Virus record (IMG/VR): IMGVR_UViG_3300024978_000002
Reading direction: 5' to 3' (one strand)
DNA from: a virus
Length of the DNA: 64,000 nucleotides
Shown: piece by piece, positions 1-64,000 of the stretch
How the letters are laid out: every line of letters begins with the position of its first letter
How positions within the stretch are numbered: the first letter of the stretch is position 1
Program-made: the position numbers and the translations under genes
The notes under the pieces: model-generated
Databases searched by the model: none
Told to the model about the DNA's origin: nothing
The model's input: only the letters and a program-made list of their open reading frames with translations

Positions 1-2
1 GT

Positions 3-1262
3 AATCTCCTGGGGGAGAACATTCCCGTGGAGACCGTGGCAGTGCTTCAGAACGGCGTCGTGTTACCCGGCGAAGCCAGCGCCTCGTACAACCAAGCTGT
101 AAAGACCCCACGTGTGGGTCACACGACACAAAACCTTCCCGACGGTGAGGTTGTCACGGCAGTCGCATACGACTCCGTTGGCGGAGCGACGTCCACGGCT
201 AAGCTACTGATCAAGAACTCAGCTTTCATTCGTCAGACGGACGCTTCGTTGAAATATGTGGCAGATATTTCACTGGAAACACCCTTCTTGTTGTCCTCCG
301 ATCCGCACACGATCGAATACCCAATCAACATGCCGGTGGATAACTTGAACTTGATGGGTGTGGTATCGTATTCCGATGGTACGAAACTGCGTATGCCAGT
401 AGACGGTACGAAGTTTACGATCGCGGGGTTGCGTAACTACGTGGCCACGATCCAAGGACAGAGTGTGGACCTGATGCTCTCTTATCAGCTCTCACCGTAC
501 GAGTCCGCTTATCTCGACCCCACGGGTCCTTCTGGCGCCATCGCAGTAGCCTACAAGGCACGTACACGGGAATCTGATGGGGCGTATTCAGTCAAGCTTT
601 ACGCTTATCCGACGTGGGTGGATCAGCTTAACGGATACCGTCTGGAGTACTTCCTGTACACGATGGACCGTAAGCAGGTATACCGGGTGACGAACCAAGT
701 GACACTGGCTAGTAACTCCGCGCCGTTCGATCCGTTGTCCTACGGTATTAAACAACGCATTAACGTCGGTGTGAATATGCCGGAAGTTGATCCGTTGTTC
801 ACCGCTTGGCGTCACACCCAACCCTTCGAGATCACGTTGATTCGTCCGGGTAATCAAAACACGGGTGATAACTGGACTGTTGGTTTTACCGCAGGTCAGA
901 ATCCGGCGTACGGTCTGAACGTCAAAGCACTGTCAACCTTCATTGATGTGGGTAACAGCAAGTTGGATATTTCTTGCGGTTGCAACACGTTGGAAGAATG
1001 GCTCAATACCGTGTATTATCCAACGCAGCCCTTGTTTGACTCGCGTTCGGAACAAGCACCGTTAGAGCCAAACTTCTTCGTAGTAGCTTCGGAGAACAAC
1101 CGCGTGGAACTCCCCATTACGTCGTGGAATACCGTGATCAATGTGGAGCGCGCGCCAGCTGAAGGTAAGCTCGTGTATATCGAGTTCCTGCGTAAGATGT
1201 CCGATAACGACCTCCAGCTCGCGGTGGCGGGTTTGATCACCCACCAACAGTCCGGAGTTTAA
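3..1262 (+). CDS. Virion structural protein (5'-truncated), phiKZ-type tail/baseplate-region protein
   Basis: Frame is open from the window edge to the stop at 1262. Beta-rich sequence, convergent with the terminase as in phiKZ-like genomes (synteny inference). Confidence 0.55.
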   Translation, partial: NLLGENIPVETVAVLQNGVVLPGEASASYNQAVKTPRVGHTTQNLPDGEVVTAVAYDSVGGATSTAKLLIKNSAFIRQTDASLKYVADISLETPFLLSSDPHTIEYPINMPVDNLNLMGVVSYSDGTKLRMPVDGTKFTIAGLRNYVATIQGQSVDLMLSYQLSPYESAYLDPTGPSGAIAVAYKARTRESDGAYSVKLYAYPTWVDQLNGYRLEYFLYTMDRKQVYRVTNQVTLASNSAPFDPLSYGIKQRINVGVNMPEVDPLFTAWRHTQPFEITLIRPGNQNTGDNWTVGFTAGQNPAYGLNVKALSTFIDVGNSKLDISCGCNTLEEWLNTVYYPTQPLFDSRSEQAPLEPNFFVVASENNRVELPITSWNTVINVERAPAEGKLVYIEFLRKMSDNDLQLAVAGLITHQQSGV

Positions 1263-1265
1263 CGC

Positions 1266-1310
1266 CATACACCCCCTGTGAGCCCGAAAGCTCACAGGGG
1301 GTGTATGCTG
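1266..1310. terminator. Bidirectional terminator-like hairpin with CATAC/GTATG arms
   Basis: Perfect 18-bp inverted repeat CATACACCCCCTGTGAGC / GCTCACAGGGGGTGTATG between convergent genes. Confidence 0.8.
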
Positions 1311-3563
1311 TCAGTGCCATTCTGAGATACCGGAATCTCTTCGCCCGAAAATGGTGTTGTTGAAACTGTTATCTAACGGACGATACCCGGAAGTGGTGCT
1401 ACTACGCGGTTGGGAGGACGTCATGCGTCGAGACTTTTCTCGTGTGTTGCGCGCTTGTGCAATCGCCGCGTCGATGGTCTGCACGCCGCTTTGTTCTCCA
1501 TCCATCACTAGACGTCCAGAGAGCGCCCTCAGACGTCCTTCAAGCTTTGCTAGTACCCACGTATCGGATTCACCCTGCAAACGCTCTAGGAGCTCGTCTA
1601 CCTCGTCTAAGAGACGGTTTTGTTCGAAGCGACGATACTGCTCTTCCGGAGACTCTTCTTTTTCCTGGAAAGCGGTAATGGCACACATTACGCGATTGAC
1701 GTCAATGCCATAGTGGGAAAGGTTTCGTCCATGGACGAGTAACCAGTGAGCCAAAACCCAACTGATCACGTGATCATCATGTCCAGAAGCGGTATGGTCA
1801 ATGCGGTCGTTCTTGACAACCAGACCTCGGATCTCTGAGGAAAGTCGTTCGCTATGGACAACCCCAGCGGCGTTCTTTGCCGCGTTCTGCAGGACCGTAC
1901 CGTAAAGTAATTGACGGTTGTCACCGTTGGTCTTAAAACCAAAGGAGCCCTTACGGGTATCGTAGAATTCTTCGGTACGTAACTGGAGGGGACGTTGGAG
2001 TTCTTGGAAACGCTCTTTGTCAGAACCCGCTTCATCGACAATGGAATTGAAGATGCGTTTGAAGGGATCAAATCCTGCAGCGATTAGCTGGAGAATCAAA
2101 TAATCCACGATCATCCCACCCGTAGACTTACGTTCGGGGATCAGAGTGATGTTCGGATACCGAATCAGCACTTCACCCAGATAATGGGAGAATCGAATAA
2201 GATTAGTTTCGTTGTACGTACCTGTGGCCACAACCGAAAGATCCTCTACGTCCAATACCACCAACGCAATGGTATCCCGACCCACCGCTTCGGACGTATC
2301 TAGACCAGCGACGTATTTTCCTTCCGCCATTCGTTGAGCGACTTCGTGTTTGGGAATAAACCAGTTCAACGCATAGTTCTGCGGGGAGAACTCTATCCAG
2401 TCGGGCGTCTTGACGGATTTACCGATACGGTCATTGAGTTCTTGAGACAGCGGAGAACGCAAGCTACCTGACGTCCAACGATTCAAGAAGTCACGTTCGA
2501 CCATGTCCGGTGTCGCGCCAGTCACGTTCGAGATCGCTTCCATCAACCATTCGTCTGTTTTTCCCAGTTGTTTGTAGGACAACGTGATGTTGAACAACGC
2601 ACGTTTAATCCCCTTACGTCCAGGGATACCTGCACAATTGTTCAACACTCGTTCGCGAAGCTCCTGTTCGTCTTTACTGTCAAACGCTAACCGTTCATCC
2701 CACACCGCTCCTCCGAAGATTAAGTCGTACATGAACTTACCTTCACGGGTATCGAGTTTACCTGGCGTGGTGGTGAAGATATTGCCGTAAGGGCGTCCGG
2801 TCTCTCGTGCTTCATTACGCGCCGCAGTACCTGCTGCCAAAGCGGCTGGTAAGATCACGTTGATATACGAGGTGAAGGGACCCTCGTCAGAGTGGAGGGC
2901 GGGAGACGTCGAACCACGGCCAACCTTGTTAGCACCTTCTTCGGAGTTTTGGCCTACCGCTGTACTCAAGGTGTTGTTACGGAGTTTGTAGGTCATCTCC
3001 ATCTGGTTATCGGCGTCGTCTTGACTCAGACTCACTAGGTACGGCGGCAAGAGATTTCGAATACGTTTCAACCGTTCGATATTCTTTCGTCTCAGGTCAT
3101 TGTCCTTGGTGATCATTGTCACGGTTGTGTTATCAGCGGACATGTACAAGACGTTCGTGTGGAGACAATCCGTACTGACCGACTTACCCGTCTGACGCGG
3201 TTGAATTAACGCCGCATCAATGTGGTTAAAGAACGACCAAAACAGACCGATGTTTCCACGGTTGGCTTCCAGCGGTCGTGGATTAGGGCCAGATTGCGGA
3301 GGTACACGTACCACTTCTCGAAAGAAATACCAGGGATTCACGCAGCATTCGTACGCAATAGCAATCTTCTGCTGTTGGGTAAGGTTGGTGGCGTAGGGGT
3401 CCAGTCCTTGGAGGTCAGGATTAAACAACGCTAAATGAAAGACGTTGTTCTCTACCCCCATTGAATGGTAAAGTTGAGCTAAACGAACAAACGTTTTGTT
3501 TGATGTTTTGAAATCTGCGATAGCGTAAGGGACTTTTTGCCAGTCCGACTTAAACAAAATCAT
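1311..3563 (-). CDS. terL: Terminase large subunit
   Basis: Walker A PRQTGKS, Walker B LHSDEGPF, RNase H-like nuclease motifs GLDTSEAVGRD and HDDHVISW; 750 aa; AGGAGG RBS upstream. Confidence 0.93.
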   Translation of the reverse strand: MILFKSDWQKVPYAIADFKTSNKTFVRLAQLYHSMGVENNVFHLALFNPDLQGLDPYATNLTQQQKIAIAYECCVNPWYFFREVVRVPPQSGPNPRPLEANRGNIGLFWSFFNHIDAALIQPRQTGKSVSTDCLHTNVLYMSADNTTVTMITKDNDLRRKNIERLKRIRNLLPPYLVSLSQDDADNQMEMTYKLRNNTLSTAVGQNSEEGANKVGRGSTSPALHSDEGPFTSYINVILPAALAAGTAARNEARETGRPYGNIFTTTPGKLDTREGKFMYDLIFGGAVWDERLAFDSKDEQELRERVLNNCAGIPGRKGIKRALFNITLSYKQLGKTDEWLMEAISNVTGATPDMVERDFLNRWTSGSLRSPLSQELNDRIGKSVKTPDWIEFSPQNYALNWFIPKHEVAQRMAEGKYVAGLDTSEAVGRDTIALVVLDVEDLSVVATGTYNETNLIRFSHYLGEVLIRYPNITLIPERKSTGGMIVDYLILQLIAAGFDPFKRIFNSIVDEAGSDKERFQELQRPLQLRTEEFYDTRKGSFGFKTNGDNRQLLYGTVLQNAAKNAAGVVHSERLSSEIRGLVVKNDRIDHTASGHDDHVISWVLAHWLLVHGRNLSHYGIDVNRVMCAITAFQEKEESPEEQYRRFEQNRLLDEVDELLERLQGESDTWVLAKLEGRLRALSGRLVMDGEQSGVQTIDAAIAQARNTREKSRRMTSSQPRSSTTSGYRPLDNSFNNTIFGRRDSGISEWH

Positions 3564-3648
3564 GAAAGCCTCCTGAGACGCTGTGGTACGACGGCATAGC
3601 GCCTAGGGGATGGGTGAATGGCGAGAGGTGTCGTGTCATAGGATTCGA

Positions 3649-3687
3649 CAGCATAAACACTGGAGCCTGTTGTTAGGCTCCAGTGTT
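3649..3687. terminator. Terminator-like hairpin preceded by CAGCATA (TATGCTG on minus strand)
   Basis: 13-bp stem AACACTGGAGCCT / AGGCTCCAGTGTT (3656-3687) downstream of the minus-strand ORFs and upstream of terL. Confidence 0.7.
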
Positions 3688-3693
3688 AGCTCG

Positions 3694-4065
3694 TTAACCA
3701 GCCAGTGGGCCTGGAGCGGACGTAAGGGTTTTCAACTCCTCGATGCGAGCTCGTGCGTCTTTTCGAATGACGTCGTATGCTGCGTAGTCGATGGCTTTGT
3801 TCTTGTCCAACGTCAGGAGGTGTTTGACCACCGTCGGTCGTTTACGAATCGACGCTTTGACCATCCACCCCGTCACTTGTTGATTCTTACGCCACGGATA
3901 CCAATTTCGCCGAGTGAGTTCCACGGGCCAGAGGGTTATCTGGATCCTGCGGTATCCGGCCAATTGGATGTTGGGGAGAAAACGCACGACTGAGGTGGGG
4001 TCCCCGACCACCACACGCGCCGTATACGGACCTTCCTTCAGAAAACGGAACATCACATCTCGCAT
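3694..4065 (-). CDS. Hypothetical protein
   Basis: 123-aa ORF overlapping the neighbouring minus ORF, followed by a terminator. Confidence 0.5.
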   Translation of the reverse strand: MRDVMFRFLKEGPYTARVVVGDPTSVVRFLPNIQLAGYRRIQITLWPVELTRRNWYPWRKNQQVTGWMVKASIRKRPTVVKHLLTLDKNKAIDYAAYDVIRKDARARIEELKTLTSAPGPLAG

Positions 4066-4454
4066 TTGATGGTAGGGTAAAACGGACCCATCCTATCCAG
4101 AAACGCATGCAGGGCATAGACGTGCGGATACCGCGTGTGTTTCAGTAAACCATTGCAAAGCATGGGATAGATCTGGGGCTCAAATAACTGTGGGTTTAAA
4201 CCTTCTCGGACGGACGCCGGTGCAAACGCCAAGACGTGATAAACCGAATGGGTCGTTGTAGGGAGCCACCAGCGTTTGTAACGCGTTTCGTAGGTGATCT
4301 GCGTCACCGTGACACCCAAAGCCACAGCATCATCAGCAAGCGAAGGACGTAAAGTGATATGCTGCCAGGTTTTCTCACCAGTGTGATGGTGTGTCTCACG
4401 TTCACCCACCACCCAGTCAAAGAACTCTCCAAGGGACTCAAAGAAACCAATCAT
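4053..4454 (-). CDS. Hypothetical protein
   Basis: 133-aa ORF packed between minus-strand genes; plausible RBS. Confidence 0.55.
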   Translation of the reverse strand: MIGFFESLGEFFDWVVGERETHHHTGEKTWQHITLRPSLADDAVALGVTVTQITYETRYKRWWLPTTTHSVYHVLAFAPASVREGLNPQLFEPQIYPMLCNGLLKHTRYPHVYALHAFLDRMGPFYPTIKCEM

Positions 4455-4466
4455 CCGTAAAGTCCC

Positions 4467-5789
4467 TTAACCTTGGTAGTATTTCATCGTCAGCGCCCGC
4501 GCCACGATGTACATTTGAACACCCGTCCGCACGGCCGCAATCACCGAAGCGTTCTTGGTCTTCACTGCCCCCTTGACGACCTGTTCTGCTAAATCCTTGG
4601 TTTTCAGAAGTTCCGGATTGGACATTCGTGAAGCCATATACAACGCACGCAGTTTCGCTAACAGCGGCATTAGTCCACCACCAGCGTTGTAAAGCGCCCG
4701 ATCGGACGTGATCGTGGCGAAGGCAAACAAAAGTGTTTCGTCCACGAGTTCCGTGATAAACTCGTGTTTAGGTACCAAACGATTCTTGGACATCCACGCA
4801 AGCGTCTCGACCAAAAGCTTCGGATTCATCGTGTGCATGGCGTCAGCGATGACGTCCACGAGTTCGTCGCGGATAAACGATTTTTCGTCATCCATGATTT
4901 CGTGGATGTATCGAATGTACGGCGTGAACTGTTTGGTTTGATCTTGGACGATCACCGACCCATCCACTTCCCGTACTGACTTAGTCGTGTGGATTTTGAT
5001 ACCCTTGTCATGAAGGTCATGGAAGATCTTACCGATCGACTTCATGAGCTCTTTGAGCCGGTTTTGAATATCCTGAACAGCCGCGATCACACCCTGGTCG
5101 CTGTTCATCAGGGTTAGGGCTTTGTAGTGCACGCTACGCGTGGAGACCATGTCTTCGGCACGGCGCTCGAGTAGATCATGCCAGCTCTTGGACGTCTTGA
5201 TTAGGAACTTACGTGACATCGCAGCCAACGTCGCTTGTGCCAAACCCTCGTCGGCGGGGTAAGGATACCACCGGTAGAGTAAGCTACCGAGGAGCTTGTA
5301 CTCCATGATCTGCATTGCAAGCTTCGCTCCTTCGGCCTTGAGCTTCGGAGGTAAGTTGGAAGTAAAGATCCGATGGATAGCCCAGATACACGAAAGGTTG
5401 AAGACGTCGTTAGCACGAATCCAGGTCTGGTCATGCGGTAGGCGCTTAATGCCTTCCTCAACGTAGAGGTCGTCGATATCGAGTACTTCAGCAAACCACC
5501 GATTCTGGTCGGTGGTGCGAAAGCGCATCGGGTGAACACCCGTGAGCTGACCACCGAAGAACGCAATATGTTCTTCACTGCGGTTGACGATGAACTGCTC
5601 GAACTCTCGCAGTCGCTGGACGAACTTAGCGTCCGCGACGAAATCCGGTGCAGAATCGTCGAAGATAGATTTGAAGGTTTCCACGGAAGAGACTCCGGTG
5701 GCTAAGGGAAGGGCTATAGGATCAGGAAACCTTCCGAACCTTCGATTCATAACCTCCCCGTCAGTGAGTAGTTTTGTACTCACCTCCAC
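4467..5789 (-). CDS. Conserved phiKZ-like helical protein (function unknown); start uncertain
   Basis: 440-aa ORF with phage-typical codon usage near the terminase. Confidence 0.7.
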   Translation of the reverse strand: MEVSTKLLTDGEVMNRRFGRFPDPIALPLATGVSSVETFKSIFDDSAPDFVADAKFVQRLREFEQFIVNRSEEHIAFFGGQLTGVHPMRFRTTDQNRWFAEVLDIDDLYVEEGIKRLPHDQTWIRANDVFNLSCIWAIHRIFTSNLPPKLKAEGAKLAMQIMEYKLLGSLLYRWYPYPADEGLAQATLAAMSRKFLIKTSKSWHDLLERRAEDMVSTRSVHYKALTLMNSDQGVIAAVQDIQNRLKELMKSIGKIFHDLHDKGIKIHTTKSVREVDGSVIVQDQTKQFTPYIRYIHEIMDDEKSFIRDELVDVIADAMHTMNPKLLVETLAWMSKNRLVPKHEFITELVDETLLFAFATITSDRALYNAGGGLMPLLAKLRALYMASRMSNPELLKTKDLAEQVVKGAVKTKNASVIAAVRTGVQMYIVARALTMKYYQG

Positions 5790-5824
5790 TCCTCCGTCAG
5801 TCTGAAATGGGCTGTTTGTGGGTT

Positions 5825-6122
5825 TTCTAGTCTTGTGTAAAAAACTAAATATTTGACTAGAATCCTACGGCAGAATTTTTATAAAGTACCCGTAAGGGTA
5901 CTATTACTTTAAGCTTGACAAGTGGGTTTTTGAGAGAGGGTCGTAAAACGACCCGACCGAAAGAAAAATCCAAACAAAAAATGACTAAAAGACCCACCCT
6001 CTGGAGGGTGGGTCTTTGTGCAGTTTACCCGATTGGAGTTTTAGAAATACGGAAGATGGAGTAGGAAGTGATGGAAGAGTAGTTTACGACGAAGTACGGT
6101 TTAGGACCTCCCTTCGTCGTAA
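5825..6122. other. AT-rich structured intergenic region (several hairpins, incl. terminator-like 5988-6017)
   Basis: Stems at 5825-5862, 5886-5901 (GTAA loop), 5938-5954, 5988-6017 and 6084-6122, between divergent genes. Confidence 0.5.
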
Positions 6123-6398
6123 TGGTTTTCTCCTATCCACTCAATGGATCTACGAACGTTCTCACTCTGAAACACGTTAAGCGGTCGCGCCGCAGGTTAA
6201 GAAATAGCCTAAGACGTCGCACCAGAGCCGTAGAGAGGCGCGCAGGGTCTAAGAGTCACCGTCTTATCCTTGAACCTTACGAAGCGCGTAGAGGGCTTTA
6301 TAGAGGGTTTCAAGATCGACAAAAATGTGAAGGTAAGTTGAATTTTCAACGGAAGACACTACCTACCTTATGATCCTTAACCACCGTTTGGAGCACCG

Positions 6399-6884
6399 AT
6401 GAAGACGGCAGTGACTACGACGCCCACCCCTTCGGTGGTCGTGATCGCAGGGCGTTCGACCGAAGCGCGTTTGGCTGCGCTGACTGTCCGCCCGAAAATG
6501 TTCTTTGCGAGTGATGAAATCATTTCGCAAGAAACTCAGCAGATGGAAGAAGCGAGTGTTGCTCAGGCGCAATCGGCTCACGACGAGCGCTTACGGCGAT
6601 TGGCTAACCCCATGACGCAAACCGGTCAAGCCAAACTCTTTGTTTTGGAACCCGAGCGGTTGGCCGTCAGTGACCCGGACGCACATAGCGCCTTGAGAGC
6701 ACTGGTGAATTCCCAGTTAAAGGACTCCGAACGTACGGCCGTGGCACTACTGCCGCCAGAGAACGGTTACAGTGCGGCCGGTCAAGCCACCGCCGACTTG
6801 ATCGAATCAACGGTGCTGCCGGGGAATCGTTACCAGACGATTGACAGTGTGGAAGATTTAGAGAGCTGGGTGGATAACCACTGA
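6399..6884 (+). CDS. Hypothetical protein (possible head protein; contains ISQE motif)
   Basis: 161-aa ORF with GGAG RBS, followed by a hairpin terminator. Confidence 0.65.
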   Translation: MKTAVTTTPTPSVVVIAGRSTEARLAALTVRPKMFFASDEIISQETQQMEEASVAQAQSAHDERLRRLANPMTQTGQAKLFVLEPERLAVSDPDAHSALRALVNSQLKDSERTAVALLPPENGYSAAGQATADLIESTVLPGNRYQTIDSVEDLESWVDNH

Positions 6885-6904
6885 AACGCGCATAAAACCC
6901 ACAT

Positions 6905-6941
6905 CGTCCCTAGCCCTTTAAAGGGCTAGGGACGTATGCCG
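6905..6941 (+). terminator. Terminator-like hairpin followed by TATGCCG
   Basis: 14-bp stem CGTCCCTAGCCCTT / AAGGGCTAGGGACG. Confidence 0.75.
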
Positions 6942-6972
6942 CCGAGAAGGCAAAACGGTGGATTGAAATTAG

Positions 6973-6996
6973 TTTCACCGCTATATCATTGTCATG
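6973..6996 (+). promoter_or_regulatory. Putative phage (early-type) promoter upstream of the omegaRNA
   Basis: TTTCACCGCTATATCATTGTCATG matches intergenic motifs at 59774 and 60368 (TTTCARRACTATATCGTTCTAGTG) and 38730. Confidence 0.5.
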
Positions 6997-7270
6997 TCAG
7001 CGGCTGCGATCAAGTTCAGGTACGCTGACTTTCCCGAACCTAGTTTCGTCAGGGAACCAGACTCAATCTGACGTAAAGTCAGACTACGTTACTCAAGAAA
7101 TAGGTATCTTCAGATACCTCCTCAGTCTGAAGCTCTACGGTATTACGTTAAACAGCTTTATGGGTTTAAGGCAGTGCGTAATGCGTCAAACCTTGGGATA
7201 ACTTTGTCGAGAGGACTGTGGGGTAACGCCCCACTGTCACTGAAGGCCCGTAAGGGCGTTGTAAAGGTAT
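6994..7270 (+). ncRNA. omegaRNA (IscB guide + scaffold); guide about 6994-7013, scaffold from 7014
   Basis: Typical IscB omegaRNA blocks: ACCAGACT, CTACGTT, ATAGGTA, CTCCTCAGTCT..CTCTACG, GTTAAACAG, GGCAGTG, AAACC..ATAACTTTGTCGAGAGG. First stem GTTC(7014)/GAAC(7054); long-range pairing CAGACT(7058)/AGTCTG(7124); 3' hairpins before the iscB RBS. Confidence 0.85.
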
Positions 7271-8561
7271 TTCACCATGACGGTATTTGTCTTGGACAAA
7301 CGTAAACGGCCGCTGATGCCGTGTAGTAACAAACGAGCTCGTTTACTGTTAGAGCGTGGGCGCGCTGTTGTCCACCGCTTTAAGCCCTTTACCATTCGGC
7401 TGAAAGACCGTATTCAGGGCGACTGCGTATTTCAACCTATCATGCTGGGTATAGACCCGGGTTCAAAGACCACGGGTCTAGCCCTCACACGCCGTGACGG
7501 TGAGGACGCCGTACTGGTGTTTGGTGTTGAGTTACAGCACCGGGGGTTGGCTATACGGGCCAAGCTTTTAAGGCGCAGTGCTTACCGCCGTAATCGGCGC
7601 TCCCGTAAGACCCGCTATCGCCCTGCCCGTTTTAAAAACCGTACGAAACCAAAAGGGTGGTTACCCCCCTCTCTTCGACATCGAGTAGAATCAACGTTGA
7701 CATGGGCGGGTCGCTTTCGACGCTTAGCACCAGTGACCGCTTTGGCTTATGAAGCTGTGGAATTCGACACACAGCGTTTACGTAATCCTGAGGTCTCTGG
7801 CATACAGTACCAGCAAGGCACGTTGCAAGGGTATACCGTCCGTGCCTACGTACTTCAGAAGTGGGATTACGCCTGTGCGTACTGTGGATCCAAAGACCGT
7901 CTGACACTTGATCACGTTATCCCTCGCTCTCGACACGGGAGTGACGCGGTGACAAACCTGGTCTGTGCTTGTTACGGCTGTAATCAACGTAAGGGCAACC
8001 GTCGGGTGCAAGAGTTTTTAGCAAAGAAACCCACGGTACTAAAACGTGTCCTCGAACAACTGAAAAAGCCCTTACGAGACGCTAGTGCGGTGATTAGTAC
8101 GCGCCCCGCGTTACATAAGGCGTTAGGGGAGGTAGGATTGCCACTCACTGTTGGTACTGGGGCGGAAACCAGCTACATTAGACACCGATTGAAACTCCCT
8201 AAGAGTCATGTCGTGGACGCTGCTTGTGTGGCGCTAACAGGAACCCTTAAAGGAGAATGGTTTAAACCATTACTTGTCGTTTGTGCTGGTACGGGACGTT
8301 ACCAACGTGTCAGAACAGATCGCTTCGGATTTCCTAAAGCGCACAGAGTTCGCGTCAAACGGCCATTCGGATTTCAAACAGGTGACCTGGTGCGTTATGG
8401 GAAAGTTATTGGTAGGACAGCTGTAAGAATGACGGGTTTTTTCAGTTTCCAACACAAACATCAAAACTTTAACGTAAAATGGTCGAAACTAACACTGGTG
8501 CAGAGAAGTGACGGCTATCTCTATTGTTGAACTCTGTTCCCAGACGGTAGCGGTCCTGAAC
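7014..8561 (+). mobile_element. Non-autonomous IS200/IS605-like IscB (OMEGA) element
   Basis: Contains omegaRNA + iscB, no tnpA. Ends are imperfect inverted repeats: GTTCAGGTACGCT (7014-7026) vs AGCGGTCCTGAAC (8549-8561), and CGTCAGGGAAC (7047-7057) vs GTTCCCAGACG (8536-8546). Confidence 0.75.
7277..8530 (+). CDS. iscB: RNA-guided endonuclease IscB
   Basis: N-terminal PLMP domain, RuvC-I LGIDPGSKTTG, Arg-rich bridge helix (RRNRRSRKTRYRPARF), RuvC-II YEAVEFD, HNH CAYC..DHVIPRSRHG..NLVCACYGCNQRKGN, RuvC-III SHVVDA. Catalytic residues appear intact. Confidence 0.95.
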   Translation: MTVFVLDKRKRPLMPCSNKRARLLLERGRAVVHRFKPFTIRLKDRIQGDCVFQPIMLGIDPGSKTTGLALTRRDGEDAVLVFGVELQHRGLAIRAKLLRRSAYRRNRRSRKTRYRPARFKNRTKPKGWLPPSLRHRVESTLTWAGRFRRLAPVTALAYEAVEFDTQRLRNPEVSGIQYQQGTLQGYTVRAYVLQKWDYACAYCGSKDRLTLDHVIPRSRHGSDAVTNLVCACYGCNQRKGNRRVQEFLAKKPTVLKRVLEQLKKPLRDASAVISTRPALHKALGEVGLPLTVGTGAETSYIRHRLKLPKSHVVDAACVALTGTLKGEWFKPLLVVCAGTGRYQRVRTDRFGFPKAHRVRVKRPFGFQTGDLVRYGKVIGRTAVRMTGFFSFQHKHQNFNVKWSKLTLVQRSDGYLYC

Positions 8562-8590
8562 TACTTCGTTTGAAAAAACGTTGACGCGTT

Positions 8591-8670
8591 TATGGTGCAG
8601 GTAGGGATAGGGTCGTCCGACCGAGTCACACCCCTCTCGGAAGGCGTCACCCACCCTACCTGCACCGCCA
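8591..8670. other. Long imperfect hairpin (leader or small RNA)
   Basis: 13-bp perfect outer stem GGTGCAGGTAGGG (8594-8606) / CCCTACCTGCACC (8654-8666) with inner CCGAG/CTCGG pairing; begins at a TATG. Confidence 0.5.
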
Positions 8671-8717
8671 TTCAAAACAAGAAAAATCCAACCTCACTCC
8701 ACAAGGAATTTCCACTC

Positions 8718-9272
8718 ATGGGTATCGTTCAGCAAGTTTTTCTGTTCTTCCGCAGCCTCGGTGTGATGTTCGGTATGAACGACAACGATCGCGAAGTCAC
8801 CCCGGACCCCAAGCACGTTGACGGTGAATATCGCCGACTGGTCGTGGCGCCTGTGATTTTTCAATCCCTGGTCGGACAGACTGTGAAATGCGATCCGGAT
8901 TTCGAACGCATGCTCCCCACACGTGAAGGGGAATACATCGTACGGTTTTGTGTGGACGGTGACGTCTTGAAGGGAAATGTTTACTCCCTCGAACGCTACA
9001 AGGGAGGTTTGTTTACCCCGGCTTACAACCCGACATGGCAAAGCGACCACATCGTGGACTTTCACCTGGACGTTTCTTACGATCCGGACAGCGGGTTGTC
9101 ACAGAAAATGACCCCCATCACCAACGTACTGTCAGTGGCTTCTGATCTTTCCTACAACCGCTTTTCCCCGTGCCGGAGTTATCAACTTACCCTTACCCCA
9201 GACGAACTGGTTTCGTTTGGTCGTTGCACCATCCGCGCTCACAAAGGAGTACACTGTCATGTTATTGCGTAA
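8718..9272 (+). CDS. Hypothetical protein
   Basis: ATG at 8718 with AAGGA RBS, inside the 8592-9272 ORF; operon with the next two genes. Confidence 0.65.
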   Translation: MGIVQQVFLFFRSLGVMFGMNDNDREVTPDPKHVDGEYRRLVVAPVIFQSLVGQTVKCDPDFERMLPTREGEYIVRFCVDGDVLKGNVYSLERYKGGLFTPAYNPTWQSDHIVDFHLDVSYDPDSGLSQKMTPITNVLSVASDLSYNRFSPCRSYQLTLTPDELVSFGRCTIRAHKGVHCHVIA

Positions 9273-9879
9273 CGTGTTGATCTGGGCCACCATTGCAGTG
9301 GCGCTGGTGGGTTGTAGCAAAACCCAATACCAACCGGACGGCGATACGTCCAACAAAGCCTTGGTGGAAATGGCTCGTCAGGCTGATGCCGAGAACGCTC
9401 CGCCGGTAACGGCCGATCCGTTCACTCCGCCGTTCGCCGATGTGGCTCTGGAGCAATACCTGGTGGGTGTCTCCACTCGGATTCCTGCCGATGGTCAGGA
9501 CTACGTCAGGAGCTACAACGACTTCATGAAGCAAGAAGCCGCCAATCCGTCTCAGGCGACGGGGTTGTCACAGTCCACGGGGTACCCGCTGTACCCAGTA
9601 CGGTGCGAGAGCTACAACAAGGAGATGGCCTGCGTGGATAGCAGTGACAACACCGTACCTCAGGCCGAACTCGTGGACAGCACGGTACTAATCAAGAACC
9701 GGGACGCCATCGCCAACCCCAACATCGAGTGCGGGGACATCATCTGCGTGGACGTCACCAACCGCCAAGTCGTGGGACATGCCTCGTTCGCAATCCTGGC
9801 GTGGCGGGCGGATCACTGTCAGTCCGTCCCCAATGCTCCGTACCAGTGTCCGTCGATCAAACCCTTCCAGGGTCAGTAA
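9259..9879 (+). CDS. Predicted lipoprotein
   Basis: Signal peptide MLLRNVLIWATIAVALVG|C with lipobox LVGC; Cys-rich C-terminal part; AGGAG RBS. Confidence 0.75.
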   Translation: MLLRNVLIWATIAVALVGCSKTQYQPDGDTSNKALVEMARQADAENAPPVTADPFTPPFADVALEQYLVGVSTRIPADGQDYVRSYNDFMKQEAANPSQATGLSQSTGYPLYPVRCESYNKEMACVDSSDNTVPQAELVDSTVLIKNRDAIANPNIECGDIICVDVTNRQVVGHASFAILAWRADHCQSVPNAPYQCPSIKPFQGQ

Positions 9880-9915
9880 CACCATAACACCTACCAAAAC
9901 CAAGGGGTCAAAAGA

Positions 9916-10359
9916 ATGAAAGAGTATCTCGCCATCGCAGTCAGTCCCAAACACAATCACTCAGCACATCGCGATGGTTTTATCCATACGACGATCGCGG
10001 TACTGCGTGAAGATTCCGGAATCAACAACGTCACAGCTGTGACGGAGTTCTTACCGAAAGGTGAGTTCGGTATCACCATTACCTGGGACGCTGTGGTGGA
10101 GATTCGCTCTCCGCTGTCGCAAGAAATACAGTCGTACAAGCCGTCGGTGAAACTCCACGCTGAACATTTCGACTTTCGAACCCACCAGATCTTGATGGGG
10201 TTGAGGGCCGAAGCGATCTCTGATACCTACAACCAAATCCTCCGGGATATGGTGGAGAACGTCAGTAACGTGCGCCAGGGTGATAAGTTCACGCAGGAGC
10301 ACGTGGCGGATTGGTTGGAGAGTGTGCGATTGGCACTACCGTCACCGATTTTGGTCTGA
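9916..10359 (+). CDS. Hypothetical protein
   Basis: 147-aa ORF ending before a bidirectional terminator. Confidence 0.65.
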   Translation: MKEYLAIAVSPKHNHSAHRDGFIHTTIAVLREDSGINNVTAVTEFLPKGEFGITITWDAVVEIRSPLSQEIQSYKPSVKLHAEHFDFRTHQILMGLRAEAISDTYNQILRDMVENVSNVRQGDKFTQEHVADWLESVRLALPSPILV

Positions 10360-10416
10360 CAGCATAAAGCCTCTACCCGTCCACGTGGACGGGTAGAGGT
10401 ACTTTCTTTTTTTCTT
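10360..10416. terminator. Bidirectional intrinsic terminator
   Basis: 14-bp stem CCTCTACCCGTCCA / TGGACGGGTAGAGG, then a T-tract on +; CAGCATA on the left side. Confidence 0.85.
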
Positions 10417-10431
10417 TGTACAACGTCGGAA

Positions 10432-11259
10432 TTAGTTGTTCCCGCCCATGATCGAACGAAGACTTCTTTCTTTTGACCTCGGGTCGCTAAGTAGCAAGAC
10501 CTTCGTCCAACGTTCACGAATCATGTCTTTGTACTGTTGATTCGCGTCAGCATACGAGTCGACGATTTCACGGTAGCGACCCAGTTCCATACCTCCGACC
10601 AGTTGCCCCATACCTGTTTTGATCACGGCGTTGGTGTAGATGTACGCTTTGACCGCCAGCTCAACGAGTTCGCAAAAGACCGGGTAGGACATGGCGGGAA
10701 GTTCAGAGAATTCGTTGTCGTATTCTAAGAAACACCGAAGATACGCTGCCCGGGGGAGGGAGAGATAATCGCTCACCAATACCGTGTTCTCAGCGATCAG
10801 TCGGATATACGCGGTGGAGACAATCGGAATACCTTGCTGTGCCGCTACCATCCCTTGTGCTGCTTCTAGGATCTGAGAGTACCCTTCCACACCCATGTAC
10901 GAGGTGTTGAACATGGTGGATTGACCGATGGTAATCGACAAGACCTTGGAGATACTGCGATTCTGCGTCAAGGTTTTGGGGATACGGTAGATGATCTTGT
11001 AAGGTGCAATCTGCTCAGGGATCACCGCATTCAGCGGGAGTTCTACCTGCGTACCACCCAAGAGATTACAGTCCACCATCACTCGGGCACCGACCACTTT
11101 CTCCCGGATCATCGTATCCAGAGACACCGGTAATGGGGTGCGTCCGAATTCTTTTTGCAGGAATACTTCATTCAGGATCTCCACCGGAATGGAGAACCGA
11201 ACCTCTTGAATTGCTTTCTGGATCGCGCCCATAACCGAAGTACCTAAAGTGGGAGTCAT
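10432..11259 (-). CDS. Conserved phiKZ-like protein, probably virion structural (neck/adaptor-like)
   Basis: 275-aa ORF near tubulin; family assignment by synteny only. Confidence 0.6.
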   Translation of the reverse strand: MTPTLGTSVMGAIQKAIQEVRFSIPVEILNEVFLQKEFGRTPLPVSLDTMIREKVVGARVMVDCNLLGGTQVELPLNAVIPEQIAPYKIIYRIPKTLTQNRSISKVLSITIGQSTMFNTSYMGVEGYSQILEAAQGMVAAQQGIPIVSTAYIRLIAENTVLVSDYLSLPRAAYLRCFLEYDNEFSELPAMSYPVFCELVELAVKAYIYTNAVIKTGMGQLVGGMELGRYREIVDSYADANQQYKDMIRERWTKVLLLSDPRSKERSLRSIMGGNN

Positions 11260-11295
11260 AGGGTAGGTCGCTCAGTCTTGCTCCAAACAACTAAG

Positions 11296-11320
11296 TTTCA
11301 GACCCTAATTATCCTCGTGA
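11296..11320 (+). promoter_or_regulatory. Putative phage promoter
   Basis: TTTCAGACCCTAATTATCC resembles TTTCAGACCCTTACTATCC at 59302 and TTTGAAACCCTTACTATCC near 22306. Confidence 0.4.
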
Positions 11321-11375
11321 GGCCCTCTGGGGATGCCTCATCGTTTGAACAACCGTCTGTCTGGGAGGCGTAATC

Positions 11376-11852
11376 GTGTCCGTGAAATCACCATTGGGTG
11401 TAAACTACGGGTGGCTTGTCACCCAGGACCATTATTTCGCTCCACGCGATATAACGGGAGAAGCACGTATCACGTTAGCGATCGCTGCTGTACTGGCCGA
11501 TCCTGAATTGCGTAAGATCGAATCGGTGTTGAAACACCGTGTGGTTCTGGCGGTAGACGTGGGTCGTTTCACGCTCCACATTAGGATCTACGACCATCAT
11601 GCTGTCAGTAAGAAAGCCGATCGGTTGGTATCGCGTTCGGGGACGGCTGATCCGGCCACATATTTGGTCTTTACCCCACAAGGTGGTTTAGAAGCGGCTA
11701 GTGGTGATCTTCTGGATAACGCTAAGACCCATGTCCCGCTCTACTATGCTGTCCGGCGTCTAAGTCCTCCCCGTCAACAAACTCTCGATGCTTTGCAAGT
11801 CCAGTTGACTCAGCAAGGTAGTCTCCCCCTCCCTCTTTCCCGGATAGCTTAA
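11376..11852 (+). CDS. Hypothetical protein
   Basis: GTG start with GGGAGG RBS, upstream of phuZ. Confidence 0.6.
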   Translation: MSVKSPLGVNYGWLVTQDHYFAPRDITGEARITLAIAAVLADPELRKIESVLKHRVVLAVDVGRFTLHIRIYDHHAVSKKADRLVSRSGTADPATYLVFTPQGGLEAASGDLLDNAKTHVPLYYAVRRLSPPRQQTLDALQVQLTQQGSLPLPLSRIA

Positions 11853-11885
11853 ACGCTACCCACGTCTTTCCAACGGAGCAATAGC

Positions 11886-12869
11886 ATGAATCAAGAAACA
11901 CCACCCAAAGGCACCGTTCGTATCTTTGGAGCTGGCGGCGGGGGTATTAACGTCGCGGGAAGCTGGAATGGTTTGTCTGGGAAGACGCTTCCCGGTGGCG
12001 CGTCGTGCCAGGTAGTGTATGTTGATACGTCGCGTTCGAATCTCCCCGATGATATCAACCAGGACGATCTATATATCCTGGACAAGGTCGATGGTTCGGG
12101 TAAGGTACGTGCCGAAAACCATGTCGAGATCTCCAGGAATATTCGCCAGATCGTTCAACAGTTCGAACCAGGTGACCTCAACATCGTTTGCTTCACGGCT
12201 TCAGGTGGTAGCGGTTCGGTACTGGCGCCTTTGATCTTGAGCGAGATGATCGAACGCAAGGTCCCGGTGGTTGGTGTGGTGATCGGTTCGGAAGAATCCA
12301 ATATCACCTGCCGCAACACGATCAATACGTTGAAGAGTCTGGAGTCGATTGCCAAGCGTAAGGGTGTGCCGGTGGTGATTGCGTACTACCACAACGCGCC
12401 GGACGTCAAGCGTTCCTCGGTCGATATCGAGTGTCGGTATGCCCTGGCCACGCTCTCGATCCTGGCTTCGCGTCAGAACCGCGAACTCGATACGATGGAT
12501 CTGGCGAATTTCCTGAACTTCTCCAAGGTCACGTCGGTGGAACCGCAGCTCGCGTTGCTGCACATCTACAATACCCCTGAGGACGTCAACCAGGCCACCA
12601 ACCCTGTGGCTATTGCCTCCCTGCTGAAGGATCCCGACCAGGCCTCCCATAGCCTGACTCCGGAATACGCCACGGTGGGTTACCCCCGCGAGATCACTGA
12701 GAATTTCGACCAGCTACATTACGTGATCACATTGGATGGTGTCCAGACGATTTACGAGAAGCTCACCCACCGGATGGATGAACTGGCTAAAGCAGCGGCG
12801 TCGCGCGTTCAGCATGACAGTATCGTCTCTAAGGACGACACGATCACTGAAGACGGGTTGATCCTGTAA
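11886..12869 (+). CDS. phuZ: PhuZ phage tubulin
   Basis: GAGGGGIN N-terminal loop, DTSRSN, GSGKVR, tubulin signature TASGGSGS, acidic C-terminal tail ending DGLIL; 327 aa. Confidence 0.93.
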   Translation: MNQETPPKGTVRIFGAGGGGINVAGSWNGLSGKTLPGGASCQVVYVDTSRSNLPDDINQDDLYILDKVDGSGKVRAENHVEISRNIRQIVQQFEPGDLNIVCFTASGGSGSVLAPLILSEMIERKVPVVGVVIGSEESNITCRNTINTLKSLESIAKRKGVPVVIAYYHNAPDVKRSSVDIECRYALATLSILASRQNRELDTMDLANFLNFSKVTSVEPQLALLHIYNTPEDVNQATNPVAIASLLKDPDQASHSLTPEYATVGYPREITENFDQLHYVITLDGVQTIYEKLTHRMDELAKAAASRVQHDSIVSKDDTITEDGLIL

Positions 12870-12878
12870 AACCCTCTT

Positions 12879-12922
12879 ATAAAGACAGGGCCTTTGGAAG
12901 GCCCTGTCTTTATGCTTTTTCT
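12879..12922 (+). terminator. Intrinsic terminator after phuZ
   Basis: 16-bp stem ATAAAGACAGGGCCTT / AAGGCCCTGTCTTTAT, followed by GCTTTTT. Confidence 0.8.
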
Positions 12923-12943
12923 CTTACACCACAGGTTCGAATT

Positions 12944-13144
12944 ATGAATGATCATTTCGTGTGTGATACTTGCGACCATGTGGATGCTCTTGAGCTCGCC
13001 TACCCGCAAGGTATTCCACCAGGAGGTAAGCTACAATGTACAGTCTGTCAGACGGGGCAATGGCACCGGCTCTTCACGTACCGAGTCTACGATCCTCAGA
13101 AGGATTTGGTGTTGAATCGAACCACCGGAATCGGTCTCGACTGA
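12944..13144 (+). CDS. Small zinc-ribbon protein
   Basis: CDTC...CTVC pair in 66 aa. Confidence 0.6.
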   Translation: MNDHFVCDTCDHVDALELAYPQGIPPGGKLQCTVCQTGQWHRLFTYRVYDPQKDLVLNRTTGIGLD

Positions 13145-13620
13145 AATTACTTACTTGGCTTCATCCTAACGCATTTCTGAGTGCGGAAGACCAGCAGGTG
13201 TTGGAACGATTACGCGTGAATGGTCATTGGCTCTTTGCCAGCTTGGTGGGTCACCTGAGCTTTCACCTCGTGGATCCTTTGGGTGGTCGCCTCCAACGCA
13301 TGAAGGAAGTAGATGGGTTGATGTTCTACCTCCAAGATGCACTCCAGGAGGAACTCGTCAATGGATGTTTGGCTGAAGGTCAAGACGATGACGTGGTGGG
13401 CTGGTACGACGCCCTCGTAGAGGAAGAACTTCCCAAACTGGTTCCCGTATGTGAACGTATCGTCTACGCGGTTCTGGACGTGTTAGCTGGGTTCAATCCT
13501 CCAAACGATCGTCAAGGACTACAACTGGATCGTTGTATCGACGGTTATTCTCTTGCTGGCGATTACGGCGGCTACCTCCACTTCGATTTAGACGATCATG
13601 AAATTCATTCTACCCTTTGA
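13036..13620 (+). CDS. Hypothetical protein (true start uncertain)
   Basis: Acidic helical ORF. Its 5' part overlaps the zinc-ribbon ORF; an in-frame CTG at 13141 overlaps that ORF's stop. Confidence 0.6.
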   Translation: MYSLSDGAMAPALHVPSLRSSEGFGVESNHRNRSRLKLLTWLHPNAFLSAEDQQVLERLRVNGHWLFASLVGHLSFHLVDPLGGRLQRMKEVDGLMFYLQDALQEELVNGCLAEGQDDDVVGWYDALVEEELPKLVPVCERIVYAVLDVLAGFNPPNDRQGLQLDRCIDGYSLAGDYGGYLHFDLDDHEIHSTL

Positions 13621-14059
13621 CGTCAACCAGATCTTCTCACTAGAAGACCGTTCGCTACTCCAGACGATGTGTCTAACGGTTGAAGACCTGTTGAACCAGG
13701 CTTTAACGCGATACGCCGTTTATGCGGAAGCCGAGTTCTGTGACAAATACGAAGTGACGATTGATGATCTGGTGGAATTGATAGCCGGATTAGGGTTAGA
13801 TACTGAGCAGACGGGGTTGGTGGAGGTTAAACTGGCCGAGAACGCCGATCGGTTGGTTGAGTTGATAGATCTTTCCGCTGGGGTCTTACACCGTGGTCTG
13901 CAGAACATCCCGCAACAACTGGCTCAGATTCGTGAAGAAGAGTACTACCATTTCGAAGTGACGAAGCTCAATGAGCGAGGTCGTTTCGTGGAAGTGTCCT
14001 CGTCGACCACCGGAGGGTGGAGTTACGCTCCGAATTTCATGACCGATACCAGTCTTTGA
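13598..14059 (+). CDS. Hypothetical protein (possible array member)
   Basis: Overlapping start/stop coupling; C-terminal beta-hairpin-like segment FEVTKLNERGRFVEV. Confidence 0.65.
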   Translation: MKFILPFDVNQIFSLEDRSLLQTMCLTVEDLLNQALTRYAVYAEAEFCDKYEVTIDDLVELIAGLGLDTEQTGLVEVKLAENADRLVELIDLSAGVLHRGLQNIPQQLAQIREEEYYHFEVTKLNERGRFVEVSSSTTGGWSYAPNFMTDTSL

Positions 14060-14096
14060 TTACCCAGGGGTTGTCTAGCCCCTGGGTAATATGCTG
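14059..14096 (+). terminator. Hairpin followed by TATGCTG
   Basis: 12-bp stem ATTACCCAGGGG / CCCCTGGGTAAT. Confidence 0.7.
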
Positions 14097-14246
14097 CCTA
14101 AAGAGCGCTGTAAACGGCGCGTGTTATCCCCTACACCTACCCCTAATCTTAAGTACGGTAAAAGCCGTAGAGAGCCTCCTGGTGCGTTAGAGAGGCATAC
14201 GACCTTTTGAGGTCTCCCGTCAATCGACCGAAAATGGACAGACGTA

Positions 14247-14948
14247 ATGAAATATCTTCCGACAGGTACCACACTCGTACTTCCAGGCGTCAATCTCGTG
14301 TTGGATTTTTTAGATCGCGCCGAGCAATTCGCTGAAGGGGAGGGATGTGAGGTCTTCAAGGAAGCTTTGGGATACAAACCCAAAGTGAAAGGAACTTACC
14401 TAGGGATCAACCGAAACAGCGTCGTAGATCTTGCCGTAGCGATCTATCGCGATCTCCTGCGTTCAACGTCACAATGGGCGCAATGCGCCGGGACCACAGA
14501 ATGTACGGATGAACAGATTCATCGGTTGGTGAAAGACTGGGGACGCAATGTCAGTTCGCATCAAGAGGCTGAATTCTGGGACGCGGTCGTCAAAGATCTT
14601 TGGGAAACGATTCACGATTGGGTCGTGTCGTTTGATACCAACGAACCGGGCTGGTTCGTGTGGTACGTCAAACGGTTAGGGATGGATATAGTCGTGGAAA
14701 AAGGTCCCGATTTTCGCATTCTAGATTGGGAACGCCGTATGCGCGCTGGCTATGATGCGCAAAAAGCTTTGGAGGAAGGTGAGACGCTACCGTCCAATGT
14801 TTGGCTTCCCGACGACGAAGCACGTCGATTTATTGAGTTACTGGGTAGTCAACGTCTTCACGCCACGGCAGGTGAGAAAAACCACGACAGACCACAGGTG
14901 GAATCGTCAGTCAAACCACATCGCCGGAAACGGACACCACTGTTATGA
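14247..14948 (+). CDS. Conserved phiKZ-like hypothetical protein
   Basis: 233 aa; WYVKRLGMDIVVEKGPDFRILDWE segment. Confidence 0.7.
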   Translation: MKYLPTGTTLVLPGVNLVLDFLDRAEQFAEGEGCEVFKEALGYKPKVKGTYLGINRNSVVDLAVAIYRDLLRSTSQWAQCAGTTECTDEQIHRLVKDWGRNVSSHQEAEFWDAVVKDLWETIHDWVVSFDTNEPGWFVWYVKRLGMDIVVEKGPDFRILDWERRMRAGYDAQKALEEGETLPSNVWLPDDEARRFIELLGSQRLHATAGEKNHDRPQVESSVKPHRRKRTPLL

Positions 14949-15331
14949 ACCGCACCGCCAGACATGCCTTAATTGGCCTGCGGAATCTGCAAGACCTTGT
15001 ACGTGCTGCGATCGCCGAACGCGCTGGCGTGGTGGCGGAAATCATGGACGTCAACGGCGTACTGGATGCCTTGTTAGAAGAGTACTTTTACGGCGGGTCG
15101 TTTCGAGATGACTTTGGAACTACCCTGGAACCCTTAGGTCTCAGTACCATGCTGGTGCAGCATATACGCCACAGCATTCTTACCTCGTTGGCCGTACAGG
15201 TTCGCCAGGGGTTCGGAGAAATCTGGCCCGGTAGGCAATACAGCTTCCAACGTTTGCCTAATGGGGATGCGTTGATCACAGAAATTCAGCCTGAACGACT
15301 CTATCACAAACCCGTCACTACAGGGGGTTAA
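14945..15331 (+). CDS. Small paralog-array protein
   Basis: ATGA-coupled; C-terminal YSFQRLPNGDALIT. Confidence 0.7.
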   Translation: MNRTARHALIGLRNLQDLVRAAIAERAGVVAEIMDVNGVLDALLEEYFYGGSFRDDFGTTLEPLGLSTMLVQHIRHSILTSLAVQVRQGFGEIWPGRQYSFQRLPNGDALITEIQPERLYHKPVTTGG

Positions 15332-15712
15332 ATGCGCGTTGTCCTTTCCGTGGGTCAATTTCTTACCCCCGACAGCTGGACTCAACGATTTTTCTCCCGA
15401 ACCGGTTTGACGGAAGAAGATATCATCCGAGCCGCCTTTGGTCACGCCATGGTGTCGTGTACCACCGGTCCGGTTTACTGTCCTGAACGTCTTGATATTT
15501 TTACACAGATGCATCGTCTTCTGACCGAACGATCCCGTTATCCTGATGAAGTAGCGACCGCCAGTAATGTCCATTTTCTCCTTGACTTGGTAGGGCGCAC
15601 CAGTTTCCAGCTAGCTGATGTGTTGTTACGACAACTCGGACGCCTACCAGCTGGTCTCAGGATTCTCCAGTTCACGGGGCGAGACCTTGTGTTAACCTTT
15701 TCCGGACAGTAA
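15332..15712 (+). CDS. Small paralog-array protein
   Basis: Abuts the previous stop; C-terminal ILQFTGRDLVLTF. Confidence 0.7.
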   Translation: MRVVLSVGQFLTPDSWTQRFFSRTGLTEEDIIRAAFGHAMVSCTTGPVYCPERLDIFTQMHRLLTERSRYPDEVATASNVHFLLDLVGRTSFQLADVLLRQLGRLPAGLRILQFTGRDLVLTFSGQ

Positions 15713-15716
15713 CGTC

Positions 15717-16130
15717 ATGTATCTCATTCTTAAACCCGCTCTCTTAGCGGATGAATTCGCCGATCGCACAGAAATGTTGGAAGACATGTATGTCGACTAT
15801 CCGGAGCTGATTCGCCTGACCCTCAAGTTCTGGAATCTGATGGAAGACGTCGGTCGAGAACGTGAGGTATTTTTAGCTGCAGTGGGTGGGTATCTCGGCC
15901 AACGCGTAGCGGCTCGGTGTAAAAGTTTCGATGAATTTATCGAGTATACTCAAGTCCTCTCCCAGTGTCTACTGGAATTGTTCGAAAGTCTCAAGGGACA
16001 ACTGTCGCCGTTAAATGAGGTATTTACCGATGTCCCCATCTACTACCTCTCCCGTATGTTCGGTAACGACCTCTTACTACGCGTCGAACCCACAAACCCC
16101 ACAGGCGCCTTGCATGAAATCTTTCGGTAG
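15717..16130 (+). CDS. Small paralog-array protein
   Basis: C-terminal YLSRMFGNDLLLRV. Confidence 0.7.
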   Translation: MYLILKPALLADEFADRTEMLEDMYVDYPELIRLTLKFWNLMEDVGREREVFLAAVGGYLGQRVAARCKSFDEFIEYTQVLSQCLLELFESLKGQLSPLNEVFTDVPIYYLSRMFGNDLLLRVEPTNPTGALHEIFR

Positions 16131-16587
16131 TTTCCAGCTGGTGGTTCCAGCACACGAGGTGGTTCAGGAACAATCTCCCACGGAGACGTTTCTGGCGACT
16201 CTCGGGCTGTCCACCAAGGAACTGTTGGAGATGTTCCTGCGGACCTGGGTGCAGTTCAAGGGTCCGAACCGTTATCCGAACTTCGTGGAAGACGGTTCGT
16301 CTCAACGCTCCCATTACCGCATGTCGGCTCATTTGCTGGTCATGGACATTTTGTTTGATGTCTTGGAACGCCGCCACGAGTCGGGTATCTCACCAGCGTT
16401 AGCCGCAAGAGACCGTAGAGACGCAGAACGAGTGATGATGTCTTTGTGGGCATCGTTGTCCGACTACGTTTTCCGTTTGTTGGAGGACCTCGGACTCTCC
16501 GAAGAACAAATCGGTCAATTACGTTTTGAACGTTGGACGGGAGATGATATCATCGTGTCCGTTCCTTGGATACCCCATCGGAGTTGA
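16114..16587 (+). CDS. Small paralog-array protein
   Basis: ATG 16114 within ORF 16015-16587; C-terminal LRFERWTGDDIIVSV. Confidence 0.7.
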   Translation: MKSFGSFQLVVPAHEVVQEQSPTETFLATLGLSTKELLEMFLRTWVQFKGPNRYPNFVEDGSSQRSHYRMSAHLLVMDILFDVLERRHESGISPALAARDRRDAERVMMSLWASLSDYVFRLLEDLGLSEEQIGQLRFERWTGDDIIVSVPWIPHRS

Positions 16588-16590
16588 ACG

Positions 16591-17013
16591 ATGATCACAG
16601 CACGCCTTGTACGACACACTCTCGTGTTAGGTTTAGGACAGGTTCGCCACGACTACAGTGTGGAGGAACTGGCGACACTGTTTGCCCAGACCTATTCTAT
16701 CACGGTGGTTATGACGGTCTTGCTTGAACTCCTCCTAAAAACTCAAGCGAGGGAGTTCCAACCAGCGGAAGTGGTTCAACACGTGGAAGCGGTGATTATC
16801 GACGACCTCCTGTTAGCGGGTGAGCCGCGGGACGCGTTTCAAGGGTCGATGATGACAGACGTCGTCTTCAGCTTGTACGAGCATCTGAGGCAATCCGCCT
16901 GGCCGTTGATTAACGCCCACCCGGTATCGTTGATGGGAGCGACGTTACAGCGTGTAGGGTATGACAGTCTGGAAATCTCCATTCCAGTTTTGGAGCTCTA
17001 CGATGGGTCCTAA
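16591..17013 (+). CDS. Small paralog-array protein
   Basis: C-terminal TLQRVGYDSLEISI. Confidence 0.7.
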   Translation: MITARLVRHTLVLGLGQVRHDYSVEELATLFAQTYSITVVMTVLLELLLKTQAREFQPAEVVQHVEAVIIDDLLLAGEPRDAFQGSMMTDVVFSLYEHLRQSAWPLINAHPVSLMGATLQRVGYDSLEISIPVLELYDGS

Positions 17014-17374
17014 AATCCTCGTGCTTTCTGGTCGCGTGGCGATGGAGCGTTCCAAGCGTTTGATGGCTGGCATGATAAACGCCTCTCCGAACCTTCACGG
17101 GTTCGGAGAGGCTGTGGTCAATCTTTTATCTTTGGATTCCAACGAGAGTTCCCGACAAGCGGATATTCTCCAACCCTATCTCAAACAGTTCGTTCTACGG
17201 GATGGTCAGTACAAAGCTGATCCGGGGTTTGATGAACGCGTGATGTTTGAAGCGGTAACCTTCGCGGCAAAAATGTTCAAGATGGATTGGTTACAGCAAG
17301 TAAGACCGTTAAACCCCTCCGACTACCGTTTCGAACGTTGGTCAGGGGACGACCTGGTCTTGAGTAGGCGCTAG
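17003..17374 (+). CDS. Small paralog-array protein
   Basis: ATG 17003 with GGAG RBS; C-terminal YRFERWSGDDLVLS. Confidence 0.7.
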   Translation: MGPKILVLSGRVAMERSKRLMAGMINASPNLHGFGEAVVNLLSLDSNESSRQADILQPYLKQFVLRDGQYKADPGFDERVMFEAVTFAAKMFKMDWLQQVRPLNPSDYRFERWSGDDLVLSRR

Positions 17375-17411
17375 TATGTGACCTACCTTTTATCCACCTA
17401 GGAGCCACCTC

Positions 17412-17825
17412 ATGCTGGATCAGTCGCAAATCGTGCTTTCTAGCACGGTATCTTTCGACCTTTACCCGGCTCACCTATTAGGGACGAGCATCAAGAACGC
17501 CAAAGTCCTCGGCTTGGTCGACGCCGCGACGGCCCAAGCGTTGGGTTTTGATGCACCGGCGGTTCATGCTCAGGTCTTTGTGACGCTCCCGCCGGGCACC
17601 CCCAACGGTTACGACAAGTATTTCTATATCCACCTGAAACTCTCTTCTGGCCAACGCTCGTTCATCGGCCTACCGTGGATCAAAGATGAAACGTATGTGG
17701 TGGAGATGATCCGTACGGTCGCGTTCTACGTCGAAAACATCTCCCCCGATCAACAGAATCTCGCCGTGCAGGCGTTATCTGCCATTGGGTTAAAGGTTTC
17801 TAAGACCGAAATCGTTAGCGGTTAA
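17412..17825 (+). CDS. Conserved phiKZ-like protein preceding DNA polymerase (gp49-like by synteny)
   Basis: 137 aa, AGGAG RBS; SFDLYP..LG and IGLPWI segments. Confidence 0.7.
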   Translation: MLDQSQIVLSSTVSFDLYPAHLLGTSIKNAKVLGLVDAATAQALGFDAPAVHAQVFVTLPPGTPNGYDKYFYIHLKLSSGQRSFIGLPWIKDETYVVEMIRTVAFYVENISPDQQNLAVQALSAIGLKVSKTEIVSG

Positions 17826-17860
17826 AGGCCGTAAGATGTTTTTTGTTATCGAATGCGTGC

Positions 17861-18027
17861 TATGTTGTAGACGACGCGGGCGGGCGTTGTCTACTAGCCG
17901 TCGGCATGGTTCTCGATTTCCCAGCCGAGGGCGCTGGTCAGGTCTTAAAACCTGGCTTGTCGTTGTGCGCTTTCACCAGCGCAGCCTGAGAGGCGGGCCC
18001 ACCGGGCCCGCCTCTCACTTTATGCTG
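17861..18027. ncRNA. Candidate structured small RNA / leader ending in a terminator
   Basis: Four short hairpins followed by the 14-bp stem TGAGAGGCGGGCCC / GGGCCCGCCTCTCA and TATGCTG; no credible ORF. Confidence 0.35.
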
Positions 18028-18058
18028 TCGATTGGGTCCGGTAGGATTTTACTAAGAC

Positions 18059-18070
18059 GCCTAATGAGAT
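18059..18070 (+). promoter_or_regulatory. GCCTAATG motif (copies at 22137, 24399, 33814)
   Basis: Identical 8-mer in four intergenic regions upstream of core genes. Confidence 0.5.
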
Positions 18071-18091
18071 AGAACCCACGGGGAACCTACC

Positions 18092-20290
18092 ATGCATCAT
18101 TTTGTCCGCCCGACGGAAACGTATACCCGTAAAGTGAATTTAAAGCGTACGTATCTGGAAGACGCTAGTCTTTATCTTTCTAAGATGCGAGGTTTGCCTA
18201 TTGACGAAGCTCGAGCTTTTGTGTTGTCACAAGTCGGTAAAGGTAAACCTCACGCGTTGCACGACCCCGAGACGATGGTGTTGGTTCGCCAGTCCAACGG
18301 GGATCGTGAACAAAAGACCATGTCTTTCAGTGAGTTCTTAAGTTCCGTGTATCGAGGCAAACAAGCGCTGTCACCTTCGATGACTGCTTACCTGCCCCCC
18401 GAACAGAAGAAATCCTTGCTGGCTGTCTATATTGACAAGAATCTCGAACGACGTAAAGTCGCTAAAGCCGAGATGTTTGCTGCTAAGATGGCGGGTGACG
18501 AAGTTCTTGCGCGTATTGGTAATTCCAAGCAAACGACGTTCAAGCTCAAGAACAATTCATTGTCGGGTGCTCACAGTTCACCTTACACCATCCTTTGGAA
18601 TAAGTCTAGTCATTCGACGTTGACTTCCGGGTGTCGAGTAGCAACGTCGTACGGTAATACGAACAATGAAAAATTCTTGATGGGTAACCGTCACTATTGG
18701 TGTCCGGACATCGCCCGTAACAACATCATTTCGATCGTTAACCATTCTGATTACGATACCATCAAAGTCGTCATGAAGACGTTTGGGTTACGACCACCGA
18801 CACTTGAGGAACTCGACACCGCACTTCATCGTTGTTGCGACTTTTATTGGCGCGACACGAAAGAATTTACTAAGTTGATGGATTTGCTGGGTAAACTTAA
18901 CGACTTAGAACGGTCGGCTTTCCTCTACACGTCAGACCTGTACCACCTCAAACTCTGTAATCCGGAATTTGTTCGCACGTTCCTGAAGCGCCTCTCAACT
19001 CACGACTTAGCTCCACTTCCTGTGGACGTCGCTAAAGAGTGGATCGGGAAAATGGACAGCAACCTGGAAGCTTTAGTATTCATGCTTTGCTCTCAGGAAT
19101 TGGCTGGTGGTACGTTAAAGGATGCAAACGGAGATAAATCCAACGTACCCTTGAGTGAGGCACGACCGGAGTCCTACGGTCGTATTGGTGCGACGGCTAA
19201 ATCGGTGATCGAAACCCTCAACCACTACGAGTCGTTTATCAAATGTTTCTGGGTGACGGAGAATCTACCCGCGTCGATTTTCAAGACACCGGAGATCGTT
19301 CGGCGTTGTGCCATTACGTCTGATACGGACTCCACGATCTTTACCGTCCAACATTGGACGACGTGGTATCGAGGTCAGTTGGATTTCACCAAAGAATCTG
19401 AAGATATTGCCACCGTGATGTTTTATCTCGCTGGTCAGTTGATCAGGCATATACTCTCCACGACTTCAGCCGCGATGGGCGTGTCTTCCCAATACGTCAA
19501 AAAGCTGTCCATGAAAAACGAGTATTATTTCCCAGTCTTTGGATTGACGTCACGTGCCAAGCACTATTACGCCTATCGCGCCGCCCAAGAAGGCAACGTA
19601 TTGAAGGAACTGGAGCTAGAGATCAAAGGCGTGGCGCTACGGAACTCCAATGTCCCACCCGAGATCACGGAGAAAGCCCATAATCTCATTAAGTACGTGA
19701 TGGACCAAGTACGCGCCGGTAAACAAATTAAGACACTCCAAATCTTGAGGTATGTTGCCAAGATCGAACAGGGTATTCATCAAGGAGTGCTGGACGGATC
19801 CTACGGTTTGTTATCAAGAATGCAAATCAAGGGACCAGAAGCTTATAAGAATCCAGAATCCTCTAATTACCTCCATTACGACTTGTGGGAATCGGTGTTC
19901 GCTGAGACCTATGGACACGCCCCCACACCGCCTTACGTGGCCGTGAAAGTTCCCGTGAACCTTGAACGTAAGACGGACGTTCAGGCGTGGTATGAGAAAA
20001 TTGGTGGGAGTCCGATCACCGATCGCCTCAAAGCCTGGTTAGAAAGCCACAATAAGACCACGATGGCTGTGATGATGTTACCGGAGCAAGTGCTTGCCAC
20101 GACGGGTATACCACGCGAAGTGATTGAAGCGGTGGATATTCGACCCTTGATCATCCAGACGGTGGAGTCTTTTTATCTAATTCTTGAGTCATTGGGTATC
20201 TACCTTAAGAATCGCGATCAGACTCGATTGGTTTCTGATGACGAGTGGTTACTGGCCGACGATTGGAGCCTTCCTGAACTGGAATGTTGA
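18092..20290 (+). CDS. Family-B DNA polymerase, polymerase (palm/fingers) subunit, phiKZ gp50-like
   Basis: KLKNNSLSG (KxxxNSxYG-like), SDTDST (DTDS), MKNEYYF and IKGV motifs; no exonuclease domain. Confidence 0.88.
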   Translation: MHHFVRPTETYTRKVNLKRTYLEDASLYLSKMRGLPIDEARAFVLSQVGKGKPHALHDPETMVLVRQSNGDREQKTMSFSEFLSSVYRGKQALSPSMTAYLPPEQKKSLLAVYIDKNLERRKVAKAEMFAAKMAGDEVLARIGNSKQTTFKLKNNSLSGAHSSPYTILWNKSSHSTLTSGCRVATSYGNTNNEKFLMGNRHYWCPDIARNNIISIVNHSDYDTIKVVMKTFGLRPPTLEELDTALHRCCDFYWRDTKEFTKLMDLLGKLNDLERSAFLYTSDLYHLKLCNPEFVRTFLKRLSTHDLAPLPVDVAKEWIGKMDSNLEALVFMLCSQELAGGTLKDANGDKSNVPLSEARPESYGRIGATAKSVIETLNHYESFIKCFWVTENLPASIFKTPEIVRRCAITSDTDSTIFTVQHWTTWYRGQLDFTKESEDIATVMFYLAGQLIRHILSTTSAAMGVSSQYVKKLSMKNEYYFPVFGLTSRAKHYYAYRAAQEGNVLKELELEIKGVALRNSNVPPEITEKAHNLIKYVMDQVRAGKQIKTLQILRYVAKIEQGIHQGVLDGSYGLLSRMQIKGPEAYKNPESSNYLHYDLWESVFAETYGHAPTPPYVAVKVPVNLERKTDVQAWYEKIGGSPITDRLKAWLESHNKTTMAVMMLPEQVLATTGIPREVIEAVDIRPLIIQTVESFYLILESLGIYLKNRDQTRLVSDDEWLLADDWSLPELEC

Positions 20291-20297
20291 ATGGCAT

Positions 20298-20339
20298 CAT
20301 ACATCCCTACCCCGGCAAGAAACGGGGTAGGGATGTATG
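20298..20339. terminator. Terminator-like hairpin with CATAC/GTATG arms
   Basis: Perfect 17-bp stem CATACATCCCTACCCCG / CGGGGTAGGGATGTATG. Confidence 0.8.
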
Positions 20340-20453
20340 TCGTTTATTGAAAAAAATTACACACCCATAACACCCTGGTGAGTAGAGGAGAGAAACTAAG
20401 ATGCGGATGACCGTATCGCTCTCACTACCACAAGTGCCTTCAGGAGGCCTGCT

Positions 20454-20903
20454 ATGAACGCTGTCAATACCACCACTTTCGACTCCAGCGCTGACGAAGC
20501 CATCGCTCGCTACCTGGAGGTGCGACAGACTCACCTGTTTCATTCGATCTGGAACAACGCCAAAGTGCAGGAACTTACTTACGATGACAACTGGGCCAAC
20601 GGCACCGGTTACTTCGACGGGTTGGCTTGCGCCGAACTGCCGCCGGTAAAGGGCCTCGGTAATGTTTACAAATCGGTCGATCCCAAAGGTCGCAAGATCC
20701 TGGTGATCAACGCGTCGCGTACACGAATCGTTGCCTTCCAACGTTACTCGAATGACCGCGATCTGATCATCTATCATACCGCTGTGCGCGGAAGGGATGA
20801 TCTGTATCACGGTAACAGCAACAGCAATAATCGCGAGGTCAGCGGAGAGGCCACCGAGGCCTACCGCCTGATGCATAACGCCGCACGGTATTGGTTGGCG
20901 TAA
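20454..20903 (+). CDS. Hypothetical protein
   Basis: 149 aa, AGGAGG RBS, own terminator; WANGTGYFDG motif. Confidence 0.75.
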   Translation: MNAVNTTTFDSSADEAIARYLEVRQTHLFHSIWNNAKVQELTYDDNWANGTGYFDGLACAELPPVKGLGNVYKSVDPKGRKILVINASRTRIVAFQRYSNDRDLIIYHTAVRGRDDLYHGNSNSNNREVSGEATEAYRLMHNAARYWLA

Positions 20904-20911
20904 GGGCATAC

Positions 20912-20962
20912 CGCCCAGGCACCCTGACGGGGTGCCTGGGCGTGATCGTTCTTTTTTTTTGT
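20912..20962. terminator. Bidirectional terminator
   Basis: 13-bp stem CGCCCAGGCACCC / GGGTGCCTGGGCG plus a T-tract, between convergent genes. Confidence 0.8.
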
Positions 20963-20963
20963 T

Positions 20964-22049
20964 CTACAGATACGGTTCGATACCGTATTGGATCAACACT
21001 TGCACGTCTTCGTACAGGTCAGCAGGTAATGCCGTCTTGAGCGTCTTGTTGCCGTCCATGTACCGCAACCACCGCCGGATCAAGTTCAAGTATTTCTGAT
21101 TGCGTTCGTTTTCCGTCTTTCGGTTAAACTGAACCAAGAACGTAATCAACGCGAGCCGAGCCAACATCACTGCCCACTGAAGCTGTGTGGTGTAAGCAAG
21201 TTCAGGTAATGCAATCACGCGATGTAAATCTTCAGCGTAGACCGTAGGGATATGGGAGAGTATCGTGTCAAAATCCCACCGCTTATACCCCACTTGCGTC
21301 AGGAACTTCGTCAATACTTGATCCACTTCACTTGACCAATCCGTGAGATAAAACGGATGGCGATAAGGTTCTCCCAAGAGGGTGGTTCCGAAGAACTGCC
21401 CCGTCAGACGATTGACAATTGCTAAATCCAACTGTGAATCCAACATATTCGGAATCGGGTAAGCTTGGAGGAACTGACCTACCGAACGCGGGGATTCGTC
21501 GATGTCTTTGAACGCATGGCGCCATGCCAAGTACTGCGTCATCAACATCGGGATATTGATCGTCACTACCGAGACGCCCCCTTCCACTACGTCCGTTTGT
21601 CCGTCCGGTACAGGGAGCTTCAGATTGGACATGGGGTGGTAGAGAAAGCGAATGGGTTTGAGGTTTTGCCAATCCTTCAGTCCTTCTACCACGTCCCACG
21701 GATCGGTGTTGGCGATCACGACCTCTTTGACGTTTGCCCCTAGAAAAGGACCGGGTGTCCACACTTTACCTTTGGACAAAGCAGACGTCAAGTGGAAGCT
21801 TTGCGCTACCAGCAAAGCAACATCACCCACTTTGTCGTTGTAGGTGGCAATGTCCAGTTTTTGAGAGACGGGTATGCTCTGGAGTAGACGTATAAGAAGA
21901 TGACCTCCAGGTAGATACCGTGGATTGTCACGCCGATATTGTTGGATACGCCTGACCGACAGCTGGAGTCCATCGCGAATACGGCGGAATTCGGGGAATA
22001 TCATCCCCCCGCCGATATCGAGAGGAGACTCTTGGAAGAGCTGATACAT
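20964..22049 (-). CDS. Conserved phiKZ-like protein (gp52-like by synteny)
   Basis: 361-aa ORF divergent from chimallin, as in phiKZ-like core block. Confidence 0.7.
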   Translation of the reverse strand: MYQLFQESPLDIGGGMIFPEFRRIRDGLQLSVRRIQQYRRDNPRYLPGGHLLIRLLQSIPVSQKLDIATYNDKVGDVALLVAQSFHLTSALSKGKVWTPGPFLGANVKEVVIANTDPWDVVEGLKDWQNLKPIRFLYHPMSNLKLPVPDGQTDVVEGGVSVVTINIPMLMTQYLAWRHAFKDIDESPRSVGQFLQAYPIPNMLDSQLDLAIVNRLTGQFFGTTLLGEPYRHPFYLTDWSSEVDQVLTKFLTQVGYKRWDFDTILSHIPTVYAEDLHRVIALPELAYTTQLQWAVMLARLALITFLVQFNRKTENERNQKYLNLIRRWLRYMDGNKTLKTALPADLYEDVQVLIQYGIEPYL

Positions 22050-22305
22050 TGCAGTTCCCTGTGGCGGTAGGGTGAGGAGAGAGGGTCATACTATCCGTAG
22101 CTTCCCACAACGACGTGTGAAAAAATACAGCAAAGGGCCTAATGGTATAGAAGACTTTGCACTTCTCGACGACCGGTTACCACTGGGTCGTCGGTAAGAC
22201 AGGCTATAATGTCGTCACGTTTTTTCTGGGTTCCAAGAAGGGTACCGGATACTCAGAGGGAGTCCGGTACCTACCCGCTCTAAGTAAGAGGTCTAAACAA
22301 ATCGT

Positions 22306-22330
22306 TTTGAAACCCTTACTATCCCTCTGA
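22306..22330 (+). promoter_or_regulatory. Putative promoter for chimallin
   Basis: TTTGAAACCCTTACTATCC, near-identical to 59302-59320. Confidence 0.5.
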
Positions 22331-22399
22331 CACCAGACCACTCAAAGTGCGTTCGGTGTTCGCGCGAACATCAACACTCAACAATCGAAGGAAAGTACT

Positions 22400-24313
22400 A
22401 TGCCCGTCAACACTGGCAACAACGGCAACAACGAGTCCGGTAAGCAGACTCCGGCTTCCGGCAGCGTGTTCGGCGACAGCCTGAACCGCAACACGGGTGC
22501 CCAGGGCACCCAGTCCCAGGCCAGCGCACCGCGTGGTCGTGGTATCGGTCGTCTGAGCAGCCTGCGCACCGGTATGGGTCGTAAGCGTCCAGCGGCCGAT
22601 CTCGAAGCGATGAAGACCGGTTTCATCGAGGAGTTCAAGAGCTTCACGAATGCCTCCGTGATCGCCGAGGCGCAGAACACCCGCCTGATCATGATCGACC
22701 GCAACCAGATCGGCAAGAAGGTCGACCTGCTGGTGGCCGTGCTGCCGATCAGCAAGGACGGCCAAACCCATGCGGCCATCCACACCGTTCTGGTCGAAGA
22801 CGCCAACGACGACTACGAGCCCACCACGTTCCAGGTCGGCGGCAAGCCGTCGCGTTACACCACCGTCGTCGGTGACGTGTACACCAAGGAACTCTGGGGC
22901 CAGATCGTCGATATCGTCTCGCAGCAGGCTGGTCTGAAGATCGTCCCGTACGATGCCGGCCACCAGACTCTGCCGGCCGAGACCGACGTCAAGGACAAGG
23001 ATGTGATCCACAAGGTCGCGTTCTTCGTGTCCGAGGCGCTGACCCGTACGGCCATGTCCTCGATCCTGCAGACCACGGCCGATATCGTGTCGCTGGCGGA
23101 TCTGGGTGACAACACCCAGGCCAGTGCCAAGATCGACTTCCGTTCCGTGGACGACAAGACCGCTGCTGGTCTGCCGATCCGTACGGATTTCGCGGTCAAG
23201 CTGCACTACAGCGAGCAGACCCCGCAGGGCGTGTCCCAGACCGAGAAGGCATTCGACCTGGACAGCCAGATCCCGCTGGGCGGTGCTGAAGGCTTCATCG
23301 ACCTGACCTACGTCGCTCCGCCGCAGGCGGGTTTCGGTCAGCAGCAGGCCACGCAGCACTACTTCGCTCGTGCGATCCTGACCCGTCTGGACACCGACCA
23401 GGACATCATCACGCCGGAGCTGCAGATGCTGAGTCTGCTGGGTTCGACCCTGATCGCTCGCAACCTCAACTGGGGTCGCGTGTGGAGCCCGCAGTTCCGC
23501 GGGATCAACAAGGTCGATCTGCACGATATCGGTGCGATCGGTTACGAGCTGCCGGGTCCGGACGGTGTGCCGGCAGGTGTGCCGGTGGAAACCAACACCG
23601 CCGCGTTCGATGACGCTCAGCTGGCTCGCCTGCTGATGACCGCGGTGCACGACAAGCCGATCATCTCGATTGACGTGGAGGAGTCCGGTGAACTCAGCTG
23701 GCTGAACCGTGTCCTGCTGGATGCGGCCGAGGGTTCGGCGGAAGCCAACAACTCGATCGTGAACGCGCTCGACAACCTGACCAACGGCAATTTCAGCAAT
23801 AACTGGAAGGGCGGTCAGATCGTGGTGGATGACAACAACCGTATCCACCTGGGCTACTACATGGACGAGGCTGGTGTGCGTCGTGACGTGCGTGCCCTGG
23901 ACTACCTGATGGTCCTGAACAGCTACGCGACGATCGACCCGCAGATGATCATCCGTTGGCAGGCCACGTTCGACAACCTCGACGTGGACGCGCAGGTGCG
24001 TCTGGCGGATCGCGAGGACATGATCCGCAAGATCCTCGGCCCGACGGTGCACTTCACCGGCTACGCTCGTCGCGTGAACTTCGCGCCGGACGTGCTGGAT
24101 TACGCGCTGGAGGCCGCGGGTGAAGCGGGTCTGCGTATCCGTCCGGAGAACACCCTGATCGGTTTCGGTCAGACCTCCGTGCGTGGTCGTCAGGACCTGT
24201 CCAGCCTCACCTTCGGTGGTCAGGCCGGTCGCGGTGTGTTCACCTACGGCCAGGGTGCCGGCGGCGGTCGCAACTTCGCCCGTCCGTACACCGGTCGTGG
24301 CGGCTGGCGTTAA
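22400..24313 (+). CDS. chmA: Chimallin (phage nuclear shell protein)
   Basis: 637 aa, immediately upstream of the nvRNAP beta' N-terminal gene; disordered N-terminus and Gly/Arg-rich C-terminal segments; strongly optimised codon usage typical of a very abundant protein. Confidence 0.85.
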   Translation: MPVNTGNNGNNESGKQTPASGSVFGDSLNRNTGAQGTQSQASAPRGRGIGRLSSLRTGMGRKRPAADLEAMKTGFIEEFKSFTNASVIAEAQNTRLIMIDRNQIGKKVDLLVAVLPISKDGQTHAAIHTVLVEDANDDYEPTTFQVGGKPSRYTTVVGDVYTKELWGQIVDIVSQQAGLKIVPYDAGHQTLPAETDVKDKDVIHKVAFFVSEALTRTAMSSILQTTADIVSLADLGDNTQASAKIDFRSVDDKTAAGLPIRTDFAVKLHYSEQTPQGVSQTEKAFDLDSQIPLGGAEGFIDLTYVAPPQAGFGQQQATQHYFARAILTRLDTDQDIITPELQMLSLLGSTLIARNLNWGRVWSPQFRGINKVDLHDIGAIGYELPGPDGVPAGVPVETNTAAFDDAQLARLLMTAVHDKPIISIDVEESGELSWLNRVLLDAAEGSAEANNSIVNALDNLTNGNFSNNWKGGQIVVDDNNRIHLGYYMDEAGVRRDVRALDYLMVLNSYATIDPQMIIRWQATFDNLDVDAQVRLADREDMIRKILGPTVHFTGYARRVNFAPDVLDYALEAAGEAGLRIRPENTLIGFGQTSVRGRQDLSSLTFGGQAGRGVFTYGQGAGGGRNFARPYTGRGGWR

Positions 24314-24335
24314 GCCAAGTCGTTATTGAAAGCAT

Positions 24336-24370
24336 AAGAAAGGGGCCCTCACGGGCCCCTTTCTTTTTTG
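24336..24370 (+). terminator. Intrinsic terminator after chmA
   Basis: 13-bp stem AAGAAAGGGGCCC / GGGCCCCTTTCTT with a T-tract. Confidence 0.85.
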
Positions 24371-24475
24371 CTGTCTTTTCGTAAAAAGGAACCGTATCGC
24401 CTAATGGCATGATGGTGTTGCGCCTAGGACTTCACTGTCGTTCACCAATCGTCTCCTAGTCCATTGAGGGACGCT

Positions 24476-25807
24476 ATGACCAAACCAAAGTTAGATGCAC
24501 TCGACCCTGCCCTCCGGGTCAAACCTCGTCCAGGGATTGACAGCTGCCGTCGTTTTGACGGCGTAGGCATCCGTCTGGTTGACCTAGATCAGAAATTCGA
24601 TACTACCACCACCCCACCGGTACTACTCAACAGTTTCGACGTTACATCGGCTGAAGACAAGAAGCAACTCGATAAGTTGATCTACACGTTCTACGAGGGC
24701 GACAGCCTCAATGTTGTCCCGCAGTGTGACTGTCGGCGTATCCGCGGCGCCACCAAGATCGGGATGCACTGCTCCCACTGCAATACCACCGTCCACCCCG
24801 TATCCGAACAACCACTCGAATCCTTACTCTGGATCGCCCCACCGGAAGGTGTGGAAACGTTCATCAATCCCCAAGTCTGGACGATGCTCTCCAAGGCTTT
24901 GACTCATGGGGGTATCAATGGCTTGGCATGGCTTTGTGATCCCGTGATGCCGGTGGGTAGTGAGCCTCACCGAGAGATCCGGAAGCTGATGGATCTAGGT
25001 ATTGAGCGCGGTATCAACTACTTCTATCAAAACTTCGACACCATCATTGATCGTTTGTTCGACGCCGGGGTGATTTCTGGAACCACCAAGCGCCAGCGTG
25101 ATGACCTGTACCTGTTTATCAAGTTGAACAGGAACAAGATTTTCTGCAAACACCTGCCGATCCCCTCACGTCTAGGATTCGTAGCGGAGAAAACCATCAC
25201 CGGAACGTTTGTGGACATGACGATGAAGATGGCGTTGGAAGCCATCCGAACCATCAGCTCCACCGTGTACTCACTGACACCTCTGGATATCAAACGTCGA
25301 CAGTCACGTGCGGTGAAAGCCAACGACTACATGGCCCAGTATCATCAGGAGTTCATGACGGCGACGTTGGCGTCAAAAAAGGGGTTGTTCCGTAAGGACA
25401 TCTACGGCAGTCCGTTGTTCTTCACGTTCCGTTCGGTGATTAGTTCGTTGTCCGAGCGTCATGCGTACGACGAGCTGTATCTGCCCTGGGGTGTGGCAGT
25501 GTCGACGTATAGCCTACATCTGACCAGTAAAATGATGCGGATGACGAACCCAGATACAGGGCTACCATTCACACCCAACGAGATCCTGAAACATCTGCGA
25601 GAACACACATTGGCGTACAGTCCTTTACTGGACAAACTGTTCGATGAACTGATTGCGGAAGCGCCTGGACGTGGGCCCTGTATCCTCTTGAATCGTAACC
25701 CTTCGCTCGATCGTGGATCCATTCAGCAGTTCTACGTGACGAAGATCATCAAGGATCCAAAGATCAATGCAGTAGCGATGTCAGTCTTGTGCCTGAAGGC
25801 TCCAAAT
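24476..25807 (+). CDS. Non-virion RNAP beta'-like N-terminal subunit, exon 1 (phiKZ gp55-like)
   Basis: Zn-binding CDC..CSHC, LLNRNPSLDRGS; ends at KAPN, just before the displaced ADFDGD motif. Confidence 0.9.
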
Positions 25808-27215
25808 CAATCACACACGTTGAAAGTCCCCTAAGGGCGCACCGCCCGAAGGAGGGTTCCATGTCAAAATCTGAAACACTCGACGAGAATGTGGTGTTCT
25901 CGCCGACCGAATCTGAAACTCATCCGGGATTTTTCGAAATACCTGACTTCCCTCACTATCTCGCTTCGCCGCATGGAGAAATCTGGTACAAGCGCAAAAA
26001 CAGTCTGATTCTACCGAGGGAGCATAAAACTTCGAAAGGTAGTTACTTAGCCGTTTCTGCTTGGAATGGTGAGAAGTTTCTCCACACTCTTGTACACCTC
26101 ATGGTGGCGGCAGCTTTCTACGGTCTTCCTCAAGGAGACCGAAATCAGGTTAACCACAAAGACGGTGACAAACACAACAACCACTTTAAGAACCTGGAGT
26201 GGGTGACTCGGACCGAGAATCTGATTCACGCCTATAAAACCGGGCTACGGACTGATGTCAGAGGCGTGTTGTGCGTCGACCACCAAACCGGCGAAGCGCA
26301 GGAGTTCTATTCGATGCGCGAGGTCGGTCGCCACTTCGGTTGGACTAAAGGGGAGATCTGGAGGACGATTCGAGATCACGCCGAAAAGAAATACCTTGAG
26401 CGCTACACGTTCCTACTTCCCCAGTCGGAAAGTTACAGCCTTAGGCAAAGACACTCCAAGGAGCAAGGCGGTGTCATTCGGGATATAGTCGCTAAGAACT
26501 ACCGAAACAACCAAGTTGCGATCTTTCCAGACCAAGGAACGGCAGAGTTGATGACCCACGTCAAACGAGGCACCATTAACTTCAACCTGAACCTCGCAGC
26601 CGAACCCTATCGCTTGATTAAAGGGTGGGTTTTCAAATACTTGGACGATCCGGCCGATTGGCCGGACTACTCTGAGGAAATGGTGGAGCTGTCCTTCCTC
26701 CGCAAAGCGGCTGGACAGCCCATCGAAGTTACGGATACCACGACTAACACCACCTGCAAATACACTTCGATACATGCATTTGCAGAGTCGCTGGGTGAAT
26801 ATCCAAACACCATAAGGCGCGCCTTGAAGAAAACTCCAGGGTGTTTCCGACATTTTGACATTAAGAACGTGATGTGATTAGTTTCCTCCGGTAGAGATAC
26901 CGGTTGATAGATCTCCTTAATTGCTGGAATCCCCTGAGAGCCGACATACCACTGCGAGGCGAAAGCCAAAGCGATAGGTTTGATAAGTTGTCGGATTGGG
27001 CAATCAGCAGCGAAGCTCCCTCGGTAAGTGCCGCTGAAAAGCGGGCCAGGGAGAACGTTCAACGACTAGCGAATGAGCTGCGTAGGGTCAAGTGATCCGA
27101 AATGGGAGAGGTCCTAACTCGAAAGAGAAGGATTAAGATATAGTCTCGTCTCTGGGGAAACTCAGAGCAGTCCTTAGGGACGGGTAGGGTGTAACGATCC
27201 CTACTGAAGATAACG
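25808..27215 (+). mobile_element. Group I intron encoding an HNH homing endonuclease
   Basis: 5' exon ends in U, intron ends in G. P element TTAATTGCTGGAATCC (26917), Q AATCAGCAG (27002), R GTTCAACGACTA (27057), S AAGATATAGTCT (27135); P7 GACTA/TAGTC. Splicing restores N-ADFDGD. Confidence 0.9.
25861..26877 (+). CDS. Intron-encoded HNH homing endonuclease (NUMOD4/HNH with C-terminal DNA-binding modules)
   Basis: VHLMVAAAF...QVNHKDGDKHNNHFKNLEWVTRTENLIHA; GGAGGG RBS before ATG 25861. Confidence 0.9.
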   Translation: MSKSETLDENVVFSPTESETHPGFFEIPDFPHYLASPHGEIWYKRKNSLILPREHKTSKGSYLAVSAWNGEKFLHTLVHLMVAAAFYGLPQGDRNQVNHKDGDKHNNHFKNLEWVTRTENLIHAYKTGLRTDVRGVLCVDHQTGEAQEFYSMREVGRHFGWTKGEIWRTIRDHAEKKYLERYTFLLPQSESYSLRQRHSKEQGGVIRDIVAKNYRNNQVAIFPDQGTAELMTHVKRGTINFNLNLAAEPYRLIKGWVFKYLDDPADWPDYSEEMVELSFLRKAAGQPIEVTDTTTNTTCKYTSIHAFAESLGEYPNTIRRALKKTPGCFRHFDIKNVM

Positions 27216-27404
27216 GCTGATTTTGATGGGGATGCCTTAAACGGCACTCTCCTTCTGTCAAACAAACAAGCAAGGGAGTTCAGTCGTCTTGCCCCCCATA
27301 TGGGCGCACTGGACCTGGACAAACCACGGATGATGTCAAAGAACCAAGCTATACCCCCACCGGTGGCCAGCACCAACGCCAATTGGCTACATCGGGGTCA
27401 GTAA
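27216..27404 (+). CDS. Non-virion RNAP beta'-like subunit, exon 2 (phiKZ gp56.1-like)
   Basis: Translates ADFDGDALNGTLLL...WLHRGQ*; carries the catalytic DFDGD. Absent from the ORF track because it has no start codon. Confidence 0.9.
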   Translation, partial: ADFDGDALNGTLLLSNKQAREFSRLAPHMGALDLDKPRMMSKNQAIPPPVASTNANWLHRGQ

Positions 27405-27408
27405 ACAT

Positions 27409-27436
27409 CTGGGGGTGAGACTAGTCTCACCCCCAG
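27409..27436 (+). terminator. Hairpin after RNAP exon 2
   Basis: 13-bp stem CTGGGGGTGAGAC / GTCTCACCCCCAG. Confidence 0.65.
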
Positions 27437-27454
27437 TACCATTTAGGAATCGAC

Positions 27455-27901
27455 ATGTCGCTCAAACAACTTTATCCGATACTACCTTCACTATGTTGTA
27501 CTGTCCGGCTAAAAGATGGACGTACAGAACTCCGTGAAATGAAACCGGTGGGGGTAGCCGCGGGAGATCTGATGGTGACGTTTCGTCGAGGGTTTGCAGG
27601 AGATCGTTTGACGGTCCTTTATTACCTCGGTCTGAAAAGATTGATGAATGATACAGAGTATGGTGCGATAGAAATCGCACGGTTAGCACAAACGTATCTC
27701 GAACGTCTATCGGGTTCGTTGACCTATCAACTCATCAAAGATCAAACGGATATCTGGTTCGAAAGTGCAGAATGTCAACTGGGTGGGGTAACGATTGCCT
27801 CGGTTACCCAGCCGACTTTTGCATGGCAGCGCATGTTGGCTGGGGTGTTACGTCATGAAGAAGTCTATGTCAATATGGACGATGATTCCACCCCAGTTTA
27901 A
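27455..27901 (+). CDS. Hypothetical protein
   Basis: 148 aa, AGGA RBS. Confidence 0.6.
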   Translation: MSLKQLYPILPSLCCTVRLKDGRTELREMKPVGVAAGDLMVTFRRGFAGDRLTVLYYLGLKRLMNDTEYGAIEIARLAQTYLERLSGSLTYQLIKDQTDIWFESAECQLGGVTIASVTQPTFAWQRMLAGVLRHEEVYVNMDDDSTPV

Positions 27902-27952
27902 AAACATACCATCTTTTTGTACACCGCTCCTGTTCTTTAAAGAGGTATTGCA

Positions 27953-28501
27953 GTGATGACTGAAGAAGTCAGTAAATTAATCGAAACCACCCCCACGATT
28001 CGGTTCTTCGGACTGATCAAGAAAGGGGTGGCGCCGGAAGCAGCCAGTCAACAAGTGTTTGGGAAACTCGATCAAGAGCTCTTAAAGCTCTCTCACGATC
28101 TGATGACGCTACCACCGTTTTCGCCACGTTCGTTTCAGGAGCGGATGGAAGACATCGTCGAGAATCACATGGAAACCACCCTTGACTTCTTGACCGACCT
28201 CGGGGCGGAAGTGGAACGCGAAGCGGAAAAGCAGAACCAACTCACTCAGTTCCTAGGTGTGTCGTTACGCGGCGTCCTACCTTACGCGGAAGATGCGGTG
28301 CTTGCTCTGCGTGAGAACTACGCGCGCGATGGTGAAGAAGGTTCCAAAGACGAAGTGCGGAAAGGCCACCAATCCGTGACTCGGGCGCAGGCGGCTTTGA
28401 ATCATCTGGAAACCACCCCGCTAGCCATCAAGAACATGGACGACGATATCTTCGACGATGCGTTCGAAATCGTGTTTGATGATGAAGCGGAAGACGAGTA
28501 A
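27953..28501 (+). CDS. Hypothetical acidic protein
   Basis: 182 aa, GAGG RBS, acidic C-terminus. Confidence 0.65.
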   Translation: MMTEEVSKLIETTPTIRFFGLIKKGVAPEAASQQVFGKLDQELLKLSHDLMTLPPFSPRSFQERMEDIVENHMETTLDFLTDLGAEVEREAEKQNQLTQFLGVSLRGVLPYAEDAVLALRENYARDGEEGSKDEVRKGHQSVTRAQAALNHLETTPLAIKNMDDDIFDDAFEIVFDDEAEDE

Positions 28502-28553
28502 GCGTGTTTTCTAACACGCCTGTTCAATCCTGTAATGAAGATGAGGACACGAA

Positions 28554-29174
28554 ATGGCTCTTCTAATCGACGGCGATGCCATGTCGTTCCGTGCAGCAGC
28601 TTACGGCCGCCCCCGTGAGGAAACCATCCGTTTTCTCCAGCAGCAATTCGATCATCCCAGCCCTGTACTGGCGGGTGCTTCCCAGTCGTTTTTCGAGCGC
28701 GCTACACACCTGTTCGAAGAGAACTACGGTGAAACAGCGATGGCAAGGATCGAAGCCGTACGGCGTAGTATGCGTCATACCTGGGACGAGGATGTCATCC
28801 GCCCGTTACTTTCGGTGGAGGACTTCCAGCAAGCCAAACCACAGATGCAACGTTGGGTGATGGCTAATCCGTTCGTTCGGAAGTTGTATAAAGAAGGCCG
28901 AGTCTTTGGCTACGGTGATCAATACGTCGATCACAAGTCTCAAGGCGTTGGTAAAGATCATTACGACTACCGACTGGCAACAAACGGATTGGCGGTGTTC
29001 AACGACGAGAACGGGTGGGAAGCTACCACCTACGGTGATGAACTCTTGCCCGGTGATACTCAACCGACGTTCTTGGAACAAGTGGATATTTTCCAGACCT
29101 GGTGCGAGGCGGAGTATTATCTGCTCTCTGGCACGCGCGACATTACCTCACCGGAAGACAACGAGTGGGGTTGA
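28554..29174 (+). CDS. Conserved phiKZ-like protein (gp59/Imp3-like by synteny)
   Basis: 206 aa; MQRWVMANP, YGYGD-like and DHYDYR segments; core-block position. Confidence 0.6.
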   Translation: MALLIDGDAMSFRAAAYGRPREETIRFLQQQFDHPSPVLAGASQSFFERATHLFEENYGETAMARIEAVRRSMRHTWDEDVIRPLLSVEDFQQAKPQMQRWVMANPFVRKLYKEGRVFGYGDQYVDHKSQGVGKDHYDYRLATNGLAVFNDENGWEATTYGDELLPGDTQPTFLEQVDIFQTWCEAEYYLLSGTRDITSPEDNEWG

Positions 29175-29186
29175 GACAAACCCTTG

Positions 29187-29216
29187 GAGTGGGTGGGCGT
29201 TGGTGCCCACCCACTC
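29187..29216 (+). terminator. Terminator hairpin
   Basis: 12-bp stem GAGTGGGTGGGC / GCCCACCCACTC; T-rich downstream. Confidence 0.7.
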
Positions 29217-29257
29217 TACTACGTTGATGTTTTTTCTTTTCGAAAAAAGGACCTGTC

Positions 29258-29674
29258 ATGGCGACTTCTGCTGTACCGTCACTGAGTCTGGCGGGTTTTA
29301 TCACGGACATCGCTTCAGCGGTGGACCGTATGTTGGCGTATTATCTCACCAGCGAGTACTCCCAATCCAATGAATTCCCGGGGCGTGTTCTGTCGCTTCA
29401 GAAACAAATTCAAGCATATCAACACGACGACAACACGTTGCGTACCAAGGTACGAGAAGAACTCGAAGGGTACTTTGCGTCGATCTCCGATGCTTCGACC
29501 ATTGATGTCTCGACCGATCGACCCAACCCCGATGATCCCAATCGAATTAACCTGACAGTTTCGGCAACAATCGTCAAAGACGGACAGTCCTACAGTGTTG
29601 GTAAGTTGATCGAAACTCGTAACTCTATCACTTTGAACATTTTCAACCTGAATAACCAAGGAACTGCCGCATGA
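29258..29674 (+). CDS. Conserved phiKZ-like protein, possibly baseplate-wedge (gp25-like) fold
   Basis: 138 aa; YYLTSEYSQS segment; core-block position. Confidence 0.55.
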   Translation: MATSAVPSLSLAGFITDIASAVDRMLAYYLTSEYSQSNEFPGRVLSLQKQIQAYQHDDNTLRTKVREELEGYFASISDASTIDVSTDRPNPDDPNRINLTVSATIVKDGQSYSVGKLIETRNSITLNIFNLNNQGTAA

Positions 29675-30315
29675 TCCCTGATACGTCTCTCCCTGCTGCT
29701 AACGATGCTCGTGATTCATCGCAACCGACCACCTCATCTGAACTGCCTCCGACTCCGGAGAACGCCCAGAAGCGCTTGATCGAGTTCATGGGGAAAGTGC
29801 TGAGTGATGTTGGTCGTTTGGACCAGAGTGTGCAGTATTTGGCCTCGGCTCATAACGGACTGTCGGGTGATCTGAAGGATCATCTGGATTACCTACAGCA
29901 GTGTATCGCTGAGTTGTATCACCACAACGAATTGGACATGCCTAAGCGGATGCCGAAACTCCTGGATGCCAAAGTCTCCGTGTTGGGACTGAATGGAGAG
30001 ACCCCAGTCGATGAAGACGTACCGATGTGGGTGGCGCTCTCGGAACGCAAACACCCCGTGTTTGGTTTTGTCCAGATTCTCTTGAAAGGAGAGAACGGAG
30101 AAGAGAACAAACTCTTGGGACTCCAGCAACTTCAACCCATCTTGGGATCACGTCTGGCAGAAGCCTTGGACGCAGCGCGTACTCAAGAAGGTTTCCAGTA
30201 CGACGAGTTCTACCCGGTGACGGTGAGTTTCATCCATGCCGAACCTATCGGTCCGGAAAGTCGTCCGTACCAGCAGGGCGAACCCACTCCGACGCAGGAA
30301 CCCACCGATGAGTGA
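29671..30315 (+). CDS. Hypothetical protein
   Basis: 214 aa, ATGA-coupled. Confidence 0.6.
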   Translation: MIPDTSLPAANDARDSSQPTTSSELPPTPENAQKRLIEFMGKVLSDVGRLDQSVQYLASAHNGLSGDLKDHLDYLQQCIAELYHHNELDMPKRMPKLLDAKVSVLGLNGETPVDEDVPMWVALSERKHPVFGFVQILLKGENGEENKLLGLQQLQPILGSRLAEALDAARTQEGFQYDEFYPVTVSFIHAEPIGPESRPYQQGEPTPTQEPTDE

Positions 30316-30895
30316 TCAGGAATTCGATCCCGCGCTGCGCCCTCCCACACCCACACCCGATGACGTCGCGGAAGCCTTCAAAGTGTTGGCCGAGGCTACG
30401 CAAAACGACGTCCCTCGTCTGACCGAACAAGAGTTCGTTGATCACTTGCTTCCGATGCTCGCGGCACCACCGGGTACCAAAGTAGACCTGACACGTTGGT
30501 TGGCGATAGCGGGAACACCCTTGCGTTGTATCGACGTCACGGACTTAACCACCGGTGAAGTGCTTTTTCGCCTACCTCCGCTGATGCGCTCGCTCCCTAC
30601 GGTGTTCCAGCAGGAAGTGGATTTCTCCAAAATTGTCGTGCAAGCGCAACTACGAGAAAACGTTCACCCTGCTCAAGCGGAACAGTATTTACGCGACGAA
30701 CTGGCTAAAGCCCGTACCGGCGCTACTTTTCTGGACGTGGAATCTGCTAAGCGTTGGAATGTCATTCGTGCCCGTTACGGCCTACCTTTACTTTTGATCA
30801 AAGACGAACACGGTAATGTTCTGGACGCCCCCACGGCAACGAATGGAATCGTCGAAAGTAAGTTGTCGATCACCGACGATCAAGACGATTTCTAG
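30308..30895 (+). CDS. Conserved phiKZ-like hypothetical protein
   Basis: ATG 30308 in ORF 30236-30895; WLAIAGTP and VLFRLPPL segments. Confidence 0.65.
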   Translation: MSDQEFDPALRPPTPTPDDVAEAFKVLAEATQNDVPRLTEQEFVDHLLPMLAAPPGTKVDLTRWLAIAGTPLRCIDVTDLTTGEVLFRLPPLMRSLPTVFQQEVDFSKIVVQAQLRENVHPAQAEQYLRDELAKARTGATFLDVESAKRWNVIRARYGLPLLLIKDEHGNVLDAPTATNGIVESKLSITDDQDDF

Positions 30896-30901
30896 ACTGC
30901 G

Positions 30902-32017
30902 ATGAAATCGGGACTTCGAATAGCTTCAGTGTCTGACATTCATCTCGGACACTCAAAGACACCCACACTCCACATCGTGACGAATCTTGGTCGAGCCTTC
31001 CCAGACGCAGAGTCCACCCATGAGCTCGACATGATCTTGGTGGGAGGCGATCTTTTCGATCGCCTACTTTCATTAAACCAAATCGAGGTCGCGCAAATCT
31101 TAGAGTGGGCTGGACATTTCATCCCGATGTGTGAAAAACACCAAATCCACTTGGTGTTTATGGAAGGTACCCCCACCCATGACTGGGGACAGACTCGGTT
31201 GTTGGAGATCCTCAACAAGTTGGGTATGGGTGGGAAGTACTTCCACTATTTCACCGAACTCAGTATTGAACGTTTCGAGGACCTGGGTATCGACGTTCTA
31301 TTCGTTCCCGATGAATGGCGTCCGGAACCAGATGATACGTGGAAGGAAGTGTGTCACTTGCTAAAGGTCAAAGGACTCGAACAAGTGGACTTTACCGTCT
31401 TACATGGCGCTTTCGAATTCCAACTCCCGGCGCATGTCAAGGCGCCACGCCACAGTTCGGAACGTTACGAGTCCATCACTCGCCATCGAGTGTTAGGTGC
31501 CCACATCCACACCCCGTGTTCCCGCGGTAAGATTCGTGTCAATGGATCATTTGATCGTTTAGAACACGGACAAGAAGAAGAGAAAGGACACTGGCGTTTT
31601 CTAGCTAAACCTGATGGGACACTCCAAGATACGTTCGTGGTGAATCGTAAAGCCATGTCGTACGTGACAATCGACTGTACAGGACTTCCTGTAGATGAGG
31701 CGCTTAAGGTTCTGGGTGTCAAGGTAAGTAAGTTGGTCGACGGTAGTCATGTTCGTGTGAAAGCGGACAAGACCGATCCCATTCTCCAAAGTTTTGACGT
31801 ACTGCGTAAACAGTTTCCATTGATACATTGGACGTCGAAAGTGGGAGAATCCCAAACACAACAAGCGTCCTTACTGGTGGACTTACGTTCATCTTTTGTG
31901 TCAGTACAAATCACCCGAGAGAACTTGAGTGAACTTCTGTTAGCGAAAGTGAATCAATTAACACAGGATCCTCTGGTTCTGGAGCGATGTGCGAAGCGCA
32001 TTGAGGAGTTTACTTGA
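30902..32017 (+). CDS. SbcD/Mre11-like metallophosphoesterase nuclease
   Basis: SDIHLG, GGDLFD, EGTPTHD, LHG and AHIH motifs. Confidence 0.88.
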   Translation: MKSGLRIASVSDIHLGHSKTPTLHIVTNLGRAFPDAESTHELDMILVGGDLFDRLLSLNQIEVAQILEWAGHFIPMCEKHQIHLVFMEGTPTHDWGQTRLLEILNKLGMGGKYFHYFTELSIERFEDLGIDVLFVPDEWRPEPDDTWKEVCHLLKVKGLEQVDFTVLHGAFEFQLPAHVKAPRHSSERYESITRHRVLGAHIHTPCSRGKIRVNGSFDRLEHGQEEEKGHWRFLAKPDGTLQDTFVVNRKAMSYVTIDCTGLPVDEALKVLGVKVSKLVDGSHVRVKADKTDPILQSFDVLRKQFPLIHWTSKVGESQTQQASLLVDLRSSFVSVQITRENLSELLLAKVNQLTQDPLVLERCAKRIEEFT

Positions 32018-32018
32018 G

Positions 32019-32864
32019 ATGAACGCCGCTATTCAACTCGCCATCGAACAACGTGAGAAAGGCCAGGTACCGATTTCGATCGGTACCTCCTTAGCGATCG
32101 AAGCGGGTGCGGGCGTTTATCCGGATCGTCCGGAGTCCCCTGCACCGTTTTCCTTGGTTCACGAAGTTTGGTTCAATGTCCGTACGATTGTCCGTAACTT
32201 GATCGCATGCCTACCAACTGAACTACGTAATTCCTTGCTACCCGAAGATGCTTGGCCGGCCGCTCTTGAGGAACTGTCGATCATTCCTGCTGCGGTGACT
32301 GAAGCCTCTCACGGTCATTGTCGGACGGTGTTTTATCTGAGCGACTATAAGGGACTTCAACGACGTTTTCCCGGCGCGTTATTACGGGAACCAAAAACCG
32401 AGAAGCAGCTCTTTCAACAGCGTTTGGAGGAAGGTACACTTGAACTGTTGTTGAAGAACAATCACTCGGCTGCGATTCAGTTCTTTGATTTTGAGATCAC
32501 CGGGCAACACCCCACGGCTTTGCTGGTAACTCATCTACCGGTGGATCTTTTAGCGCGTTATCGTTTCGAACGTTTAGTGCTTTTAGAATCCCACACGGGA
32601 AAGATCAAAGGGCCCGCGGCTTGGAACACCAAGCTCACTGGCGGTAAAGATTTGACGAACATACCGTTCAACAAGTTTACGTTACAGCTCTACGGTGATA
32701 ATGGAAACATGTTTAATCCCCAACCGGCGGGACTCAGGAAAGTCATTGAATCGCTAGCTCACCGGTGGCAGTGGACGAATGCGACGACGCTGGATCGTAT
32801 TCGGGAAACCATTAAAAAGGTCGACAACGACGCCCAGCGTAGCGCCCTTGTCAAACTTCTGTAA
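32019..32864 (+). CDS. Conserved phiKZ-like protein (possible FEN/PIN-like nuclease fold)
   Basis: REKGQVPISIGTSLAIE, WFNVRTIVRN, LLESHTGKIK segments; follows the SbcD-like gene. Confidence 0.6.
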   Translation: MNAAIQLAIEQREKGQVPISIGTSLAIEAGAGVYPDRPESPAPFSLVHEVWFNVRTIVRNLIACLPTELRNSLLPEDAWPAALEELSIIPAAVTEASHGHCRTVFYLSDYKGLQRRFPGALLREPKTEKQLFQQRLEEGTLELLLKNNHSAAIQFFDFEITGQHPTALLVTHLPVDLLARYRFERLVLLESHTGKIKGPAAWNTKLTGGKDLTNIPFNKFTLQLYGDNGNMFNPQPAGLRKVIESLAHRWQWTNATTLDRIRETIKKVDNDAQRSALVKLL

Positions 32865-32919
32865 AAACTCAAGCAACTGTATAATAGCTTGAGATACCCT
32901 CCAACCAGGAACTGCGAAC

Positions 32920-33747
32920 ATGGCTGACGGTTATAACCGACCCAACAACCCCAATATCAAACCTCCGAACGTCCTGAACGAATACGCGCTGCGCCTGGCT
33001 GGTGAACCGATCAACGGAGCACGCCGTGCTCCGCTGCTGACTGTGAACGTCAAGCGCGACGGTAAGGCCGGTCCGTGGTGTGTGTTGTTCGAAACCCGCA
33101 CGGGTGTCGAGAACGACAAGGACTACGGGAAGATCAGTTTTCTGATCGACATCCCTACGATGTTCATGATCCTCAAGTTGATCTTGAAGGCGTGTGATGC
33201 TACCGAAGCAACCTTCGACCGCATCGAGATTCACAATCGTCGATTCATGCGTAGCCAAAACGCATGGTCCAAAGAACCCATGCTTGACGGTACGATCGCT
33301 GTTGGTCGTACGGCCTCTGGTCAGATCTATATCGGTACCAAGAGCTGGGACAATGATCGCCCGAACTGCAAGTTCGTTCTGAAGCCGGTGGTCGACACCC
33401 GTCGTGCAGTGAAGTTGTTCCACAAAGACGGCCAACCATGGGAAGATGGTCAGCTTTCGCAGCTCTACGCGTGTGGTTGGGCCGAAGGTATTGGTAAGTT
33501 ACTCAGTCAACTTTACATTAATGAGTACACGCCGCTTCCGCCACGCGAACCGGGCGCAGGTTGGGGCGGTAACCAGGGTGGCGGTGGTGGTAACAACCGT
33601 GGTAACTGGAACAACAACCAAGGCGGTAACGCTGGTGGTGGTCAAGGTGGTTGGAGTGGCCAGCAAGGCGGTGCCTCCGGTGGCGGTACCACTTCCGAAT
33701 CCAGCGGCGACGCCGGTGGTTGGAGCGACGACGATATCCCGATGTAA
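32920..33747 (+). CDS. chmC: ChmC-like nucleus-associated nucleic-acid-binding protein
   Basis: Beta-rich core plus a long G/N/Q/W low-complexity tail ending WSDDDIPM; lies directly upstream of the gp68-like and PicA-like genes. Confidence 0.65.
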   Translation: MADGYNRPNNPNIKPPNVLNEYALRLAGEPINGARRAPLLTVNVKRDGKAGPWCVLFETRTGVENDKDYGKISFLIDIPTMFMILKLILKACDATEATFDRIEIHNRRFMRSQNAWSKEPMLDGTIAVGRTASGQIYIGTKSWDNDRPNCKFVLKPVVDTRRAVKLFHKDGQPWEDGQLSQLYACGWAEGIGKLLSQLYINEYTPLPPREPGAGWGGNQGGGGGNNRGNWNNNQGGNAGGGQGGWSGQQGGASGGGTTSESSGDAGGWSDDDIPM

Positions 33748-33760
33748 ATCGGAGACTACG

Positions 33761-33786
33761 GGAGGCCCCTTAAGGGGCCTCCTTTA
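33761..33786 (+). terminator. Terminator hairpin
   Basis: 10-bp stem GGAGGCCCCT / AGGGGCCTCC. Confidence 0.7.
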
Positions 33787-34053
33787 GCCCCTTAAACAAC
33801 CCTTCTTTCGAAAGCCTAATGATATCTAGGCCAAAAGGAATCCGTATGAATCTAATGTTCCGGCAGTTTGAAAATGCACACTGACACCAACCCCCTCACC
33901 CCATGGCGCTGATGCACATGGGGTGAGGAGGCGGCGCTTGTCGCCACGTAGGAGTTGTGAGCTGTCCGCTCGATACAAACCGGATTCAAAAACATACTAT
34001 TGCTTTAGACAGGTCCGCTCATAAACCTGTACAATAAAAATCGGAGTATCACC

Positions 34054-35622
34054 ATGCGTATCAAAGCCTCCTCGTCAGACGGTGCGGGACTGTACACGAT
34101 CGCTCTGGAGCACCTCGGACAGATCAGTACGTGGGATGTCTCCAGTACTTACGCTCGCACCCAAAGTCGTAATGACGATGAGATCAATACCGAAACGTTG
34201 TTCGGGGAAATCAATGGGTATTGGGCGTCGTTGTCGGCAGAACGTCAGCAAGGTATCTGGGACGTCTACGAAGAGATTCGCAAGACGTTGGATGAAGATC
34301 GGCGGTTGGTGTCGGCAACCACCACGCTGCGGCGCCAAGTCGCCGCGTTGTACAACTACATGCCGTTGTCGGAGATCTCCCACTACGTCAAGTTCTACGT
34401 GAACATTGACTACCCCTCCAGCGTGAAAGACACGTTGGATCCAGAAGCGGGAAATGACCGGGCCAAGCGTACGTATCTCCAGCCAGACTATTTCGGTCTG
34501 TCGGTATTGGCCGTGGCCTTACGACCAATGATTCCGATCTGGGGCCAGTTCGTGGAAATGGCACATAACGAACTGGGAAACAATTACAAGGAATACCAAG
34601 CCTTTGGTTTGTTGTACAGTACTCACCTGATGCAGTCCCCGGAACTGGATCGCTTGCGGGAGTTCATCGAAGACTCCATCAAGACACGTACCAGTGGTGA
34701 CAAGACCTTTACACCGGTGTTGTCTGGACTAGGGACGCTTCAGTTACCGTATTGGCTGCTGGCCATGACGTGTGTGCGCCGACTGGCGCCCGCCACGGTA
34801 ACCGGTTCGGGTGAGCAAGTGAACCTGATTGCCAAGGTCCACTATTACGTCGACTCCAAAATGAAATCGCTGGACCGAGACTTCGGTCGAAAGTTCGGCG
34901 GTAAGGTGACCGAGAAAAAGAAAAAGGAGGCTGCCGAAGACAACAAGGAAGCCGTCACCGGGATGTACAAACTCAAACCTGATATCTCCGATGGCGATAT
35001 CACGGTGTTGAATGTTTACCCCTTGGACTCCTACCGACTGGCGACAGTCACGGGTGCTGATGTCGACCCGGAGATCCTGAACGAGTGTCTGAAGCTCGTG
35101 AAAACACTGGATCAGATGGACACTGCCCCACATCAAATGTGGTTGGTGAAATGGGTCATGCATGGCATCATCCCACCCAAAGGTGTGGATCTGCTTACGA
35201 TTGATCCGTTCTTGAATTGTTTGGCTGTGACCCAAGCTCTGCTCTGGCAGAAAGGGTTCTACGATCTGGCAGCTATTGTCACCTCGGAAGAACAAATCAG
35301 CGACGACATCGTGATTGGCGCTACGGAAAGCCGCCTGAGAATCCCCAAGGAGAATCTCCAGCGTCTCCAAGAGCAATATCCCTACGCTCCACCGGTCAAA
35401 CGTAATTCGACGGTCCGCCAATCGAACATCGCGGCCCGAGCTATTGACCGACTGGCTGAAATTCTGACCAAGAACGATTGGGTTTTGAGGGCACCGCCTG
35501 CCCTGTTGGACAAAACCAGTCGTATCGGACGCTCGCGTACATTGAGTGCGCCAGCCGATGTCAAGATTCAGCTTTGTGAACTTCTCGAAACCCTCCAACA
35601 GAAGAGCACTCCCGCCCTATGA
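34054..35622 (+). CDS. nvRNAP sigma-like fifth subunit (phiKZ gp68-like)
   Basis: 522-aa helical protein at the conserved position two genes before the nvRNAP beta cluster. Confidence 0.7.
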   Translation: MRIKASSSDGAGLYTIALEHLGQISTWDVSSTYARTQSRNDDEINTETLFGEINGYWASLSAERQQGIWDVYEEIRKTLDEDRRLVSATTTLRRQVAALYNYMPLSEISHYVKFYVNIDYPSSVKDTLDPEAGNDRAKRTYLQPDYFGLSVLAVALRPMIPIWGQFVEMAHNELGNNYKEYQAFGLLYSTHLMQSPELDRLREFIEDSIKTRTSGDKTFTPVLSGLGTLQLPYWLLAMTCVRRLAPATVTGSGEQVNLIAKVHYYVDSKMKSLDRDFGRKFGGKVTEKKKKEAAEDNKEAVTGMYKLKPDISDGDITVLNVYPLDSYRLATVTGADVDPEILNECLKLVKTLDQMDTAPHQMWLVKWVMHGIIPPKGVDLLTIDPFLNCLAVTQALLWQKGFYDLAAIVTSEEQISDDIVIGATESRLRIPKENLQRLQEQYPYAPPVKRNSTVRQSNIAARAIDRLAEILTKNDWVLRAPPALLDKTSRIGRSRTLSAPADVKIQLCELLETLQQKSTPAL

Positions 35623-37115
35623 ATATCACCAAGCTCCTCATGTTCCAAGTAGGGACCTACAATGACGTGTTCCAGCGTCCCTATCAGTCCTACGTGGATG
35701 GCGACAGCCTGCTGCAGTTGCAGGAAGCCACGCACGGCGGTAAGAACCTCACTCCCGGGGCTCTAGGTGGCATCGGTTCGGACATCATGCGCCTGACGTC
35801 CACCGTCAGCGGCAGCGTGCCGATTGACAACGGGTTCGACACGACCCGTATCTGTTTCATGATGGAAGTCGAGTTCCCTGGTACGGGTGGAATCCAGCAG
35901 GTCGAATGGTTGATGGGATATACCGACTACTGTGGTGTGTCAGCAGCCTTCGGAGACACCAGTGTTCATTTCGACCCGAACATGCGACTGTACTTCAACA
36001 ACATCTTGCGTGGTCGGCGAATGATGTCGAATAATGCCTTCGGTCGGGGATATCGGACATCCACTGGCGGAGCATTCCAGTTGATCAATGCGGATTACAA
36101 GCCGTCGATCACCAACCTCCACCAGATGCCACACCTGATGCGTCCTCAGGACGTCTTCACGTCTATGAGTATGGCCGACACCCGGCAGCTGTTGGGTGAT
36201 GAAGAAGTCATCGACGTACGGGCTACCCATGGTCCAGAACGCATTGCCGTCTCCCATCGCGGTAACACCATTCCGGGTAACTACCTGTCTCGGATGCTGA
36301 CGGCTTGGCAAGCCCAGACGGCCAGCGATGACGTGGATCCATCCAGCTTGAACTCGAATATCGCTGCGATCGTGGCAGAACCTACGATCTCTCGGATGCG
36401 TTCGTTGAATCAACTCGCTGTGTGTTCGGAGCTGCGGCAGGGCGGTTCAGTAACCTGGAGGGAACTGGTGGATGCGGACGATACCCACACGCTGGAAGAT
36501 CGCGCCGTCGTGATCCTGGCTCAGTCCGATCGCACGCGTTCGAAGCTCGCTCATCGAGGCGACATGCAGGTGTGGAACGGTAACAGTAACACCACACTGA
36601 TTGCTGCGGAGTTCGTCCAGGCCGTTCCGGGGTTGATGATGAATCTCCTCCTGACGGAACTGGACTTCTCTGTCACCAACAAAACGCTCGATGGGAGCTG
36701 GGAGGTACTGTTCACCGGCGTTCAGTCGTTTAACGACGGCGACAATATTGACCAGACCAACGCGTTCCGCCATCGACTGATCACCGAGTTGATGCCGGGA
36801 CTGTCGCGCGGTAATCTGATTCCGATGGAGATCCACGCCAGCTTCAACGTCATGGCGCAGACGTTCGTGGAGATCGACATCAGCGACGGGGAAGGTTTTG
36901 TCCCGTACATGACGCCGAGCTTCTGCGACGGTTTGTTTGCCCCGGTGCGTGCGCCGGATGCGCGGACATTGGATCGCTTTGCCGACAACCTCTCGCGTTT
37001 GACCGCCAACCTCGAACAAGACTACTCGGCCGGTGGGTTCGGCTACGAGCCGCAGGACCCGCAGTTCACTACTCACAAACAAGGGTTTAACCATGAAGAT
37101 TCTGGATCTCTATAA
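35619..37115 (+). CDS. picA: PicA/Imp1-like nuclear import factor (phiKZ gp69-like)
   Basis: 498 aa, immediately after the gp68-like gene; GTYND..RPY N-terminus and PSFCDGLFAPV C-terminus. Confidence 0.65.
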   Translation: MNITKLLMFQVGTYNDVFQRPYQSYVDGDSLLQLQEATHGGKNLTPGALGGIGSDIMRLTSTVSGSVPIDNGFDTTRICFMMEVEFPGTGGIQQVEWLMGYTDYCGVSAAFGDTSVHFDPNMRLYFNNILRGRRMMSNNAFGRGYRTSTGGAFQLINADYKPSITNLHQMPHLMRPQDVFTSMSMADTRQLLGDEEVIDVRATHGPERIAVSHRGNTIPGNYLSRMLTAWQAQTASDDVDPSSLNSNIAAIVAEPTISRMRSLNQLAVCSELRQGGSVTWRELVDADDTHTLEDRAVVILAQSDRTRSKLAHRGDMQVWNGNSNTTLIAAEFVQAVPGLMMNLLLTELDFSVTNKTLDGSWEVLFTGVQSFNDGDNIDQTNAFRHRLITELMPGLSRGNLIPMEIHASFNVMAQTFVEIDISDGEGFVPYMTPSFCDGLFAPVRAPDARTLDRFADNLSRLTANLEQDYSAGGFGYEPQDPQFTTHKQGFNHEDSGSL

Positions 37116-38313
37116 AGCTGTCCTCGAGGCCTCCGGTGCCAGCATAGATGAAGACGGCTTGGTGTCGATGACGCGACCGGGGGAAGACCCGATTCCGTTC
37201 ATGGTCTCCGAGAAGCGTCTTGCACTGCCGACTCCCAAACTGCTGAACGCCGGTGCTTTCAACCCGGAAGGTAATCTGATTGCCTTCCATCCGATCTGTG
37301 AGAACGTGGTGCTGGATACCAGCCCGGTACTCCAGAAGCTTGAAACGGCCATGACTTTCCGCCTGACCTGGGTCATGCGTGAGTTGATCATGCAGCTGGT
37401 GACGGTGGCAGCCAACCCGAAGCTCCACAAGAAGATGAAGGTGCGGGAACACGGTTTGCTATCGGCGATGCCGGATGCGGACGAAAAGACGCGCGACCTC
37501 TTACTGAAGGTGATGGAAAACACCACCACCGTAGGTCAGAAGAAACTCCTGACGCTCTACGTCCGTAAGGGCGGGACGTTCGGTGGGGAGAAGGTCAGTC
37601 GGCTGGCCCGATTCTTCCCCTCGATCGTGGACGCGTTGGATCAGGAGAAACGCACACTGTTGGGCACTCAGCTTCGCAAGGCGGATATCCCGCAGTTCCT
37701 GGCACTGATCGAGTATCTGCTTCCGGAGTACCGGGACAGCGATCGGTACGCCAGCCCGTCCAATGCCAGTGTTGCGCCGACTTTCCATGCTCTGGTCAAG
37801 ACCTATGCCAAGGTGGCCAACCAGTTCAACAAGATCATTGACACACACGCCAATCAACTCCAAGACGCCGATCAGCTCAAGATTGACACGAGTTGGGTGG
37901 ATGACGTGCAGGATCTGTCGGCTTACCGGGAGCAAATTCCGGTACTCCCGGGGAACGATGGTGCTGAAGGGACGCGGACTGCCAAGGTAGCCAAACCGAC
38001 GGTAGCTGCTCCAACGACCGCGTCATCCTCTGCCGCACCTTCCTGGCAGAAACCGCAACCGCAAGCTACCACTGCTTCGAGCAAATCGACTGGTAAAATG
38101 TCGGTGGATGATCTGATCAAGGGACTGACGCCCCCACGAGGTCAGTACGGTGGGTTCCAAGCCAATCGAGCCGCACCGAGTTGGGGTGGCCAGCAGGTAC
38201 AGAACAATACTGCTGACCTTCCGCCCTGGGCGCGTCCCGTCCAGGCTTCCTGGAATACTCCCGCCCCGGGTTCATTCCAGCGTGGAGGTACGGGAAGCGG
38301 CGGTTCGTTGTAA
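37093..38313 (+). CDS. Conserved core protein (phiKZ gp70-like) with low-complexity C-tail
   Basis: FHPICEN motif; Ala/Pro/Gln/Gly tail with spaced Trp residues. Confidence 0.7.
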   Translation: MKILDLYKAVLEASGASIDEDGLVSMTRPGEDPIPFMVSEKRLALPTPKLLNAGAFNPEGNLIAFHPICENVVLDTSPVLQKLETAMTFRLTWVMRELIMQLVTVAANPKLHKKMKVREHGLLSAMPDADEKTRDLLLKVMENTTTVGQKKLLTLYVRKGGTFGGEKVSRLARFFPSIVDALDQEKRTLLGTQLRKADIPQFLALIEYLLPEYRDSDRYASPSNASVAPTFHALVKTYAKVANQFNKIIDTHANQLQDADQLKIDTSWVDDVQDLSAYREQIPVLPGNDGAEGTRTAKVAKPTVAAPTTASSSAAPSWQKPQPQATTASSKSTGKMSVDDLIKGLTPPRGQYGGFQANRAAPSWGGQQVQNNTADLPPWARPVQASWNTPAPGSFQRGGTGSGGSL

Positions 38314-38319
38314 ATCAAG

Positions 38320-38356
38320 CGGCATAAAAAGAGGGGAGCCCTAGGGCTCCCCTCGA
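38320..38356. terminator. Bidirectional terminator-like hairpin
   Basis: 11-bp stem GAGGGGAGCCC / GGGCTCCCCTC between convergent genes, with CGGCATA on the left. Confidence 0.75.
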
Positions 38357-38358
38357 TC

Positions 38359-38706
38359 TCAGGTGATCTTTCTTTGGGTGGACTGAGCCATCGCCGCAAG
38401 TTGATTCAAAACGTCTCTGGAAGGGATCATCATCACGGTGGTTTCCCCTTGGAAGTCTACGGGACTGTAGAGTCCGTTCACTCGCATCACGGTCCAGTGC
38501 AAGTAAGAGGGAATACCAATCTCTTGCAGTGCACCGTAGAGATCACCTTCGTACTTATAAGCAATGTGGGGTTCAATCACCACGACTTCCGATTCCGTCC
38601 GAGCCCGCAGCCAGATCAAATGTGTTTCCACGACCTGCCGCCACGTCAGGGTGTAGTAGATATCTGCGCCCCGAGAGCGCATCTGGGAAAGCACCGACAT
38701 GCTCAT
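38359..38706 (-). CDS. Small conserved protein (LysM/baseplate-like)
   Basis: 115 aa; YKYEGDLYG..L and MRVNGL segments. Confidence 0.55.
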   Translation of the reverse strand: MSMSVLSQMRSRGADIYYTLTWRQVVETHLIWLRARTESEVVVIEPHIAYKYEGDLYGALQEIGIPSYLHWTVMRVNGLYSPVDFQGETTVMMIPSRDVLNQLAAMAQSTQRKIT

Positions 38707-38729
38707 GAAGAGTGAATCCTCGAATTAGT

Positions 38730-38755
38730 TTCATTTCTATACTATCACTGTAGTG
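38730..38755 (+). promoter_or_regulatory. Putative phage promoter for nvRNAP genes
   Basis: TTTCATTTCTATACTATCACTGTAGTG, similar to the 6973, 59774 and 60368 motifs. Confidence 0.45.
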
Positions 38756-38819
38756 GGATCTGACTCAAAGAATTTTGTTCCGTGTGGTACCGCTTATTTA
38801 CAAGGGGTGTAAAATCGAC

Positions 38820-41285
38820 ATGTCCACCTACCCACCCAACGAACACCGTCCTGAACTCTTGGGCGGTGCTGCTATAAGCCCTTTCAACGCGCATGACTCC
38901 TCCTCCCGAAGTCAGATGCTTTCTGCACACGCCAGTCAGTGTCTACCGATCAAAGATTGTCAACCTCGCCGTATCCTCACCGGTATTGAACGCGAGTTCG
39001 GGCGGGCGACTTTCGAAGTAGCGTTTCCCGTAGACGCCGAAGTCGTTAAGGTCCTACACAAATACCCACCCACGATCGGTGCCGGCGGCATCAAGAAGAA
39101 TCCTACCACTACGGTGGTGTACATGGACGCCCGCACCAAGGTGTTCGACGTCCTGGAGTTCGATCATTACCACTGCATGCATCAGCATTTCGGATTTGAT
39201 TTCGTTTTGACCAAAGACTTCAAACGTCTGGTACCTGGCGCCCGTATCGAAGCAGGTACGGTGATCGGTCGCAGCCCTACGTTGGATGACCAAGGGAATT
39301 ATCGACTGGGCCTGAATGCCAAAGTTGTCATGATGTCGATTCCTGGCATCATTGAAGACGGTGTTGTGGTCTCCGAGTCCTACTGCAAGCGCAATACCAC
39401 GACGTGTATCGAATCGCGTGATGCCAGTTGGGGTAAGAGTTGGTTTCCACTCAACCTCTACGGAGACGATCAGCATTACCGACCTTTCCCGGATATCGGT
39501 GACCGTATACGCGACGACGGTCTGATCTTCGCGCTACGTCGTATCCCCATGGACGACGACATCATTATCGCACCCTTCGAAATGTCACCGGCCGCTTGCC
39601 GGGAGGTCGACTATTTCTTTGACCGTACGGAATACGGACACCCCGGGGCTACGGTGATTGACATTACCGTACGCCATGAAGACAAACCCATGACAGCTAC
39701 TCCAGAAGGCATGGAAGAACAAGCAGCCAAGTACTACAAGGCCGAATGTCTCTACCAGCAAGGGTTGCTAGATTGTTACAAGCAATTGTGGGACAAACAC
39801 AAGGAACATTTGGTCATCGCACCGAAGTTCCAGGCCATGCTCCGGGAAGCTCGGATGTATTTGCCGTGTCAAACCCGCTCCAAATCTACCCAGATGTACC
39901 AGCTCCAACCGCTGGACGATTGGCGTATTGATCTAACCTATCGGTACGATTTCGTCCCAGATATCGGTAGTAAGATCACTGGACTTCATGGGGACAAAGG
40001 AATCATTTGTTCGGTCTGGAAAGACTCAGCGATGCCCGTGGACGCCTGGGGTAATCGGGCAGAGGTCATCGTAGCAGCACTGTCGACGGTGGACCGCATG
40101 AACATTGGCCGTCCTATCGAACACGAAGTCAATGGGTGTATGGAGACACTGACAGATGCTCTAAGGGCTGCTTTCGACCAACCGGTCGAACCGTTGGACC
40201 AAGACATCGAAGAAGCGGTCAGTAAGATCCACGCGGAGATGGCGCGTCGTGGTGGCGCTAAACCAGCAGGTCAGGTAGCAACCGAAGCGGTGATCGAACG
40301 TGTGGGTGGAGATCCTCAAAAAGGATTTGAAGAATTGTTGCATTTTTACGAACTGGCTTCCCCACGGATGCGTGAACTCTTCGATGATCCTGCGTATACC
40401 ACAACAGCGGAGGGGCATCTTAAAGACGTTCTGAACGACGGGATGTATTTGTGGTCCCCTACGGATAACCCCAAACCTTGGGTTCATCTGGAATGGGACG
40501 ACGAACACTTTGATCGTGAAGCGTACGAAAAAGCCGTCCAGAAAGCTTTGAAAGCTGGTAATGGCACCGCTTTGCCACACCGTGCTCAATTTGGTAGTCG
40601 GTTTGTGCGTAGTACGGGTGTCGTGGGTGATCTGACGAGGGAGTATCCGGCACGTCGTGGGCCAGTGTGGTATCGGGGTGTGGACGGCCGAGAGTTTATC
40701 ACGGTCGACGACATCATGATTGCCTCCACGTACATGGTGCTTCTGGAGAAAACCGGTAGTGATTGGTCGGGCGTCGCCTCAGCACGCCGTCAACACCATG
40801 GACTACCCGCTAAGCTATCCAAGTGGGATAAGAATTCCCTTCCGTCTCGAGCGAATCCCATCCGTGCTTTGGGTGAAGCCGAAGGGCGATTGGCTACTAC
40901 TACGGTGGGTAGTGAACCGGTGGCGGAGATGCTAGAGATGACGAACTCACCCGCGGTCCACAAGAACGTGTGTGAGAACATCTTGCTGGCAGAACAGCCG
41001 TCCAATATCGAAGACGTCATCGACCGGTCTAAGGTACCTTTGGGGTCTAGTCGGTCACAGGTGTATATGGCCCATGCCATGGAGTGTGCAGGATTGGAGT
41101 TCTTCTACGTCGATCACTCCGATCAAGAAGAGATCTATCCAGCCGACCCCATCGGCGTTCGAAGTGATTTGGGTCTAGAGCCGGTTGAAGACGACGACGA
41201 CGACGAAATCGTGGAAGGAGAGGAGGACGGTGAAGACGATGCCTCCGAAGGGGAAGACAATGAAGAATCAGCGAGCGAGGACTGA
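38820..41285 (+). CDS. Non-virion RNAP beta-like subunit (phiKZ gp71-73-like, uninterrupted here)
   Basis: SSRSQM, IIEDG, GSKITGLHGDKGII, RMNIGR, LEKTG and LGEAE motifs; acidic C-tail. Confidence 0.9.
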   Translation: MSTYPPNEHRPELLGGAAISPFNAHDSSSRSQMLSAHASQCLPIKDCQPRRILTGIEREFGRATFEVAFPVDAEVVKVLHKYPPTIGAGGIKKNPTTTVVYMDARTKVFDVLEFDHYHCMHQHFGFDFVLTKDFKRLVPGARIEAGTVIGRSPTLDDQGNYRLGLNAKVVMMSIPGIIEDGVVVSESYCKRNTTTCIESRDASWGKSWFPLNLYGDDQHYRPFPDIGDRIRDDGLIFALRRIPMDDDIIIAPFEMSPAACREVDYFFDRTEYGHPGATVIDITVRHEDKPMTATPEGMEEQAAKYYKAECLYQQGLLDCYKQLWDKHKEHLVIAPKFQAMLREARMYLPCQTRSKSTQMYQLQPLDDWRIDLTYRYDFVPDIGSKITGLHGDKGIICSVWKDSAMPVDAWGNRAEVIVAALSTVDRMNIGRPIEHEVNGCMETLTDALRAAFDQPVEPLDQDIEEAVSKIHAEMARRGGAKPAGQVATEAVIERVGGDPQKGFEELLHFYELASPRMRELFDDPAYTTTAEGHLKDVLNDGMYLWSPTDNPKPWVHLEWDDEHFDREAYEKAVQKALKAGNGTALPHRAQFGSRFVRSTGVVGDLTREYPARRGPVWYRGVDGREFITVDDIMIASTYMVLLEKTGSDWSGVASARRQHHGLPAKLSKWDKNSLPSRANPIRALGEAEGRLATTTVGSEPVAEMLEMTNSPAVHKNVCENILLAEQPSNIEDVIDRSKVPLGSSRSQVYMAHAMECAGLEFFYVDHSDQEEIYPADPIGVRSDLGLEPVEDDDDDEIVEGEEDGEDDASEGEDNEESASED

Positions 41286-41291
41286 GACACC

Positions 41292-43238
41292 ATGCAGAAA
41301 ATTTCAGCATCTGAGTTAGCTGGAATGGATCGGGAGCGCCTTTGGGCGCTCCCCGACCAGCCGTTGACGATTGTCTTTCAGGACGGAGAACTCGTCGCGG
41401 ATCAACGACAAGCCATCCTCACGGCCTACATGTGCGGACTCCACCGACGACTACCGAAAATCCCCTTGCTGAAGAAACATTTCGTAGGGACTCGAAGGAT
41501 GACGTCGGATCTCCATTTGAAGATGATCAATCAAGTCCGTTGGGATGCTTTTGACGCCTACGGCACTGCCTTGGACAACGAGCAACTTTCCAAGATCTGT
41601 TTGGAGCTCGTCAACGAGTATTACAACGACTTCACTGAACGTCTTGGGGCGTACGCCACCACCATGAGTATTCTGGACATCCTGGAAGTCATGGCGCATC
41701 CTGAGATCCACGAAGTCAACGACAAGGCTGGGGTGGCAGATAAGTCCATCGTTCAGGCACACCGCACCATCGAACGGGTCTTGTATGATCCTGTTGCACT
41801 ACCCAGGAACATTCTGGCAACGTCGGTACGTAGTGGCACGGTGAAAGTCGGGCAGGTGTTGCAATGTGTGGGACCGCGTGGTTCGGTCACAGATATTGAT
41901 TCCAATATCTTCAGCTACCCAGCGGACTCAGGTTTTGCCGGTGGTCTGTACCGATTCTACGAGAGTCTGATCGAATCCCGTACGGCTGCAAAGTCTCTGA
42001 CGTTTACCGAGAAACCGTTGCAGGAAACCGAGTATTTTAACCGCCGGCTGCAGTTGCTGGCGGCGACGATTCGAGACATCTACGACGGGGACTGTGGATC
42101 GAAGGAATATCTGTCTTGGCAAGTGGCTGCTGGTGACCTGGCGATGCTTGCCGGTCAACGGTATCTGAAACCCAACGGAACTCTCGGGACTGTATGGGAC
42201 AATGACGAATGTCGCCATGAGCTCGTGGGGAAGACGGTGAAACTGCGTAATGTTCTACATTGCCGTACACCCGATGCCGGCTTTGTGTGTTCGACGTGTT
42301 ACGGTGAACTGGAGCGGTCGATACCCTACCATACCAACATCGGTCACGTGGCCGCCACGGCGTTGTGTAAGCCGGTATCACAACGGGTATTGTCCGTTAA
42401 GCACTTGGATCATTCTGCGTCTTCTCAAGGATTGCGTCTGTCAGAATTCGAACAACGTTACGTCCGACTAGGTAGTGATCCTAACCAGATCTTCCTGGCC
42501 CAGCGTTTGGAAGGTCGGGAAGTCAAGCTGTACCTACGACCTGAAGAAGTCGAGCGGCTATCTGAAGTCAAATCGACAGACTCGGTCGAAGTCTTACTCC
42601 CCACCCACATCAGCTCACTGCATCAAGTGGGTTTCCGATTGTTTAAAGGTGGTAAATCGACACTCGAAGGCGATCTCGTCCAGGTCTCTAACGGTAGTCG
42701 AACCAGTTCGTTATCCAAAGAGATGCTCGTCTATCTAAGGGAGCGCGGCTGGTCGCTGACCTCCAACGGTGAGATCGAAATCAATCTTGAGCACTGGGAC
42801 GTTGATCTGCCGTTGTTCACCACCCCACGGCGCCAGGAGAACATGCTCGACTACATGAAGAGCATCGAGTCATTCCTGAAAGCTATTCGTAAGGGAGGAC
42901 CCACGAAGTCTCTCAAGGACTATCCTACCGTGGACTCGGCCCTACGGGGGTTCTCTGAACTCGTCGGATCACAACTCTTCGTCAATATCGTTCACCAATC
43001 TATCCTGGTGAAGTCCTGCCAGATCCGCTCGTCCTGGCATCGTGACCATCGTGTACCACTTCAGGGGAATGCGTTGGAGTTCGGGAAATTCAACTCGAAC
43101 ATCTTTAATCGCTCCCAAGGTGCGGCAATGGCCTTCCAGAACCACAAGCAGCAATGGAACTCTCCGGAAACGTATCTGGTCAAATACCGACCCGTCCATC
43201 CGCTGGATGCCATCCTGCTGCCCAAACCTTCCTTGTGA
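41292..43238 (+). CDS. Non-virion RNAP beta'-like C-terminal subunit (phiKZ gp74-like)
   Basis: TEYFNRRL, DCGS, Zn-binding C..CSTCYG, NIGH..AT...Q..LSVKH. Confidence 0.88.
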   Translation: MQKISASELAGMDRERLWALPDQPLTIVFQDGELVADQRQAILTAYMCGLHRRLPKIPLLKKHFVGTRRMTSDLHLKMINQVRWDAFDAYGTALDNEQLSKICLELVNEYYNDFTERLGAYATTMSILDILEVMAHPEIHEVNDKAGVADKSIVQAHRTIERVLYDPVALPRNILATSVRSGTVKVGQVLQCVGPRGSVTDIDSNIFSYPADSGFAGGLYRFYESLIESRTAAKSLTFTEKPLQETEYFNRRLQLLAATIRDIYDGDCGSKEYLSWQVAAGDLAMLAGQRYLKPNGTLGTVWDNDECRHELVGKTVKLRNVLHCRTPDAGFVCSTCYGELERSIPYHTNIGHVAATALCKPVSQRVLSVKHLDHSASSQGLRLSEFEQRYVRLGSDPNQIFLAQRLEGREVKLYLRPEEVERLSEVKSTDSVEVLLPTHISSLHQVGFRLFKGGKSTLEGDLVQVSNGSRTSSLSKEMLVYLRERGWSLTSNGEIEINLEHWDVDLPLFTTPRRQENMLDYMKSIESFLKAIRKGGPTKSLKDYPTVDSALRGFSELVGSQLFVNIVHQSILVKSCQIRSSWHRDHRVPLQGNALEFGKFNSNIFNRSQGAAMAFQNHKQQWNSPETYLVKYRPVHPLDAILLPKPSL

Positions 43239-43249
43239 GTTAACCGTCC

Positions 43250-43447
43250 ATGGAAAACAATCCTTCGGTACTTGAGACATTGTCTCAGAAAAGTGGCATT
43301 ACGCTGGAGCGTCTCAATGAATTGCGTCAGAACCCTCAACCGCCTGGTGTCGGAATGACGTTCGAGGAGACTGAGAAACTCTCAGCCGCCATGATGGACT
43401 TGAGTGAGAAGGACTTCTCACTACTGGAATCGTTCGTAGTTTCGTAA
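43250..43447 (+). CDS. Small hypothetical protein
   Basis: 65 aa, followed by a hairpin. Confidence 0.45.
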   Translation: MENNPSVLETLSQKSGITLERLNELRQNPQPPGVGMTFEETEKLSAAMMDLSEKDFSLLESFVVS

Positions 43448-43456
43448 GTTGTCGAA

Positions 43457-43490
43457 AGGAGGGGTCGTCTGGTGACAGACGACCCCTCCT
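43457..43490 (+). terminator. Terminator hairpin
   Basis: 15-bp stem AGGAGGGGTCGTCTG / CAGACGACCCCTCCT. Confidence 0.7.
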
Positions 43491-43530
43491 CGTACCGTTT
43501 CTCTTTACCCTCCGTATGTCAGGATAACCC

Positions 43531-45126
43531 ATGTCTGTCACGACCCCCGTTGATGAAGCGTCACGACCGTCACCGAAGGTCGTTAAAACACCCCCTCGAG
43601 CGCGTATTGAAATTTGGAGTCATGGCTGCAAAATCAGTCGGTTCGACGCCGAGATCCGTACGATCTTTATCGACCTCTGCCGTACGGCATGGGGCGAATA
43701 TGGGACGATGCGTGTAGGTCGATTCCGCGTAGAGCAACGTATCAAGCGCGTCTACGTTGGTACCGTCAAAGACCGTTCCGTTTTTCATTTCCACCGCAAT
43801 CAACTCGATTTTGTGTTAGCACGGTTAGCCAAAGCCAATATCACGGAAGAGAAACTCGAAATCATTCGACACGGTCTTTACCAACCTAAAGCGGTGAAGC
43901 ACCCCGCTAAGGATCCCCGTACACCACGGCCTAAACAATTGCCGTTGATCGAGTATCTGGTTAAAGTACCCGACCCGGCCTATGCCCCATCGAAAGTCGT
44001 GACGGCTCAGACAGGTTTCGGTAAGGGCTTGGTGTCGCTCACAGCTATCCGTGAGATTGGTCATCGAACTGTACTGGTGCTCAAAGGCATGTACGTGGAG
44101 AAGTGGATCACAGAGATCGAAGAGTCCTTTGGTAAAGACAAGGGTTCGCTGATGGTGATTCGTGGGATGCCGCAATTGCGCACGGCGATCGCTATGGCTC
44201 AGTCGGGGAAGTTCAAACCCCGGATGATCATTATCTCCCAGAAGACGATGTTCATGTACTTGAAGTACTACGAACAACACGGGACGGACGATCTGATCCC
44301 TGTAGCACCCATGGACTTCTATAAGACCCTCGGTGTGGGCATTCGCGTGATTGATGAAGTCCATCAAGAATTCCACTGTAATTTTCGTCAAGACGTGTAC
44401 TCCAATGTCCCGTTGACGATTTCGATGTCTGCGACTCTTGATTCTGACCAACCATTTCTGAATACCATGTACCACATCGTCTGGCCCCACGGTACGTGGG
44501 CGCCGGAAGTAGAGTACGATCGGTTCATTGCCGCTAAAGCACTCTGGTATCGTTTTGGTAGTTTGGACGGTATTAAGTGGACAGGTTTTGGTGGTCAATA
44601 CAACCACACGGAGTTTGAGAAGTCTATCCTGCGGAAGCCTCGTGTTCTTGAGAGCTACGCGGATATGATTGTGGATATCATGGAGAAGTCGTTTATCGAA
44701 GTCATGGAGAAAGGTCAGAAAATGATTATCTTCGTGGCTACGGTACAGATGGCGACTTACATAGCCGACCTGATCTCGTCATTACATCCGGAACTACTGG
44801 TCAATCGCTACGTGGCGGAAGACGAATACGACGACCTTCTGGCAGCTGACGTTTCAGTGTCGACTATTCTCTCTGCTGGTACGGCAGTGGATATCCCTAA
44901 CCTTCGGGTTACTCTTATGACAACGGCTCTGAGTAGTAAGCAGTCGAACATTCAAGTGTTAGGCCGTACGCGGCGCCTGAAAGATTGGCCTGACGTGACG
45001 CCAGAGTTCTTGTTTCTTGCGTCTAAGGACGTGGACAAACATCGCCTGTACGCAAAAGAAAAGCGTGATAAACTGAGCGGGAAAGTCCTTTCGTTCCAAG
45101 ACCTCCAAACCAGTTACGTGATTTAG
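43531..45126 (+). CDS. SF2 (DEAD/DEAH-like) helicase (phiKZ gp75-like)
   Basis: Walker A AQTGFGKG, Walker B IDEVH, motif III SAT, GTAVDIP, motif VI QVLGRTR. Confidence 0.9.
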   Translation: MSVTTPVDEASRPSPKVVKTPPRARIEIWSHGCKISRFDAEIRTIFIDLCRTAWGEYGTMRVGRFRVEQRIKRVYVGTVKDRSVFHFHRNQLDFVLARLAKANITEEKLEIIRHGLYQPKAVKHPAKDPRTPRPKQLPLIEYLVKVPDPAYAPSKVVTAQTGFGKGLVSLTAIREIGHRTVLVLKGMYVEKWITEIEESFGKDKGSLMVIRGMPQLRTAIAMAQSGKFKPRMIIISQKTMFMYLKYYEQHGTDDLIPVAPMDFYKTLGVGIRVIDEVHQEFHCNFRQDVYSNVPLTISMSATLDSDQPFLNTMYHIVWPHGTWAPEVEYDRFIAAKALWYRFGSLDGIKWTGFGGQYNHTEFEKSILRKPRVLESYADMIVDIMEKSFIEVMEKGQKMIIFVATVQMATYIADLISSLHPELLVNRYVAEDEYDDLLAADVSVSTILSAGTAVDIPNLRVTLMTTALSSKQSNIQVLGRTRRLKDWPDVTPEFLFLASKDVDKHRLYAKEKRDKLSGKVLSFQDLQTSYVI

Positions 45127-45134
45127 GAGTAGAG

Positions 45135-45764
45135 GTGATGACTGAAGAGACGTCGAATTACCAGTTTCTTTCGTATGACGACGCGGATTGGCAAAAAATC
45201 ATCCAGGCGGCACCGAGTCTTGCTCGCGTCCCTTCCGAGGTCATGGATTATCTGATACTTGATCCTGACGTCGACGTCAACGAAGCCCAGACCCGTATAC
45301 ACTCCCGCCTCCGCGCGGGATTGTGTTTGACCCAACGCCTTTTAGGTGGACAACTAGAGAAGCTTTATGCTCGCTATGGGGTCAGTGTGGGTAAGGCTAT
45401 TGAGTTATTCACCGCCGATATCGAAGACAAACTGAACGAACAATCGACCGAAGGACAACACGGTTGCCGTAACGCCCTCTTCGGAAACTACGAAATCACG
45501 GGTCGTTTTTTGGCGTATCTAGCGCTTTATAGCTGCTCGGAGTTTAAAGGACATCACGACTTTGACCATTTTTGTCCGGAAGACCGTTCGGGTTTGGACT
45601 GTGAGATGTCCTACTTTGCTGTGCAAAGTGTCTTAAAGCAGATGTTTGACCTGCTCAACTATGAAGAAAGCGATTATCAGGCGATCGCGCAATGGGCGGG
45701 ACTGGCCGTACGTAGTATGCTCCTGTTACTCACGGACTTAGATGGCCACCCTATCCGACACTGA
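45135..45764 (+). CDS. Hypothetical protein
   Basis: 209 aa, GAGG RBS. Confidence 0.6.
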   Translation: MMTEETSNYQFLSYDDADWQKIIQAAPSLARVPSEVMDYLILDPDVDVNEAQTRIHSRLRAGLCLTQRLLGGQLEKLYARYGVSVGKAIELFTADIEDKLNEQSTEGQHGCRNALFGNYEITGRFLAYLALYSCSEFKGHHDFDHFCPEDRSGLDCEMSYFAVQSVLKQMFDLLNYEESDYQAIAQWAGLAVRSMLLLLTDLDGHPIRH

Positions 45765-45780
45765 CAAAAAGGAACCCGCT

Positions 45781-46323
45781 ATGGACGCCTATACAGCCTC
45801 TGAGAGCATTTCCTTGCGTGAAGCCATCGACGGTAGCGCCAGTTTGCGGGAATCGCTCAGAGGGCGCCTACCGGAGTTGGAGGCGCTCTTGGAACACACT
45901 TTGTCCTCTAAGTGGTTTCTGGACGCCTACCGGAAAGCCGTTCCCACCGGACAAAACGATCTTGAACGCGATGTGTTATCGGTGTTTGGGCTAGAAGCCT
46001 GTCAGCTACTGGACAAACAAGAGTCTGCGGTACTGACGGTGAGGGGACTGAACAGCTACCGGACCGTGGCGTTGATCCAAACCGCCCGTCACCTACGCAC
46101 AGGTCACACCTTACCGTGGGTTCTGGAAACCTCCGACTTAGTCAAACAAGCCCGACTGTTGTTTTTCTGTCATTTCCTGCGTTTGCTCGGATCGGACCTA
46201 ATGGATCCCGAAACTCATCTAAAAAACCTGATGATAGAGATGGGTTTCGACGAAAACAACACGACCCAAACGGTTCAAATAGCGCTTTGTAATATCACCG
46301 CGTCGCCTCCTACTCTCCACTGA
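45781..46323 (+). CDS. Hypothetical protein
   Basis: ATG 45781 with AAGGA RBS in ORF 45742-46323. Confidence 0.6.
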   Translation: MDAYTASESISLREAIDGSASLRESLRGRLPELEALLEHTLSSKWFLDAYRKAVPTGQNDLERDVLSVFGLEACQLLDKQESAVLTVRGLNSYRTVALIQTARHLRTGHTLPWVLETSDLVKQARLLFFCHFLRLLGSDLMDPETHLKNLMIEMGFDENNTTQTVQIALCNITASPPTLH

Positions 46324-46379
46324 CCCTCTCCCACCTTCTCCGTGAGGTGGGAGTTGTGCCCTCAACCGAAGGATACAGG

Positions 46380-46769
46380 ATGGCTAAGAAATATCAAAGC
46401 ACGATGGTCCGGACCCACCATTTAGCGTTACGTCACGGTATCCGATTCTTTCTCAAGAGTCCTTATCGAAAACAACCGTGGGACGGGTTAATGGTACGGC
46501 TGCGTCTATACACGCCCTACAAGGCCGTGATAGGGTGGTATCGACACGAAGGTAGGGTAAGTACCAAGGAAACGCTCCTAGGGGTTTCTAGAGTGCCCCA
46601 GACGCTGTTTGATGGTTGGTACGTCGTGGTGCAAGACCCACGTTGGTATGGGTGGCTCCATTCCTACCGCATCCGCGGTAGGTATTATCTACGACCAGCC
46701 ACGCCAGATGAAAGCGTTTTCAACCGTCTCGAACCCTTGTTCCATTTGTCATACCTATCCAATACTTGA
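46380..46769 (+). CDS. Hypothetical basic protein
   Basis: ATG 46380 in ORF 46347-46769, ends before a bidirectional terminator. Confidence 0.45.
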   Translation: MAKKYQSTMVRTHHLALRHGIRFFLKSPYRKQPWDGLMVRLRLYTPYKAVIGWYRHEGRVSTKETLLGVSRVPQTLFDGWYVVVQDPRWYGWLHSYRIRGRYYLRPATPDESVFNRLEPLFHLSYLSNT

Positions 46770-46776
46770 CACAAAG

Positions 46777-46821
46777 CATACACCCCTCCCTTACGCGACG
46801 GTAAGGGAGGGGTGTATGCTG
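46777..46821. terminator. Bidirectional terminator-like hairpin with CATAC/GTATG arms
   Basis: Perfect 18-bp stem CATACACCCCTCCCTTAC / GTAAGGGAGGGGTGTATG. Confidence 0.8.
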
Positions 46822-46833
46822 TACTACTTTCTT

Positions 46834-48546
46834 TTAAGCTTTTATAGGATGTTTCGCATCGTAGAAACCCACGATGTCTTCGAACGAAGGCGCTTGATAG
46901 ACTTGCTGACAAATCTCTGCGGCATTCACGAAACCTCCCGAAAGATTCACACCAATGGCGCGGCGATAGATTTCAGGGACGCCTCGGATAATGCAGAGTT
47001 CTTGTGCGGTTGTCTCTTTGCTGATGTTAAAGAGTACCTCCTCGTTCGGGTACGTTCCTTCAACGTCCAAGTCCCCAACATGACCTCGAATCAACGAAGG
47101 TGTTTCCGGCATGTCTTCTAAAACACAAATACCATTATCCTCAACGAGATGACTGGGTAGGGTCACAATCCAGTCTTGCAAGCCAACCACGAATCCATCG
47201 TTCTCGTCCTCCATCTTGTTCGACGTAGCGGCACAAACCATCCCGTGTTCCAAGGCCATGAAGTGCAGGTCGTCGCATGTACGTCGCGGTTGTGACGGGA
47301 ACCGGCGATATTCAGAGTGACCGCACATCAAAGAGATCATCGACTGGAGATCCGTCGTGGTCTCATCCAACATTTCAACCGACACGCAGTCGAACACGTT
47401 GTAAATGCAATACTCGAGGGGATAGTTCTCCTGCATAAACCGATGCCAACCTGGTCCAGAGAGATGGTCGGCTTCTTTGAACTTAAGCTTGCGAATACCT
47501 AAGACCTTGTCTAAGATATAATCCAGTCGGTAGGACGGTTCCTTACCGGCTGCGATACGTAGCTTCAGGTACACACACATGGCATCCAAGGCGTACCAAC
47601 TTGCCGGGCAGATGACCTCATGCCATCGTTCAGCAGGAGCGAGCGCCATGGTTTTACCTGATGCCGTGACCTTTTGAGACGGTCCGCGTTTGTATTCGAA
47701 TTGCTTGAACTGCTTCGGAATCGTAGGATCAGAGAATATCTTAGCAAGATCGTAACCTTTCTTCGTCAACGCTTCGATCATTTTGGTGATGTCGAAGTCA
47801 ATGTTCCAAAACGCTAGGATATCTGGTGACCACTCGTGGGCGGTTTCGATGACACGTTTGGCGACCTCACCCGCGTCTGGAACAAGTTCGATTTCGAGTT
47901 GGAGGCCACGCTGAGTGATGATGTCGCCGATCTTTGACTTAGGATCGCCAAGGTAGTGGATGAATTTCTCTTGGAGTTTCTCCGTGGGGTCAGGAATACC
48001 TTTCAGAAACTCTTGCGTGATAAAAAGTTTAGCATGGGATTTCATGGTGATCGAAGCCATGATAATTTCTTCATGGCCATGAACCATATCGGTCTCGGTA
48101 TCAACCACAGCCACCAAATTGTTCGTAATTCGATCAGGCCACTTGGTAAGATAGTGGTGCTTCGTGAGTACACACGAGTTGACGTCAGTACCGTAGACAT
48201 AGGGAGACTGCGCAATTTGCCGCATATCCATACGTCCAGCCGGTACACGGCCCAGCTTCCGTAAGACATCAGCAGGGAGGCCTATCTCGGTGCACCGGAA
48301 TTCTTGAAGATTCTCTAGCCGTTCCCACTCTTTCTTGTCTTTGTGGTTACGGTAAGGTTCTTTGGTGATCCAGTACGGGCGCTTGTAGTTAAAGAGCTGT
48401 CGTAGGCGCGCTTTGCGCGGACTGTTATCGGCAGGGTATTCGTACTCCTTGATCAGGAGCATGTCGTTTGGCGAGCCGTCGTTGGCGGTGAAATACAGCG
48501 CGTGTTTACACTCGTATTCGCTCTTCGCAGGGGTCGTTGTAGTCAT
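46834..48546 (-). CDS. Family-B DNA polymerase, 3'-5' exonuclease/N-terminal subunit (phiKZ gp82-like)
   Basis: ExoI VVDTETD, ExoII AFWNIDFDI, ExoIII YNVFD, and polymerase motif A remnant DLDVEGTYP. Confidence 0.85.
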   Translation of the reverse strand: MTTTTPAKSEYECKHALYFTANDGSPNDMLLIKEYEYPADNSPRKARLRQLFNYKRPYWITKEPYRNHKDKKEWERLENLQEFRCTEIGLPADVLRKLGRVPAGRMDMRQIAQSPYVYGTDVNSCVLTKHHYLTKWPDRITNNLVAVVDTETDMVHGHEEIIMASITMKSHAKLFITQEFLKGIPDPTEKLQEKFIHYLGDPKSKIGDIITQRGLQLEIELVPDAGEVAKRVIETAHEWSPDILAFWNIDFDITKMIEALTKKGYDLAKIFSDPTIPKQFKQFEYKRGPSQKVTASGKTMALAPAERWHEVICPASWYALDAMCVYLKLRIAAGKEPSYRLDYILDKVLGIRKLKFKEADHLSGPGWHRFMQENYPLEYCIYNVFDCVSVEMLDETTTDLQSMISLMCGHSEYRRFPSQPRRTCDDLHFMALEHGMVCAATSNKMEDENDGFVVGLQDWIVTLPSHLVEDNGICVLEDMPETPSLIRGHVGDLDVEGTYPNEEVLFNISKETTAQELCIIRGVPEIYRRAIGVNLSGGFVNAAEICQQVYQAPSFEDIVGFYDAKHPIKA

Positions 48547-48635
48547 GATTTACCTTAGTGGACGGTCCAGGCACAGGATACTTATGACGCGGGCTTTTTT
48601 ACTCACCCCTCCACTTTTCTAGAGAGGTTCTCACC

Positions 48636-49949
48636 ATGACAGGCCCTATGACGCCCCAGCCTTCGTTAGAGGCCGTGGCTTACCAAGGACGCTCCTTACT
48701 CTTTTTCGATGTGGCTGCGGAGTTCGAACGACTTCGTGCATTACCGGAGATTCGGTGGGATGACGTTAACGACGGTCACCTTGCTGATATAGTTGTCAAA
48801 CGCACCGGTATGCGCGTTGACAACCACGTCGACGATTACGCCGATGGGTTCTTCGCCGAACCCCCACTGCTGGATGCTAAAAATCCCTACTACAAGCTGG
48901 TGGCTGATATAGCTTTACAGGATGGACGTAAAGATACGCTCGAACGTTTCCAACGGTGCGTACGGTTAGCAAAAGATTCCCTGGCATGGGTGGACCTCCC
49001 CAAGGCCCAAGTGCGCGGTGTGTTCTCCACGATGCCTTGCCGGATCTTCTTGAGTACGGATGTGATCGCTGATCGGGACTTTTCTTCAGAAGAACTGGCG
49101 GCGATGTATATCCATGAACTCGGTCACCTGTTCTCGTTCTTTGAGACGCTAGCGTACTCCACGGTTAGTAACGTCGTTATCACTGGCGCGGTAGACGCCC
49201 TGCGTGGGGTAGAGGATAAGTCGGCTCGCTACAAGCTGGTTTCTCAGGCTCTAACGGTCTTTGCGACTCCGGAGAAAGACACAGTCAATGCGATTGCTGA
49301 GTCCGATAACAACGACATCATCCAGGCGCTAATTTTGCGTACCTTTGAAGAAGGTGAGCAGGAACGCACCCGCGGGTTGTCGGTAGATCGGGAACGTCCG
49401 ACCAATACCCGATCGTTGGAGTATCTAGCCGATCAGTTCGCCATACGCAACGGTGCAGCGCTTCCGTTGGCGACCGCACAACACAAAATGGCCAAACAAA
49501 ACCGTATGGACTACGGACGTGGGAACACCTCGTTCTTTGCCATACAAGCGGTTCGTTTAGGTTTGTTGACTGTGACGTTCGCCGCCAGTTCTTCGGTGGG
49601 TTTGATCGCATTGACCATTGTCTCATTGCTTCAGACCGTAAGTGCGGCGAATAGCGACAGTACGGCTGATCCCAGTGAACGCATCGGGTTTGTTAAAGCC
49701 GACCTTGTCCAGATCCTCAAGAACCCCAAACTTGATCCTTTGATGCGTAAGCAGGTGTTGAGCGACGTCGAAGCGATCGACGCCCTACGCGAGACGATCA
49801 AGGAGCATCAAGGGATTTTCCGTTACTTGTGGCGCACCCTTTCCCCGCGCGGTCGTTCTCAGTCTAAACTCCGAGAATTCCAGAAAGGTTTGGAAGACCT
49901 CGTAAACAACGATCTTTTCGTGCAGGCTTCCCGTCTGCGCTCCCACTAA
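48636..49949 (+). CDS. Virion (head) protein with zincin HEXXH motif
   Basis: N-terminal SLEA (S-x-E processing-like), IHELGH, EYLADQFA, a hydrophobic segment, and PSERI; TATG at 48583 upstream. Confidence 0.7.
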   Translation: MTGPMTPQPSLEAVAYQGRSLLFFDVAAEFERLRALPEIRWDDVNDGHLADIVVKRTGMRVDNHVDDYADGFFAEPPLLDAKNPYYKLVADIALQDGRKDTLERFQRCVRLAKDSLAWVDLPKAQVRGVFSTMPCRIFLSTDVIADRDFSSEELAAMYIHELGHLFSFFETLAYSTVSNVVITGAVDALRGVEDKSARYKLVSQALTVFATPEKDTVNAIAESDNNDIIQALILRTFEEGEQERTRGLSVDRERPTNTRSLEYLADQFAIRNGAALPLATAQHKMAKQNRMDYGRGNTSFFAIQAVRLGLLTVTFAASSSVGLIALTIVSLLQTVSAANSDSTADPSERIGFVKADLVQILKNPKLDPLMRKQVLSDVEAIDALRETIKEHQGIFRYLWRTLSPRGRSQSKLREFQKGLEDLVNNDLFVQASRLRSH

Positions 49950-49974
49950 ACTCCTTACGACGGATTTGAAAGCA

Positions 49975-50388
49975 ATGAACATCAACGTTCCTGATATCGC
50001 TTTGACCCTTCAGGACCTGGGTATCCCGGCCGAACGTCAGGGCGATTACCTGAAAGCCGCGATCGCTCGGGTTGTGGCGTTTCGCCTACCTTTACCGGCT
50101 GAACCTGTCGCTAACGCGGTCGATCACTACAAGGGTACTCTCGAAGGTCGTGTTGTCCAGGCTATTGACGTGATCAACGAACGACTACCGTTGGATTACG
50201 ACGGTGTGTTAGCACTGACTCAGCAGCTCTGGACGGTTCGCTACGGCCTGGTCCATCCCTCGGCGATTTCTCAGGGTTGGGATTTGTTTGACAAGGCGGC
50301 AACCGATACGCTGAAGTGTGATATCGACCTGGCCGACCCGGCGCTACAGCGTCTGGGTCAGGTACTGACCGATGGCGTCGACGAGTAA
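49975..50388 (+). CDS. Putative virion protein
   Basis: Short ORF coupled to its neighbours in a late-type operon. Confidence 0.6.
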   Translation: MNINVPDIALTLQDLGIPAERQGDYLKAAIARVVAFRLPLPAEPVANAVDHYKGTLEGRVVQAIDVINERLPLDYDGVLALTQQLWTVRYGLVHPSAISQGWDLFDKAATDTLKCDIDLADPALQRLGQVLTDGVDE

Positions 50389-51349
50389 GGACTCCCGCGT
50401 GCTCGCAGAGCGTCTAGACGCTCTGCGAGCACTACGTACGTCGTGGGAAACCCAAGGGACGATCTGCCAGTCAGAGATTCGATCATCACTGGAATCTTTA
50501 GACCTTAAGCTTCCTGACAACCTCGCTATCGCATCCTACACTCAAGCGCCATCGTCGACGAATTACCTTGAGACGTTGGAATGGGTGCGTCTAGAGGCTC
50601 TGCGACAACAATCGGAATGTGAATCCATCACAAAGTCTGAATTGAAAGCCGAACTGGACAAATTCTTGTGTTTGTTCCGACGTAATTCAAACCATCTTCG
50701 GATGGTCGATCACGACTTACCGCGATTACGTTTCGCTGAAGTTCATGTTCACGGTGTTTCTACGATCGCTGAAATTGTTCGACTGGTGCGGGGAGAACTG
50801 GCCTTAAAGGAACTGAAAGCACTCGAACTTACCTTGGAGCAATGGCGTAGTTCTGAGACTACCTACCAGGCCGTTTTGCGTAACCCTGCCGAGCGTGGCT
50901 TACACCCTCTCAACGACCTACCTGGGTTCCTGCCAATTTTTCAAGATTGGTTAGAGGTTAAGTTCAAAGTAACCCCGAAAGAAGTAGAGGACGTCGCCAA
51001 ACGACTTACCGCTTGGAAGCAAGCGCTTCTGGTGGCGCAGGATGACCACTGCGAACCTTGGAGTCCGGATGTCCTAGTCAACAAAGTGGCTCTTTGCACA
51101 GAGTGGCCGGAACTCGACACCGCTTTGAAACTATCGACTTCAGCGTACGAAAGTAAAGTCCAGAACTTGCGAGATGACCTCGAACAACTCGACTCGTTAG
51201 AAGACGCCCGCACACGCCTGTTGGCAGTGCGTTTAGTTAGCGACTTCCTGCAACTGTGTTGGCAACTCGTGGTGGTTCACGAAGATGCTGTGGTGCAAGC
51301 ACGCAGCATAGCGACTTCGATACAACACATTCGTAGTCTGGCAGCATAA
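50372..51349 (+). CDS. Putative virion/head protein
   Basis: 325-aa helical ORF with SLES/RLEA motifs. Confidence 0.6.
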   Translation: MASTSKDSRVLAERLDALRALRTSWETQGTICQSEIRSSLESLDLKLPDNLAIASYTQAPSSTNYLETLEWVRLEALRQQSECESITKSELKAELDKFLCLFRRNSNHLRMVDHDLPRLRFAEVHVHGVSTIAEIVRLVRGELALKELKALELTLEQWRSSETTYQAVLRNPAERGLHPLNDLPGFLPIFQDWLEVKFKVTPKEVEDVAKRLTAWKQALLVAQDDHCEPWSPDVLVNKVALCTEWPELDTALKLSTSAYESKVQNLRDDLEQLDSLEDARTRLLAVRLVSDFLQLCWQLVVVHEDAVVQARSIATSIQHIRSLAA

Positions 51350-51390
51350 AGCCTCCAGGAGCGCTCTTGAGCGCTCCTGGAGTTATGCCG
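51342..51390. terminator. Bidirectional hairpin flanked by CAGCATA and TATGCCG
   Basis: 13-bp stem CTCCAGGAGCGCT / AGCGCTCCTGGAG between convergent genes. Confidence 0.8.
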
Positions 51391-51396
51391 ACACGA

Positions 51397-51741
51397 TTAC
51401 GCCTTGACCTTACGGACACGCTTCACGGCCTTCGCAGGGACCTTGACGGCTGCCTCTGCACGCTTAGCGGCAGCCTTGGCACGACGGTATGCCAGCTTCG
51501 CCTGGTGGGTTTCAGCAGCCAGCTGCTGCTGACGCTCGAATGCCTCGGCGACTGACAGCGTCAGTGGGATACCCGCTTCGTCCTTCTGGCCATTCAATGA
51601 ATTCTTGAGGTCAGCCTTGACAAAACGGGCGGAGAACTGGAACATTCGAGCGGAAGCCGGGTTACGTTTGGCGTAACCATCGGAAACGCGTTTGCCGGTC
51701 TTCAGGCTATAGTAGACGGTCAGAATAGTGTCTTTACTCAT
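51397..51741 (-). CDS. Small basic protein with Ala/Lys-rich histone-like tail
   Basis: C-terminus RRAKAAAKRAEAAVKVPAKAVKRVRKVKA; host-like codon usage. Confidence 0.7.
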   Translation of the reverse strand: MSKDTILTVYYSLKTGKRVSDGYAKRNPASARMFQFSARFVKADLKNSLNGQKDEAGIPLTLSVAEAFERQQQLAAETHQAKLAYRRAKAAAKRAEAAVKVPAKAVKRVRKVKA

Positions 51742-51863
51742 GGGATTCCCCTTGGGGTTAATTTAGGCAGTGGTCATTGGACCAGATGATCTACCGTATG
51801 CTGTAAAGAAAAACCCTTTTTCCGCTACGATGTGTACATAACCTCCAACCAGGACTCGATACC

Positions 51864-52328
51864 ATGAGCAACACGTATGACACCAGCTTGCTACCGCCCG
51901 CAGCTCAGACACACTTAAAGGCGGTAGAAGACCGTCTGGCGGAATACGTTCTGAAGATGGCACCGGGACGACCGATTACTGAGAAAGACGGTGCGTTTCA
52001 GCAACGCCAACTTTGGCACGGGGTGATTAGTTTCCTACTGAAACAAGAAACCCCTGTGTTCTTGGCGGGATGGTCGATCTTTTTGAACGTGGTTGCTGAG
52101 CACCGCAAGGACTGTTTCAGTCCAGCATATATCCATCGTTTCCGTGAATCCACTCAACTGACTCTGGAAGAACGTCGGAACTTCGAACGGTTAATTCATC
52201 TCGCAGTAATGACTGCGGACCCGAAAGCTCGATCGCTGGCGCTTAAGCAAATCGACATGCATCAGATCCTGGCACGATTGTCTTCGGAAGACTTGCGCCA
52301 GAAGATCATTGCGTTCTACCAGCTGTAA
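51864..52328 (+). CDS. Conserved phiKZ-like helical protein
   Basis: 154 aa, AGGA RBS, TATGCTG at 51797 upstream. Confidence 0.7.
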   Translation: MSNTYDTSLLPPAAQTHLKAVEDRLAEYVLKMAPGRPITEKDGAFQQRQLWHGVISFLLKQETPVFLAGWSIFLNVVAEHRKDCFSPAYIHRFRESTQLTLEERRNFERLIHLAVMTADPKARSLALKQIDMHQILARLSSEDLRQKIIAFYQL

Positions 52329-52334
52329 CGACAT

Positions 52335-52378
52335 ATACACCCCTACGGAAGCTTCAGCTTCCGTAGGGGTGTATGCTG
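52335..52378. terminator. Bidirectional terminator-like hairpin
   Basis: 19-bp stem ATACACCCCTACGGAAGCT / AGCTTCCGTAGGGGTGTAT followed by GCTG. Confidence 0.8.
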
Positions 52379-52379
52379 A

Positions 52380-52895
52380 CTACTTCAAGGTCTCTTTCAA
52401 GAACCAGATTCGCTTCGAGGTTTGGTCCAACCACGAATCCACTAAGGCGCTAGTCGCGGTATCGCCATTACTTTCGGCGTACGTACGAAGATCAGTCAGT
52501 TCAGGTATTAGTGCCTGGTTGTCGATCAGAAGAGATTCAATCATCCCCTTAGCCACCAAGTCGTCTTCGGATTCCGGAAGGCTTTTGATTTGATCTATCT
52601 GTCGAAGGGACTTCAGGGTATTGGAACCCAACATCCTGGCACGTTCTGCCAACACGTCTGTAACCGCGATGAGCTCTTGAGCATCTTTGTCAAAGAGTTC
52701 GTGATACGACGTGAACTGTGGGCCAGAAACGTGCCAATGGAAGTTCTTGGTTTTGATATACAACGTGAAGACATTGGCGAGGAGGTGGTTGAGTTTATCA
52801 GCCACCAATCCCGCGACTTGGGGATCTAGAACTGTCGTTTTGGTTTCTTCCGTCAACGTCTCTTGCGAGAGGAAATGTTTCTGGAGAGAAGACAT
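52380..52895 (-). CDS. dps: Dps family ferritin-like DNA-protection protein
   Basis: LYIKTKNFHWHVSGPQF..YHELFD, DVLAERARMLG, GDTATSAL, W-F C-terminal motif; ferroxidase His/His/Asp/Glu residues retained. Alternative GTG start at 52904. Confidence 0.92.
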   Translation of the reverse strand: MSSLQKHFLSQETLTEETKTTVLDPQVAGLVADKLNHLLANVFTLYIKTKNFHWHVSGPQFTSYHELFDKDAQELIAVTDVLAERARMLGSNTLKSLRQIDQIKSLPESEDDLVAKGMIESLLIDNQALIPELTDLRTYAESNGDTATSALVDSWLDQTSKRIWFLKETLK

Positions 52896-52906
52896 GGTTT
52901 TCACCG

Positions 52907-53920
52907 TTATGCCGCCGCGGCCCTACGTGCCAACCGCAGCAAACTATCCAAGGTTCGTAAGCGCCAAGACAATCCCTCCGTCACTGCATTGAGTTTATAG
53001 TTCAATGCCTTGAGTTTTAATTTGTAATCTACGGCGTTACTCTCGAAGACCGGCTGAAGACTTTCAATGAACCTTCGATCGTGTTCAATACTCCTTACAC
53101 TGAGATCGGCAGAGTAGGTCAAGTTTTCTTCCGTCTTACTCATGTCTTTAAGAGTTCTTTCGAAAGTCTTTTTGTAGAAATTAATTTCGGACGGTCCGCG
53201 ATATTTAGAGGCCAGATAAGCTTCCGAATCCAACATCACCATACGAGGCGATTTAAGTTCGGTATTGAGGAAATCTATCCCCTCTTGGGCGGTAGTGATT
53301 GGAGGAATATCGTTTCGTTTGAAAGGAGAAATATTTCGATCAATCACCAACCATCCTTCAGCTACTTCGAAAAGCTCAGCGATGGTGTCTTTAGGATTAA
53401 GGATCGTCGTTTTGGAGAAAGTAGGGACCTTGACGTTTAAATAAAAAGACATTGAAGAGAACACAGTCGCTAAGAACTTGTCGCGTTCGGTAAGAGGTTC
53501 GTGCAACTTTACTGTGTAATTAGACGACAGACTGTTGCGAACTGCATCTTGCAAAGATGTCAAACCTCGTCCCATTTGCTGGAACTTCCGTCGAATCCAG
53601 GCAAAGAAATTCATGAAGATTTCTTTGATCTTCCGCAGGAGGATCGGAATGTATTTCTTTAGCCAGTCAATCACCGCTTGGACTTGGCCGCTGTTAACGT
53701 GCACCACAACCGCTTCCTGGGAAATCTGAGCGTTGTCGCGAATGGATTCCCAGTGTTCTTCAGGAATCTCCGCTGCAACAGCAGCGTCGCCGGCTTCTGC
53801 ACGTTCCAACCATTCATTGGCTTGGTCAAACGCTTCACACGACACGCGCAGGTCGTGAAGGTAGGTGTTTGGATCGTCGATTTGTTGGGACAGAGCGTTG
53901 AAAGCAATTTGATGTCGCAT
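52907..53920 (-). CDS. Putative internal head protein (processed-type N-terminus)
   Basis: VSCEA and ISQEA S-x-E motifs in an acidic propeptide; AT-rich C-terminal coding half. Confidence 0.65.
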   Translation of the reverse strand: MRHQIAFNALSQQIDDPNTYLHDLRVSCEAFDQANEWLERAEAGDAAVAAEIPEEHWESIRDNAQISQEAVVVHVNSGQVQAVIDWLKKYIPILLRKIKEIFMNFFAWIRRKFQQMGRGLTSLQDAVRNSLSSNYTVKLHEPLTERDKFLATVFSSMSFYLNVKVPTFSKTTILNPKDTIAELFEVAEGWLVIDRNISPFKRNDIPPITTAQEGIDFLNTELKSPRMVMLDSEAYLASKYRGPSEINFYKKTFERTLKDMSKTEENLTYSADLSVRSIEHDRRFIESLQPVFESNAVDYKLKLKALNYKLNAVTEGLSWRLRTLDSLLRLARRAAAA

Positions 53921-53935
53921 GGTGGAGTACTCGCT

Positions 53936-55231
53936 TTAGGAAAAGGCGGAAGGGAGATCCAGCGGGACGGTTTTGAGACTGGCCCCGTGCATCTTCTTGA
54001 GGAAGTTCGAAAGGAAAATGCTACCTATGTTCGAACTATAGGTGCTGAGTGCTTGAGGAGTACGGGAGATCTTATCGCCCATACACCGAGCGCAGAAGTT
54101 AGCTCCAGTCGTCCTGCAGTAGATCGGAGATCGTACGCGGATCGTCTTACCTACCAAACCAATCAACGTTTCTTCAGTCAGAACCACAGAGTGGTCACCG
54201 ACCACTTGGTAGTTACCTACAAAATGAGGGACCTTATCTTTGGTCATGTGGATCTCAAGACCGCGGTGTGACCCACAATCGGCTTCTGCGACGACACTGT
54301 TCTGGAAGATGCGGTTGTTGTACTTAGTCTCTACACCACCCAGAGCTGTCTGAGCGCCGCGGGAGAACGAACCGTCACGTAGTTGGTTCACCATCGCCGG
54401 GAGCTTGGTGATGTCCCAAGCTTCATCCAAGGATGTAGGGATAAAGTCACCCTGCACTCCAAATCCTGAACTGATACCCTGCATAATGAAGACTTTGAGT
54501 CGAACGACGTCGTAGGCTTTGTCTTTGATATAGAAACGTTCGCCCGGATCCCCTTTCATCCAAGCGCGATCCATTTTCGTCAGCTCGTCAATGATACGAG
54601 CAATGACCACCGGATCATTGAGTTCATTCTTGTGTTCCTTCAAGAGCTCGTCGCGACGTTTGATCATTGCTGGATCAGCAGTCATCGTACGCACGGTAGC
54701 GGAAGGTACACAGAGTTGTGACAGTCCAGGGAGCTGCCCCATTGCAGCACCAAAGACGCGATACTCAGCCGTACGGATAGGACGTTTATCGGGATCACCG
54801 GACGGATCGTCTTTGGCGTGGTCGTCCCAACGATGAACAATCAACGACTCCACCGCTTTGGTTTTGATGGGTCCGGCGATATAACCAATCTTGTTACCAA
54901 AGGGATGCACTAGCACGATCTGATTAACTAACGCATTCCCGTAACAGGTTTCCACCGGTTTACGAACGTTGGCTAAGTCACCCGGGTTCAGGTACACTTT
55001 CTCCAGAGGACGGAACAACGGTTCTCCCGGCATCGCGTCGTCGATTACCGTCAGGCCTTCCGGTACCTTGGGGTCTCCGAAAGCATATCGACCATCGGGT
55101 AGGGTTTCCAACCCGTAGGGGTAATCGTGCGGTCCACTATTGCGGGTGATCGAAAACGCCTCAAGCGCCCAGCGCTTGTACTTAAACAACCCTTCCCGCA
55201 TCGCCAGAAGGAAATAGTCACGCTTGAACAT
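53936..55231 (-). CDS. Virion RNAP beta'-like subunit (phiKZ gp80-like)
   Basis: GSFSRGAQTALGG, DCGS, RSPIYC..FCARCMG, KKMHG motifs. Confidence 0.85.
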   Translation of the reverse strand: MFKRDYFLLAMREGLFKYKRWALEAFSITRNSGPHDYPYGLETLPDGRYAFGDPKVPEGLTVIDDAMPGEPLFRPLEKVYLNPGDLANVRKPVETCYGNALVNQIVLVHPFGNKIGYIAGPIKTKAVESLIVHRWDDHAKDDPSGDPDKRPIRTAEYRVFGAAMGQLPGLSQLCVPSATVRTMTADPAMIKRRDELLKEHKNELNDPVVIARIIDELTKMDRAWMKGDPGERFYIKDKAYDVVRLKVFIMQGISSGFGVQGDFIPTSLDEAWDITKLPAMVNQLRDGSFSRGAQTALGGVETKYNNRIFQNSVVAEADCGSHRGLEIHMTKDKVPHFVGNYQVVGDHSVVLTEETLIGLVGKTIRVRSPIYCRTTGANFCARCMGDKISRTPQALSTYSSNIGSIFLSNFLKKMHGASLKTVPLDLPSAFS

Positions 55232-56078
55232 CGGAGACCTCCTTCAGTGGTATGACGGGTAGGTGTTGGAGTAGTGTTCGAATACGAGCATCTACTGCCA
55301 TCAGATCTGTGACGGAGAGTGAGAGTTCGGTTTTGATCTTTGCGAGCAATACAGGAATCTCGGGAGTGGGTGTATCTGAAGCCAAAGCGAAGGCTACGAG
55401 TTCTGGTCCGAGAGATTCCGGTAAAACGTCGTAGAGTGCATCTTTGTAAGGACCTACCAGGAGGTCGTAAGGAAGTCCCAAGCGCAATCCTTGGTTGAGG
55501 GAGCGCATGAAGACACCTTCTACCGGAAACGCTTGCCGATTGTGTAGAACTTTGAGTCGTTCACGAGCCTGTACCACCGCCGCTTGCTCAGGCTGTGCGT
55601 CGGGAACGTCTTTGTCAGTGAGTTCTTTGATACGGGACAGTAAGTCGGGCGAGACTTTCCGTATGGCCGGTAAATAGTCGGCGGAATATAACGTACCCAC
55701 TGCCGAGAGAATGTCCGCTAACACTACCTCTTCGCTTTCCGAAGAATCTGCTAACGCATTGAGCGTCACGGGATCGTCCCAGTTGTCAATACTCTGGAGT
55801 CCAGAAAGGATCTGCGTCAGCACTGGCAGTTCTGCGTCAGGATCAACCTCCACACCGAACTCTTTCAATGCCGCAGTATAGATCGGTTTCAACGTCGACA
55901 GGATGGATTCGTACACCGCATCGAAGTCACGGTTTTCCGCAATGTCGATAGCGTTGCGTAAAGTAAACTCCTGATCGTCGATACCAGCTTCCAATAAAGT
56001 CCGACAAGCGGTCAGGATCATGTTTCGAATTTCGGGCGTGGTGGCGTCGACGAGGTAATCGTCCAGCTCCTCGAGCAT
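55218..56078 (-). CDS. Conserved phiKZ-like protein (gp79-like by synteny)
   Basis: 286 aa, acidic and helical; AGGAG RBS; coupled to the vRNAP gene. Confidence 0.65.
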   Translation of the reverse strand: MLEELDDYLVDATTPEIRNMILTACRTLLEAGIDDQEFTLRNAIDIAENRDFDAVYESILSTLKPIYTAALKEFGVEVDPDAELPVLTQILSGLQSIDNWDDPVTLNALADSSESEEVVLADILSAVGTLYSADYLPAIRKVSPDLLSRIKELTDKDVPDAQPEQAAVVQARERLKVLHNRQAFPVEGVFMRSLNQGLRLGLPYDLLVGPYKDALYDVLPESLGPELVAFALASDTPTPEIPVLLAKIKTELSLSVTDLMAVDARIRTLLQHLPVIPLKEVSDVQA

Positions 56079-56126
56079 AGCGCACTCCTAGAGATAAGGT
56101 ATAAAAAAGCACAGAGTAACTGCTCT

Positions 56127-56132
56127 CATATG
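56127..56132. promoter_or_regulatory. CATATG: possible bidirectional late (TATG) promoter
   Basis: Palindrome in the middle of a ~100-nt gap between divergent late-type operons. Confidence 0.35.
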
Positions 56133-56182
56133 GAGACGTCATGTCGACTCACCATTTCCTACTGACTTAAGAGAAGCTCGCC

Positions 56183-56644
56183 ATGAGTACCAAGCGAAAA
56201 GGCAGCCAGAAGCCGAAGACCAATCAGCCCTTATGGGACATTCTGGCCGGTTTGTCGGCTGCCGTGGGTCAAACGACTCAAGTCACCGCACTACTCGTGC
56301 CGTTTCTTCAGAATCAAGAACTCATTGCAAAGATCACAGATCGTCCGGCGTTTGACCGATTGGCCTCTGTGTTAGAACGTGATATTCGCGTGATGTCTCA
56401 ACGCTTCCGCGCTATTGTCGATCAACACGCGAATAAGACAGGTCAGACGGCGAACCAGACGGAATGGCTCCAAGCTATTCAGTTGTCTGAGCAGTACGTG
56501 GAATGGGCGTCTGATTTCGATGACGTTATCCTCCCGACGTTCTCAGAGATCACTTCGATGTTACACGGCGCCGGCGCCGATGTAACCACTCTCCATGCTC
56601 CTTCCGCGGCCGCTGCAATTGTAGCAGCCCAGCCCCAAGTCTAA
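56183..56644 (+). CDS. Conserved hypothetical helical protein
   Basis: 153 aa, first gene of the + operon. Confidence 0.65.
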   Translation: MSTKRKGSQKPKTNQPLWDILAGLSAAVGQTTQVTALLVPFLQNQELIAKITDRPAFDRLASVLERDIRVMSQRFRAIVDQHANKTGQTANQTEWLQAIQLSEQYVEWASDFDDVILPTFSEITSMLHGAGADVTTLHAPSAAAAIVAAQPQV

Positions 56645-56654
56645 AGGTCCCAAA

Positions 56655-58328
56655 ATGACTAGTGAAAACGAAACGCCTGTTCCGGAAGAACCCATGGGAC
56701 TGCCGACAGAAGACGATATTCCTTCTCCTACGGACGGAGAGACCACTGTGGTAAACGCTGACGTCGTCCCCACTCTACCTAACACTCAGGTAGTGGAACC
56801 TGCTGAAGACGTGGGTTTGCCGGTAGAAGAGGAACTGGTAGCGGAGAAACCCAGCGCCGAAGACGTCGAAGCGGTGGTGATTCTGATGCGTCAGGGTGTC
56901 AACCCGAACGCGGAACTCAGCAAAGATCCGTCTCACCCGCTGAATCCCAAACAACCGTGGCGTCCGGGTGAAGGTTTGTATATCGTCCCCTGTACATCGG
57001 AAGAGTTTAATACGTTGGTAGAGAACGTCCCGCGTCTGGACCCCACACAGTCTGAACAAGGGATGCGTTGGCGCGAAGCCGTCGCCGCCGGTCAAGAGGT
57101 CATGCCACGCGCCGGCACCGGTCTAGCTGCTCTACTGCGCGAAGCGTCCATGTGGCGTCAGAGTGTATCGTCTAACGGTGAGGGTAGTGCCGAGATCGCC
57201 GCGGGTCGACCCAAGATCGGAGAGCGTAAGGGCGATGCCCCGCTTGTCGGTGAAGAAGCCCTCCAGCACATGCAGATGATGCTTGGTACTGGTCAGGTCA
57301 CACGCATCCCGTTGTGGCATTCGGGTATTTGGGTGAACCTCAAGGCTCCGACAGAAGACCGACTGTTGGAACTGGATCGTCGCATTGCAGCAGAGAAGAT
57401 CGCGTTAGGTCGAGCGACCAACGGGTTGGCTTTCTCGAATATGTCGATCTACCACAACAGCTTCCTGTTCAACTTTGCGTTGTCCATGGTCTTTGATTGT
57501 TCCATCGGTGGATTCACGGTCGACAGTCTGAAGCGAAAGATTCTACTGACCGATCTTCCAACACTGTTGTGGGGATTGCTGTGCACGATCTATCCAAATG
57601 GGTATCGCTACCAGCGTCCGTGTATCAACGACCCGTCCAAGTGTACTCATGTCGTGGAAGAAGTCCTGGACATTTCCAAGTTGTGCTGGACCGACAATAC
57701 CGCACTTACCCAGAGTCAGCGTAACCACATGGTACGCAAAACGGCTAAGTTCACCGATATCGAGCTGACCCATTACCAGGAACAGCATCGGTATGTTGAC
57801 AAGGGGACGGTTCTGCTGAAGGACTATCAGGGGAACAAGACCGTCGCCGAACTGCGTGTTCCGACGCTGGCCGATTACGAAGCCTCAGGGTTTGCCTGGG
57901 TTGAAGGTATCGTTACCAGCGCCGATCAAGCCTTCGGATCTCAGCTCGGTGGGGAAGAGCGTAACGAGTACATTCTCGACCAAGCCCGAGCGACTAGCTT
58001 GCGTCAATACGCTCACTGGATCAATCGTATCACGTTCAACGGTGACAAGTACATCGACGACCGTGCGACGCTCGAGTCAATGATCGGTCAGCTCACAGGC
58101 GATCGTGTCGTGTTTGAGAATCTGCTGGAAGGTGTGCGTAAGTTCATTGACGAAGCCACGATTTCGCAGATTGCCATCCCGTCGTACAAGTGTCCGGCGT
58201 GCCAGCTCGACCAAGTCAATCCGGAAGAGTCCAAGCATCCGCACCTGATCCCGTTGGATATCGGTACCATTTTTTTTATCCTACTCGGCCAGCGAACCAG
58301 CTTGCTGCTGGACACGGCGATTATCTGA
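56655..58328 (+). CDS. Baseplate hub / tail assembly protein (T4 gp26-like)
   Basis: Acidic disordered N-terminus, KAPT and RVPT repeats, CINDPSKC and YKCPAC, C-terminal LDIGTIFF. Confidence 0.65.
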   Translation: MTSENETPVPEEPMGLPTEDDIPSPTDGETTVVNADVVPTLPNTQVVEPAEDVGLPVEEELVAEKPSAEDVEAVVILMRQGVNPNAELSKDPSHPLNPKQPWRPGEGLYIVPCTSEEFNTLVENVPRLDPTQSEQGMRWREAVAAGQEVMPRAGTGLAALLREASMWRQSVSSNGEGSAEIAAGRPKIGERKGDAPLVGEEALQHMQMMLGTGQVTRIPLWHSGIWVNLKAPTEDRLLELDRRIAAEKIALGRATNGLAFSNMSIYHNSFLFNFALSMVFDCSIGGFTVDSLKRKILLTDLPTLLWGLLCTIYPNGYRYQRPCINDPSKCTHVVEEVLDISKLCWTDNTALTQSQRNHMVRKTAKFTDIELTHYQEQHRYVDKGTVLLKDYQGNKTVAELRVPTLADYEASGFAWVEGIVTSADQAFGSQLGGEERNEYILDQARATSLRQYAHWINRITFNGDKYIDDRATLESMIGQLTGDRVVFENLLEGVRKFIDEATISQIAIPSYKCPACQLDQVNPEESKHPHLIPLDIGTIFFILLGQRTSLLLDTAII

Positions 58329-58789
58329 TTCAACAGGACGACAAACAAGGCCATGTCTTGTTTCCGTCCTTTGGACTGGAAAAAGCCGAAACGCTTTCCC
58401 CTATCAAAAAACTGATGGAGGCGATGCGTGCCAGTGGTCGTGCGACGTTAGACAGTATCGACGCGCAGTTGCTCTTAAGAGAGCTCTACGATTCGGACTA
58501 CGCGATTGGTTATCACAACAATCCACAGCGACCACTATCGTTGGTTGGGCTCCAGCCGAAAGAAACGGTCGGTCCCTACACCCGTGAACGACGATTGTAT
58601 CACCGCTATGCCACGTTAAAGATCCATGAACTCTTTGGTCTTTCAATCGAACGCTTCCTAGCGCAACCTCGAGAGAAAGTCGAGTGGATGTTGGAAATCG
58701 CCGAGGAACGTGGGGCGGTGGAGAATCGTAACAACCAGCAGATCGAAACAGCGATGCGTCTAGCACAACAAGGCGCTCCCCGCCTTTGA
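58277..58789 (+). CDS. T4 gp51-like / gpT-like chaperone segment, probably expressed by -1 frameshift from the upstream ORF
   Basis: The -1 frame is open from 58190 to 58789 with no good start before the conserved-looking GHV..FG region; slippery T8 run at 58270-58277; FGLSIERFLAQPRE..WML motif. Confidence 0.65.
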   Translation, partial: YPTRPANQLAAGHGDYLIQQDDKQGHVLFPSFGLEKAETLSPIKKLMEAMRASGRATLDSIDAQLLLRELYDSDYAIGYHNNPQRPLSLVGLQPKETVGPYTRERRLYHRYATLKIHELFGLSIERFLAQPREKVEWMLEIAEERGAVENRNNQQIETAMRLAQQGAPRL

Positions 58790-58793
58790 GGAG

Positions 58794-59246
58794 GTGTCGA
58801 TGATTATCTACGATGGTCCCGGTGACCTCTTTGAATGTGGGGTTCAAACCGTAGTGTGTCCCGTGAACACCGTACAGGTGATGGGTAAAGGACTGGCCTT
58901 AGCGTTCAAACAACGGGTGCCGGGATTAGAAGCGTTCTACAAGGATCAGTATCCCAGTCCCAATGCCATCCTAAAACTGGCAGTTTTCGACGTGGACTCG
59001 GAACGTAAGGTGTTGCTGTTCCCCACCAAACAGGACTGGCGTCAACCAGGTCGTTTGGACATGATCCATGCAAATTTGGTACAACTGGCGAATCGTTACA
59101 CCGAGTGGGGTATCATGTCATTGGGTATACCGCTCTTGGGGTGTGGGGTGGATACCGGTCAGCTAGATTGGTTAGCTCAGGTGAAACCGATCGTATACCA
59201 GTTCTTGGATCCCTGTGATTTACCCGTGAAAATCATGCACGGTTGA
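58794..59246 (+). CDS. Macrodomain (DarG-like ADP-ribosyl hydrolase)
   Basis: GDLF..VVCPVNTVQVMGKGLALAFK..P, LFPTK.DWR, SLGIPLLGCG; GAGGAGG RBS. Confidence 0.85.
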   Translation: MSMIIYDGPGDLFECGVQTVVCPVNTVQVMGKGLALAFKQRVPGLEAFYKDQYPSPNAILKLAVFDVDSERKVLLFPTKQDWRQPGRLDMIHANLVQLANRYTEWGIMSLGIPLLGCGVDTGQLDWLAQVKPIVYQFLDPCDLPVKIMHG

Positions 59247-59252
59247 CGTAGT

Positions 59253-59291
59253 AGGACAGGGCTCTGGAATAGAGCCCTGTCCTCTATGCTG
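59253..59291 (+). terminator. Hairpin followed by TATGCTG
   Basis: 13-bp stem AGGACAGGGCTCT / AGAGCCCTGTCCT. Confidence 0.75.
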
Positions 59292-59301
59292 TCGTACGGA
59301 A

Positions 59302-59325
59302 TTTCAGACCCTTACTATCCTTTTG
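59302..59325 (+). promoter_or_regulatory. Putative phage promoter
   Basis: TTTCAGACCCTTACTATCC, near-identical to the chmA upstream motif. Confidence 0.5.
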
Positions 59326-59348
59326 ACCCTCTACTTTAGGAATTCAAG

Positions 59349-59762
59349 ATGGGAAAGCATTATTCAGCCATTGAACTGGCAGATCAGTTATGTCGGGTGG
59401 TGTTGGCTATACGCGAGTTCGGGGAAACCAACAGTCCGTACCTCACGCGATTGCGCTCGGAAGTTTTCAAGAAAGACTGGCGTTTAGGGGGTACACGTCG
59501 AGATCGTATTGTCAAAGAACTCGATGATCGCCATCAAGAGATCCTTGTGTTATTGGAAAATCTGCGCAAGGTCCTCCAAGCCTTTGGAGATCCTCTGACG
59601 GGAAGTGGACGGCGTAACGGTAAGAGTCATCAATTCGGTATCCTGCAAGCCTATTGGGATGAAGCCCACAAGGTCCTTCATGCCTATGCCAATCGAGCGT
59701 TAACCATCCAAGAACACTTAGGGGTGAGAACACCTATCACACCGTTTGAAGGATCGCTCTAG
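59349..59762 (+). CDS. Hypothetical protein
   Basis: 137 aa with its own promoter motif and AGGA RBS. Confidence 0.6.
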   Translation: MGKHYSAIELADQLCRVVLAIREFGETNSPYLTRLRSEVFKKDWRLGGTRRDRIVKELDDRHQEILVLLENLRKVLQAFGDPLTGSGRRNGKSHQFGILQAYWDEAHKVLHAYANRALTIQEHLGVRTPITPFEGSL

Positions 59763-59773
59763 ATTCGAACGTT

Positions 59774-59800
59774 TTTCAGAACTATATCGTTCTAGTGAGA
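59774..59800 (+). promoter_or_regulatory. Putative phage promoter (duplicate 1)
   Basis: ACTATATCGTTCTAGTGAGA is identical to the copy at 60374-60393. Confidence 0.6.
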
Positions 59801-59855
59801 CAAAGCTGGGTATTTAAGCCCGCTACCTTATCAACTCACTAATGGAGTACTCGTC

Positions 59856-60266
59856 ATGGATTCTATTTTGAAGACTTTTCAGTCGACGGCCATACTGGCA
59901 GAACAACTGCATCAAGCCACACTGGAAATAGAGCGTGTTTTCAACGAACACCTTGTTTCTCTGGGAGAGGAATACAAGTCGCACAAGGACGAAAAGGCGC
60001 GGATGGAGGTTCTGTTTGCCATCGAAACCAAACTCGACCGGTTGGAGGAAACCAACGTAAAGTTGGAAAAGCAGGCTATCGCTGCTTTGGTGGCGTTGGA
60101 TCAGAGCTCCATGTACTATCTCCTGGGCAATGCGAAATCTGAAGGTCACGGAGAAGTGATGGAGTCAGCCGAAGACAGTCGCCTCGCCTTGCAACGTACG
60201 CGGCAACAGATCAAGCATGTACGTGAAACCAGCACCCAATTCCTGACGGAGTTGTTGAAGGCATAA
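59856..60266 (+). CDS. Helical protein, tandem paralog A
   Basis: 136 aa, colinear with 60447-60857 (LAEQ, ARM.VLF, LD..E.TN...EKQ). Confidence 0.75.
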   Translation: MDSILKTFQSTAILAEQLHQATLEIERVFNEHLVSLGEEYKSHKDEKARMEVLFAIETKLDRLEETNVKLEKQAIAALVALDQSSMYYLLGNAKSEGHGEVMESAEDSRLALQRTRQQIKHVRETSTQFLTELLKA

Positions 60267-60267
60267 A

Positions 60268-60325
60268 CCATACACCCCTACTCACCGAAAAGGTGAGTAG
60301 GGGTGTATGGAGGTTCTTTCTTTTT
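60268..60325 (+). terminator. Terminator with CATACACCCC arms
   Basis: Perfect 19-bp stem CCATACACCCCTACTCACC / GGTGAGTAGGGGTGTATGG plus a T-tract. Confidence 0.85.
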
Positions 60326-60367
60326 TCCTTAGAATCCTTTGAAGGAAAAATGTTGATCCTAAGAGAT

Positions 60368-60393
60368 TTCAAGACTATATCGTTCTAGTGAGA
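60368..60393 (+). promoter_or_regulatory. Putative phage promoter (duplicate 2)
   Basis: TTTCAAGACTATATCGTTCTAGTGAGA. Confidence 0.6.
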
Positions 60394-60446
60394 TAAAACC
60401 AGTTTAAAAACTGGTACACCTAACACTCACCAACGGAGTACGGTTT

Positions 60447-60857
60447 ATGAACAGCGATCTTGAAATGTTCCGGACCACCATCAAACTCGCCGAACAGATG
60501 TTGGCGCTGACCACGGAAATGAATCAGAACTTTAACAAACGTGCGGTTGGGTTGGAGAATGGTTACAAGGCTTTGAAACTTGACATCGCTCGCATGAAGG
60601 TTCTCTTCGAGGTGGAAGCAGAATTGGATAAGATGGAGCAAACCAATTTCGATATGGAGAAACAGATTACCGAAACGATTGAACAACTCGATCGCAACGC
60701 GATACTCTTCCTCCAAACCTATCCCGATTCCAAGGAACGTGAAGAAGTCCTGAAGGCCGCTTACAACGGTCACCGGACTCTGGAGCGTTCCAAAGAAGAG
60801 CTCAGCCGCCTGCGGCGCTCCAGCGAGCGTCTGCTGACCGGAATGCTGGCAGTGTAA
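60447..60857 (+). CDS. Helical protein, tandem paralog B
   Basis: 136 aa, paralog of 59856-60266. Confidence 0.75.
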   Translation: MNSDLEMFRTTIKLAEQMLALTTEMNQNFNKRAVGLENGYKALKLDIARMKVLFEVEAELDKMEQTNFDMEKQITETIEQLDRNAILFLQTYPDSKEREEVLKAAYNGHRTLERSKEELSRLRRSSERLLTGMLAV

Positions 60858-60860
60858 CAA

Positions 60861-60922
60861 CATACACCCCCTACTGACCACTTGGGTCAGTAGGGGGTGT
60901 ATGGAGTCCTTCTTTTTTTTTT
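60861..60922. terminator. Bidirectional terminator with CATACACCCC arms
   Basis: Perfect 19-bp stem CATACACCCCCTACTGACC / GGTCAGTAGGGGGTGTATG plus a long T-tract. Confidence 0.85.
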
Positions 60923-63832
60923 TCAGTTTGGCGTATGAGCGAGGAACGCCACGTTGACGTCATCGTCCACTCCGATCGTACCGTCGGCTTTAGCCACCGC
61001 TTTCTTACGAATGGACAAACGTGCCGAGTCGTCCAGCAATGTCACGGTATCGTACGGTGTACTGCCGCCCAGACCCGTTACACTGATACCGATGGAATCG
61101 CTCATGACCTCATCGCGCAACGCACTGATGATCGCCGACAACGTCACCACCGAACCTTGAAGTTGGTCGTGAATGACTTTGATCGCGGCGGCTGTCAAAG
61201 CGGTACGTAAAGCCGCATCACGGTACTGGGTACCAGACAGGTAGTACGTCACGGCAAAGCTCTGTGCCGAGTTGATTGACACCGTCTTGTTCTCCAATAC
61301 CTTGACGTTGATATTACCCAGCGTCGCTTTTGGATAGAAATACAGAACGGTTTGTTCAAGTAACGTAGCTTGCACCGAAGCGATGTCTTCCGACAACCAA
61401 TCTGTGATCGTCGCCGGGACTGACTGTTTGTAATCAACGGTGGCCTGGTCAGTGGCGAAAGCGTAAGCGCCGTCCACCAAAAAGATGTCAATTTGCCGCA
61501 ACATCTGTCGGGAAGACACTACGACGGGATTTCCATCGACGTCCTGGACGATATCTCCGGCGAAGTGCTTCATCACCGGCTGCCCTTGGTCGTTCAACAC
61601 TGGGTCACCCTTCTGATGAAGAATCACGAACTGGATGTTGTTGTTACCATCCACGGTCCACTCGATAGCCCCTGTGACAGGATCACGTTGGTAGATGATC
61701 TCGCTGTACACAGCCGGAACGTCCGCCAGGTACCGTTGGTAGTCCTGGGACGATGCCACGGAGCGCGAAGCTGCCCATAGACCAGGTAGAGCCTTGCCGA
61801 GTTGCACTGTGAGGCGTTCCTGTGATAGTCCGATGGTGTCAGCCGTCACTAAGGTTCGTCCGAGGTCTTCGTCGATCGTGGAAGGAGTGAACCCTTCGAC
61901 CTCAATTTGATTAGCCAAGAACATGATGTCAATATCGACGTCTAAAGGACACGGATAGACGTGAACCGGATCATCGAACATCTGGAATGTATTGACCAGA
62001 AGACTATCAGTTGCGTCCAGGTCGTATTCCGTACCAATCAGGAATGTAAAGACACGATCACCTGCCGCAGTTAAACCCACCTGCGTTCCGTTCTGATACG
62101 CACGGTTACGCTCACCGGTGGGAAAGAAGCTTGCCTGACAGAACACTTGGCTGTCCGACAGATCTTTCCAAGCCTGTCCGGAAGTCACTGTCACTGTTAA
62201 GAGATAACCTTGCGGTACACGGTTAATTTGGTATCCTTTCACATTGACCGAGATCTGACTGGTGGGGTTCTCGGTGATGAAACTCTTGGTTTCCACCGCC
62301 GGGGCTTCCAGGTAATACGGACGATGTTCGAACCGATCGTCAGACATATCCAACACATAGTGGAACGGGGAGTATAGGAAGTTGTTCTCGTTCACCCGTC
62401 GTGCGCGGACGTCCACAGGTAATGCGTTCAAGGAATCGACCACTGATTGTGGGACGATACTGATCACGCCGTTGACGTTTTGATAGAGCGTACTGGGTAG
62501 CAACGTGACACGATTGCCGTTGTCACTGGCGGTGGGGAGTGCGGCCAACTTTGCCATGGATTCTGTCAAAGTCAACATTGTGCAACCCGCGCCAGAGATG
62601 GTCGATCCGTCGATAGGTTCCGGTAGGGATCGCGTAGCTAGAAACTGACGGTTGGTGATGTTGTCTACGTCCAAGACAAGATCGTAACCCATATCTGCTA
62701 ACCGTGAACCAATATTCACGTTGGTGATCGGAACATTGACCTTACCTAAGGAGTTCGTGATCACGCGATCACGCAGATCGGCCAGTGACAAAGCGTCTCG
62801 ACCACCAGAGATGGTATTGTCTGAGAACAGGGAATAGGTATTGAATTTCGTAATGACCGATTGAAAGGCATCCAATGCCTTCACGTCATGATCCAACCAA
62901 TGAGCCGTGAATTGACTGGGGGTGTAATCGGCCAGGACGATTTCCAGTGGTCCTCGAGTCGTATAGATATCCACACGCAGTTCGGTGTCCAACATACGAA
63001 GCGTCGTGTAGACCTGTGGGATACGCACGGTGAGAGTCTGTCCGTTGACCTGTAAAGCGGCCGTGGGGACGTTAGGGTCAAAAACCTGGTCCGTGTGAGT
63101 CGTTTTGATCTCGATCCAATTACCCAGACTGTCGGCACGATAGACGCGTGCATAGTGGAATTGATCTTGGAACGTAAATGTCTTTACCGACAATTGGGAA
63201 CGATTCAAAGTGTACGACTGAGAAAGAATGGCGAACTGGTACATCGGAATGTCCAGACGCACAAACGACTCACCTTGATACTTGACGTTCTTGGTCGCTA
63301 CTTGATTCGACGTCAGTTCCTGTAAGGGGGACAACTGAGTGTTATCGTACACTACCGACAGGCCCCCATGTGGCATAATCCGAATTTCAATGGGGTACTG
63401 GAGGGTGAAGGTCAGCCCCGCTACCACGATTTCCGTATGTCGAGGAATGACGAGTTTCCGCGCGCCTGCGGTACCGTACTCCACTGCCCGTCGATAGATC
63501 TCATCCCGTCCCAGATAAAGGGTGAACGTCGCCTTGGCCGGCTGAGCAAACCGATCGGCGTAATCGTCATCGGACATATGCAAGTAGAGATCGTCCTGCG
63601 TCATCGACAGCGAGGGGTACTGCCGGCGGTTAAAGGCTTCCTGCTCAAGAAGAAGCGCCGAGGCGTTAACTCCACCGGTCTCTAACAGATGCATATACGG
63701 ACTGGTGGGGTTAGCTATGTCAATAGCGCCGTCCATGGTCGCTTGTAGCTGATCCAGGGCATCGGAAATGACCAGCTGGGGATTGGCAAGGTGCCGGCGT
63801 GCGGCGCTTACCCAATCAAGAATTGAAGTCAT
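60923..63832 (-). CDS. Large baseplate/virion structural protein (baseplate wedge-like)
   Basis: 969 aa; NPTSPY..LLE, AKATF, SGGRD..SL..LR.RVI segments resemble baseplate J/gp6-type proteins. Confidence 0.7.
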   Translation of the reverse strand: MTSILDWVSAARRHLANPQLVISDALDQLQATMDGAIDIANPTSPYMHLLETGGVNASALLLEQEAFNRRQYPSLSMTQDDLYLHMSDDDYADRFAQPAKATFTLYLGRDEIYRRAVEYGTAGARKLVIPRHTEIVVAGLTFTLQYPIEIRIMPHGGLSVVYDNTQLSPLQELTSNQVATKNVKYQGESFVRLDIPMYQFAILSQSYTLNRSQLSVKTFTFQDQFHYARVYRADSLGNWIEIKTTHTDQVFDPNVPTAALQVNGQTLTVRIPQVYTTLRMLDTELRVDIYTTRGPLEIVLADYTPSQFTAHWLDHDVKALDAFQSVITKFNTYSLFSDNTISGGRDALSLADLRDRVITNSLGKVNVPITNVNIGSRLADMGYDLVLDVDNITNRQFLATRSLPEPIDGSTISGAGCTMLTLTESMAKLAALPTASDNGNRVTLLPSTLYQNVNGVISIVPQSVVDSLNALPVDVRARRVNENNFLYSPFHYVLDMSDDRFEHRPYYLEAPAVETKSFITENPTSQISVNVKGYQINRVPQGYLLTVTVTSGQAWKDLSDSQVFCQASFFPTGERNRAYQNGTQVGLTAAGDRVFTFLIGTEYDLDATDSLLVNTFQMFDDPVHVYPCPLDVDIDIMFLANQIEVEGFTPSTIDEDLGRTLVTADTIGLSQERLTVQLGKALPGLWAASRSVASSQDYQRYLADVPAVYSEIIYQRDPVTGAIEWTVDGNNNIQFVILHQKGDPVLNDQGQPVMKHFAGDIVQDVDGNPVVVSSRQMLRQIDIFLVDGAYAFATDQATVDYKQSVPATITDWLSEDIASVQATLLEQTVLYFYPKATLGNINVKVLENKTVSINSAQSFAVTYYLSGTQYRDAALRTALTAAAIKVIHDQLQGSVVTLSAIISALRDEVMSDSIGISVTGLGGSTPYDTVTLLDDSARLSIRKKAVAKADGTIGVDDDVNVAFLAHTPN

Positions 63833-63845
63833 AACGTCGAAGTCC

Positions 63846-64000
63846 TTAAGTCTGTGGAGTCACGGCGGTCACGAGACCGTTTTGAGCGGAAGCGTTCTCG
63901 GCCATGCGCTGTTGGTAAGCCTCGTTAAAGTCCCACCATTCCAATTCGTTGGTTTCCGGGTCAATGCGTGGGTAACCCCCGTAGTTATATGCAATCAGGT
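63846..64000 (-). CDS. 3' end of a virion protein (tube/baseplate-like), truncated by the window edge
   Basis: Translates ...AYNYGGYPRIDPETNELEWWDF...PQT*; RBS for the next gene follows. Confidence 0.55.
   Translation of the reverse strand, partial: LIAYNYGGYPRIDPETNELEWWDFNEAYQQRMAENASAQNGLVTAVTPQT

Follow-up and report, generated by a model that had tools for sequence, protein, structure and literature searches.

The stretch of DNA analysed here (hereafter the window; 64,000 nucleotides of the virus record IMGVR_UViG_3300024978_000002) contains a 1546-nt insert, at 7003-8548, that splits its carrier's own target. The cassette appears to sit closely behind a conserved phage promoter and, in sense orientation, within an operon's 5′ leader. 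It comprises, in order, a 10-nt left end, a 17-nt guide, an omegaRNA scaffold, an iscB gene and an 18-nt tail. The features of the locus, and the two genes that best identify the phage, are as follows.

6973-6990, + strand: promoter-like motif with the core TTCANNNCTATA at 6974-6985, about 6 nt upstream of G6996
6990-6995, - strand: candidate target-adjacent motif (TAM), ATGACA, directly 3′ of the protospacer in element-free alleles
6996-7002, + strand: left remnant of the split target, GTCAGCG, from alignment of filled and empty alleles
7003-7012, + strand: 10-nt left end of the insert, GCTGCGATCA, from the same kind of alignment
7013-7029, + strand: putative 17-nt omegaRNA guide, AGTTCAGGTACGCTGAC, adjoining the conserved scaffold
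7030-7276, + strand: omegaRNA scaffold (HEARO), with an Rfam RF02033 match at 7043-7222
7277-8530, + strand: iscB, 417 aa, all catalytic motifs intact
7664-7669, + strand: run of six C within iscB; a C7 haplotype yields frameshifted pieces of 158 and 277 aa
8531-8548, + strand: 18-nt insert tail after the stop codon, without a clear IS200/IS605 subterminal hairpin
8549-8562, + strand: right remnant of the target, AGCG (second copy of the duplication), GT, then CCTGAACT
8591-8666, + strand: TATGG and a long hairpin, both within the downstream operon's 5′ leader; phage sequence
11886-12869: PhuZ-type tubulin (Tubulin/TubZ_C match)
22400-24313: chimallin (PF25677, E 1.6e-53; phrog_4795, 'nuclear shell protein')

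The chimallin, the PhuZ-type tubulin and the multisubunit phage RNA polymerases, including matches to the RNAP beta subunit, place the window among the nucleus-forming phages of the Chimalliviridae, as the first-pass annotation had proposed. The DNA of these phages is enclosed in a protein shell, and host Cas9 is kept out by this chimallin shell. The natural host of the phage is probably Xanthomonas-like, a bacterium of wastewater or soil. The region had no match by megablast against 50,697 phage records, and scans of IMG/VR with both flanking proteins likewise returned no match. The nearest named relatives, phages RTH11 and LucasX, share 30-40% protein identity around the site; they are too diverged to provide a direct empty allele and were used as outgroups for the target motif.

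The iscB gene, its omegaRNA and the upstream promoter-like motif

The window's protein has the hallmarks of its class, an N-terminal PLMP domain and a split RuvC (I, II and III) with an inserted HNH, and a cognate omegaRNA (HEARO) lies directly upstream of the ORF. Pfam matches cover RRXRR (residues 3-181, E 1e-69) and HNH (residues 200-242), and matches in the PDB, OgeuIscB among them, range from E 1e-31 to 1e-41. In a 20-sequence alignment, the residues invariant in the 19 homologues (PLMP at 12-15, D60, E159, H213, N227/N236, H311, D314 and four cysteines) are all kept, so that the domain matches and the alignment together confirm the earlier description of a complete IscB with PLMP, RuvC and HNH intact. 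Between two diverged natural copies, iscB has accumulated 4 nonsynonymous and 10 synonymous substitutions, a ratio that shows purifying selection on the gene.

The omegaRNA scaffold matches RF02033 with 86 bits (gathering score 83), compared with 97-100 in relatives. Sequence conservation with the two closest IscB loci begins at 7031, and the first scaffold hairpin is formed by 7031-7035 and 7052-7056; the scaffold therefore starts at 7030/7031. The first-pass annotation had rightly recognised a scaffold and had set its start at 7014, too far upstream. From the scaffold start to the ATG there are 247 nt, and IscB loci average 242. Among five sequences, double changes preserve pairing at 21 of the 68 predicted pairs, and these compensatory changes show that the structure has been kept.

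The promoter core occurs in five exact copies in the window, all on the + strand and four of them intergenic, against 0.2 expected, and an identical 12-mer stands at the syntenic site in phage LucasX. The full 18-mer at 6973-6990 has no second copy within three mismatches, and the earlier claim of a recurring upstream motif thus holds for the core and fails for the longer sequence. The spacing from the motif to this conserved G appears to follow the rule described for vRNAP promoters (PMC5312081), and G6996 is a possible transcription start. Since the cassette lies downstream of this promoter-like motif in sense orientation, phage transcription should yield both omegaRNA and IscB. RNA-labelled runs contributed three short, low-depth contigs, which were flagged as probably DNA. 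Further downstream, the hairpin at 8591-8666 (DNA fold z = -4.5) is present in empty alleles and kept in LucasX and RTH11; it is not part of the insert, and the next gene starts at 8718.

Element-free alleles and an inverted guide

The first-pass annotation had proposed a search for empty alleles, and natural ones were found in six contigs from public runs (L011-L016) and as a joint in a soil run. They read ...TGTCAT|GTCAGCG-TA-CCTGAACT... and differ from the empty allele that had been reconstructed from the window, ...GCGATCAA|TACTTCG.... Flank identity to the window is 99% in L011, 76-90% in L012 and 92-97% in L013-L016; SNPs at 6890 and 8801 flank the site. Both alleles co-occur in the soil run, X7, where the joint 7002>8555 has a depth of 22 and the element contig one of 9.5. 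Moreover, contigs L014-L018 break exactly 30 nt outside the junctions, the pattern expected if both alleles share one sample. The uninterrupted motif is also found in the outgroups LucasX and RTH11, so the empty state is ancestral. A palindromic ancestral site with an inverted copy was considered and rejected, because the motif occurs once and uninterrupted in the outgroups, and because AGCGTA is no TAM.

With the scaffold starting at 7030/7031, the guide falls at 7013-7029. It had previously been placed at 6994-7013 and taken to be upstream phage flank; scaffold start and empty alleles together put it within the insert and in inverted orientation relative to the site. These 17 nt are the exact reverse complement of the 17 nt across the insertion point in element-free phages, GTCAGCGTACCTGAACT. 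The match is single copy in the window, and we estimate its probability by chance at about 1e-8. The heteroduplex of OgeuIscB is likewise 17 bp. The candidate TAM, ATGACA, fits the OgeuIscB requirement (NWRRNA/NNRR) and resembles both ATGAA, the complement of the GstIscB TAM TTCAT, and the ATGAGA of a Ralstonia phage element. Elsewhere in IMG/VR, the 17-mer has three matches in unrelated context, consistent with chance, and the inverted arrangement is absent from the closest IscB loci, L009 and L010. Scans of a metagenome contig collection for the empty junction, and for the 10-nt left end together with the guide, gave no match, a result without weight because these contigs are evidently not part of that collection.

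It is conceivable that the inverted 17-mer is no guide but a by-product of insertion or repair, for instance of fold-back synthesis that copied the target in reverse. The junction does contain interleaved inverted repeats, GTCAGCG/CGCTGAC and AGTTCAGG/CCTGAACT, which a companion note took for terminal inverted repeats. However, the copy stops precisely where the scaffold begins, its length is exactly that of an IscB heteroduplex, and in the empty allele a canonical TAM follows on the matching strand. There is no reason for a repair artefact to satisfy all three, and this explanation is very improbable.

The dinucleotide at the centre of the target is GT in the window, TA in other carriers and in the empty alleles predicted to be susceptible, and AT in some other empty alleles, a variant predicted to resist cleavage. 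Avoidance of GTAC as the cause of this variation was rejected (289 observed against 249 expected).

As in homing endonuclease genes, the site to be recognised belongs to the uninterrupted allele and is lost on insertion, and presence or absence is polymorphic among close relatives that meet in nature. The earlier proposal that the element is programmed against element-free siblings thus receives strong support from natural sequence data: empty alleles co-occur with it, the 17-nt match is perfect, the TAM fits and the carrier's target is split. Taken together, the 1546-nt cassette probably behaves as an RNA-guided homing endonuclease gene. In element-free siblings, the guide would pair with the plus strand of GTCAGCGTACCTGAACT, and ATGACA on the opposite strand would serve as TAM. 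Cuts would be expected at 3 nt from this TAM by HNH and, judging from relatives, at about 7 nt by RuvC. Where the sibling is nearly identical, repair would use the carrier genome as template and thereby copy the cassette; where the relative is diverged, the cut would simply damage a competitor. The carrier itself should be immune, because its own site is split and its guide DNA is followed by scaffold, with no TAM.

Entry and maintenance of the cassette

Alignment of filled and empty alleles reveals a 4-bp duplication, AGCG, flanking the insert (first copy at 6999-7002), contrary to the companion note, which had reported none. AGCG corresponds to protospacer positions 4-7, where HNH and RuvC cuts are expected. 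These expected positions were bracketed from IsrB, which nicks the non-target strand at 8-11 nt, and Cas9d, in which HNH cuts between positions 3 and 4 and RuvC between 6 and 7. In AwaIscB, cleavage of the non-target strand falls at 8 or 12 nt. No empty allele has the 10 nt of 7003-7012, which are the same in three diverged element copies and may be donor flank or junction filler. In the diverged carriers L017 and L018 the insertion is clean, the AGCG duplication is present and the guide is unaltered.

A canonical IS200/IS605 (ISC) insertion is clean, adjoins the TAM, leaves no duplication and takes its guide from the flank; such elements also have a subterminal hairpin at the far end and a TnpA (Y1) transposase in cis or trans. 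The first-pass anatomy, an element of this kind inserted by TnpA with upstream phage sequence as guide, would suit membership in the IscB family and the orientation shared with the upstream gene, which IscB elements usually have. However, comparison with real empty alleles shows that the 27 nt between phage flank and scaffold are insert, the 4-bp duplication is present, and the right junction, AGCGTA, is not a TAM. A genuinely canonical phage IscB insertion, the one that distinguishes the Ralstonia phage Adzire from Bakoly, looks different, being clean, with the flank as guide and the TAM at the far end. There is no recognisable left-end hairpin, no convincing hairpin in 8531-8548 and no TnpA seen at the locus, no Y1_Tnp Pfam annotation among the genes of the 21-kb locus L003, and no conserved element end in an alignment downstream of iscB in the two closest loci. 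Arrival by canonical TnpA activity is scarcely credible, since the guide is part of the cassette, the insertion falls inside the target of that guide, and a 4-bp duplication flanks it.

The duplication would instead match a staggered IscB cut that was filled in, and the likeliest origin would be a donor fragment captured into an IscB-made break. The donor may have been a relative whose own, canonical insertion adjoins this conserved motif, with iscB on the opposite strand next to TGTCAT|GTCAGCG...; another expected mark of a donor would be the motif with TGATCGCAGC after it.

Whether the cassette is still active bears on its role, and there are signs of decay. About a third of the contigs read carry the frameshifted iscB haplotype in the homopolymer run, and the C7 allele is a haplotype rather than a random error, because it is linked to three downstream SNPs. 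The window lineage also has substitutions at 7107 and 7116, omegaRNA positions invariant in four relatives, both of which favour an alternative local hairpin. Frameshift and substitutions alike count against active homing, and with the low HEARO score they could mark a relic: a cassette that came in a single time, by way of an IscB-made break or other illegitimate recombination, and persists as a passive, decaying passenger without a present-day role in homing or competition. In keeping with such a relic, the bioreactor and wastewater assemblies show the element at fixation, with no remaining target, and in run X7 susceptible alleles persist at higher depth. There, the TA alleles of predicted susceptibility outnumber the element, so any drive is not sweeping in that population. 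Against it stand the excess of synonymous substitutions in iscB, the intact catalytic residues, and the complete conservation (100%) of both junctions and the guide across three copies with 1-2% divergence elsewhere. Moreover, decay after fixation is the expected late stage in the life cycle of a homing element. On balance, a mere relic is unlikely.

It is tempting to go further and to regard the cassette as a self-contained, transposase-free IscB-omegaRNA homing element whose fixed guide is directed at a promoter-proximal motif conserved in its phage family. It would have reached its present site by cut and capture, taken up into the staggered break of its own making with a 4-bp duplication left behind, and would now spread or kill through RNA-guided cleavage inside, or at the entry to, the phage nucleus. 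This fuller proposal is tentative and on present evidence somewhat doubtful. For this, an RNA-protein nuclease would need some way through the chimallin shell.

Likeness to known systems and biological meaning

The closest mechanistic parallel is the 'transposon restorative homing' of OMEGA systems, described for IS200/IS605 IscB (Meers et al., bioRxiv 10.1101/2023.03.14.532601; review PMC13565253). The two share a protein family and an omegaRNA, a guide directly 5′ of the scaffold, a TAM 3′ of the protospacer and a nuclease programmed against the element's own empty site. In contrast to IS200/IS605 IscB, the cassette has an internal, inverted guide and a 4-bp duplication, and it lies within the protospacer rather than between protospacer and TAM. 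Its host is a phage, and its rivals would be sibling phages instead of the sister chromosome after excision. Nearer in habitat is the Ralstonia phage element of Adzire, Elie, Simangalove, Heva, Alix and Claudette, annotated there as 'HNH endonuclease', which likewise combines a phage IscB (46% identity) with a HEARO omegaRNA and is lacking from the siblings Bakoly and Jenny. Unlike the cassette, it is a canonical clean insertion with a left-flank guide in direct orientation, no duplication and the TAM ATGAGA in place of ATGACA; it is about 99% identical in two unrelated phage groups, and none of these phages is nucleus-forming.

Among chimalliviruses, gp210 of PhiPA3 is an intron-encoded HNH endonuclease that acts against the cognate site of co-infecting relatives and can work in homing as well as in interference competition (Birkholz et al. 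2024, PMC11620839). It relies on protein-DNA recognition and resides in a group I intron, whereas the cassette, free-standing within a 5′ leader, would rely on an RNA guide of 17 nt. The T-even endonucleases SegB, SegF and MobE (PMC2330249, PMC2790892) resemble the cassette in being inserted between conserved phage genes, in having their target in the sibling that lacks the endonuclease and in being polymorphic for presence or absence among close relatives. They are protein-only, and donor immunity usually comes from nearby polymorphisms. The cassette's immunity, unlike theirs, would come from physical disruption of the RNA-specified target.

RNA-guided homing by OMEGA systems has been demonstrated for transposon retention in bacteria, and nucleus-forming phages are known to fight one another with protein-only homing endonucleases. 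The present locus unites these two themes: judged by its sequence, the cassette looks able, as an RNA-programmed homing endonuclease, to cut and to convert or kill competitors. It also provides a natural experimental system, with near-isogenic carrier and empty phages, a defined 17-nt target and TAM, an allele of predicted resistance (central AT) and a naturally occurring frameshift mutant. The apparent non-canonical movement of an IscB that carries its guide along and inserts into its own cut bears on how flank-guided transposon nucleases could give rise to guide-carrying systems such as CRISPR-Cas9. Finally, if the enzyme does act on enclosed phage DNA, it would be a probe for the traffic of protein and RNA across the phage nuclear shell.

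The iscB gene, its omegaRNA and the carrier phage

The complete IscB, with PLMP, RuvC and HNH motifs intact, that had been read from the DNA is upheld by the Pfam domains of the ORF and by a 20-sequence alignment in which it retains each invariant catalytic or structural residue (PLMP 12-15, D60, E159, C200/C203/C232/C235, H213, N227/N236, H311, and D314). Among solved structures the protein matches IscBs such as OgeuIscB, with E values from 1e-31 to 1e-41, and ~6,000 homologues share 50-56% identity with it, several of them carrying the name "RNA-guided endonuclease IscB". By its gene content, the window is part of the genome of a nucleus-forming phage, as the first-pass annotation had proposed, since it encodes chimallin, a PhuZ-type tubulin, and phage RNA polymerase (RNAP) subunits. 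Of the named phages, RTH11 and LucasX, both Xanthomonas phages, are nearest; a conserved neighbouring protein is 66-72% identical. A tblastn search of 50,697 phage records gave no full-length match to IscB from a known chimallivirus, and a literature search found no paper connecting IscB with jumbo or nucleus-forming phages.

Features of the IscB locus and of the carrier phage
7043-7222: omegaRNA (Rfam HEARO, 86 bits vs gathering score 83)
7277-8530 (+): iscB ORF (417 aa); Pfam domains RRXRR (E 1e-69) and HNH
11886-12869: PhuZ-type tubulin
22400-24313: chimallin (PF25677; phrog "nuclear shell protein")

Similarity to the two closest IscB loci (L009 and L010, with IscB amino acid identities of 69% and 56%, respectively, and HEARO matched in both) sets in abruptly at 7031 (TTCCCGAAC...). 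The consensus fold, in which compensatory double changes preserve 21 of 68 scaffold pairs, places the first scaffold hairpin at 7031-7035/7052-7056. Since the OgeuIscB scaffold opens with a "guide adaptor hairpin" and its heteroduplex is formed by the ~17 nt just 5′ of that hairpin (PMC9640706), the guide is placed at 7013-7029, and not 6994-7013 as first annotated. The scaffold-to-ATG distance of 247 nt is in line with the 242-nt average of Meers et al.

Element-free alleles, the guide's target and a candidate promoter

The phage is abundant in public assemblies, and an identical IscB occurs on 13 contigs, at the same location in all. When contigs were placed on the region, a soil run (X7) was found to hold a joint of 7002 to 8555 with "TA" between (depth 22) alongside a 1606-nt element contig spanning 6973-8578 (depth 9.5). 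Look-up of downstream-protein variants yielded L011, L012, and L013, where the flanking genes are just 284 nt apart, and L014-16, which begin 30 nt ahead of the junction; flank identity to the window is 99.5% and 98.5% in L011, 76-90% in L012, and 92-97% in L013-16. Every empty allele reads ...CATTGTCAT GTCAGCG NN CCTGAACT ACTTCG..., so the empty allele reconstructed earlier was wrong. The central NN is TA in L011, L012, and X7 and AT in L013-16. LucasX (ATGACAGCGATCCTGTACT) and RTH11 (ACGACAGAGTACCTGTACT) likewise keep the uninterrupted target motif at the syntenic intergenic position, so the empty state is ancestral.

L011, otherwise 99% identical, has 12 SNPs in the 84 nt matching window 9468-9551, suggesting a short recombination patch ~900 nt right of the insertion site. 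The gene upstream of the cassette (6399-6884) encodes 161 aa here vs 311-315 aa in RTH11/LucasX (L001:6711-7646, L002:6619-7566), and a 157-188-aa gene between it and the next gene in those phages is missing from the window phage, with or without the cassette.

The guide (AGTTCAGGTACGCTGAC), which occurs once in the window, is the exact reverse complement of 17 nt (GTCAGCGTACCTGAACT) bridging the insertion point in TA-type empty alleles. In the empty allele, the plus strand would be the one bound by the guide RNA. The minus strand, as the non-target strand, runs on 3′ with ATGACA, which is consistent with the OgeuIscB TAM, NWRRNA/NNRR, shares 4 of 5 bases with ATGAA (the GstIscB TAM TTCAT, complemented), and is close to ATGAGA, the TAM derived here for a phage IscB of 46% identity (the Ralstonia phage Adzire element). 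Because OgeuIscB requires matches at positions 1-14 (PMC9640706), the carrier, in which just 7 TAM-proximal target nt are left beside the putative TAM and the guide-encoding DNA runs into TTTCCC instead of a TAM, should be immune to its own nuclease. The same rule predicts resistance for AT-type alleles, which are mismatched at positions 8 and 9; as AT is also present in the distant LucasX, it may reflect standing variation and not an evolved escape.

A motif upstream of the cassette had been said to recur before several phage genes. The full 18-mer (6973-6990) is in fact unique in the window, and what does recur is its 12-nt core, TTCANNNCTATA, with five exact copies, all on the + strand, vs 0.2 expected; four of the five are intergenic, and the syntenic position of LucasX holds an identical core. 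The three best copies have a G 5-6 nt past the AT-rich core, a spacing that agrees with the virion-RNAP promoter rule of phiKZ-like phages (PMC5312081) and makes the core a candidate promoter of this type. On this reading, the transcript would begin with the 17-nt target, and transcription of the cassette would start at G6996, placing a 17-nt leader ahead of the guide. Downstream of the target motif, TATGG and a long imperfect hairpin (8591-8666), kept in the syntenic intergenic regions of LucasX and RTH11, may form a late promoter and structured leader. The promoter-like copy at 60368-60379, nearly identical over ~25 nt to that at 59775, is directed into a minus-strand gene (60420-60881) at its 3′ end and may drive an antisense or small RNA.

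Insertion junctions and a canonical phage element

Two diverged natural copies of the cassette from other runs, L017 and L018, end precisely 30 nt beyond each junction, the break expected of a k=31 assembly graph with two co-occurring alleles. Their left junction is that of the window and their right junction reads ...GACGGT AGCG TA CCTGAACT; the GT at 8553-8554 in the window is, by this comparison, a later change. Set against the empty allele, these junctions define a clean 1546-nt insertion (7003-8548) with a flanking 4-bp AGCG duplication, corresponding to protospacer positions 4-7. In Cas9d, which is intermediate between IscB and Cas9, the HNH cut falls between positions 3 and 4 on the target strand and the RuvC cut between 6 and 7 on the non-target strand (PMC12339737). 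A staggered IscB cut at 3 and ~7 nt, followed by fill-in and joining to a DNA fragment, would produce exactly this duplication. Since the insert opens with 10 nt (7003-7012) and then the guide, the guide arrived with the element and not from the local flank. A related donor phage with a canonical insertion beside the same motif would account for the guide matching the site, and such a donor is conceivable because the motif is conserved in LucasX and RTH11.

The IscB element of Adzire is a clean insertion (L022 2188-3915) vs its 99% relative Bakoly, with a precise empty site in the siblings Bakoly (L023, between 2201 and 2202) and Jenny. Its HEARO (120 bits) begins at the element boundary, the left flank serves as its guide in direct orientation, no duplication is present, and the TAM ATGAGA lies directly beyond the far end. 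The window's cassette, in contrast, holds its guide inside the insert, as the reverse complement of the site, and is flanked by the AGCG duplication. The Adzire element also occurs, at ~99% identity, in unrelated Ralstonia phages of 57 kb (Heva, Alix, Claudette, and Dimitile). Its annotation is simply HNH endonuclease or hypothetical protein, and a literature search found no description of phage IscB elements with element-free siblings.

Constraint, possible decay and proposed RNA-guided homing

At the sequence level, the iscB genes of L017 and L018 (4 nonsynonymous vs 10 synonymous substitutions), the segment 6973-7047, without any change in either, and the compensatory scaffold changes are evidence for function. 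The evidence against function, at least in the window's lineage, comprises three observations. A C6-to-C7 frameshift haplotype (homopolymer 7664-7669; L006-L008), linked to SNPs at 8653, 8801, and 8825, divides iscB into 158-aa and 277-aa ORFs on 7 of ~20 contigs, from assemblies that may not all be independent. The window has T at 7107 and A at 7116, vs C and G in all four relatives (L017, L018, L009, and L010) and the HEARO consensus, and these changes perfect a local hairpin (7103-7118) that rivals the consensus pairing of 7108-7115 with 7125-7132. Finally, the element appears to be fixed in bioreactor and wastewater assemblies. Since the pattern fits the classic homing-gene cycle of invasion, fixation, and decay, the active phase of the copy in the window may already be over. 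Separately, the L018 scaffold (L018:76-224; window 7048-7196) differs from that of the window at 15 positions in 150 nt (~10%), while its iscB ORF differs at just 7 of 1254, which looks like a recombination mosaic or accelerated RNA change.

The phage may also carry a second, protein-guided homing system, in a region (24464-27382) whose layout resembles that of the intron and HNH gene within the PhiPA3 RNAP gene.

Features of the candidate second homing system
24464-25834: phage RNAP beta-subunit gene piece, with the ORF and intron downstream
25789-26877: HNH_3 + NUMOD1 endonuclease ORF
26844-27167: group I intron (Rfam RF00028, 74.8 bits), directly after the ORF

What was first seen in the DNA is confirmed in part. 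The first-pass idea of IscB-omegaRNA homing holds in spirit, in that a natural TA-type site matches the guide, and fails in anatomy, both guide and empty allele having been misplaced. Read from its sequence, the locus is probably a variant of RNA-guided homing, one that is new and for which the natural evidence is unusually direct. As the Adzire and Bakoly pair demonstrates, sequenced phages already include carriers of IscB elements that have element-free siblings.

Follow-up and report, generated by a model that had tools for sequence, protein, structure and literature searches.

A probable programmed -1 ribosomal frameshift at a conserved T-run in the gp77-family gene of phiKZ-like jumbo phages

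The window analysed here, a stretch of 64,000 nucleotides from the IMG/VR virus record IMGVR_UViG_3300024978_000002, carries an open reading frame, ORF1, that encodes a member of the phiKZ gp77 family and overlaps a conserved coding region in the -1 frame. ORF1 matches the profile phrog_4585 with an E-value of 2e-114 and an alignment reaching residue 556; the family names gp77 and EL gp47 are taken from GenBank notes. The adjoining genes are gp78-like, macro-domain and small unknown ones, and upstream of ORF1, on the opposite strand, lie a gp79-like gene and a gene for a virion RNA polymerase beta subunit. The features of the locus are the following:

56655-58328, + strand: ORF1, zero-frame product of 557 aa, of the phiKZ gp77 / 201phi2-1 gp136 / EL gp47 family (phrog_4585)
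58270-58277, + strand: run of eight T (T8) with the in-phase heptamer T_TTT_TTT at 58271-58277; codons ATT TTT TTT, for Ile539, Phe540 and Phe541
58277-58328, + strand: overlap of two frames, the zero frame encoding the C-terminal helix ILLGQRTSLLLDTAII* and the -1 frame the linker YPTRPANQLAAGHGDYL
58277-58789, + strand: -1 part of the putative transframe product, 170 codons and stop, of the phrog_12109 / 201phi2-1 gp135 family
58358-58360, + strand: TTG, the first canonical start in the -1 frame past the slip site, with a weak AAGG ahead at 58347-58350

Around the junction the zero frame reads ATT TTT TTT ATC (58269-58280), the layout in which a first-pass annotation of this DNA had correctly recognized a slippery heptamer, although its count of 17 codons from there to the ORF1 stop has to be amended: the TGA at 58326-58328 follows 16 codons after the heptamer and 18 after the first Phe codon. 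The same annotation had the -1 frame open to 58789 and a slip yielding a protein of about 711 aa besides the 557-aa one, joined as ...GTIFFYPTR. This stands, as the frame runs uninterrupted from 58151 up to its stop codon at 58787-58789 and the slip product amounts to 541 + 170 = 711 aa, with ...GTIFF/YPTR at its junction. The linker encoded by the -1 frame in the overlap is rich in Pro and Ala, has low pLDDT and contains neither stop nor start codon. Since T7 matches occur 12 times on both strands of the window, against 9.2 expected, the T-run alone is not above chance, and the argument rests on the comparison of relatives and not on a single genome. Among the Phe codons of the window TTC is preferred (446 versus 244), and TTT TTT is the rarest codon pair for FF (2 of 31). 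A sequencing indel in the homopolymer had been named as something to exclude; contigs from three independent studies, about 1% diverged, cross the T8 at 58270-58277 without any indel and, as far as contigs can tell, its length is not an assembly error.

The match of the -1 part to phrog_12109 (E 1.1e-26) begins at the ORF1 stop. The encoded protein is laid out as the linker, a conserved GHV....FG motif (58349-58375) and a helical domain with a terminal helix of 35 residues, and it is modelled with a pLDDT of 84. In agreement with the earlier remark that this frame has no plausible start ahead of its conserved region, ATG, GTG and TTG are all absent from it between the heptamer and the TTG at 58358. 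This TTG, together with the weak AAGG, could begin a separate, N-terminally shortened ORF2, but it sits just past the GHV and initiation there would lose that part of the motif.

Our comparison set comprised 77 non-identical loci from IMG/VR and GenBank, with 21-68% amino acid identity to the window protein, 73 of which entered the codon-level counts at the FF site. TTT encodes the first Phe in all of these (73/73), against a background TTT share of 37% of the Phe codons in the same ORFs, and the second is encoded by TTT in 50 and TTC in 23, both of them allowed by the pattern X_XXY_YYZ. At the wobble position ahead of the first Phe, T stands in 61 of the 73, across codons for 10 different amino acids (background 28.5%), and this position carries 1.28 bits of information, compared with at most 0.3 bits at adjacent wobble positions. 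The resulting heptamers are T_TTT_TTT (42 loci), T_TTT_TTC (19), G_TTT_TTT (8), G_TTT_TTC (3) and A_TTT_TTC (1), and the run, measured in all 77 loci, is T9 in 3, T8 in 15, T7 in 37, T6 in 14 and T5 in 8. Eleven loci thus have G and one has A as the first base of the heptamer, and four loci have only a T5 with the site shifted by one codon, all of which implies weaker re-pairing in the P site. In the Bacillus phage AgentSmith the residues are V-F-L instead, yet their codons GTT TTT TTA are still slippery. The raw probability of this conservation (log10 P about -41) overstates its significance because the loci share ancestry.

In 77/77 loci no stop closes the -1 frame within at least 152 codons from the site, whereas the +1 frame is open to the ORF1 stop in 34 and to 100 codons in 2 of them, and the zero-frame stop always falls 10-39 codons past the site, giving the same two-frame layout in every relative. 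The first-pass annotation had proposed to look in orthologs for precisely this slippery run and frame overlap, and its suggestion of an unannotated recoding event gains strong comparative support, the frameshift being missing from 11/11 GenBank records. Canonical starts are placed late in the downstream frame: only one of the 77 loci has one between the site and the ORF1 stop, and the first of them comes past the conserved His column in 61 and past the FG motif in 48. In the phiKZ-type phage OMKO1, whose predicted junction reads ...STFF/YFGGLEVKPDGVVNDLR, it comes 87 codons past the site. The ORF1 stop lies at or past the conserved His in 12 loci, and in three of these ORF1 contains the His..FG motif in full, which there is reachable only from upstream.

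Stimulatory elements are common at -1 frameshift sites, though not obligatory. Those looked for here did not appear: single-sequence folding downstream of the site in the window gave z = -0.44 against shuffles, the mean over the 77 relatives was -0.37, RNAalifold on nine relatives returned 0 pairs and thus no consensus structure, and an upstream SD-like motif was not enriched among the relatives. The modest downstream stems pointed out earlier are therefore best regarded as chance pairings, and with neither a structure nor an SD-like element detected the efficiency of frameshifting may be low.

From the site, the frame arrangement and the conservation of both, we infer that ribosomes undergo a programmed -1 shift at the T-run, by which ORF1 is joined to the start-less frame downstream of it, a reading to which we assign a probability of roughly 80%. 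Most ribosomes would read ATT TTT TTT ATC in frame and finish at the TGA at 58326, releasing the 557-aa protein with its C-terminal helix. Some, holding tRNA-Phe in both the P and A sites on U_UUU_UUU, would slip back by one base, after which both tRNAs can re-pair perfectly, and would continue in the -1 frame (58277-58789) to produce the 711-aa protein. In this long form the terminal helix would be exchanged for a flexible linker and a helical domain of 140 residues. The downstream frame would thus serve chiefly to extend the gp77-family protein at its C-terminus by recoding, rather than as a gene of its own; to some degree ORF2 may also be initiated independently or by coupling, given the starts that overlap the ORF1 stop in 201phi2-1 and RP31.

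The existing annotation implies another view, in which no recoding takes place, ORF2 is a separate gene with its own start (TTG 58358 in the window, non-canonical or coupled elsewhere) and the T-run is kept merely to encode FF in ORF1. Two genes are indeed annotated in all 11 GenBank records examined, and candidate initiation signals can be found: AAGG precedes the TTG of the window, a GTG coincides with the valine of GHV in LucasX and RTH11, with a strong GAGGAGG ahead of it in the latter, and a TTG or ATG overlaps the ORF1 stop in 201phi2-1 and RP31. However, a requirement for FF would explain neither why none of 73 loci uses TTC for the first Phe, when T4 gp26 retains its FF as TTC TTT, nor why T prevails at the wobble position ahead of that Phe across 10 amino acids. 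It also leaves unexplained that no locus has the -1 frame interrupted before the ORF1 stop is reached from the site (open in 77/77 loci, against 34/77 for +1), that 48 of the 77 loci lack a canonical start ahead of the FG motif and that three have this motif wholly inside ORF1. We consider two independent genes very improbable. Much more remote is the chance of an artefact in which a one-base assembly error in the homopolymer split a single gene for 711 aa. Homopolymers are error-prone and the RTH11 record is off by one T, but the T8 appears without indel in three independent assemblies, the same two-frame layout recurs in 77/77 relatives from many sequencing projects, and the zero-frame tail, for which a helix is modelled with confidence, follows the family profile right up to its end; moreover, we found no ortholog fused in frame among the 77 IMG/VR and GenBank loci.

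Recoding might alternatively occur in the RNA, with a phage or host RNA polymerase stuttering on the T8 and adding one U to some of the mRNAs, from which the same two proteins would result. The length of the run in most relatives (T7 in 37, T8 in 15 and T9 in 3 of 77) and the failure to find a ribosomal stimulator are in line with transcriptional slippage, as is the T7 of the RTH11 GenBank record where its closest relatives have T8, suggesting a run prone to length error, whether by sequencing or by polymerase. Yet known sites of transcriptional slippage, such as the A9 of Thermus dnaX and the T9 of Shigella, need about 8-9 bases, so that the T6 of 14 loci and the mere T5 of 8 would be too short. 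The conservation is also specific to phase: read in the ORF1 frame, the run spans NNT TTT TTY in every case, and C is tolerated as its last base, a pattern in better accord with the re-pairing of tRNAs than with homopolymer length. Slippage by the polymerase appears very improbable to us. A metagenome labelled as RNA, X17, contains contigs at 58468-58700 only; the slip site lies outside them, and they are neutral on both expression and transcript slippage.

The ORF1 product is modelled by AlphaFold with a pLDDT of 82.8 and a pTM of 0.80. Residues 1-82 are disordered, the folded core contains a zinc-ribbon-like CPxC motif, and residues 536-556 form a confident C-terminal helix that starts at the FF dipeptide. 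Searches against known proteins returned little: Foldseek against the PDB found no match for ORF1, a PDB sequence profile search was likewise empty, VIA-align gave helix-level matches only (Z <= 6.2), and neither ORF1 (at E <= 1 in Pfam) nor the downstream part matched any Pfam or NCBIfam family. Nevertheless, Foldseek against BFVD related the ORF1 model to proteins of about 250 aa named "baseplate hub assembly protein, T4-like" or "baseplate hub subunit" (E 3e-5 to 5e-3; TM 0.45-0.58 by target and 0.25-0.33 by query, solved structures of the family being unmatched). In addition, hhalign placed the stretch AIPxxKCPxC...FFxLL on the C-terminus of T4 gp26, a weak alignment of 27 columns with a probability of 30% and an E-value of 5e-4. 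PF12322 (T4_baseplate) does not match the window protein at E <= 1, and it matches one of 56 relatives (E 0.0086). On these models, ORF1 would be distantly related in structure to the T4 gp26/gp51 family of baseplate-hub assembly proteins, and the gp77-family protein is likely a non-virion baseplate-hub assembly factor related to them. The text of the phiKZ virion atlas, which covers 40 constituent proteins, does not contain gp77 (PMC13250141), as is expected of an assembly factor. The earlier proposal of two halves resembling gp26 and gp51 therefore survives, in this distant form, for ORF1; the downstream part shows no similarity to T4 gp51 or gp26, and a gp51-type half is rejected.

The domain that the frameshift would add matches no known fold or family. 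Foldseek against the PDB was uninformative, the wide VIA-align search gave a best Z of 5.3, on long helices, TM did not exceed 0.32 in the ESM Atlas, and the AFDB clusters offered one unnamed protein of 107 aa (E 0.012). A complex prediction of ORF1 with the added domain scored 0.63, the best control scoring 0.00; among solved complexes 58 of 80 attain that mark, and among mismatched pairs 2 of 110 do. With contact agreement of at least 26% and partner pLDDT of at least 53 in the runs, and an interface predicted on ORF1 at residues 213-242, 312-315 and 545-548, the model supports binding, the added domain being predicted to dock on the conserved ORF1 core.

The T4 relatives differ from ORF1 in several respects. 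Proteins of the gp26/gp51 type are half as long, the FF of the homologous FFELL in T4 gp26 is encoded TTC TTT and the protein ends right there, and gene 26 is followed by gene 25 and not by an ORF2-like frame. A second product of T4 gene 26 (annotated 26') arises by internal in-frame initiation and not by frameshifting. Closer parallels in layout are T7 gene 10 (10A/10B) and Escherichia coli dnaX (tau/gamma), both with -1 frameshifts near the 3′ end of the gene: they likewise have an in-phase heptamer near the zero-frame stop and two products with a common N-terminal body and different C-termini. The T7 slip site, G_GUU_UUC, also depends on tRNA-Phe. Both genes belong to families other than gp77. 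In dnaX an upstream SD-like element and a downstream hairpin assist, neither of which was found at the gp77-family site, and frameshifting yields the shorter product, whereas the long form of gp77 would gain a complete conserved domain of 140 residues.

The first-pass annotation had compared the locus with the tail-assembly chaperones of lambda (G/GT) and P2 (E/E'), a comparison that we retain as an analogy of mechanism and abandon for gene position, protein size and family. Xu, Hendrix and Duda reportedly described in 2004 a frameshift in these chaperone genes that is conserved in long-tailed phages (lambda G/GT, P2 E/E+E'). As there, the -1 frameshift here would be group-wide despite barely conserved protein sequence; as in G/GT, a presumed non-virion assembly factor would come in two lengths, and for the domain gained by the longer one an interaction with a partner surface is predicted. 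By contrast, ORF1 does not occupy the position of the G/GT pair between the tail tube and tape-measure genes, its short form has 557 aa compared with about 140 aa for the G/GT type, and neither ORF1 nor the downstream part matches a tail-chaperone family in Pfam, NCBIfam or PHROG. Such distant homology as ORF1 shows points towards baseplate-hub assembly proteins rather than tape-measure chaperones; by position and by family, this locus is not a lambda G/GT-type tail chaperone. Although speculative, and in our opinion possible rather than probable, the short and long gp77 might be made in a fixed ratio and together chaperone the assembly of the giant baseplate hub in nucleus-forming jumbo phages, the added domain docking on the core of the short form. 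A G/GT-like logic would then have evolved independently in the gp26/gp51 lineage, and the frameshift would have been kept without an RNA stimulator since phiKZ-like phages of Gram-negative and Bacillus hosts last shared an ancestor.

If the frameshift is real, a core gene carries a wrong annotation in all phiKZ-like (Chimalliviridae-type) jumbo phage genomes, and what is listed downstream as a "small hypothetical protein" belongs, as C-terminal domain, to a second isoform of gp77. It would constitute a deeply conserved recoding event in a phage group well studied for its nucleus, defence evasion and use in therapy, an example of frameshifting at a U-run alone, unaided by any detectable stimulator, and a testable handle on an uncharacterised core protein. 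Corrected annotation, reanalysis of proteomics and isoform-specific phiKZ mutants would be its practical uses. In the literature on phiKZ gp77, Chimalliviridae and baseplate hub assembly we found no description of a frameshift, and none of the 11 GenBank records checked annotates one; the downstream protein is frequently made to begin at an arbitrary ATG inside the frame, with 77-80 aa for about 150 conserved codons.

Our analyses point to a programmed -1 ribosomal frameshift near the 3' end of ORF1, the gp77-family gene, as the best explanation for the two-frame organization of this locus, with a probability of roughly 80% that rests on site conservation, an open -1 frame and missing start codons. 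This was the central claim of the first-pass annotation, which described accurately the site, the frames and the fusion: stepping back one base at the two Phe codons joins 541 residues to a further 170 at ...GTIFF/YPTR, a fusion of 711 aa.

56655-58328, + strand: ORF1, 557 aa
58269-58280, + strand: codons ATT TTT TTT ATC in the ORF1 frame
58270-58277, + strand: run of eight T containing the in-phase heptamer T_TTT_TTT (58271-58277)
58326-58328, + strand: ORF1 stop codon TGA, 16 codons past the heptamer
58151 to the stop at 58787-58789, + strand: -1 open frame

Ribosomes slipping one base back on the two Phe codons would make the long product, and the others the short one. The short form would end in an amphipathic helix, which the long form would swap for a linker and an extra domain. 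Such variation belongs to a classical kind, in which a -1 frameshift near a gene end creates two C-terminal variants (T7 10A/10B, dnaX, lambda G/GT), and the gp77-family site would resemble these cases in both respects. Full-text literature searches found no published account of a frameshift in this family, and in each of the 11 GenBank records examined the locus is annotated as two genes. The proposed frameshift concerns a core gene in a prominent group of phages.

The match to phrog_4585 (E 2e-114) covers all of ORF1 and continues through the zero-frame tail as far as residue 556, and the family corresponds to phiKZ gp77, 201phi2-1 gp136 and EL gp47 according to GenBank notes on the 201phi2-1 homolog. 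By tblastn it occurs in 221 phage records, all from jumbo phages, with hosts including Pseudomonas, Erwinia, Salmonella, Serratia, Ralstonia, Vibrio, Xanthomonas, Bacillus and others. The -1 frame matches phrog_12109 (147 profile positions) from nt 58328, exactly at the ORF1 stop. In the phage collection, the closest records to the window are the Xanthomonas phages RTH11 and LucasX (~71% nucleotide identity). The source of the window is a bioreactor or wastewater metagenome, and near-identical DNA is present in soil and activated-sludge runs from several studies. The stretch 57900-58700 has ~99% identical counterparts in soil and activated-sludge contigs from at least three studies and, by word share, in bioreactor and wastewater runs as well, so that this uncultured jumbo phage, which resembles Xanthomonas phages, seems to be widespread.

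Seven GenBank and 78 IMG/VR loci provided 77 non-identical junctions, with ORF1 at 21-68% amino acid identity to that of the window; four more distant GenBank phages joined the set later. Conservation of the heptamer at the FF codons, proposed as a check on the original claim, is evident in these orthologs, where the dipeptide is spelled NNT TTT TTY. In 73/73 loci the first Phe is encoded by TTT, which makes up just 37% of the Phe codons in the rest of these genes, and the second (TTT in 50, TTC in 23) uses the freedom permitted by the pattern X_XXY_YYZ. The codon before the FF pair ends in T in 61/73 loci (background third-position T, 28.5%), whether it encodes Ile, Thr, Leu, Val, Ala, Asn, Ser, His, Tyr or Gly; this wobble position carries 1.28 bits of information versus at most 0.3 at neighbouring ones. 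The heptamers are T_TTT_TTT (42), T_TTT_TTC (19), G_TTT_TTT (8), G_TTT_TTC (3) and A_TTT_TTC (1). In four loci the run is T5 and the site is shifted by one codon, and in Bacillus phage AgentSmith the peptide has become V-F-L, yet GTT TTT TTA stays slippery. Judging from these spellings, the constraint is on nucleotides and not on amino acids alone.

The downstream ORF lies in the -1 frame in every locus, and the overlap anticipated for orthologs is general: this frame is open for at least 152 codons from the site in 77/77, whereas the control +1 frame stays open as far as the ORF1 stop in only 34/77 and beyond 100 codons in 2/77. Aligned from the site, the -1 peptides consist of a Pro/Ala-rich, poorly conserved linker, a conserved His-Val....Phe-Gly (FG) motif and a helical domain. 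In agreement with the earlier claim that no plausible start precedes the conserved region, only 1/77 loci has a canonical start between the site and the ORF1 stop, and the first one lies beyond the conserved His in 61/77 and beyond FG in 48/77. The ORF1 stop itself is at or past the conserved His in 12 loci, in three of which the entire motif lies 18 codons within ORF1. With starts so late and the motif inside ORF1, the conserved residues must be translated from upstream, which rules out termination-reinitiation as a general mechanism. Translation of ORF2 from its own start is likewise improbable and would be at most a minor contributor; the window does offer a possible TTG at 58358 behind a weak AAGG, but its use would remove the GHV motif.

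In the phiKZ-type phage OMKO1, GenBank lists a mere 80-aa remnant because the first canonical start comes 87 codons past the site, and AgentSmith has a similar remnant of 77 aa. In the following records the annotated downstream gene begins at the first internal ATG and spans only 77-120 aa, and the conserved -1 frame is open 140-160 codons beyond the ORF1 stop:

L004:3282-3524: OMKO1
L087:2892-3125: AgentSmith
L007:2756-3115: Xoo-sp14
L088:2403-2711: phiEaH2

The conserved N-terminal part of the downstream frame is unannotated in many jumbo-phage records.

The stems that the first-pass annotation placed downstream of the site do not hold up: the 68 nt 3' of it fold no better than shuffles in the window (z = -0.44), z averages -0.37 across 77 loci, and RNAalifold predicted zero pairs for nine relatives. 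As an upstream Shine-Dalgarno-like motif is not enriched either, the site seems to depend on the U-run itself. A T7-T9 run in 55/77 loci would also suit transcriptional slippage, the main mechanistic rival, but known polymerase slippage sites require ~9 bases and the run is merely T5-T6 in 22 loci; moreover, conservation is phase-specific and tolerates C at the last position, favouring tRNA re-pairing on the ribosome, and we consider slippage by the polymerase unlikely. A one-base assembly error at the run is extremely improbable. Contigs of three independent studies (two metagenomes from soil and one from activated sludge, with ~1% divergence from the window in each case) span 58270-58277 with substitutions elsewhere and zero inserted or deleted letters, excluding at the contig level the homopolymer indel against which the first-pass annotation had cautioned. 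In addition, all relatives share the two-frame layout, with the zero-frame stop 10-39 codons past the site, and none of those collected has an in-frame fused ortholog. The sole deviant is the GenBank record of RTH11 (L002:2500-2712; OQ790161.1, ~26804-27016), with T7 instead of the T8 of LucasX, a further relative (L008) and the window, so that its annotated 627-aa ORF1 continues for 70 codons in the third frame, overlapping the ORF2 homolog; the probable cause is a sequencing error in the homopolymer or a faulty annotation of the record.

AlphaFold models both parts with confidence: ORF1 (pLDDT 82.8, pTM 0.80) has residues 1-82 disordered and FF540-541 opening a terminal helix (536-556), and the transframe tail (pLDDT 84) consists of a low-confidence linker of ~30 residues and a helical domain whose last helix has 35 residues. 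Of the proposed resemblance of the two halves to T4 gp26- and gp51-type proteins, only that of ORF1 persists, as a distant one. Sequence-profile and structure searches of the PDB gave no match to ORF1; in BFVD its own family comes first (E 1e-40 to 1e-19), and next come proteins of ~250 aa that bear the names T4-like baseplate hub assembly protein or hub subunit (E 3e-5 to 5e-3, TM by target 0.45-0.58). Further connections to this family are weak: PF12322 is matched by only 1/56 ORF1 relatives (E 0.0086), and hhalign aligns AIPxxKCPxC...FFxLL with the T4 gp26 C-terminus at 30% probability. ORF1 may accordingly be described as putatively related, at a distance and in enlarged form, to the gp26/gp51 assembly factors, its membership of that family not being firm. 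The added domain resembles neither gp51 nor gp26, nor any known fold in structure searches.

L086:2803-3429, - strand: T4 gene 26, protein ending ...CPECGKTHAHVIRGLKEFFELL*

This T4 end aligns with the CPxC...FFxLL motif at the position of the jumbo-phage frameshift; its FF is spelled TTC TTT and the protein ends three codons on, a spelling that likewise points to a nucleotide-level constraint at the jumbo-phage site. T4 makes a second gene 26 product from an internal in-frame start (annotated 26'), whereas the gp77 family would obtain its two forms by frameshifting, and the two may be one family with different routes to two isoforms.

Complex prediction for the ORF1 core with the added domain scored 0.63 (best control 0.00, controls passed), a mark attained by 58/80 solved complexes and 2/110 mismatched pairs, with contact agreement of at least 26% among runs and partner pLDDT of at least 53. 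The predicted interface involves conserved ORF1 residues 213-242, 312-315 and 545-548, and the model supports, without proving, binding of the added domain to the ORF1 core, which could take place inside one long-form molecule or between a long and a short one. A phiKZ virion atlas of 40 constituent proteins (PMC13250141) makes no mention of gp77, which fits a non-virion factor. Detection of the Churi homolog of phiKZ gp077 in early-infection proteomics (PMC11849849) shows that the protein is made and sits uneasily with a purely late role.

The neighbouring genes do not form a tail-chaperone context, and the comparison with tail-assembly chaperones in the first-pass annotation is not supported. 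On the same strand, ORF1 is preceded by a gp78-like gene and followed by one for a macro-domain protein; upstream on the other strand lie genes for a gp79-like protein and the beta subunit of a virion RNAP. The macro-domain gene (58794-59246, + strand; Pfam Macro E 0.0012; phrog_335 'phosphatase' E 6.6e-18) starts 5 nt past the ORF2 stop after a strong GGAGG Shine-Dalgarno, a signal not seen ahead of ORF2.

A run of T7 or longer is by itself not unusual in this window (52% GC), with 12 matches on both strands versus 9.2 expected. TTC is preferred over TTT for Phe (446 vs 244), and TTT TTT is the rarest spelling of FF (2/31 pairs). Among the other runs are a T9 at 20952-20960 and a T11 at 60913-60923. 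The latter, likely part of a terminator, lies at the 3' end of a minus-strand gene for a 969-aa virion protein (60923-63832), shares the last base of that gene's stop codon and faces convergent plus-strand genes.
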